The notes: a model not told the origin generated them from the letters alone. Shown: positions 1 to 32,130, counted from the stretch's first letter. The stretch: DNA of 32,130 nucleotides from an uncultured archaeon (GCA_963817525.1 CAWFOU010000004.1:1-32130), one strand, 5' to 3'. Program-made: numbers and translations.

Positions 1-57
1 CACGATCCAGAGCACCCCCTAAGCCGGTAAAGTGCTGTTCCGATAGAATCCTGTCGC

Positions 58-861
58 TCAGACAACGAAGACGAGAACGCTGAGGAGCAGCGGCACGAAA
101 GTGACCACCCAGAGCAACTTGCTCCAGCGGAACACCTTAGCCCCGTCAAGGGGCATGATCGGCACCATGTTGAACGTAGCAAGGAAGAGGTTTACGAGGA
201 ATCGAATGAGCCCGATGTCGTAAACAATCCCAGTTCCTACTGTCTTAGCAAGTAAGAAGATAATCGCTATCACGACGTTCGTTGCGGTGCCCGCCAGCGA
301 GATGATTCCGTACTGCCTGACGCTGACGTTGTTCCCCGAAATGTAGGTCGCCCCGGTAAGAGCCGCAAAGATGAACCCGAGCGTGGAGGTGATGAGCGCC
401 AGGACGATTCCCATCACCCAAATCCGGAACTCCGCCCAGTATCCATATCTCTCCGCCGTGAACTTGTGCATCAGCTCGTGGAGGACGAACCCGCTACCAA
501 CCGCAACGAACGAGACCACAAATAACAGCACAAGGCCGCCTGCCCCGAACACCGCGCCACCCAGTAGCCCGCCGCTATACGCGATCGTGAACGCAAGAGC
601 GAGGGCTGCCCAAGCGACAAGGATGTCCCTGACTTCCTTTTGGGAGAAGAGGTACGGGCTGCCAGGGGTGTGGCTCGAAGTGCCCGAGTAGATTGACCCG
701 TCCCAAGACCGCGTAGTTGCTGGGTTCGCGACGATCCTCCTGGTCAGGTCCCCCCTGCACGCGTGCGCCTCGGGCAAGCGGTGCTCCGCGCAGAAGGTCC
801 CCCCGGAGTAGTTGCAGGTGAAGGGAAGGTCTTCCTCCTTCCCGCAAAAGTCGCACTTCAA
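58..861 (-). CDS. AN1-type zinc finger fused to M50-family (site-2) intramembrane metalloprotease
   Basis: N-terminal CDFC...CNYSGGTFCAEHRLPEAHAC matches the AN1 finger pattern (one Cys replaced by Ser). HELMH (HExxH) lies in a hydrophobic segment and NMVPIMPLDG matches NxxPxxxxDG. Several TM stretches; TTG start. Confidence 0.88.
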   Translation of the reverse strand: MKCDFCGKEEDLPFTCNYSGGTFCAEHRLPEAHACRGDLTRRIVANPATTRSWDGSIYSGTSSHTPGSPYLFSQKEVRDILVAWAALALAFTIAYSGGLLGGAVFGAGGLVLLFVVSFVAVGSGFVLHELMHKFTAERYGYWAEFRIWVMGIVLALITSTLGFIFAALTGATYISGNNVSVRQYGIISLAGTATNVVIAIIFLLAKTVGTGIVYDIGLIRFLVNLFLATFNMVPIMPLDGAKVFRWSKLLWVVTFVPLLLSVLVFVV

Positions 862-887
862 TTAGTTAGCTGACGGGGCTTGCGGCA

Positions 888-895
888 TTATTTAA
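888..895 (-). promoter_or_regulatory. Putative archaeal TATA box of the M50 protease gene
   Basis: TTAAATAA on the minus strand, about 27 nt upstream of the TTG at 861, in a GC-rich background. Confidence 0.55.
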
Positions 896-911
896 TGATG
901 ATTCACTGCAT

Positions 912-1124
912 TCAGCCGATGCGCCTATAAGCGAGGACGCAGACCGCGATCACAGGGATGTACACCAATATCGCGTACGTGACGCTTAGTGGGTCGGAAC
1001 CGAAGTCCGCTATTGGCGCGCCCGCGATCAATATCAGCACGAAGAGGAGGAGGACTAACATAACGACAAGGATGGCCACTTTCACACCCTTCTTCTGCCC
1101 TGCAGTCAGTTCCTCGTTGCTCAA
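912..1124 (-). CDS. Small hypothetical membrane protein (2 TM)
   Basis: 70 aa with two hydrophobic helices; starts immediately after the stop of the upstream gene. Confidence 0.65.
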   Translation of the reverse strand: MSNEELTAGQKKGVKVAILVVMLVLLLFVLILIAGAPIADFGSDPLSVTYAILVYIPVIAVCVLAYRRIG

Positions 1125-1874
1125 CTAAGTAACACCTCCTGCGTTAGCCACCGCGATCATCACGTCCGCTATTATGGTCAGGAGCACCGCGACGAGCAAG
1201 ATGGTCACAATTAGTCTGAAGGCGAACCTTGCCGACTTGGCGCCAGTGTTGTAACTGTCCTTGAGGAATAGCCCCTCAATCCTACCGAGTATGGTCACAG
1301 GTCTCTTTTGAAGAATTGTGAAGTTGAAAAGCAAGTCATAGAAAAAGATGAGGCAGAACCATCCTACGAAGTTGTAGATTGGCACCCCGAGGATGTAAAC
1401 GGACGGGTTGATCCACTGCCACAAGGTATTCGAGATGGCCACCGGGTCGATAAGGAGGTCTATGTTGACTGCCAAGAGCCCCGCGCAAGCTGCCTGCAAG
1501 AACGGGCTCCTACCGGGAAGGAGAACCTCGTGGAAGATCACGAAGAGAGAAAGTGCGACAATCACCCACCCGAGTTCGACCCAGAGAGGAACGCGTCCCA
1601 CCCAGAAGATATAGCCAGGGTAATGCGGCCCGAACAGTCCGGCATAGGTGTAGTATGTGTATGACCCTGCTATCACGCCCAGGTTCTCGATTATGGATGT
1701 CCAAAGGATGGAGCCTGCAAGGAAGTACGCGGCCTTCTCGTTGCCGTAGACCTTAGCGCCCGCGAACGCGACGATGCAGGCTATGACTATCGTCCCAAGC
1801 TCCGCCGTGACCGGAACATACCAGGGCAGCACAGCTAGGCGCATCCTCCTAGGCCAGATGACGCCACCTCCCAA
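1125..1874 (-). CDS. CruF-like carotenoid biosynthesis family membrane protein (DUF422)
   Basis: Internally duplicated motifs ENLGV..GSYTY...GRVPLWVELGW and DLLIDPVA...WQW...LGVPIYNFVGWF are typical of this family. Start uncertain (ATG at 1844 is an alternative). Confidence 0.75.
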   Translation of the reverse strand: MGGGVIWPRRMRLAVLPWYVPVTAELGTIVIACIVAFAGAKVYGNEKAAYFLAGSILWTSIIENLGVIAGSYTYYTYAGLFGPHYPGYIFWVGRVPLWVELGWVIVALSLFVIFHEVLLPGRSPFLQAACAGLLAVNIDLLIDPVAISNTLWQWINPSVYILGVPIYNFVGWFCLIFFYDLLFNFTILQKRPVTILGRIEGLFLKDSYNTGAKSARFAFRLIVTILLVAVLLTIIADVMIAVANAGGVT

Positions 1875-2028
1875 CGCACAAGAGTCATGGCCGGATTGAC
1901 GTTTTTCGCTCTCGCTGACAACATTTTATGCCTTTCTTCGTGATTTTGCTAAGATTCCTTGAAATTAGCATATAAAGTGAATGGAGCAGAAATCTATCCG
2001 TCGATTTCGGACTGGCACGGAGTCCATG

Positions 2029-2271
2029 TCACGCCTGGATCTCGTCCTTCAGTCCGTGGATCTTCTCCAGGTGCACTTTGAAAGTCGAGGTGTCCCTCTC
2101 CGTCATCCCCGCGAGGGTGGGGTAGAGGCCCAGCACGAACCAGCAGAAAGAGCAGCTCGTGCTCGACTGCGCCTTGGCGTGGACGTTCACCGAGTACGCC
2201 TTCCTTCCGCCCACGGATGCGTCTGTTGCGATTCTGTCGTTGTTCATGTCGCTTGCATCATCAATGAGCAT
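2029..2271 (-). CDS. Small putative zinc-binding protein (CxxC...HxxxxH), paralog of 14363..14596
   Basis: CSFCWFVL...YP.L.GMT.RDT.TF..HL...HGL is conserved with the second copy in this window. Confidence 0.75.
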   Translation of the reverse strand: MLIDDASDMNNDRIATDASVGGRKAYSVNVHAKAQSSTSCSFCWFVLGLYPTLAGMTERDTSTFKVHLEKIHGLKDEIQA

Positions 2272-2489
2272 TGGCGCGCTACTTCTGGATTCTAGCCGAA
2301 GACGGCATGAAGGTCGCCGGGATTTGTGGAATTCGCGAGGAGGTCAGGACTGGATTTCGCTTCCATTGCGACCGGCAGCATACTCAAGGTTGGGCTTCTC
2401 GAACCAAATAATGGCGGGGCGCGGCGGCGTTCGAAGACGACGACAGTCTCGCGCTCTGGCGTATCCACAGCGGGAATCGTTGTAGGACG

Positions 2490-5400
2490 CTATGTGTGCT
2501 GGAACGTCATGAAGACGGCGTTCACATAGTCCGTGACCTCGATCGTATAGTAGCCCGCTGTGGCCGTCGGGACCGAGAAGGTGACGCCTGACGGGATGTT
2601 GCCCGACGCGGTCGTCGTGAAGGTGGCCAGCGTCGTCATCTGTCCTTCCGAGTTTATCCAGCCTACTATCGCCGTGGAGCTGGCATCGAAGTCGCACGGG
2701 GCAGTGCAGCTCACGGTGACCGTGGCTCCTGTCGAGCCCGCCGTTGGGGTGGTGTAGGCGTTTGACTCGGTGATTATACCATACGGGTAGGGGACCGTCT
2801 CTCCCATGAGGGTCCCGTCGCTGAAAATGCCTGTGAGGGCGAAGTACGCCTCGAAGGGCGTCCCGTAGTTGTTCCCGAAAGGCTGCGTCGTGGAGCCCAG
2901 GGCAGCCGTGGCGGCGAAGTAGATGGTCGTCGGGACGTTCCACGCGAGCGTCAGGAACTGTCCACCTGTGGTTGAGGTATAGGCGTTCACGGTCGTCGAG
3001 CCAGGGTTCAGTCCGTCGATGATGTAGTAGTGGGCCTGGATGTAGCCTAGGTCGTACGTGTTGCTCTCCTTTGAGCCTATGGCTATCTCGCTCTGCGGCC
3101 AGAGGGTGAGCGCGCGATGCTGCGAGTCCACGTTGGTGAAGGTCGCCTCCCAGACCAGCACCGCGCTCGCGGGCACCCCCATGGTGGGGTAGCCTCCCAC
3201 CTGGATTCCGCTCTGCGGGTTGAACGGGGTGCTGAAGGACATCGAGGCCTCCGCCCAAGGGGTGGAGGTGCCCAAGGTGATCGGGACGGTGTTCGCCGCG
3301 CCTCCGTCGGAGTTCGACGAGTCGTACTCGCTGCACCCCTCAACCGAGCTGCAGGTGCCGCCGAGCGTGAAACCGGTCCCGGCTGTGAAGGCGTTAGAAC
3401 TGGAAGCGCCCTCGGCGTTCCCGACGATGAACGAGTCGGTGGCGGGGGTGTAGGCCGTGACGGCGGCGCCCGTCGAACCCGTGGAAGAGCTTCCTGTCGA
3501 GGTCAGAAAGTTCGACGTGGTGTACCCGTTGATCTCGTAGATCGAGACGGAGCCGGCCACCGTGGATGCGAACGCCGTCGTTATCGTGTTAGACCCCGAG
3601 GTCCCCGCGGTGGCATACCAGATGTACGAGTAGTAGTCGCTGACCACCGGCGAGAGCACCACGGCTGCTTCTACCCACGGGGCAGAGGGGCTGATCGACA
3701 TCGGGACCATGGTCGCGGTGCCAACGCCCGTCTGGTACTCTCCACAGCCGCTCACCGAGCTGCAGCTTCCCGAGAGCGTGTAGCCGCTTCCTGCCGTGTA
3801 GGTCGTCGAGGTGGTCTCCGTGTCTCCAACCACGACTGAGCCTGCAAGGGTCGGGGTGACCGATGTGACCGACGTGGAGGCCCCGCTCGCCGAAGAGCTT
3901 CCGGTCGAGGTGAGTAGTCCGGTCGCGGTCACCCCGCTTATCTCATAGATGGAGACCGATCCCGCGACCGTCGAGCCGAAGCTGGCGCTTATCGTGTCCG
4001 CGCCCGAGCTCGCGGCGGTCGCGTAATAGATGTACGAGTAGTAAGTGCTCGCGGAGAGAGGAGCGAAGGACATCGCCGCCTCCACCCACGCCGTCGACGC
4101 GCTGAGTGTGAAGAGCGTCTGGGTGGCCGAGCCCAGCCCGGTCTCGTATTCGTTGCACCCCTCAGCGGCGTCGCTCGCGTCGCACCCACCGCTCCCGCTT
4201 GCTATCGTGGTGTAGCCCGAGCCCACCGTGTACTTCGTCGAGGCCGAGCCCGTCTCCACGTTCCCCAGAACGAAAGAGTTCGAGCTCGGCGTGAAGGAGC
4301 TCACGCCGGCAGAAGTGGAGCCCGCAGAGGAGCTGCCGGTCGACGATTGCGTACTGCTAGTCGAGTACCCTGAGATCTCGTAAATCGAGATGGTGCCCGC
4401 CACTGTGGCCGCGAAGGAGGCCGTTATGGTGTCCGCCCCGGAACTCTGCGCCGTGCCGTACCAGATGTAGGAGTAGTAGGTCTTGGGAAGGGGCGCGAAA
4501 GATATCGCCGCCTCCACCCAGGCAGGGGACGTGCCGAGGTTCGTAGAGACCGTCGTCGAGCCTGACGATGCCGTCTCGTACTCGCTGCAACCGTAGACGG
4601 TATTGCAGGTCGCCACCAGGGTATAGCCGCCTCCGTTGCTGAACGTCGTTCCTGCGTTAGTCTCCGCGTTCCCGATGACTACCGAGCCCGAAGTCGGCGT
4701 GAACGACGTGACCGTCGCCGTGTTCGAGCCTGCGCTCGAACTCCCCGTGGATGTGAGCGCCCCGGTCGTGGTCACACCGCTAAACTCGTACATCGAGACC
4801 GAGCCGGTCACGGCCGAAGAGAAGCTAGCGGAGATCGTGTCTGCTCCAGAGGTCGCCGCGGTCGCGTACCATACGTAAGAGTAGTACGTCGTGGCCGCTT
4901 CGACTGCGTCGGTTACCTCCGCACCGTATGCGTCGCTGCCGCCGCACGATGTGGCCAGGTTCGTCTGGGTTGAGGTGACTGTCTTGTATGCCACGTACTC
5001 GTCGATCGAGTAGCCGTTGTTGGCTTCCACGGACGTCCAGCCACTGGGATTGCTCCCAGCGTAGGCCGAGCAAGCGTAGATCAGCATGTCGTCCGCGTTG
5101 CTGGTGGACATTGTCGTGGAGGGGTTGCTGGTAGCCGCGTTGGTGGCGGGGACGGAAGTGTTCGGGTCGAACGGGCTGGCCGTGTTAGCCCCGCTTATCC
5201 CGAAGACCGTGATCCAGACCTCCTGGTTCGCCGTCCCGGAGAGCGTCGCGGTTATCGTGGCGGAGCTGAGGGTGGAAGACGCTACCGCGTACCACTCGTC
5301 CACGTTCTGGTAGTACTCGGCGCCATCCTCGACCGCGCCGGTTTCCCTGCTGTGCCAGGTGAGGCCCCCTCCAGAGATGCTCGAGACCGTCGGGGGAGCG

Positions 5401-6920
5401 GTCGGCTCCTGAGTGACCGGGCTTACGTACGCGATTATGACGTCGTTCGTGTGGCTCGTCGTGAGGGTCGCAGCTATGGAGGAGGCGCTCCCTGACTCCG
5501 CGGAGTTAGAGCCGTCTATAGCCAAGCTGCCCGAGCCCCCTACTTGGACTGAGTTCGAAGCCCCGAGGGTGAACGTGTCGCCCAGGGTGTCCGTGGGCGT
5601 GGAGGGCGGGCTCTGGCCATACCATCCGAGTCCAAAGACGAGCGTGTTCCCTGCCGTGACAGAAGATGAGTACGCAAGCGAGCACGTCGCCGAGTTGCAG
5701 TTCGAGTTATAGCGGTCTTGGACCAGCGCAGGGGTGAAGGTGCCGGTCTGGACAGAGTTCGAAGCTCCGAGGGTGAACGTGTCGCCCAGGGTGTCCGTGG
5801 GCGTGGAGGGCGGGCTCTGGCCATACCATCCGAGGCTGTAGAGCAAGGTGTTCCCAGCCGTCACCGAAGATCCGTACGCGAGCCCGCAAGACGCCGAGTT
5901 GCAGTTCGAGGTGTACTTGTCCTGGACCAGCGCGGGCGTACCAGGGTTTACGCCGACCGACTGAGACGCGCCCAGCGTGAACGTATCCCCACGGGTGTCG
6001 GTAGGCGCGGACGGAGGACTCTGATTGGCCCACCCGACCGCATAGACGAGCGTGTGACCAGCGGTGACAGAGGAGGTGAAGGCCAGCCCGCACGTCGCCG
6101 CGTTGCAGTTCGAGGTGTACTTGTCCTGGACCAGGGCGGGCGAAGCGGAGACCGCCACCGATGACGACGTTCCTAGATGGAACACGTCGCCGCGGGTGTC
6201 TGTCGGAACGCCCGATGGGGGGGCGTTGTTTGCCCACCCCACCGCATCGACCAGGATGTTCCCTGCCGTGACCGAAGAGGAGTAAGCGAGGGCGCAATTT
6301 TGGGAGTTGCAGTTGGCGACGTAGTTCTTCTGCACAAGGGAGGAGGCCTCAGGGATGAGCTGGACCCACTTTAGGTTGTCTAGGTTCACCGACACCGCCT
6401 GGGTAGACCCGGTGTCGGAGGCCGGCTCCGGGTAGGTCTGGGTATAGGTGTTCCCGCGCGCCGTGAGCACCTTCAGGGTGTCCGTCGTCCCCGGGGAGTA
6501 GACATATCCGGTGTCGATGGTGGAAGACCCTTTGCCGGCATCGATCGTCTCCCAAAGGGTGGGAGTGGAGTTGCTGCACCCGGACCCCGCCGGGAAGCCG
6601 ACGCCGTCGCACTTTAGCAGGGCGCCCGTCGAGGAGAGGACGAGGACGGCTGTCATGTTCACAGTGATCGAGGAGGTATCGTTTGCGAAGAACCCAACGT
6701 CTCCGTCGGGTTCGAGCAGGGTGGCGACGGTGAGGCTCTCGGTCTGCCTCCCCTGGATCTTGTTGGCCGCGGCGAGTAGGCTCGTGGAATAAGCCGCGTT
6801 CTGCGAGTTCACGTAGATGTAGTATGACGTCCCGACCGAGAACATTATCGCGAATATGATGACGATGGCGACGATGCCGGCTATCCCTCTCCTGGCTTTC
6901 GCCCCGCGCCCCATCTTCAT
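2490..6920 (-). CDS. Giant type IV pilin-like adhesin with nested repeat domains (1476 aa)
   Basis: Class III signal peptide ARRG|IAGIVAIVIIFAIMF. Ser/Thr/Gly-rich beta protein with four ~68-aa and four ~140-aa repeats around a central domain, paired cysteines, an Ig-like C-terminus and no C-terminal TM anchor. Confidence 0.85.
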   Translation of the reverse strand: MKMGRGAKARRGIAGIVAIVIIFAIMFSVGTSYYIYVNSQNAAYSTSLLAAANKIQGRQTESLTVATLLEPDGDVGFFANDTSSITVNMTAVLVLSSTGALLKCDGVGFPAGSGCSNSTPTLWETIDAGKGSSTIDTGYVYSPGTTDTLKVLTARGNTYTQTYPEPASDTGSTQAVSVNLDNLKWVQLIPEASSLVQKNYVANCNSQNCALAYSSSVTAGNILVDAVGWANNAPPSGVPTDTRGDVFHLGTSSSVAVSASPALVQDKYTSNCNAATCGLAFTSSVTAGHTLVYAVGWANQSPPSAPTDTRGDTFTLGASQSVGVNPGTPALVQDKYTSNCNSASCGLAYGSSVTAGNTLLYSLGWYGQSPPSTPTDTLGDTFTLGASNSVQTGTFTPALVQDRYNSNCNSATCSLAYSSSVTAGNTLVFGLGWYGQSPPSTPTDTLGDTFTLGASNSVQVGGSGSLAIDGSNSAESGSASSIAATLTTSHTNDVIIAYVSPVTQEPTAPPTVSSISGGGLTWHSRETGAVEDGAEYYQNVDEWYAVASSTLSSATITATLSGTANQEVWITVFGISGANTASPFDPNTSVPATNAATSNPSTTMSTSNADDMLIYACSAYAGSNPSGWTSVEANNGYSIDEYVAYKTVTSTQTNLATSCGGSDAYGAEVTDAVEAATTYYSYVWYATAATSGADTISASFSSAVTGSVSMYEFSGVTTTGALTSTGSSSAGSNTATVTSFTPTSGSVVIGNAETNAGTTFSNGGGYTLVATCNTVYGCSEYETASSGSTTVSTNLGTSPAWVEAAISFAPLPKTYYSYIWYGTAQSSGADTITASFAATVAGTISIYEISGYSTSSTQSSTGSSSAGSTSAGVSSFTPSSNSFVLGNVETGSASTKYTVGSGYTTIASGSGGCDASDAAEGCNEYETGLGSATQTLFTLSASTAWVEAAMSFAPLSASTYYSYIYYATAASSGADTISASFGSTVAGSVSIYEISGVTATGLLTSTGSSSASGASTSVTSVTPTLAGSVVVGDTETTSTTYTAGSGYTLSGSCSSVSGCGEYQTGVGTATMVPMSISPSAPWVEAAVVLSPVVSDYYSYIWYATAGTSGSNTITTAFASTVAGSVSIYEINGYTTSNFLTSTGSSSTGSTGAAVTAYTPATDSFIVGNAEGASSSNAFTAGTGFTLGGTCSSVEGCSEYDSSNSDGGAANTVPITLGTSTPWAEASMSFSTPFNPQSGIQVGGYPTMGVPASAVLVWEATFTNVDSQHRALTLWPQSEIAIGSKESNTYDLGYIQAHYYIIDGLNPGSTTVNAYTSTTGGQFLTLAWNVPTTIYFAATAALGSTTQPFGNNYGTPFEAYFALTGIFSDGTLMGETVPYPYGIITESNAYTTPTAGSTGATVTVSCTAPCDFDASSTAIVGWINSEGQMTTLATFTTTASGNIPSGVTFSVPTATAGYYTIEVTDYVNAVFMTFQHT
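3222..4892 (-). repeat. Four intragenic ~140-aa 'B' repeats (YYSY.WYATA..SGADTI...WVEAA.SF.P)
   Basis: Units begin near 4892, 4484, 4052 and 3642 in the translation of 2490..6920. Confidence 0.85.
5540..6341 (-). repeat. Four intragenic ~68-aa 'A' repeats (PALVQ..Y..NCN...C.LAY.SSVTAG..L...GW...P...PTDT.GD.F.LG.S.SV)
   Basis: Units begin near 6341, 6140, 5936 and 5732 (period about 204 nt). Positions 5551-5630 and 5755-5834 match at 79/80 nt. Confidence 0.88.
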
Positions 6921-6949
6921 CTTTGGTCACTCGTCCCCTGGCAGGCTCG

Positions 6950-9900
6950 CTACGTGTGCTGGAACGTCATGAAGACCGAGTTGGTGTAGTCGGTGACCAC
7001 GATCGTGTAGTAGCCCGCCGTGGCGGTCGGGACCTGGAAGGTGACCCCGGACGGGATGTTGCCCGACCCGGTCATCGTAAAGGTGGTCAACGCCGTCATC
7101 TGCCCCGCCGAGTTCAACCAGCCGACGGCCGCCTTCGCGCTGTCGGTGAAGTCGCACGGCGAAGTGCAGCTCACGGTGACCGTGGCGCCTGTCGAGCCCG
7201 CTGTGGGCGTCGTGTAGGCGTTGGCGTCGGTGATTATGCCGTAGGGATACGGGATGGTCTCCCCGAACAGGGTCCCGTCGCTCATTATGCCGGAAAGGGC
7301 GAAGTACGCTTCGAAGGGGGTGAGGACGTTGGTCCCGAACGCCTGAGTCGTGGAGCCGAGGGCCGCAGTGGAAGCGAAGTAGAGGGTCGTCGGGATGTTG
7401 TAGGCGAGCGTGATGAAGGCGCTGGTCGAGTATGCGTTCACCGTCGTCGACCCGGAGTTCAGCCCGGAGATGAGGTAGTAATGGGCCTGCTGGTAGTCGA
7501 TGTCGAACCCGTCGAACTCGGCCGAGCCAATCGCCATCTCTGTCTGTGGCCAGATGGTGATCGCCCTGTGCAGCGGGTCGACGTTTGTGAACGTCACCTC
7601 CCATACGATGTCAGCGCCGCTCGGCACACCCATGGTGGGGTAGCCTCCCACCTGGATTCCGCTCTGAGGGTTGAACGGCGTGCTGAAGGACATCGAGGCC
7701 TCCACCCATGGGGTCGAGGCGCCCAAGGTGATCGGGACGGTGTTCGCCGCGCCTCCGTCGGAGTTCGACGCGTCGTACTCGCTGCACCCGCCTACCGAGC
7801 TGCACGTCCCGCCGAGGGTGAAGCCGCTGGTCGCGGTGAATGTAGTCGTGCCGGAAGCGCCCTCGGCGTTCCCGACGATGAACGAGTCGGTGGCGGGGGT
7901 GTAGGAGGTGACAGCCGCCGTCGTGGAGCCTGTCGACGAGCTGCCTGTCGACGACAAAGCACCCGAGATGGTGTAGCCGGTTATCTCGTAGATCGAGACC
8001 GAGGCGGCCACGGTCGAGCCGAACGCGGTCGTAATGGTGTCGGAGCCGGAGGTCCCCACGGTCGCGTACCAGAAATATGAGTAGTAGTTTGTGATTATGG
8101 GAGCGAAGATGACCGCCGCCTCCACCCATGGTTCGGAGGGGCTGATGGACATCGGGACAGTGGTGGCCGTCCCCACGCCCGTCTGGTACTCCCCGCAGCC
8201 CGTGACGGTGCTACAGCTGCCTGAGAGCGTGTAGCCGCTCCCGGCCGTGTAGGTGGTCGCAGGGGTCTCTGAATTCCCTATCACCACGGACGCGGCCAGG
8301 GTGGGAGTCACAGACGAAACGGAGGTGGTTGACTGGGCGGACGCCGAGCTCCCTGTCGAAGTGAGGAGGCCGGTCGCGGTCACCCCGCTTATCTCGTATA
8401 TCGAGACGGAGCCCGCGACCGTAGACCCGAAGCTGGCGGTTATGGTGTCCGCGCCCGAGCTCGCGGCGGTCGCGTAATAGATGTACGAGTAATAGGTGAT
8501 ACTCGTCAGCGGGGCAAAGGAGGCAGCAACATCCGCCCACGGGGTGGATGCGCTGAGGGTGAAAGGAGTGGTGGTCGCGGAGCCCAGGCCGAGCTCGTAT
8601 TCGCCGCAGCCCTGTGAGGCGTCACTTGCGTCACAGCCCCCGCTCCCGCTGGCGACCGTCGTGTATCCCGACCCGACGGTGTACCTGGTCGAGGTGGACC
8701 CCGTCTCCACGTTGCCCACCGCGAACGAGTTCGAGCTGGGCGTGAAAGAGCTCACGCTGGCAGCAGTCGAGCCTGCGGTCGAGCTGCCGCTCGAGTAAAG
8801 AACCCCGGAGGTAGAGTACCCGGTTATCTCGTAGATGGACACTGAGCCTGTGACCGCCGCGTTGAAGGTCGCGGTAATCGTGTCCGAACCACTACTCGAC
8901 GCTGTCGCATACCAGATTTCTGACTCGTAGAGGGTCGAGCCGCTCAAGGCCGACTGGGACACGGACAGGGTGAAGGAGTCACCGAGCGAGTCGGTCACGG
9001 AGGTCGGCGACCCTGTGCCCAATGAGGTCGTCCCGAACGAGGTCGATGGCATGGCGCCGTTGGGTGGATAGGCTCGGGCGCGCATGAAGTTGTACTCCAC
9101 CGAGATGGGATAGCTGGACGTCGTGCCGCTGACCTGGCCTAGGTAGAGGTTTGACGCCCCGCTGATCGGGTTGTTCGAGACCGTCCCGCTGTACCCTCCC
9201 GTCGAGGAGTAGAACTGGGGGGCCACGAACGAGCTCCACGACGACGCGCCCGTACCTGTGTACGTCAGGGTCGCGTAAAGCCAACCCGCAGTCGCCGTCC
9301 CCACGCCGTTCTGGTCGGTGGTGACCGTCCCGCCGCTCTCGTAGTCCTGGTCGAAATAATCGCCGTTGTATCCGCAGTTCCCGCTTATCGCGTTCGTTAT
9401 GCTCGCGGCTGCCACGTTGTTCACGAGGCCGACCGCGCCCGTATCCGTGCCTGGGCTGGAGCAGCTCGCGCCTGAGAAGCTCGATTCGACTATCATGGCC
9501 GCGTTGGTCAGCGCTGCGCTGAACGAGAAGACCGGGTTATTCCCGTTATAGCCTGTCGCCTTTATCGCGTTTATCGTCGAGCCCCCTGGACCTGCGACCC
9601 CCGTGGCCTTGGCTATGGTGTACCCTGAATACACGGAGAAGCTCGTCGTAGCCGTGTTCCCGTTGAAGTAGGCGTTGAAGACGTTGGCTCCGTTGTCGTA
9701 CTGGGCGTACGTCGAGGACAGGTTGGGCGCCTCGCCCCAGTAGTTGTCGTCGAAGTTCACTCCCGTTCCCTCGAAGACCATGTATATCGTGAGGGTTCCT
9801 CCAGCCGAGATCGCCGAGGTCAGTTTGACCCAGGCCGTCGCCGAAGTAGAGGTCGACCCGCTGGTGCTGCAGGCGCTGGAGCACGACTCCAGCCAGGCGT

Positions 9901-12507
9901 AGAGGGGCGAATTGCACGCGTCGTCGGCGCAGAAGCGGACGTTCCCGAGGTTGGTCGCCTCATAAGAAGTGTACTGGGCAGGGTCCCAGGTCACCATCTG
10001 CTGGAAGGTCGCCGGGGTCGCCGATTGCGTGGCCGCCTGATCGCGTCGCCTATCTCTCCCCAAGAAGCGCTCCCGGAGGCCGTGAAGCTAGGGGTCTGGG
10101 ATCCGGTGGCGGTGACGAGCTTGTACTGAAGTGCGGAGTCCTGGGTCGTGCAGCAGAGCATGGTCGTATATCCGGACGCCCCCGCGGTTATCGTGTGGGA
10201 TGCGTCGGCCACCGTCCCTATGATGAGGTCGTCTGCATTGGTCGTCGTGAACGTCACGCTGGGGGCAGCGTTGGTGCCCGTCGCGGTCGGCGCCGTGGTC
10301 AGGTGAGGGTCGAAGGGCGAGGCGGTGTTCGCACCCGCGGCACCTATCTCCATGAGCCTGAGGTTCGTCGTGCTGTGGAAACCGGGGTTAGAGTTCACCG
10401 TGATGGTGTCCGAGGAGAGCGTGCTGGTCGCGATAGCGTAATACGTGTAGATGTCGTAGTTGCCCGAGGAGCTTATGGTCTGCCGTTGCGTCCACGCGAG
10501 GCCGGCGCTGTCGGAGATGCTCGAGAGGATGTTCCCTCCCGTGCTGTCAGTTATTGAGACATAGATGACGTCGTTGGTGTAAGAGGTCGAGACGGAGAGG
10601 GTGCAAGAGGTGGACGCGTCGCACTCGTTCGAGTTGGTCCCGTCGACCAGGGGTCCCGAGGCGCACGACGAGGAGGTCCCGACGATGGCGTCCGCGAGCA
10701 TCGCCCAGTCGTTGGATGAGGACGACAGGTCGTACGATATGGCGTCGCCGCTGGTAGTGGAGGAGACCTGGTCGTAGTCCGAGGAACCCTCGGCCTCGCT
10801 CAGGCTCCCGGCCGTGAGGACGTTTGCGATGTTGGTGAACCCCGTGGGGAAGCTGTTCACGGCCCCCGGCGTCTGGCTCACGGCCAGTCCGTCGATCAGC
10901 ATGTCGTTGCTGTTCGAGGTGGACTGGGTGACGCTCGGGGCGTTCGAGGTTCCGAATGCTGTTGGGTTTGCGCCGGAGTTGGAGTCGAACGGAGAAGACG
11001 TGTTCGCTCCCGAGATGCCGAATGCGATGACCGTGAACCTGTCGGAAGAGGTCGTGGTTACCGTGATCGTCCCCGAGAACGTGGATGAAGCTACTGCGTA
11101 CCACTCCTCAACGTCGGCGTAATAGTCCGGACTGACAAAGTTGGTCGCTGCGGCTCTCTTTGCGAACGATAGCCCGGAAGCCGTCACCGTCGAGACGATG
11201 TTGCTGGTGGTGGATCCTCCGCTGCCATCCGAAAGGGACGCGATGACCACTATGAGGTCGTTTGTGTGCGACGTGGTCAGCGTCCCTGTGGTCTGCGTGT
11301 TTGTAGCAGAGCCTCCAGAGCCAGCCGTGGTGTACCCGTCCAGTGCGAGCGACGAGATCGGGAGCTGGCAGTTGCTGACGGTCACCGGGACGTAGGTGTA
11401 TGGCTGCGTCGCGGGCCATCCCAGCCCGAGGACCAGGGTGTTCCCTGCCGTCACCGACGAGCTGTAGGCGAGGGCGCACGTGGCGGCGTTGCAGTTCGCC
11501 AGATACCTGTGCTGCACCAAGGCGGGCGTCGGGGGGTTCCACGTTACCGACTGGGACGCGCCCAGAGCGAAGGTGTCACCCCTGGTGTCGGTGGGGGCGG
11601 AGGGAGGGGCCTGGTTGGCCCATCCTATGGAATAGACCAGCTCGTGCCCCGCGGTGACAGACGAAGTAAATGCAAGGCCGCACGACGCCGCGTTGCAGTT
11701 AGAGGTGTACTTGTTCTGGACCAGCGCGGGAGAAGCAGAGACCGCCACGGAAGACGAAGCGCCGAGGCTGAAGAGGTCGCCGCGCGTGTCTGTCGGCACG
11801 CCCGAGGGCGGGGCGTTGTTGGCCCACCCTTCAGCATCGACCAGGATGTTTCCGGCCGTGACAGAAGAGGAGTATGCGAGGGCGCAGTTCTGGGAGTTGC
11901 AGTTGGCGACGTAGTTCTTCTGCACCAAGGAAGACGCCTCGGGGACCAGCTGGATCCACCTCAGGTTGTCGAGGTTCACCGTCACCGACTGGCTGGACCC
12001 GGATTGGGAGGCCGGCTCCGGGTAGCTCGCGGCATAGTTGTTGCCGCGCGCAGTTAGCACCTTGACCGTGTCGGTGGTGCCAGCGACGTAGATGTACCCG
12101 GTGTCGAAGGTGCCGGACCCGTCGCCCGCGTTCACTACCGCCCATAGGGAGGGCGTCGAGTTGCCGCACCCCGCCCCAGCCGGGAATCCGATCCCGTCGC
12201 ACTTTAGCAGGGCGCCCGTCGATGAGATGACAAGCACCGCCGTCATGTTGACCGTGACCGAAGAGGTGTTGTTGACGTAGAAGCCCACATCTCCGTCTGA
12301 CTTTAGGGTCGTGGTGACCGAGAGGCTCTCCTGCAGGGTCCCCTGGACCTTGTTGGTCGCTTTGAGGAGGCTCGAGACGTAGCTCGCGTTCTCAGAGCCG
12401 ATGAAGATGAAGTACGAAGTCCCGACGGTGAAGAGGATCGCGAACATTATCACCGTCGCGACGATGCCTGCGATGGCCCTCCTGGAGTTGCGCCTCTCGA
12501 ACTTCAA
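6950..12507 (-). CDS. Giant type IV pilin-like adhesin, paralog of 2490..6920, with a DUF2341-like insert; one frameshift at ~10039 (about 1852 aa if repaired)
   Basis: ORF 9991..12507 has a class III signal (SRRA|IAGIVATVIMF) and the same N-terminus as the paralog. ORF 6950..10063 has the same C-terminus (..VFMTFQHT). Adding one base at 10039 gives a continuous ..GDAIQAATQSATPATFQQ.. Confidence 0.83.
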
Positions 12508-12515
12508 GGCTCAGC

Positions 12516-13127
12516 TCACCTCTGCTGCGAGAACGTCACGGTGTTGCTGTAGAGGCCTGTAACCACGACCGTGTAGGTCGTGCCAGAGCCCGCGACCCCG
12601 AAAGTCTGCCCGTACGAGGGGCAGTTGCTGGTGGTCGGGGGGATCGTGAGCGTGTAGGACTGCTGGTTGGTCGTCTTGACGTTGGTCATCGTCACAGAAG
12701 GCGACTCGTATCCCGAAGCAGCGGTCTTGCACTGCGAGGTGAGCGTGCTCCTGAGGTCGTAGACGTAGTCCGCTTTGCTCGCGCCGGTCCCGCTAGAGGT
12801 GTAGAGCAGGTTGATGAGACCGAGCGAATCGTAGAGCCTGACTGAGTAGAGCTGCTCTGTGAGGCTGCCCGTGTTATAGATCCAGAAGGTGATGGAATTG
12901 GTCGAGGTGGTAGCCCCGAAGTACATGGTGGTGACCGTGAAGTGCTCACTCAGCATGTCGTTGGTGGCCACCGCGTTGCTGTTCAGGGCGCCCTCGCTGG
13001 CTCCCGCCTGGCTCTGCACAAATCCCCAGGCGGCGGCGCCCGCGACCAGGGTCATCGCGATGGCCAGCATGGCGCCGACTACTTCCGACGCAGCAACGCG
13101 CCCGCTGCGGCCACGAGAAAACTTCAA
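12516..13127 (-). CDS. Archaeal type IV pilin/archaellin-N-terminal-domain protein (minor pilin)
   Basis: Basic leader followed by ASEVVGAMLAIAMTLVAGAAAWGF; ITFWIYNTG and YTVVVTGLYSN strands are typical of the family. I prefer the TTG at 13127 (MKFSRGR.., as in the neighbour MKFERR) over the ATG at 13223 because a TATA box lies 28 nt upstream. Confidence 0.82.
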   Translation of the reverse strand: MKFSRGRSGRVAASEVVGAMLAIAMTLVAGAAAWGFVQSQAGASEGALNSNAVATNDMLSEHFTVTTMYFGATTSTNSITFWIYNTGSLTEQLYSVRLYDSLGLINLLYTSSGTGASKADYVYDLRSTLTSQCKTAASGYESPSVTMTNVKTTNQQSYTLTIPPTTSNCPSYGQTFGVAGSGTTYTVVVTGLYSNTVTFSQQR

Positions 13128-13154
13128 AGTCTGAGCTTTTTTGCGCGCTCTAGC

Positions 13155-13162
13155 TATATTAT
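13155..13162 (-). promoter_or_regulatory. Putative TATA box of the pilin/adhesin operon
   Basis: ATAATATA on the minus strand, 28 nt upstream of the TTG at 13127. Confidence 0.55.
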
Positions 13163-13356
13163 CGGTTATGGACTTGCAATCTGTATCACCACTATTGGGC
13201 GATTTGGGCCGAAAAAAGCCCATTTCTTCTGGAGAAGCTCCAAAGAGGTTGTCCGGGGATTCAGCCGCGCCCTACTGCCAGGAGTTAGTCGTTGCACGAA
13301 CAAATTCATAAACTATATATGGATACTCTAACAATGTTCTGGCTACACGAACCAGA

Positions 13357-13695
13357 ATGACATACCTGCAAAAACCGGCGGGCATGGCAGACGCGGCACA
13401 CACGTCGGCACGGAGAAGCGTGAGCAGGCGCTCACAACTGGAGATCCGAATGGACATCCTGAGGGCGATAATGGAAGGCGCCGAAGGACCAACGCAGATT
13501 ATGTACAAGGCGAATCTATCCTGGATCCTCCTATGCGACCATCTTAGCGCCCTCGGCGAGCAAGGGTTCGTCGGCGAAAAGACCGTTGGCAACCGTAAGA
13601 AGTACTCCTTGACGGGCAAGGGCATCGAGATTGTCGGTTCCTATCTCAACCTCATCAGGGAAATCATCTTCGACACGGCAGTAGCCCCGATGTGA
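13357..13695 (+). CDS. Winged helix-turn-helix transcriptional regulator (archaeal HTH_45-like)
   Basis: RRSQLEIRMDILRAI...GPTQIMYKANLSW..L..HL..L...G...YSLT.KG pattern. Divergent from the pilin operon, with TATATAT at 13314-13320. Start could be 13384. Confidence 0.88.
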   Translation: MTYLQKPAGMADAAHTSARRSVSRRSQLEIRMDILRAIMEGAEGPTQIMYKANLSWILLCDHLSALGEQGFVGEKTVGNRKKYSLTGKGIEIVGSYLNLIREIIFDTAVAPM

Positions 13696-13770
13696 CGTCC
13701 AAGAGCCTCCCTCCATAATTCTGTTATTAAACGACCGGGTCTCGTGGTTGCTTAAAGTTTAATACGCCAA

Positions 13771-14037
13771 ATGAGGCATTCTACGCCCGGCTACGTCATG
13801 GACGATGACGAGAGAGTCAGCGGCTCCTACGTGACTTGTAAGATTTGCCAGAAGGATTTCAGGGACCGCAGCGACCTCATCGAGCACCTTCGCACAGAGC
13901 ACGAGCTGCTGGAGCTCGCCTCCTACACGGCCGCGACGATGGCAGCCGAAGAGGAACGAGACAGGATGGCCGGAGAGTTCAAGCGCAGGTTCGAGCTGTT
14001 GAGGCGCGAGCTGGCGGGGCACGAGGCCGAAAGATGA
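13771..14037 (+). CDS. C2H2 zinc-finger protein
   Basis: CKICQKDFRDRSDLIEHLRTEH fits C-x2-C-x3-F-x5-L-x2-H-x4-H, followed by a charged helical tail. Confidence 0.8.
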   Translation: MRHSTPGYVMDDDERVSGSYVTCKICQKDFRDRSDLIEHLRTEHELLELASYTAATMAAEEERDRMAGEFKRRFELLRRELAGHEAER

Positions 14038-14099
14038 GCGGCGCGGGCTAGGATCGTCTACGACTTAATAAGGGCTGTAACCGCGAAGGCCCGTTCTCA

Positions 14100-14330
14100 A
14101 TGGCCGACGAGCCGATAATCGACATGACCAAGGTTTCGGACAAGGGTCAGGTGGTGATCCCCAAGGAAATCAGGGACAAGCTAAAGTTCAGCGAGGGATC
14201 GAAGCTGCTGGTCATCGCGACCGAAGACGCCGTCATCCTCCAGAGGATAGAGAGCGTCGCGGGGAAGATGAGGGTCAAGGACATCATGGAGAGGGTGCGC
14301 TCGATAGCTAGCAAGATCAGCCTGGGGTGA
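14100..14330 (+). CDS. AbrB/MazE/SpoVT family DNA-binding protein
   Basis: TKVSDKGQVVIPKEIRDKLKFSEGSKL signature; TTAATAA at ~14065-14071 upstream. Confidence 0.9.
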   Translation: MADEPIIDMTKVSDKGQVVIPKEIRDKLKFSEGSKLLVIATEDAVILQRIESVAGKMRVKDIMERVRSIASKISLG

Positions 14331-14362
14331 ACAAGCCAGCCCCTCTAGGCGGGGAAGCCGCG

Positions 14363-14596
14363 CTACGGCGAAATGTCCTGCCTGAGGCCGTGAGCCGTCG
14401 TCAGGTGCCCCCGGAAAGTGTCAGTGTCCCTCGCCGTCATGCCCTTCAGGGCAGGGTACACGCTAAGCACGAACCAGCAGAACGAGCAGGTCGTGACCGA
14501 AGACGCCTTGGGCTCGACCCTGGAGTATGCCCTTCGTTCCCCCTTGTCCGCAGAGGCTGTGCTGTTCATTGGTGAGTTCTTGATGAGCTCATGCAT
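14363..14596 (-). CDS. Small putative zinc-binding protein (CxxC...HxxxxH), paralog of 2029..2271
   Basis: CSFCWFVLSVYPALKGMTARDTDTFRGHLTTAHGL aligns without gaps to the first copy. Confidence 0.75.
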   Translation of the reverse strand: MHELIKNSPMNSTASADKGERRAYSRVEPKASSVTTCSFCWFVLSVYPALKGMTARDTDTFRGHLTTAHGLRQDISP

Positions 14597-14824
14597 ATTT
14601 CTGATTTCTAGCCGAAGGAGTCAGGGTGGGGTGTCAGCTTTCTGGATTCCGCGGGGAGAGGAGTCACTCCTGCCCCTCGGGAGACCAAGTAGCGTAGAAG
14701 GCAAGGGGCACCTGAGAATGTGAAGCACAGAGACGAGGCTCTGGGCTACTTTCCTAGCGGGGTAAGATGAGGGGCCATGGATATGGCCGCATTTCCTCAT
14801 CAAAAGTGTATGTGGGCGCGAGAC

Positions 14825-17457
14825 TTACTCGAACGACGTGTCGAATTCCTGGTCGCCGTCGGCTTTGCCGCCTTTCCTTTTCTTGACCAGGAAGACCGCG
14901 GCGACTGCTCCGCCGGCTCCTCCGACCGGAACCAAGAGCAGGGGGAAGGTCGTGAGTTCTTGAGTCAAACTAGCCTTAGATTTCTCCTCCTTGGCCGATG
15001 ATGATGGGGGGGCGGTCACCTGGACCGTGAAGTTAAGGGTCCGCGAGAGGAGGCCTCCCGGCGCGATCACGGCGGTAATCACCACCGAGCCAGTATGGGC
15101 TGGATGGAAGATCGCCACAGACGAGCCTGCCGTATCAGTCGTATCGTTGACTGCCGGCACGCCCGTGGGTTGGACGGCTATCGTCGACCTTGCGAGTTTC
15201 GTGCTCGTCGAAGACGCGGTGCTCGCCGTCGTGGTGCTTGATGAATTCGTGGGCCTGGGGTGACTATTATGAGTCCTCCGCTGGAAGCTTTCCAGTCGAC
15301 CGCAGTGCCTGCAAGAGGCGACCCGTCGAGAGCGACGTTCACGGAAATGACCGACGTTTCGTTCGTGAAGATGCTCGCAGGACCTCCAGTCATTGTCGCC
15401 CCGCCGGGAAAGGAGAGGAAATTGACCACAAGCGAGGTCGTCGAAAGTCCCGGCGTTGAGAGCGTGAGCGTCGTCCCGCCCGGTACTTTGGCCTCTAGAG
15501 GCAACGAAGCGTAATCCTGCCCAACCCCTATGACCGCCGTGAGTACCTTCGAAATCACCGTGCTGTTGGACGAAGTAATCGTGATATTCATCGGGGCCCT
15601 CGCTCGCGCTGGGTTGCCAGATGCGTCCACAAGTTGGACGGCCATGAGGGGCAGTTGGCGCGAAGTGCTTGGGGTGAACATGATCGTGTTGTCGTTCGGG
15701 GCGAATGCCGAAAGAGCGGACGGGGCAGGGATGACCGTTGACAGGTCGACAGACGAGCTTGCGTATCCGCTCGTGAACGAGGAGACCAGCGCGGTTACGT
15801 TGGTGCTTCCTTGCAGGATCCCTGCAGTCACGTTTACAACGGCAAACGTCTGACCCGCGGGGATTACGGCGTCGGCGACGCTAACGATTTGGTCTTGTGA
15901 TGAGGAAAGACCTACAGGAATGTCCGACGCTGCGACGGCCGGAGAGCCGGACGCGTCCTCCAGCGAGAGTTCTAGGGCCGGATGCGTTGCTCCGTCTGCG
16001 GGCAGGGGGGTCGAGATAGCGCTTACAATGACTTGCGAAGGTACCGCACCATAGGTTGCGAGCGAGGTCTCAGCCGGCAGGACGTTTTGCCCCGACGCAG
16101 TGAGAGTGGTTGTTCCGACTTGATAAGTCGAGGTGAAGGTTACCGCAGCCCAGTTTTGCCCCGTTGGAATGACAAAATTGATGCTTGTGAAATTCCCAAC
16201 CCCCGCTACCGAGGACGTGAGGGTCACCTCAGTGGGCCCGGTGGCGTTAACGGCGGGGGTGCCGCCGGGATTTTGAAGGGAGACGACAACCGAACTATAG
16301 GGACCGTGGTCGGCGAGCACGGGATTTGGTCCCGCGAAAATTTCAAGCTGGCAGGTTGTCGCTCCTCCTGATGTGCACAAGGCGGGGCTCACAAAGGACG
16401 GAGGGGAAATCGTGATGAGAGTAGAGCTTGATTGCAGGCCGGGCGAGCTTGCCGTGATGGTTGCCGTCCCCGCCGTGGCGGAGGTGACCGTGAAGGTTGC
16501 GAACGCTGAGATGCTACCTTCGGAGATTGTTGCGGTTTCGTTTGCATTTACGACCGCCAAGTCGGAGCTCCTGATTTGGACCTGAATGTTGCGAGTCGCC
16601 AAAGTGGGGTTCCCGTTCAGGTCGGTCAGTGCCACGACCAGGCGACCTACGCACGAGGTAACTTCCGATGAGCAAGCGACCATGTCGCCCGGTTGTGCTT
16701 GCAACTTGAGTTCAAGGGGAGGAGACCCTAAGACTGAAATCGTCGCCGTGCCCGAAGCGAATCCGGGCGCGGAAGCGGTGATTAGTGCCGAGCCAGGGAC
16801 AAAGCCGCTGGTGTAGTTTATCTCTTCCAGATATTCCCCTTGTTTCATTGCAGTAGTTGCTGCAGTCACGTTAACAACATTCGTGTTAGAAGAGTACAGC
16901 GAAATCGGGACGTCCGCAATGGCCTTCGCCGGTAGTCCTACATCGTCCTCGAGCTGAAGAATCAGGTAGCCCGTGCTCGCCGCACTAGCTGGGACCGTGT
17001 CCGGTACGGCCGTTATCACCAACTGTGTAGGATATCCGACCGCGATTACGGTAGTAACAGGAGTGGAAGCAGTTTTCAGGCCAGTAGACGTCGCGGTCAC
17101 CGTCGTCACCCCGGCTGTGTGGGTCGTCGTGAAGTTCGCTATAGCGTAGGTCTGACCTTCGGGAATCTCGACTTGCCCTGTGACGACTCCAACGTTCTCT
17201 TGAGACGAAGTCAGCGATACGTTGATTCCAGTAGGGGCGACAGTGGGTTCGCCGTTTGAGCCGACCACTGACACCACGACCGCCGGATAGGTGTTGTTGT
17301 CCGCGGGTAGACTCGGCGGTATAGTAGACATTGCGAGCGCAGATGGTATCAGAGACTGCGAAGCCGCCGCATGACCGGCGTTCAAGGGAAGTGCGCCGAC
17401 GATCGTAAGACCCAATAATAGGACGCCGATTCCTAGCACACGAGTCTTATTTCGCAA
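14825..17457 (-). CDS. Membrane-anchored surface protein with tandem Ig-like repeats; one frameshift at ~15257-15260 (about 877 aa if repaired)
   Basis: Sec-type signal peptide, then about six ~100-aa repeats (P..LPAD...G.P..A...I.V.L.SS...G...ITAS..G). Adding one base joins a Ser/Thr linker and ORF 14825..15160, which ends in a TM helix plus KKRK tail. Confidence 0.78.
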
Positions 17458-17485
17458 CTATTTCGCAAATCAACCTCGTATGATG

Positions 17486-17492
17486 ATATTTA
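17486..17492 (-). promoter_or_regulatory. Putative TATA box of the Ig-like surface protein gene
   Basis: TAAATAT 29 nt upstream of the TTG at 17457; the same heptamer precedes the pilin at 31999. Confidence 0.55.
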
Positions 17493-17551
17493 GAGGTGAT
17501 AGGCGTCATAGTCCAGATTTAGAATCTATCGCGACGCGAGGCAACGGTCCA

Positions 17552-19285
17552 CTAGAGCGGATGGTGGAGGATAACAGGCGCAAGTGCAACCATCATCGCA
17601 CCCACTATGACCAATGCCAGTGCATGCTTGAAGCCGTCAGCTACGCTGCCGCCGCCCATCTTGCCCGCGACGAATCCAATGACCCATCCGTCGAAGATCG
17701 AGGCAGTCAAGAGTGATTGGACGGTGGCGGGGGTGATCGTGATCAGATTGTTCGCCGTTGCGGCCGTCTCGCCAGCGAACTTTATCGGCGTGGAGAGGAA
17801 GTAGACCATCATGAAGGTCGTCATCACTAGGAGTATCGCCGCCATGTAGACCACGAATATATAAGACCTCAACGCCGCTCGCTTGTCGGCCTCGATCTCG
17901 TTCACCTTCCTCGTGAAGTCGGCCATCTGGGAAAAGCTGTTTACCGTGCCGCCTCCGACGTCGACGACCTCCACCATCAGTGTCCCAATGGCCATCGTGA
18001 TCCAGCTGTCGACCGATTCAGCAAACGTCTTGATGACCTTCACTATGGGTAGACCCCAAGAGATCTGCGACCCCATGGTCCTGATTGACTTGGATAGACG
18101 TCCGTAATTCTTCGACCCGAGCTGCTCGATGCTCCCCTCGGGCGAAAGGCCTATCTTTCGTCCCTCTGCCACGTCTCTTATGAAGTCAGGCAGCGCCTTT
18201 TCCAGACCCGTTCGCTCACGAGACTGCTGGAAGGCGACAATCGACGGGATTATCACGATCGAGCCGAGCGCCACGGAGACGTGAAGGCTGAGCTGCAGGG
18301 GGAGCGGGATCACGAACAACGCGAGCCCGATGGGCATGCAGGCCAACAGCACATAGTATGGGCGTTTGTTGAAGTAGGGCTGCTTGGGCTGCGTCCCGTC
18401 GATTATGAAGATGAACAGTCCAGACAGGCCAGGGACGCAAAGGTAGGAGAAGAGGAAGAGGGTCTGAAGTCCCGAGTTATTGTGGGCAATCACGCCCTCC
18501 AGTTGGAAGAGGCTGAAGAGTGTGATCCCCATTACCGCGGTCACTGTCAGGTATGCCTCGGCCAGAGTTCCAACGGAGTCGGTGATGCGCCTGACCTTCG
18601 ATGTACCCTGGTCGAGCGTCTCCTTGAGCTTGTTGTTAACATAGTTCTTTACGTCGCCTCCGACCTTCAATACGGTCGTGTAGCCGTAGAGAAACTCCTG
18701 GAACGATTTGTTCGGCATGTATTTTGCGGCGGTCTCGAAGGCGGTGATGGGGTCGGTTCCGAAGACATCTATGTCGACCAGGATCCTCTTAGCCTCCTTG
18801 GCGGAGGCGGGGAAGACCTTCCCCATACCGGATATCCTCCTCAGCGTGGAGATTGGAGAGACCCCTCCACCAGAGAGGACGCCCAAGAAGCCGATCAGCA
18901 TGGGCAGTTCGTTTTCCAAGGCCTCCGAACGGCCCAACTGAGAGATCTTGGCAGCGTTCCAAACTATGACGAACACTATCGGCGGCGCGACTACGACCAT
19001 GAACAAGAATATGATGTGCAGCATCAGGCCCAGAACTACACAAATCGCCACGGGGATAATGGAGAGGACAGTCGTGAAGAGGGCCAGTGAGACGAGCGCT
19101 TCCGGTGTGATTCGCAGGTTGGACTTCAATATCTCGTCCCTCATCTGGGGGGACGAAGCCGCGAATTTCTTTCCCTGCTTTCCGAACATCTTGTAGGCGG
19201 TTGACACCATCTTGTCGAAGAAGGTGAGCTTCGAGCCCTCTTTTGACGGGCGCGCCGTTTGGAGGGTGGCGGCGACCTGGCTCAA
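17552..19285 (-). CDS. Type IV pilus membrane platform protein (TadC/FlaJ-like, T2SS F family)
   Basis: Two T2SSF-like halves (LENELP...SGGGVSP; LEKALPDFIRDVAEG..IGLS; GFVAGKMG.GS...GFKH) with multiple TM helices; overlaps the stop of the ATPase gene. Confidence 0.92.
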   Translation of the reverse strand: MSQVAATLQTARPSKEGSKLTFFDKMVSTAYKMFGKQGKKFAASSPQMRDEILKSNLRITPEALVSLALFTTVLSIIPVAICVVLGLMLHIIFLFMVVVAPPIVFVIVWNAAKISQLGRSEALENELPMLIGFLGVLSGGGVSPISTLRRISGMGKVFPASAKEAKRILVDIDVFGTDPITAFETAAKYMPNKSFQEFLYGYTTVLKVGGDVKNYVNNKLKETLDQGTSKVRRITDSVGTLAEAYLTVTAVMGITLFSLFQLEGVIAHNNSGLQTLFLFSYLCVPGLSGLFIFIIDGTQPKQPYFNKRPYYVLLACMPIGLALFVIPLPLQLSLHVSVALGSIVIIPSIVAFQQSRERTGLEKALPDFIRDVAEGRKIGLSPEGSIEQLGSKNYGRLSKSIRTMGSQISWGLPIVKVIKTFAESVDSWITMAIGTLMVEVVDVGGGTVNSFSQMADFTRKVNEIEADKRAALRSYIFVVYMAAILLVMTTFMMVYFLSTPIKFAGETAATANNLITITPATVQSLLTASIFDGWVIGFVAGKMGGGSVADGFKHALALVIVGAMMVALAPVILHHPL

Positions 19286-20904
19286 AGCTTGAACCCTTCG
19301 CGCATCTCCGCCTGCATAACGAGCCCGGTCTTCCCCAGGTCCTCGCGAGCGCGCTCAAAGATCTCGCTAGAGTGGGCCCTGTACTCCTCGAAGATGAGTG
19401 AGAGCTCCCTGAAGTTGCGTATCTCCCTCTGCTGCGCCCACCTGAGGACGATGCCCCTCCTCTCGATTTCTGACATCAAGTCCGGTATCGTAGTGCCGGT
19501 ATCTCTCGCTAGCCTCGCCAGCTTCACGCTTGTCTTCATCGGCGAAGCCAGCTGCTTGTCGCTGCCGGGGTCCCACTTGAACATGCGCACATAGCTGCCC
19601 ACGCTGACGACCTCGTCCACCGAGAGGACCCGCCTCATCGTCCTGAAGCCGCCGCCGGCAATGGGGATGGCTATCCTCCTTACGGTGAACACAAGGTCGA
19701 GGAACGGAATGAAAGACGGGGGAACGTCCATGGGCTTCGAGGTGAGGCGCTGGATGGCTGACGTGACGTCATCCGCGTGGAGAGTGCAGAGGCCTCCGTG
19801 CCCCGTGCTGATCGCCTGGAAGAGGACGTAGGCTTCTTCGCCCCTAACCTCTCCCACCACCAGGATGTCCGGCCTCATTCTCATGGTTGCCTTGACCAAC
19901 TGGAAGAGGCCGACCTCTCCGCTCGTGTCGTCCCCTGTACCGTAGCTCTCGCGGGAGAGTAGTGCGGACCAGTTCTGGTGGGCGATGTTAATCTCTTGGA
20001 CTTCCTCAATCGTGACGATCTTAGAGTTCATCCTCGTGAGTGTCAAGAGGGCGTTGAGCAGTGTCGTCTTCCCAGAGCCCGTGGACCCGGCGACGATGGC
20101 GGTCGCCCGGTTCTCCATCAGGAGCCACACGTAGGCCGCGAGGTTGTGGTCGATGACGTTCATATTCATCATATCGATGATGGTCAAAGGATCCTCACGG
20201 AACTTTCTGATGGTGAGCGTGCCGCCGTAGGGCGAGATCTCCCTCCTGTAGGTCGCGGCCAAGCGGTGCCTCCCCGGAAGCGTGCCCTGCACTATAGGGA
20301 AGGCGGTCGAGACGTGCTTTCCGGCCATGTGCGCGAGCCTGGCGATTGTGTTGTCCAGTTCCTCGTCGTGGAGGAAGTTCAGGTTGGTCTCTATGTTGTC
20401 GTATCTCCTGTGAAAGATGAAAAGCGGTTTGCCGACGCCGTCAACCGAGATGTCCTCAATCTGGGTATCCCGCATGACTCCGTCGATGACCCCGAAGCCT
20501 ACCAGGTCTCTTTCCGCAAAGTAATTGATCTTCGGCCAAGAGAGTTGAGACGCCTTTATCGAGTATTTGGTTACCAGCCGCTTGGCTTGCTCCAGGAAGT
20601 AGGCTCGCGGGTCAATCTCAGACCTAGGGACGGACAGCTCGCTTTCGAGCGTCTCGAGAAGGTAGGTGTAAATCGACGCTTCTCTTTGAGACAATACTAC
20701 CTCGTCGACGAAATATTTCTTTGTCCCGCTTCCGGGGTCTTCAGCGATTACGGCGTAAGCGAACGGGGCATTCAGTGGATATTTGTCAATGACCTTCCAG
20801 GACGGAGAGAGGGGGGCCCCTACGAATGGATAGCGAGTGACCGCTTTGGCCGACTTGGACCCGGGGGCATTCGGGCCTTTCTTTCCGAACGGCAGGTTAA
20901 CCAT
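19282..20904 (-). CDS. Type II/IV secretion ATPase (FlaI/TadA/VirB11 family), pilus assembly motor
   Basis: Walker A GSTGSGKTT, Asp box TIEEVQEI, Walker B MRPDILVVGEVRG, His box TGHGGLCTLH and TIRKF motif. Confidence 0.96.
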   Translation of the reverse strand: MVNLPFGKKGPNAPGSKSAKAVTRYPFVGAPLSPSWKVIDKYPLNAPFAYAVIAEDPGSGTKKYFVDEVVLSQREASIYTYLLETLESELSVPRSEIDPRAYFLEQAKRLVTKYSIKASQLSWPKINYFAERDLVGFGVIDGVMRDTQIEDISVDGVGKPLFIFHRRYDNIETNLNFLHDEELDNTIARLAHMAGKHVSTAFPIVQGTLPGRHRLAATYRREISPYGGTLTIRKFREDPLTIIDMMNMNVIDHNLAAYVWLLMENRATAIVAGSTGSGKTTLLNALLTLTRMNSKIVTIEEVQEINIAHQNWSALLSRESYGTGDDTSGEVGLFQLVKATMRMRPDILVVGEVRGEEAYVLFQAISTGHGGLCTLHADDVTSAIQRLTSKPMDVPPSFIPFLDLVFTVRRIAIPIAGGGFRTMRRVLSVDEVVSVGSYVRMFKWDPGSDKQLASPMKTSVKLARLARDTGTTIPDLMSEIERRGIVLRWAQQREIRNFRELSLIFEEYRAHSSEIFERAREDLGKTGLVMQAEMREGFKL

Positions 20905-21288
20905 AGAGCTGCACCCATACGCAGAGCCCTCTCAGGTAACTACTATCGAAAGCCAAAAGATTCCGCATCGTAGTGGTCAATTCAGCCCTCAAACTTTCGT
21001 TTTGCGCCCGTTTAGTCATAAATATCTTATGCATTAAGAATCCATCTCGCGAGATTTCTAACGTGCGTGAGGAGCTGAGCGACGCCCCGCGCGGTGAGTT
21101 GTAACTTTCGTTCTTCTTGCAACTCGAATCCGGAGACATCAGGCCCACGCCGGAACAATGTTGTGCGGTAGTGCCATAAATATGATATATAATAGATATA
21201 TATCCTCTGAATAAGCGCGACAGATGTCAAGAGTGTGCCTTGAGATAATGACAGAGCGATCAAACGCGACAGCGGACGATGGGGGATT

Positions 21289-21588
21289 TTGAGAAGGGCG
21301 CTCGTCACTCTCCCCGATGGGGTCTGGAAAGTGATCGACAAGGAATTGAAAGGAAACCTTGGCGACGGGGATTCAGAAATCATTCGCAACCTCGTCGTAG
21401 CGCATCTAACTGAGAAGGGATACCTCCTACCGTCAAAGGAAGAGGGAGATCAAATCCTGCACATCGCCGATGAGTTCAAGATGCTTGACACAATGATTAC
21501 TGCGCTGGTGGAGGTCATGGAGGACAAGGGTCAGATCAAGTACTCGGAATGGGAAGCAAGGCTAAGAATGAAGATTCACGAAAAGTAG
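21289..21588 (+). CDS. Ribbon-helix-helix (CopG-like) DNA-binding protein
   Basis: N-terminal strand RRALVTLP then helix-turn-helix ..DSEIIRNLV. Divergent from the ATPase, with an AT-rich tract at 21176-21202. Confidence 0.72.
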   Translation: MRRALVTLPDGVWKVIDKELKGNLGDGDSEIIRNLVVAHLTEKGYLLPSKEEGDQILHIADEFKMLDTMITALVEVMEDKGQIKYSEWEARLRMKIHEK

Positions 21589-21644
21589 ATTCATGGGCAT
21601 TGGAGCCTCGGTCGGCCTGAACGAAATCTCCGAGCCCACTCCAT

Positions 21645-22532
21645 TCAAGCCTCCATCCTTGGCATCTTGGGGGTCGGCGAGGCCCTGGCGTACATCACAG
21701 CCTCGGCGATCTCCTTTTCGATTGACTTCCTTAGCTTGGCCTTCGTGGCCTCGTCGATCCCGAGCCTCTTCTCCTCGTACAGTAGCGGGTCCCTCTTGGC
21801 CAGCAGGTCCAACTCAGCCTGGAATCTGACATCTCTCTGCCCCTGCTTGTGCCAAGAGAGGCGGGTCGTGTCGAGGATGAGGGCAACCGGCGAGGCGGTC
21901 GCCCTGACCTCTTCGATGGACGCGCGGGCGGCCTCTATGACCTCGTCGACCTTGTTCCCGTCAGCCTTCGAGGCAGGGATCCCAAAGGACTCGAAGCGCT
22001 TCTCGATGGGCGCGGGGAGATAGAACTCGGGCCTAATGTTTCCGGCGAGGTGGTTGTCCTCCACAATCACCAGGAGCGGAACCTTCCGGACGGCGGCAAG
22101 GTTCATGCCTTCGTGGAACTGGGCGTTGCTCGTCGCCGCGTCGCCGAGGAAAACCGCCACGATGGCGTCCTCCTTCTTGTAGTACTTCACGGCCCACGCA
22201 AGGCCCGCCGCGACGGACGCGCAGGTCCCCACGAGCTGGAAGGAGAACATGAAGCGGAGCTTGGGGTTTCGGATATGCATCTCTCCTGCGAGGCCCTTGT
22301 TGATGCCCGTGGCCTTGCCGAGTATCTCGGCCATGAACGGGTTCATCGGGAAGCCTCGGGCGATGGCGGGCGAGATCGTTCTGTGATGGGTGACTATGTA
22401 GTCGGTAGTCCTGAGCTCGGAGCATACCCCCACTGATATCGCCTCCTGTCCCTTTGAGAAGTGAAGGTCGGAGGCTTCGCCGGTCAGGCAGAGCCGTTGC
22501 AGCTCGTCCTCGACGAGCCTGATGGTCAGCAT
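21645..22532 (-). CDS. Thiamine-diphosphate-dependent dehydrogenase E1 alpha-like subunit
   Basis: MLTIRLVE, HFSKGQEA, GLAGEMH and TPP motif GDAATSNAQFHEGMNLAAV..P....EDN. The ORF-track extension to 22835 overlaps the beta gene, so the likely start is ATG 22532. Confidence 0.9.
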   Translation of the reverse strand: MLTIRLVEDELQRLCLTGEASDLHFSKGQEAISVGVCSELRTTDYIVTHHRTISPAIARGFPMNPFMAEILGKATGINKGLAGEMHIRNPKLRFMFSFQLVGTCASVAAGLAWAVKYYKKEDAIVAVFLGDAATSNAQFHEGMNLAAVRKVPLLVIVEDNHLAGNIRPEFYLPAPIEKRFESFGIPASKADGNKVDEVIEAARASIEEVRATASPVALILDTTRLSWHKQGQRDVRFQAELDLLAKRDPLLYEEKRLGIDEATKAKLRKSIEKEIAEAVMYARASPTPKMPRMEA

Positions 22533-22546
22533 CCTCCTGTATTGGT

Positions 22547-23544
22547 CTAATTGAGGCGTTCCTCTATCACCCTCTTGATCTTTTCTTCCGTGGGGATCAG
22601 TTCCTTGTGGAGGAACTGGCTGGCGGGTATCATTGCCATAGGAGCGCCCGTCCTGTGCGGCTTTGCCGTCATCTTGACGTCCGAGGACTCCGCGACCTCG
22701 GCCAGGATCTCGGCCCCTATCCCGGAGTGCGTGATGTCCGGTTCGATCACCAACAGCCTTCCTGTCTTGCGGACCGACCTGCGGATCGCGCCCATGTCGA
22801 GGGGATAGAGAGACCTCAGGTCGATGAGCTCGCACCTTCCAGGAGGACCGCCGGCCTCAATCACCTTTCTGGCCCGCTGCAGGGTCAGGGCGTAGGAGAC
22901 CACAGTCAGCCTGTCGCCTTTGTGGACAATGGATGCTTCGCCGAAGGGGATGCTCCTCTCCCGAGTCTTCGGCGTCCTCAGGGCGTGTGTCCGCATCGGC
23001 AATCATCCTATCCTCGAAGAAGAGCGTGACGCCTGGTTGCCTGAGCGCCGTCCTCATCAGCCCTCTCGCGTCTTTCGGGTTCGACGGGTAGATCACGTTA
23101 AGACCCGGGATGTGAGTGAAGAGAGACTCCAAGCGTTGCCCTGTCGTCAGCCCGAAGGTGATGTTCTCCGACCGGATTACTATCGTCTTCATCTCCTCAA
23201 CGGTCTCCGTGACGAAGTTGACTTTGGGTGCGGTGTTGCATATCCCGTCCATCGTCCTGAAAAGGAAGTCGCTCGTTATCACATCGACGACGGGCTTCAC
23301 GCCTATTAGCGAGGCGCCCACGGCAAAGTTGGTGTTCCCGTCTTCGGAGATCGGGAGGGTGATGATTCGTTCGGGGAATTCCTTCTCGATCGCCGGGGGA
23401 GTCAAAATGCATCTTCATGGAAGCGCCCTCCCCGAAGAGGTAGATCGAGGGGTCGGCCTTCATGCATTCGTATATGCCGAGCCCGATTGCGTCTCTGATG
23501 AGATGGTTCCTGTTGAGGGTGGGGTTCCAGGCCTTCGTGGTCAC
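22547..23544 (-). pseudogene. E1 beta/transketolase-like subunit, interrupted by two apparent frameshifts (~23395-23399, ~22960)
   Basis: Three consecutive frames give DPSIYLFGE, FPERIITLPISE..GASLIGVKPV..LFFEDR and IPFGEASIVHKGDRLTVVSY..ELIDLRSLYPLD..SVRKTGRLL. The GTG start overlaps the upstream TGA. May be intact in vivo. Confidence 0.85.
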
Positions 23545-23930
23545 TTCTTTGCCTCCTCCATGGAAGCGTGGACACGCGCCCGGTAGGGCGCGTAGTTCGT
23601 TGTCACGCATTCCCCGACCTTGGTTCCTATCTTCCAGTCCATCATCCAGCCGTCCTCCATTGCTAGGGCCATGTGGACCTCGCCAGCCTCGTTGTGCAGG
23701 GTCTCCCCGGGGCCGTGCTCGAATTCCTCCTCCTTCCCGTCAAGCGACTTTTTCCAATACTTCATCCGGCCGCTGAGCACCATGCTAGTCTCGGGTCGAT
23801 CGTGCGAGTGGCCTCCCCGCATGGCACCCTTCTTCGTGAAGATCAGAATCATCTCGGTGTTGTCGGGGAGCAGGACGCGGTAGCTAGCCCCGCGAGAGTC
23901 CTCGAAGATGGGTTCCAGCTTCAGGTCCAC
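23541..23930 (-). CDS. Cupin-fold protein (NDP-sugar isomerase/epimerase-like)
   Basis: FEDSRG, TKKGAMRGGHSH...E...VLSG and AGEVH motifs. GTG start at 23930 preferred over the ORF-track start at 24269. Confidence 0.8.
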   Translation of the reverse strand: MDLKLEPIFEDSRGASYRVLLPDNTEMILIFTKKGAMRGGHSHDRPETSMVLSGRMKYWKKSLDGKEEEFEHGPGETLHNEAGEVHMALAMEDGWMMDWKIGTKVGECVTTNYAPYRARVHASMEEAKK

Positions 23931-24121
23931 GGCATCTCTCCCTCGAGTGGCTTCGCCGCTGTCCGGACTTGCCCGACCAGGGGCGGGGATGCTCCCTGGA
24001 GACCGCCCGGGAGTCCCGCCGGAAGAGGTCCTCTTGCCGGATTGCTCACTATGGATACCTTTCCACCTGGAAGGACGGCCGCGGAGCCTCGAGGCAAGGG
24101 TGACGTTCGGGGCTCGTTCAC
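23921..24121 (-). CDS. Possible small Pro/Gly-rich hypothetical protein
   Basis: Fills the gap upstream of the cupin gene and its stop overlaps the cupin start; no recognisable motif. Confidence 0.2.
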   Translation of the reverse strand: MNEPRTSPLPRGSAAVLPGGKVSIVSNPARGPLPAGLPGGLQGASPPLVGQVRTAAKPLEGEMPWT

Positions 24122-24203
24122 CCTTCAATTTATCTTCTCGCAGTCCGGAAGGGCGGTCTAGGACGCCAGAATGCCGCGCTCTTTGTCCGGGGACTTTCGA
24201 TTC

Positions 24204-24629
24204 ATGCCCGTGGCCAGAAAGACAGTGAAGGCCGACCAGTGGCTCCCTGAGAAGTTCTACCAGGAGCATCTACTTCAGTTTCCGGTGGCTACGGTCGACA
24301 TGGTGGTGACTGACACCAACTCCAGATGTCTTCTCGTTCGCCGGAATGGGAACAACCTCAACTGGAAAGGAATCTGGGCGACCCCCGGCGGCAGGATCTG
24401 GAGGAACGAAGAGGCCACAGATTCCGCAAGGCGCGTGCTCCTTCGCGAGACCGGCCTTGATCTGACCCCTGGAAGGCTCTTTTTCTCCGGGTTCCACGAG
24501 ATTTTCACGGCGAAGGAGCACGGCGTTACCCTGATCTATACGGCGCAAACCGACCAGGCGAGAGTGAGGCCAGACAAGACGAGTTCTTCGGTGGCGTGGT
24601 TCTACGTTTCAAGCCTGCCCGGACGCTAA
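24204..24629 (+). CDS. Nudix hydrolase, GDP-mannose mannosyl hydrolase-like
   Basis: PVATVDMVV, LLVRR and modified Nudix box GIWATPGGRIWRNEE...ARRVLLRETGL. May extend to 24730 if one C is missing at 24618-24620. Confidence 0.8.
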   Translation: MPVARKTVKADQWLPEKFYQEHLLQFPVATVDMVVTDTNSRCLLVRRNGNNLNWKGIWATPGGRIWRNEEATDSARRVLLRETGLDLTPGRLFFSGFHEIFTAKEHGVTLIYTAQTDQARVRPDKTSSSVAWFYVSSLPGR

Positions 24630-24790
24630 ACATCGAGTACCTGACGCTCTTGCGAATAGGCGGCGTAGAGTCCGCTGTGAGAAGAGCGGTGAAAAGCGAG
24701 TGGAGACATGACATAGACTCTCCCCGCTAAGAAGCTCCCAAGGCCCCGCCCACCGATACGATTAACTGCCTACAGGAAAAGCAAGGGAGC

Positions 24791-25715
24791 ATGCGAACGC
24801 TTCCAGGCTCGACAATCCTGGTCACGGGAGCCTGCGGGTTCCTCGGAAGCCACCTGATTCCCAGGCTGCTTGACGAAGGGGCGGAGGTGGTCGGCCTGGA
24901 CTATGGTAAGGCACTCGACAATGGCGCCTCTGAAGAAAGTTCAATCAAAGATGACGCTCAGCGAAGCTGACATCTCGAACCACGCAGAAGTGAAGAAGCT
25001 CGAGCATCCCATAGATTTCGTAGTGCATCTGGCGGCGATCGCTGCCCCGCTCCAGTGCGAAGAGAATCCTTCCAAGGCCTTCGCCACGAACGTCTTAGGG
25101 ACCTTCAACCTCCTCAAGCTGGCGAACGAGAAGCGGGCGAAAAAGTTTCTCTTCAGCTCGACGGCGCACGTCTACGGGATCAGCCCAAAGTACATGCCCA
25201 CCGACGAGAGGCACCCCCTCGCGCTGCAAGACACGTACACCACCACGAAGATAATGGGCGAGAGCCTCTGCCAGCTCTTCTACAGCAACCACAACCTGGA
25301 ATACGTGGTGACGCGGCTGTTCAACTCCTACGGCCCGGGACAATCGACAGACTATTTCATACCCGCGATGATCTCGAAGGCGAAGACCGGATATATCGAG
25401 CTCAAGGGCAGGAACGTTACGAAGGACTTTGTCTTCGTCGACGACGTGGTAGACGCGTTCACAAAAGCCCTTGTTTCGGATTACGTCGGCGAGATGAACG
25501 TCGGGTCGGGGCAGCAGACCAAGCTCGAGTACGTGGCCCAGCACATCGCTCGGTCCATGAACGCTAAGCTCTCGTTCTCGGACGTAGAGACCAGCGGGCC
25601 TACCCACATGCAGTCCGACTCCACGAGGGCCTCCAGAATCCTCGGCTGGAAGGCGACGACCACCATAGAAAAGGGGTTGGACATCACTATAGCCCGTTCA
25701 AAGGTTGCGGGCTGA
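24791..25715 (+). CDS. NAD-dependent NDP-sugar epimerase/dehydratase (extended SDR); frameshift at ~24900-24925
   Basis: From ATG 24791 the frame reads ILVTGACGFLGSHL..RLLDEGAEVVGLD. The next frame has VVHLAA, FSSTAHVYG, YTTTK, RLFNSYGPGQ and KDFVFVDD. Confidence 0.88.
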
Positions 25716-25734
25716 GAAGCGATTTCTCTCCTCG

Positions 25735-26699
25735 TCACAACAGTCGGCTCTTGTACCAGGCCACAGTGTCTCTGATTCCCTCTCGGAGCAGCATCCTTGG
25801 AGAATATCCTAGCTGACCCATGCGCCTTCGAGATGTCCACCCTCCGAGTCCTCATGGAGACAGGCTTAGTAGGGTCGAACATTGATCTTTGCGGTGCTCC
25901 CAACTGCTTCCAAGACCATCCTTGCCAGCTCTCCCGTGTTGCATGAGACGCCGGACGCGATGTTCAGGGCGTCGCAGTTCGCATGACTCTCCACCGCGAG
26001 CAGCGCCCCTTGAGCAAGGTCGCTCGCGTGCAAAAAGTCCCTCACATCGCCGCCATCACCCCAAATCACGAATGGGTCGGCTCCAGAGACCGCCCTGGCA
26101 ATCATTGCCGGGATGACATGAGACGTCCCTTCGTCAAAGTCGTCGAACCTCCCATAAATCGCTGACGGCCTCACTATCGCGACCTGGAGGCCGTACTTTT
26201 CGGCGTAGAACTTGCAGAGCTTCTCCGAGAACCTCTTCACCCAGCCTGTCCCGTAGTACACCCCGGGGGGGTCGCCCGTCCACGCTTCCTCCTCCTTCAT
26301 CGGCAGGTCTGAAGGCGGATAGACCGTCGTGCTGCTCAGCAGGCAGAGTCGCTGAACCCTTCCCCTCGCGCACGCATCTACGACCTGGGTGGCAATTATC
26401 GCGTTCGGATAGACCTGGGCGGCCGGATCGGCCGTCGCAAATGGGATTCCTCCCGTCACGCCTCCGGCGTGAATCACTATCTCGGCGCCCTTAATTGCGC
26501 TCCGGGTCGACTCCGCGTCCATGAGGTCGGCCGTGACGAGCTCGCTCGCGAGCCTGGTGAACTCGGTGGGTGGTCTTCGATGGACCACCGCCCTGACATT
26601 GGCGCCCGCCTCGGAGAGGGCCTTCACGATGTATGACCCGCTCAAGCCCGTCGCGCCCGTGACGGCCACTAGTGTATCGCGGAAAAAATCTGAAGGCAA
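25735..26699 (-). CDS. GDP-L-fucose synthase-like NDP-sugar epimerase/reductase; two C-terminal frameshifts (~25883, ~25818)
   Basis: VTGATGLSGS, SSTTVYP, RPSAIYGRFDDF..TSHVIPAMI and WGDG.DVRDFLH. The repaired tail reads FDPTKP...RRVDISKA..QLGYSPR..LREGIRDTVAWY. Confidence 0.85.
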
Positions 26700-26732
26700 G
26701 CGCGCTCGCTTTGGGTCGCGGCCGCCTCATCC

Positions 26733-26747
26733 ATAATAAGTTATAAT
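26733..26747. promoter_or_regulatory. Putative bidirectional TATA region
   Basis: ATAATAAGTTATAAT centred between the divergent starts at 26699 and 26773. Confidence 0.5.
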
Positions 26748-26772
26748 CGGCACCCATCCCGTCCCGAGAGAG

Positions 26773-27755
26773 ATGAGGTCGGCGACAAGCACTCCCTTTT
26801 CTGCCTCGGCCCGATGGCGCTCCTTGGGTATGGATGACTTCGCGACGCTGTTCGGCACCACCCGGAGCGAGATGCCCGACTCGTGCACAAGGTTCGTCAA
26901 TGGAAACGACTTCAGATACAGGAAGCTCGCTGCGTGCGGAGCGCGACGCCGCAATACTCGCCGTAATAAGGCGAATCAGGTCCAAGGGGCCTCACCGTGG
27001 CCGGCGACAGCGGCGCGAAGGGCCGCTGGGAGAAGGGCTGGGGCGAGAACCTCTCCGAATTCGAGGACAGCGGGGGCAGCCTTGACGCGCTGACCCCGAA
27101 ATACATCAAGCCGAATCCGACCATAAGGCTGAATCAGAACTACGTGAAATCGTTCGACCCAAATTTCGAGCTCAACTGGTATAGGGTCTTCACCCACTGG
27201 TTGTTCCTAAAGTACTTCTCTGACGTCGACGTCATCTACGAATTTGGCTGCGGGTCAGGAATAAACATCGCCTTGCTCGCCCGCCTCTTCCCGAAGAAGA
27301 AGATCGTCGGCTTGGACTGGGCTACCTCGTCGAAGCGCATCATCGAGGAGCTCGCCGCACGCTACGGATGGAACGTCGAAGGCCAGACCTTCGATTTCTT
27401 CCATCCCGAGAAAAGCATCCGGCTCGCCCGACACAGCGCCGTCCTGACCGTCTGCGCCCTCGAGCAGACCGGCACCAGATACGGCCCATTTATGCGCTAT
27501 CTACTAGAATCCTCGCCTAGCATATGTGTCAACGTCGAGCCGATCTGCGAGTGGTACGACCCTGATAACCTCGTCGACTAGCTAGCGATAATGTTCCACA
27601 AGAGGAGGCGATACTTGGAGAACCTCCCGCAGTTCCTCCAGGACCTCCAATCAAGAGAAAAGGTCAAGATCCTCAAGGCGAAGAGGTCTTTCTTCGGAAG
27701 CCAGTTCATCGAGGGCTACTCGCAGACGATCTGGCAGCCTCTCCGGCGCCGCTAG
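26773..27755 (+). pseudogene. Class I SAM-dependent methyltransferase-like gene with two apparent frameshifts (~26932, 26986-26989) and an in-frame TAG (27579-27581)
   Basis: Motif I IYEFGCGSGINI, IVGLDW, FDFF and TVCALEQ. The same frame continues for 57 sense codons after the TAG (LAIMFHKRRRYL...IWQP). Confidence 0.72.
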
Positions 27756-27992
27756 GACGGACGGGCGAGTCTCAGAATCGGAAAGACGCTCATCGGGCAA
27801 CAGCGGGAGAGCCTTGGCGACCGCGAAGCAAGCGCCGTTTGATTTTTCTCCGCCGCAGGGCAACGGACTCAGAACTCATCGACGTGCGAAACATCCTCAA
27901 TGTGTCTCCGTCCCCTCAAAACGGCGATTGGGTTCAGTCTCAGGTACCTTTCGCAACAACGTCCAGCCTACCTGCGACGTGGTGGTTTAATG

Positions 27993-28841
27993 TCATTCAC
28001 GATAGAGGTATCCGCAACAGCTCTGCCCCCTCTCGTTGAGAGGAGAGAGAATCACCCCAGCGAGGAGCCTTCCCGTCGAAACCTTGGAGCTGCCGACCAA
28101 CTGCGCTTGTCGTTTCATCACCGAGAGGATCCTCTTCGAATAATATCCAATCCCTTCGAGGCTTGCTATCCTAGAAGTGATGTCAGGGTTTTCCCTCTTG
28201 ACTCGTCTTCTCTCCTCTCCACTCTTGAAAGAGAGGCTCTCCGGTCGGTATCGCCAGCATCCCAGAAGCGCGTCCACCTTTGCAAACTTGAAATGCCTTG
28301 ATGCCCTCAGATAAAACTCGTAGTCGCCCGCGAACTTCAAGTCGCCATACGGTCCGACCGAGTCGAGAACATTGCGTCGTAAGAAAGACCCCACATCGAA
28401 GAAGCAATTATACCTGAGATGGCGATTAATCAACTCTTCCGGAGGAGTAAAGTAGACCGTAGCCCACTTTCGCCCATATGGCTGGATTAGCCCGTCGCCA
28501 TACACCACGCCCGCGTCAGGCCTTTTCGAGAATCTGTCGACGACGTTCTTCACGGCCCCGGGCATGAGCAGGTCGTCGGACATGAGCCATCCAATGATGT
28601 CTCCCGAGCTGGCTCTAAGCGCCTTCTGGATGGCTTCGTGAGTCCCGCTGTCCTTCTCGGAAATCAATTTCACGTTGTAACCATGTTTGTGCGCGTCGAT
28701 TATCTCGAGGGTCCTGTCGGTGGACTGACCGTCAACTATGACATGCTCTAGCTCAGGAAATCCCTGATTTTTCACTGAATCCATACACTCGCCAATATAT
28801 CCTTCAGAATTCAGACAAACCGTCACCACTGACACCTTCAT
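27993..28841 (-). CDS. Glycosyltransferase family 2
   Basis: VSVVTVCLN, IVDGQSTDRT, SEKDSG, GDIIGWLMSDD and DYEFYLR. Confidence 0.92.
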   Translation of the reverse strand: MKVSVVTVCLNSEGYIGECMDSVKNQGFPELEHVIVDGQSTDRTLEIIDAHKHGYNVKLISEKDSGTHEAIQKALRASSGDIIGWLMSDDLLMPGAVKNVVDRFSKRPDAGVVYGDGLIQPYGRKWATVYFTPPEELINRHLRYNCFFDVGSFLRRNVLDSVGPYGDLKFAGDYEFYLRASRHFKFAKVDALLGCWRYRPESLSFKSGEERRRVKRENPDITSRIASLEGIGYYSKRILSVMKRQAQLVGSSKVSTGRLLAGVILSPLNERGQSCCGYLYRE

Positions 28842-29101
28842 TTAGCTATCTTTCTCCAAGCTTCTTGGTCAGCCCATTCCACGAGTAATATTAAGTGTGA
28901 TTTTCGCGCCCGAATCACAAATCCATACCCTGGTCGCTCTGCGGATTTGAATGCTGCGAACTGGAAACCCCGGATCCTTTGCATCTCTTGACTACCCCGC
29001 GCGCAGTCATTACTACTGAGGTGCACCATGGTCACAAGGTGACGCTCCTGGGCGGGGCAGCTCAGCCCGGAGCTACCCCGAGATGGACGAATGCCTCCTC
29101 C

Positions 29102-30307
29102 TCAATGCCCCATAGGGTATTCTGTCGCCGCCGCTAACGGTCGAAGGCTTCCGTCCTGCATCAAAGTGAAAGCGAAAATGCAAGTCATTGGAATAATGAA
29201 CTGGAATGCCCCTTCGCCGGAAAAGAAGCCCAAAGTCGTCGCAGCCAACCCAACAATAAGCGACCAGCGATTCGTCACAGACGCTAATATCAGAGCGTAG
29301 ACCGGCACGAAGTAATAGGCAAAAGAAGTGTGGACCATTGCCTGAAAGACGAAGAGGCCTCCGATCATGGCATATGCGCACGCCATTTCAAGAATATTTG
29401 GTGAGCGACGGACTGCAATCAGGCCCGCTGCAAAGAGCACGAAAAGCAATGGCGCAATGAACGCGGCCATCGCATCTACTCTTGAGATTTGCAGGAACCA
29501 AGCGTAGGCTTTGAAGTTCGCTACGTCGCCACAGACCGTACCCGTGTAAACGCGAGGGACCAGAGTATATTGGCAAGGTTGACCTATGCTAACCAGATTG
29601 GAGGGCGTGAAGGTCTGCAAGCGCGACGGCTCAGTCGACCCTAAGTTGATGAAGGCTAAATGATTCAATGCCGCCTTGGGAGCTTGAATCAGGAATGGTG
29701 ACAACCCGCCGAAGAGTGTAATCACAAACGAACCCCCTGATCTAACAAGCGAAGCCTGTGACTTGGCAACAAATATCAAATAGGCAGGTAGAACGAAGAG
29801 CGCTTCCTGGTTGAATAGGATGGCGACGGCAAGTGTCGCCGCGGATACGACAGGTCTCCCCTTCCTCAAGAGAAAAACCGAAAGCAAAAGGAACAGCGTC
29901 ATTGGTTGGCTGCTGAGCCAGAGGTAACCTTCGTTAACCAGCGCCACCGGCGAGAATGCATATGCTAACCCGGCCATCAACGCCACCTTCTCGGTTGAGA
30001 ACCTCCGAGCGAGCAGATATACTACCGGAGCAGTGAACGCGTCAGCCAGCGCGATAGGAATCCAGGCAGCGCTCCCTCTTGCCAGATCGTAGAAGGGCAG
30101 CATCGAATACAAGAACAAAGGAGGGTACTGGGTATCGATATCGCGGTAAAGCATGTAGCCTTCCGCCAGGTACTTGACCTGCGGCAAGTAGATTCCAGTA
30201 AAGTCATTCCAAATCCCTGTTGCCGGTACCCCTGGAATCCATTGAACTCCGACGTCCAAGTGGATGAGCGAGGCAATGGCGCGACTAGCGATTGCTGCGC
30301 TGAGCAC
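29102..30307 (-). CDS. Integral-membrane GT-C fold glycosyltransferase (GT87/PMT-like)
   Basis: LYRDIDTQYPPLFLY loop after the first TM, AYAFSP motif and about ten hydrophobic helices; start uncertain. Confidence 0.72.
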   Translation of the reverse strand: MLSAAIASRAIASLIHLDVGVQWIPGVPATGIWNDFTGIYLPQVKYLAEGYMLYRDIDTQYPPLFLYSMLPFYDLARGSAAWIPIALADAFTAPVVYLLARRFSTEKVALMAGLAYAFSPVALVNEGYLWLSSQPMTLFLLLSVFLLRKGRPVVSAATLAVAILFNQEALFVLPAYLIFVAKSQASLVRSGGSFVITLFGGLSPFLIQAPKAALNHLAFINLGSTEPSRLQTFTPSNLVSIGQPCQYTLVPRVYTGTVCGDVANFKAYAWFLQISRVDAMAAFIAPLLFVLFAAGLIAVRRSPNILEMACAYAMIGGLFVFQAMVHTSFAYYFVPVYALILASVTNRWSLIVGLAATTLGFFSGEGAFQFIIPMTCIFAFTLMQDGSLRPLAAATEYPMGH

Positions 30308-31205
30308 CAGTAACCATGTTCTTTTCGAATGTCGTCACCCACATCGCGTACTCTCCGCGTTTCTTGGGGCGCCGCTCATCTCTCCAAGCGCGCAACCGCG
30401 AGACGCTATCAAGAAAGAGCGCGGGCAGCACCCATGGCAGCCTCGAAGGTTTCTCGACAAGAGACCTCAGCAGTGCCGGGGCGACAACACTTATCTCCAT
30501 TGAAGGCGCAGTGCTCTGTGGGTATACCATGTGGCCGTAGTACATTCTCTTCCTTCGTTGCAGTATGTGCCCAATAGAGCTGGAAGCGTCAAAGTATGCG
30601 ATAGCGTCGGGGACGAACACCGCTCGGTATCCCTTGTTCTTGATGCAGACGCTCAGGTGCTCGTCGTCGTTCACAGAGCCTTCCACAGAGCTTACACACT
30701 CGGGCTTGAAGGCGTACATTACGCCGCCGAGGTGAGACGTCCCGTGGCGAGCCATCTGAATGTGTTTGCCGTGTGATAAGACTGACCAAATCACGTCGTC
30801 GATGTGGTAGCTAAGGTTCTTGCGCCCGATTGGTATCTGACGAACCGATGCTCCTCCGACGCCAGCTGAACCCAGCGGTCGGATCAGGCTATCGATGGAC
30901 CCCTTGTCCGGGCAGCAATCTGCCCCGATCTCCACGACTGTCCCATATCCGTTGTCGAGGGCATAGTCGATTGCCTCTTGGAGTGAGGCCGCTTTTCCCA
31001 TACGCCGCCAATGGGTAAGCACGATAGCCCCCTCTTCTGCGGCGAGTTCCCCGGTGCCGTCGCTACTCCCATCGTCCACTACGAGAACGTTGGTTTGTCC
31101 CTTTGTTTTCGATTCCCCCAGCGCCTCGAGAAGTATCGGGAGAGCCCTCGCCTCGTTGTAGGCGCATATCACAATCAGAACCCTTTCCTTCGAAGAACGG
31201 CGCAT
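30285..31205 (-). CDS. Glycosyltransferase family 2
   Basis: VICAYNE, VVDDGSSDGT, GKAASL, GAD (DxD position), NDD and QRRKRM. ATG 31205 preferred; the ORF is open to 31310. Confidence 0.9.
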   Translation of the reverse strand: MRRSSKERVLIVICAYNEARALPILLEALGESKTKGQTNVLVVDDGSSDGTGELAAEEGAIVLTHWRRMGKAASLQEAIDYALDNGYGTVVEIGADCCPDKGSIDSLIRPLGSAGVGGASVRQIPIGRKNLSYHIDDVIWSVLSHGKHIQMARHGTSHLGGVMYAFKPECVSSVEGSVNDDEHLSVCIKNKGYRAVFVPDAIAYFDASSSIGHILQRRKRMYYGHMVYPQSTAPSMEISVVAPALLRSLVEKPSRLPWVLPALFLDSVSRLRAWRDERRPKKRGEYAMWVTTFEKNMVTGAQRSNR

Positions 31206-31483
31206 TCCAGTTCTGGGCGCTTCTGCCAACTCAGGAGTGGCCAGATATTTTCCGGACGGGGTCTTCAGATGCGTTTCCAAGGAGTTCTGGTTCTGAATTT
31301 TCGCCCGCAACCATAAAATGCCTTGTGGATTGCGAGTCTAGTTCTTAGATTCTGGAGTGTGAGAAATATACGGGAGCTTTGTTGCCTTCCTCCGGTTGCC
31401 CTGCTTTCGGTGTGAAAAATCGCGCATGGTTGCCTGGGGATCAGGGATCCCGCGCTCTTTGGTTGCGACGAGCCCCATCTATT

Positions 31484-31999
31484 CTAGATGAATGTGCCTG
31501 CGAAGATGAGGATAGCGCCGTTGCTCATGGTCACAGTGCCGGTGTAGGACGCGCCTGACGATGCGCCACCCGGGAACGCCGGGGACGCGGCTCCAGACAG
31601 AGTGAGGTAGAGTGGGTTGCCCACGCTTAGCGAACCCGTTTCGCCTGCTGGTGTTACCGAACACCCTAGCGAGACGAGGTTCCACGTGTACACTGATCCG
31701 CCGTACGTAATTGTGGCGGCGGTGACACTGGCGGCTGAGGTCCCTGTGTTCGACAGACCGAGGCTGTTCGCTATGCTCCCGGTTTGGCAGGATGTCGTGC
31801 CGCTGCCCGCGTTGATGAGGGCCGCGGTGAGGGCGATGCTTGTGACTTGAACCTCGGAGGAGTTGGACGAGGAGCCGAAGATGCCGAACACGAAGCCACC
31901 GATTGCTACTGCTGCAATCAGGGTGACCGCGATGATGAGCACCGTGGCTATGATTGGCGAGATGGCTTTCCTCTTCGAGAACCGTTGCTTGCTGAACAT
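31484..31999 (-). CDS. Archaeal type IV pilin (probable major pilin)
   Basis: Class III signal KRKA|ISPIIATVLIIAVTLIAAVAIGGFVFG; 171 aa; LSNTGT strand; two Cys. Confidence 0.92.
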   Translation of the reverse strand: MFSKQRFSKRKAISPIIATVLIIAVTLIAAVAIGGFVFGIFGSSSNSSEVQVTSIALTAALINAGSGTTSCQTGSIANSLGLSNTGTSAASVTAATITYGGSVYTWNLVSLGCSVTPAGETGSLSVGNPLYLTLSGAASPAFPGGASSGASYTGTVTMSNGAILIFAGTFI

Positions 32000-32030
32000 A
32001 TGTCAGTCGAAGAATAACATTTGTTATCCC

Positions 32031-32037
32031 ATATTTA
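32031..32037 (-). promoter_or_regulatory. Putative TATA box of the pilin gene
   Basis: TAAATAT 32 nt upstream of ATG 31999, preceded by an A-rich BRE-like stretch. Confidence 0.55.
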
Positions 32038-32067
32038 CCGTTTGTGAAAATCAAATCTAGACACCAC

Positions 32068-32102
32068 CTTACCAGCTTACCAGCTTACCAGCCTACCAGC
32101 TT
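32068..32102. repeat. 8-bp tandem repeat (CTTACCAG)x4 plus partial
   Basis: CTTACCAG CTTACCAG CTTACCAG CCTACCAG CTT read directly. Confidence 0.9.
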
Positions 32103-32130
32103 CATAGGATCGCTAGCACTAGACCGTGGC

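Follow-up and report, generated by a model that had tools for sequence, protein, structure and literature searches.

Large DUF2341 proteins encoded in archaeal T4P loci have been proposed and predicted to be tip adhesins (Makarova, Koonin & Albers 2016, PMC4858521), and in the epd pilus locus of M. maripaludis a DUF2341 gene was hit in a transformation screen (PMC10133366). Among the bacterial modular type IV pilins, PilB and PilC of S. sanguinis carry a vWA module and a concanavalin A-like lectin module, respectively (bioRxiv 10.1101/2021.01.27.428410). In RrgA, the tip adhesin of the pneumococcal sortase pilus, domain D3 is inserted in D2, and D2/D3 in D1 (PMC5333627). Recursive insertion within a single family, with up to six nested levels, is described for Si3 of the cyanobacterial RNA polymerase β′ subunit (PMC13114784).

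We analyzed a stretch of 32,130 nucleotides (the window) from an uncultured soil archaeon (GCA_963817525.1 CAWFOU010000004.1:1-32130), in which two adjoining ORFs in all probability represent a single gene for a pilin-like modular surface protein of ~1852 residues with a recursive nested build, encoded in a pilus-like locus. The gene and its surroundings comprise the following features.

6950..12507, minus strand: whole gene, 1852 aa including an extra base from metagenome contigs
9991-12507, minus strand: ORF1, the 5′ part of the gene as broken in the window
6950-10063, minus strand: ORF2, the 3′ part of the gene as broken in the window
10038..10039, no strand assigned: frame break, where the window is without one base (G on the plus strand, C on the coding strand)
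17552-19285, same strand as the gene, upstream: T2SSF platform protein (E 2e-20)
19282-20904, same strand as the gene, upstream: T2SSE secretion ATPase (E 1e-37)

Like the archaeal T4P DUF2341 proteins treated in PMC4858521, the protein would be large, secreted, and encoded in a T4P-type locus, with a domain homologous to DUF2341-positive proteins. However, its domain stays below every Pfam score, appears to be itself an insert, and is split by two further domains, and a nested architecture is not described in the text of that study. With PilB and PilC, as presented in the preprint, it would have in common a binding module on a pilin-type N-terminus and an expected location at the filament tip, the module being concanavalin-like in fold, as in PilC. 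The bacterial modules, in contrast, are arranged end to end, the largest quoted protein having 860 residues, whereas the ~1852 residues of the window protein would be nested five deep; it is also archaeal, and its pilin module is without HMM confirmation. Split-host stalk domains, a binding domain at the far end, and covalent intramolecular staples are points of likeness to RrgA as described in the cited source, but RrgA belongs to an unrelated pilus type with unrelated folds, and it has three levels, isopeptide bonds, and hosts that are not copies of one domain, whereas the window protein would have five levels, a candidate disulfide, and hosts that are copies of one domain. Si3, according to its published description, resembles the window protein in the repeated insertion of one family into itself to a comparable depth. 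It is, however, part of a cytoplasmic enzyme and has a different fold, whereas the hosts in the window protein have lost the conserved polar residues of the guest and a foreign lectin domain lies between host and guest.

The locus is archaeal type IV pilus-like, with genes for both the secretion ATPase and the platform protein, and small pilin-like genes are also found upstream. The N-terminal region of the protein consists of a basic stretch, about 22 hydrophobic residues, and a globular part, and is 63-69% identical to that of the orthologues. The Pilin_N, arch_flag_Nterm, and class III signal-peptide models did not match ORF1 or its paralogue, including when the first 80 residues were searched at E≤10, and the label "pilin" therefore rests on the appearance of the N-terminus and on the locus. 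A neighboring 235-aa gene gave weak Pilin_N and TIGR02537 matches (E 0.03).

All landmarks named in the first-pass annotation were located in the sequence at the positions given there, on the minus strand, and the gene was divided as follows.

11932..12507, minus strand: N-terminal region, candidate class III signal peptide and pilin module (aa 1-192)
11734..11931, minus strand: A1, N-terminal third of scaffold domain 1, outermost (ORF1 aa 193-257)
11527..11730, minus strand: A2, N-terminal third of scaffold domain 2 (ORF1 aa 260-327)
11404..11526, minus strand: A3a, first 41 residues of A repeat 3 (ORF1 aa ~328-369), predicted to pack on A3b/B
11371..11403, minus strand: displaced first β-strand of the lectin-type domain, PYTYVPVTVSN, HMM positions 3-13 after excision, aligned with 7 paralogues/orthologues
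11368..11370, minus strand: Cys380, directly before core1
10669..11352, minus strand: core1, complete uninterrupted domain with all invariant polar residues kept (ORF1 aa 386-613)
10663..10665, minus strand: Cys615, in the linker between core1 and core2 and putatively disulfide-bonded to Cys380
10039..10653, minus strand: core2, second complete core domain (ORF1 aa 619-823)
9020..10039, minus strand: remainder of the lectin-type domain (ORF2 aa 9-348)
8930..9013, minus strand: A3b, where A repeat 3 resumes and leads without a gap into the first B; by blastp, A positions 43-61 correspond to ORF2 aa 353-371
8495..8929, minus strand: B1′, C-terminal two thirds of scaffold domain 3, partner of A3 (ORF2 aa 379-523)
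8090..8494, minus strand: B2′, inferred partner of A2 (ORF2 aa 524-656)
7676..8086, minus strand: B3′, inferred partner of A1 (ORF2 aa 660-794)
6950..7675, minus strand: C-terminal domain of about 240 aa, common to the paralogue

The order is thus pilin-like N-terminus, A1, A2, A3a, lectin strand 1, core1, core2, lectin rest, A3b-B, B, B, and C-terminal domain. In three genomes of the same genus, G009, G012, and G018, unbroken ORFs of 1882, 1871, and 2220 aa have the order A, A, A3a, core, core, lectin (16-349), A3b, B, B, B, where A3b of G012, like that of the window protein, is below the HMM cut-off and was read from the junction.

The two tandem core-type domains that had been recognized by their paralogue-like motifs were borne out, since both contain TS.TND and GANT.SPFD and both matched the core of the paralogue in blastp (core1, E 5e-32; core2, E 6e-27). 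Their boundaries were set with an HMM built from three cores including both of the window, so that the scores of 319 bits for core1 and 304 bits for core2 are self-matches. Ten columns are invariant across 22 cores. No other part of the protein varies as much as the cores, whose identity between orthologues is 33-41% compared to 42-81% for the rest. The family is large (roughly 6000 clusters) and is without a Pfam match. The predicted model of the core (pLDDT 88.8) matched 57 predicted phage proteins at E≤1e-3, "minor tail protein" entries among them, and the best phage structural match in BFVD reached E 7.9e-9 with a TM of 0.71-0.73. An ESM Atlas look-up led to unnamed viral clusters (score 0.91), and a search for PDB structures resembling the core gave no match at E≤1e-3. 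The predicted phage "minor tail proteins" and uncharacterized Caudovirales proteins are alike in fold to the core. None of three cores was matched in a PHROGs sequence search.

Cysteines flanking the first core, previously suggested to staple the insertion, were identified as Cys380 and Cys615. The pair is kept in all four two-core proteins and is missing from the one-core form; the other 26 cysteines each lie 1-29 residues from a neighboring cysteine, leaving only these two over. A candidate disulfide Cys380-Cys615 would probably close core1 into its own loop.

DUF2341 has a concanavalin/LamG-like jelly-roll fold. An HMM of 80 homologous domains matched the lectin remainder at ORF2 aa 12-348 with 446 bits (E 2.6e-137), and 278 homologues of the domain were found. 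When the cores were excised in silico, as the first-pass annotation had proposed, a single unbroken match to HMM positions 3-347 with 453.7 bits was obtained, whereas ORF2 by itself matched positions 15-347 with 446.4 bits and ORF1 by itself scored -29; the gain of ~7 bits is small because the displaced piece has only 11 residues. Elsewhere in this genome, two giant paralogues have this domain uninterrupted in the same A3 loop (...GLGWPSSQ-QYSYVPITITNSQSSATPNPFQQ...), and a small one carries an uninterrupted lectin domain directly after the pilin N-terminus. The stretch ...ITN.Q..ATP..FQQ is contiguous in homologues from other organisms (as seen in 8 homologues that have it).

The assignment of this domain to the DUF2341 type holds through its homologues: 37 of 73 aligned homologues matched PF10102 at E≤0.001 (best 9.9e-10), and PF10102 is present in homologues that are 36-44% identical across about 97% of the domain. 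It does not extend to a Pfam match of the domain itself, as ORF2 matched no Pfam family at E≤1 and did not reach the PF10102 gathering cut-off (23.4 bits); the uninterrupted paralogue from the same genome also gave no Pfam family at E≤0.001. In paralogues and in 80 homologues, the first strand is contiguous with the remainder of the domain, as had been supposed. The Pfam DUF2341 model (84 positions) covers the stretch after the FQQ strand and begins after both strands named in the first-pass annotation, YVPxTxxN and FQQ. In the predicted model of a 72%-identical paralogue (pLDDT 92.6), the core insertion site is the loop 18-26 between strands 7-17 and 27-33. Foldseek with this model gave 195 PDB matches at E≤1e-3, at the top of which stood legume lectins and the α-amylase inhibitor related to them, with a TM on target of 0.45-0.56 for the legume-lectin-led matches.

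A repeat 3, which has 68 aa when complete, breaks at about its position 42 (GLGWPATQ, nt about 11404) and resumes in ORF2 at SPTSVTDSLGDSF (nt about 9010), running straight into the first B repeat; the stop and the resumption were both found where they had been claimed. In HMM coordinates, A 1-46 is followed by the guests and then by A3b, which corresponds to A 39/45-67 in the orthologues; for the lectin domain, positions 3-13 are followed by the two cores and then by positions 12/15-347. The insertion loop differs from that of the paralogue, in agreement with the earlier claim, as guests enter at about position 42 of A in the window protein and at the A/B junction in the paralogue. On the core model, the A/B junction maps to loop 78-84 and the lectin-domain insertion to loop 48-58, and in the predicted models guests map to surface loops of their hosts. 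Comparison at the sequence level shows that A and B form one split β-sandwich domain of ~205 residues, present in three copies each nested in the previous one; that a concanavalin-like, DUF2341-related lectin domain sits in the A3 loop and holds in its β1-β2 loop both cores, which are tandem, unsplit copies of the scaffold-type domain; and that this makes five levels, consisting of three scaffold hosts, the lectin domain, and the cores. Two cores inside a lectin-type domain inside A repeat 3, the arrangement first proposed, is supported by the uninterrupted paralogues, the contiguous homologues, and the excision in silico. For levels 1 and 2, the pairing of A1 with B3 and of A2 with B2 was deduced from the number and succession of the repeats.

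For the separated host segments, a complex of ORF1 aa 328-385 with ORF2 aa 9-523 (chain 1) was predicted together with three controls. The ipSAE, which is the model's own confidence obtained with alignments supplied by us, was 0.87 (0.88, 0.87, and 0.85 in three runs) compared to 0.00 for the best of the three controls; in the calibration, the mark was reached by 58 of 80 solved complexes and by 2 of 110 mismatched pairs. Contact agreement between runs was at least 92% and the partner pLDDT at least 81. Strand residues 47-50 were predicted to contact residues 83-87 and 333-336 of chain 1, which belong to the lectin domain, and A3a residues 30-32 to contact B residues 375-378 and 403-404. The separated segments are thus predicted to fold together, A3a packing on A3b/B and the strand lying within the lectin domain.

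Tandem repeat arrays are a common construction of adhesin stalks, and A and B might be independent families of three small and three larger repeats, with only the lectin-type domain truly split. In line with this, A alone matched core positions 24-80 without significance (E 0.013, probability 3.4%), and nesting at levels 1 and 2 is deduced from counts and order. We nevertheless consider this reading very improbable. B matched core positions 85-226 with a probability of 91.9% (E 7e-7). Once the A and B halves had been put together according to the nested order, they were collinear with the unsplit core over 179 columns (probability 95.7%, E 9.7e-9). A and B repeats are equal in number in all seven intact proteins mapped, whether three or four, and where the core is absent the last A continues into the first B without a break. 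The first B of the window protein is closest to the second B of the paralogue (73%), which is expected if the inner A4-core-B1 unit is absent. A3a is predicted to be in extensive contact with B residues 368-410 and others, and the distance of ~795 residues between the 41-residue A3a and the 28 residues that continue it would be hard to understand unless the two came together again in the folded protein. That the order of cores inside the lectin domain reflects a misassembly, in which repeats of the metagenome bin were collapsed or fused into chimeras, is less probable still and can be practically dismissed. Repeats abound in the region, two paralogous loci and several frame errors are present in the genome, and the bin has 8.75% contamination; but the identical order and junction motifs occur in three other genomes with intact ORFs, the core2/lectin junction is crossed by independent short-read contigs, and the cores, with no more than 35-43% identity to that of the paralogue, are not collapsed copies.

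More weight has to be given to the possibility that the frameshift is real in this strain, although we regard it as unlikely. The window sequence itself is broken: ORF1 and ORF2 overlap at 9991-10063, with ORF2 in frame -1 (= +2) relative to ORF1. The result would be a pseudogene, or an unsecreted ORF2 and a truncated ORF1 product consisting of the pilin-like N-terminus, A1, A2, half of A3, one lectin strand, and two cores. A paralogous giant gene on contig C1 also changes frame twice, which suggests that such genes may decay. However, both short-read metagenome contigs bridging the site (run X1, 9846-10107; run X2, 9827-10072) contain an extra base at 10038/10039 that yields a single 1852-aa frame and are otherwise identical to the window; they are of low depth (about 2.3-2.5), stem from a single study in which the source sample of the window may be included, and could derive from a co-existing strain. 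A third metagenome contig ends at 10039. With the extra base the junction reads GDAI-QAATQSATPATFQQ, in agreement with the orthologue junctions GDAIQAAP.., GDAIEGAP.., and GDAVEAAP.. (pattern GDAI(Q/E)(A/G)AP...ATP..FQ). Past the break, ORF2 has 1037 codons without a stop, and its individual domains show 45-76% identity to those of the orthologues. The same gene was also assembled a second time from this population (P0033, P0121; 7254-nt contig), there with other local frame errors, which indicates indel-prone consensus sequences. The break amounts to a single missing base, for which an assembly consensus error is more probable than a dead gene. The view that ORF1 and ORF2 encode one protein rather than two is upheld by the bridging contigs and by the three orthologues, which are single ORFs. 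Programmed frameshifting is not suggested either, because a slippery heptamer was not found at the site of the break.

As a single gene product, and by analogy with the large DUF2341 proteins of archaeal T4P loci, the protein is likely to be a pilus-borne adhesin. Its chain would climb through A1-A2-A3a, build the lectin domain and both cores at the distal end, and return via B1-B2-B3. The host scaffold copies would probably serve as the stalk, because the polar residues invariant in the cores are lost there, being replaced in all seven host units while the structural Gly and Tyr are kept. The cores and the lectin domain would form a putative ligand-binding head, with glycans as the most likely ligands. 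We tentatively suggest, as an idea more likely to be wrong than right, that the giant pilins of this genus could constitute a combinatorial adhesin system, in which a self-inserted, site-less stalk carries exchangeable, site-keeping tip cassettes that are swapped or duplicated between paralogous genes and loci. The cassettes, phage minor-tail-like cores with or without a lectin domain, would be mounted on a common scaffold, so that strains would differ from one another in their sets of heads. If this is true, nested insertion would be a regular building principle of pilus-tip adhesins rather than a curiosity, and the core family would represent a new class of binding module common to archaeal pili and phage tails.

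The gene under study lies in a type IV pilus-like operon on the minus strand of the window.

Genes of the pilus-like operon
19282-20904, minus strand, T2SSE-type ATPase
17552-19285, minus strand, T2SSF-type platform protein
15178-17457, minus strand, 759-aa protein with subthreshold Ig-like matches only (Big_1, Glyco_hydro2_C5), encoded after the platform gene and ahead of the pilin-like genes
after the 759-aa protein, 235-aa gene with weak pilin N-terminal matches
9991-12507, minus strand, ORF1, 838 aa
6950-10063, minus strand, ORF2, 1037 aa
2490-6920, minus strand, paralogue, 1476 aa

In ORF1 and the paralogue, an N-terminal basic stretch precedes ~22 hydrophobic residues. When scanned directly at full length, ORF1, ORF2, and the paralogue had no Pfam or NCBIfam match at E ≤ 1; Pfam matches to the N-terminal 80 residues of the giants at E ≤ 10 were all at chance level, with no pilin model among them. 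After the last B repeat, both giants carry a C-terminal domain of ~240 aa (6950-7675 and 2490-3224, minus strand), which shows 53 to 76% identity to its orthologues, has no family match, and should be close to the N-terminal module in a nested geometry.

We mapped the repeats by blastp with the repeat units of the paralogue. A and B repeats are read as the N-terminal third and the C-terminal two-thirds of a split host domain, of which the core is an unsplit copy.

Repeats and cores (amino acid positions)
Paralogue, A repeats: 194-258, 261-328, 329-390, 397-460
Paralogue, core: 470-678 (blastp; elsewhere given as 465-678)
Paralogue, B repeats: 679-811, 815-959, 960-1092, 1096-1230
ORF1, A repeats: 193-257, 260-327, 328-369
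ORF1, cores: about 395-614 and about 623-823 (blastp)
ORF1, B repeats: none
ORF2, A part: repeat positions 43-61 resume at 353-371
ORF2, cores: none
ORF2, B repeats: 379-523, 524-656, 660-794

The third A repeat of ORF1 breaks off at repeat position 42, and in ORF2 the resumed repeat continues directly into the first B repeat. The paralogue, which lacks a lectin-type domain, is a five-level nest of a single domain family (A1 to A4, unsplit core, B1 to B4). The first-pass annotation had proposed that two cores interrupt a DUF2341-like domain which itself interrupts the third A repeat; its coordinates were correct to within a few bases, and the motifs and flanking cysteines that it named were found in the sequence.

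The genome encodes three more copies of the ~342-aa lectin-type domain. Two of them are uninterrupted and lie in giant paralogues, again in this loop of A3 (...GLGWPSSQ-QYSYVPITITNSQSSATPNPFQQMVTW...); the remaining copy follows directly behind the N-terminal hydrophobic segment of a small pilin-like protein (L004, contig C1, 558918-559943), which may represent a stand-alone form of the module. A database search returned 278 homologues of 188 to 599 aa, and ITN.Q..ATP..FQQ was contiguous in all eight fetched homologues having that stretch. An HMM was constructed from 80 full-length homologous domains, omitting the database proteins P0022 and P0033, which were taken to stem from the same genome or population.

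Matches to the lectin-domain HMM
ORF1 alone: -29 bits, no positions
ORF2: 446.4 bits, positions 15-347
Read-through protein: 445.6 bits, positions 12-347
Read-through protein after in silico removal of the 448-residue insert: 453.7 bits, positions 3-347, single stretch

As anticipated in the first-pass annotation, excision of the cores gave one continuous match with a higher score than that of ORF2 alone. The gain is modest because only 11 residues are displaced; in all 8 paralogues and orthologues aligned, these residues directly follow the A3 break in identical register. The proposed relationship to DUF2341 (PF10102) held via the homologues, 37 of 73 aligned ones matching this family (best E value, 9.9e-10), but not for the domain of the window itself, which Pfam misses together with its paralogue. 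PF10102 spans 84 positions only, after the FQQ strand. In an AlphaFold2 model of an uninterrupted paralogue with 72% identity (pLDDT, 92.6), residues 7-17 form a strand, 18-26 a loop, and 27-33 the next strand, which places the cores in the predicted β1-β2 loop of the lectin-type domain. The model had 195 PDB matches at E ≤ 1e-3, which comprised legume lectins and a related alpha-amylase inhibitor, C-terminal domains of GH43 proteins, and alginate and glucuronan lyases; the fold is accordingly predicted to be a concanavalin-like jelly roll.

With respect to ORF1, ORF2 is read in the -1 frame, and the switch point must lie between GDAI and QSATP. Parts of the stretch are present in four soil-metagenome runs from a single study, whose contigs were compared over positions 9300-10800. 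Both contigs bridging the break (X1, 9846-10107; X2, 9827-10072) differ from the window solely by one extra G behind plus-strand position 10038; contig X3 ends at 10039 and counts neither for nor against the extra base. On the coding strand, the additional base results in ATC CAG GCG and in ...GDAI-QAATQSATPATFQQ... within a single 1852-aa frame, and the restored junction reads as in the junctions of three orthologues. The two ORFs, whose separateness would have been at odds with the nested reading, are therefore read as one gene.

Frame changes were also found elsewhere. A 7254-nt contig encoding P0033 and P0121, proteins with 98 to 100% identity to parts of the window gene, contains other local frame errors in the same gene, which points to another assembly of this population that is prone to indels, and a paralogue-like gene on C1 has two frame changes, near C1:491832/491804 and 491269/491212. 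Because of the restoring contigs, the orthologue junctions, and the frame errors in the C1 gene and the second assembly, the break is more likely a consensus error than the sign of a dead gene. As the restoring contigs have low depth and lack independence from the source, a real variant retains a minor but appreciable probability. A programmed frameshift was rejected, there being no slippery site and the contigs being merely one base longer. The annotations of ORF1 and ORF2 are to be merged, as gene callers will split the gene.

We searched 61 genomes (its own and 60 relatives) with ORF1 residues 328-823. Some part was matched in 22 genomes, among them 17 of the 22 that belong to the same genus.

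Giant proteins in relatives' genomes (A3a and A3b, third A repeat before and after the guest)
G009, 1882 aa: A, A, A3a, core, core, lectin (from position about 16), A3b, B, B, B
G012, 1871 aa: domain order as in G009
G018 (L017, G018:C2:559000-573000), 2220 aa: order as in G009, but the split lectin domain is directly followed in tandem by another, complete copy
G020 (L019, G020:C58:34000-50000), 2170 aa: A3 holds an entire lectin domain, and A4 holds a second lectin domain that encloses one core; six levels in all

In G012 and in the protein of the window, A3b did not reach the HMM cut-off; for G012 it was taken from the junction sequence. Common junction motifs are Y.YVP.TITNCQL, a Cys in the linker between core1 and core2, and GDAI..AP..ATP..FQ. 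Since architecture and junction motifs are conserved in other genomes, a misassembly is excluded for practical purposes. The order of insertion, two cores in a lectin-type domain in the third A repeat, is likewise supported by the uninterrupted paralogue forms and the orthologues in three genomes. Beside the 2170-aa gene of G020, ORFs of 709 and 735 aa look like the pieces of another paralogue-type gene that is interrupted by a shift of frame. The genome of the window contains a second copy of the two-giant-pilin locus (L021, C1 about 488000-503000) with an intact 1818-aa protein carrying a lectin domain in A3 plus A4-core-B; the paralogue-like gene of C1 with two frame changes belongs to this locus.

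The B repeat aligned with core positions 85-226 (hhalign probability, 91.9%; E value, 7e-7), and A aligned with positions 24-80 in the correct order but weakly (E value, 0.013). Joined in nested order, the A and B halves were collinear with the core over 179 columns (probability, 95.7%; E value, 9.7e-9). The numbers of A and B repeats were equal in 7 of 7 intact proteins, and the first B repeat of the window protein is closest to the second B of the paralogue (73%), as would follow from the loss of an inner A4-core-B1 unit. The A/B junction maps to loop 78-84 of the core model and the lectin insertion site to loop 48-58.

A complex prediction with ORF1 residues 328-385 as the partner of ORF2 residues 9-523 scored 0.87 (0.88, 0.87, and 0.85), compared to 0.00 for the best of three controls; the separated pieces are thus predicted to fold together. 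In the calibration of this score, 58 of 80 solved complexes reached the mark, as did 2 of 110 mismatched pairs; the score expresses the model's own confidence with self-supplied alignments and covers A3, the lectin domain, and the first B. The runs shared at least 92% of contacts with a partner pLDDT of at least 81. Predicted contacts link strand residues 47-50 with lectin residues 83-87 and 333-336, and A3a residues 30-32 with B residues 375-378 and 403-404. In a 41-row MAFFT trial alignment, core fragments were scattered over both cores and 260 of 496 ORF1 residues were covered; as this alignment was judged unfit, single domains were folded instead of the whole nested G009 unit (1024 aa).

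Ten columns were invariant in 22 cores (D11, T33, G121, N123, P127, D129, T151, D156, D227, and A228). The invariant polar residues were replaced in all 7 host A+B units, with G66, G121, G177, and Y199 kept. By these sequence patterns, the hosts look like scaffolds and the cores like functional copies. Identity between orthologues was 33 to 41% for the cores versus 42 to 81% for other parts. In a tree of the 22 cores, core2 of the window grouped with the core-in-lectin core of G020 (support, 100/99), the two cores of G009 paired together and were joined by a paralogue-type core of G020, and core1 of the window was unplaced. Simple positional orthology is unsupported by this tree, and it appears that cores have been copied or swapped among positions and genes.

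The core model (pLDDT, 88.8; 15 strands) had no PDB match at E ≤ 1e-3 (best E value, 3.4e-2; TM score, ≤0.26). Among predicted phage proteins there were 57 matches (best E value, 7.9e-9; TM score, 0.71 to 0.73), several of which were named minor tail protein; a PHROGs sequence search matched none of three cores. With the core profile, 6062 of 1.84 billion representatives were found at E ≤ 0.001, 3199 at E ≤ 1e-10, and 1006 at E ≤ 1e-30. Giant proteins of this family frequently contain several core copies each, and none of 10 sampled members had any Pfam family. The core domain is thus a large family of 6062 cluster representatives, lacking a Pfam match in the sample and a solved structural likeness to the model.

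Of the 28 cysteines in the joined protein, 26 lie within 1 to 29 residues of a neighboring cysteine. The sole leftover residues, Cys380 and Cys615, flank core1; all 4 two-core proteins have this pair, which the one-core form of G020 lacks. A disulfide closing core1 is a reasonable candidate role.

Taken together, the feature is real and the interpretation of the first-pass annotation supported. The protein would be processed like a pilin and displayed on a pilus. Its nested hosts could form a stalk in which the chain runs outward via the A thirds and returns via the B parts, and the lectin-type domain with the two cores would form a ligand-binding head, with glycans as the probable ligand. Large DUF2341 proteins of archaeal type IV pilus (T4P) loci were proposed to be tip adhesins (PMC4858521), with which the suggested adhesin role agrees, and one bacterial modular pilin has a concanavalin-like lectin module (bioRxiv 10.1101/2021.01.27.428410), in agreement with a lectin-bearing head; RrgA is a known nested adhesin design (PMC5333627). 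Compared with the five levels found here, deeper nesting is cited in one published survey only for cyanobacterial RNA polymerase, whose recursive self-insertion reaches six levels (PMC13114784); in contrast to that enzyme, the present protein would be a surface adhesin and combines self-insertion with a foreign lectin domain. In our literature searches, no account of a comparable architecture was found for archaeal pilins or for Gagatemarchaeaceae; supplements of archaeal T4P papers may list relatives.

The protein is akin to known modular pilins and adhesins and to nested domain insertions, and stands out by its depth, the apparent division of labor between hosts and guests, and the core family. 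This conserved five-level Russian-doll protein, in which hosts appear to retain the fold and lose the polar site and guests to retain the site, would be a clean natural case of split-host/portable-guest evolution. The locus hints at a way in which members of this genus, uncultured archaea of soils, might adhere to surfaces or polymers.
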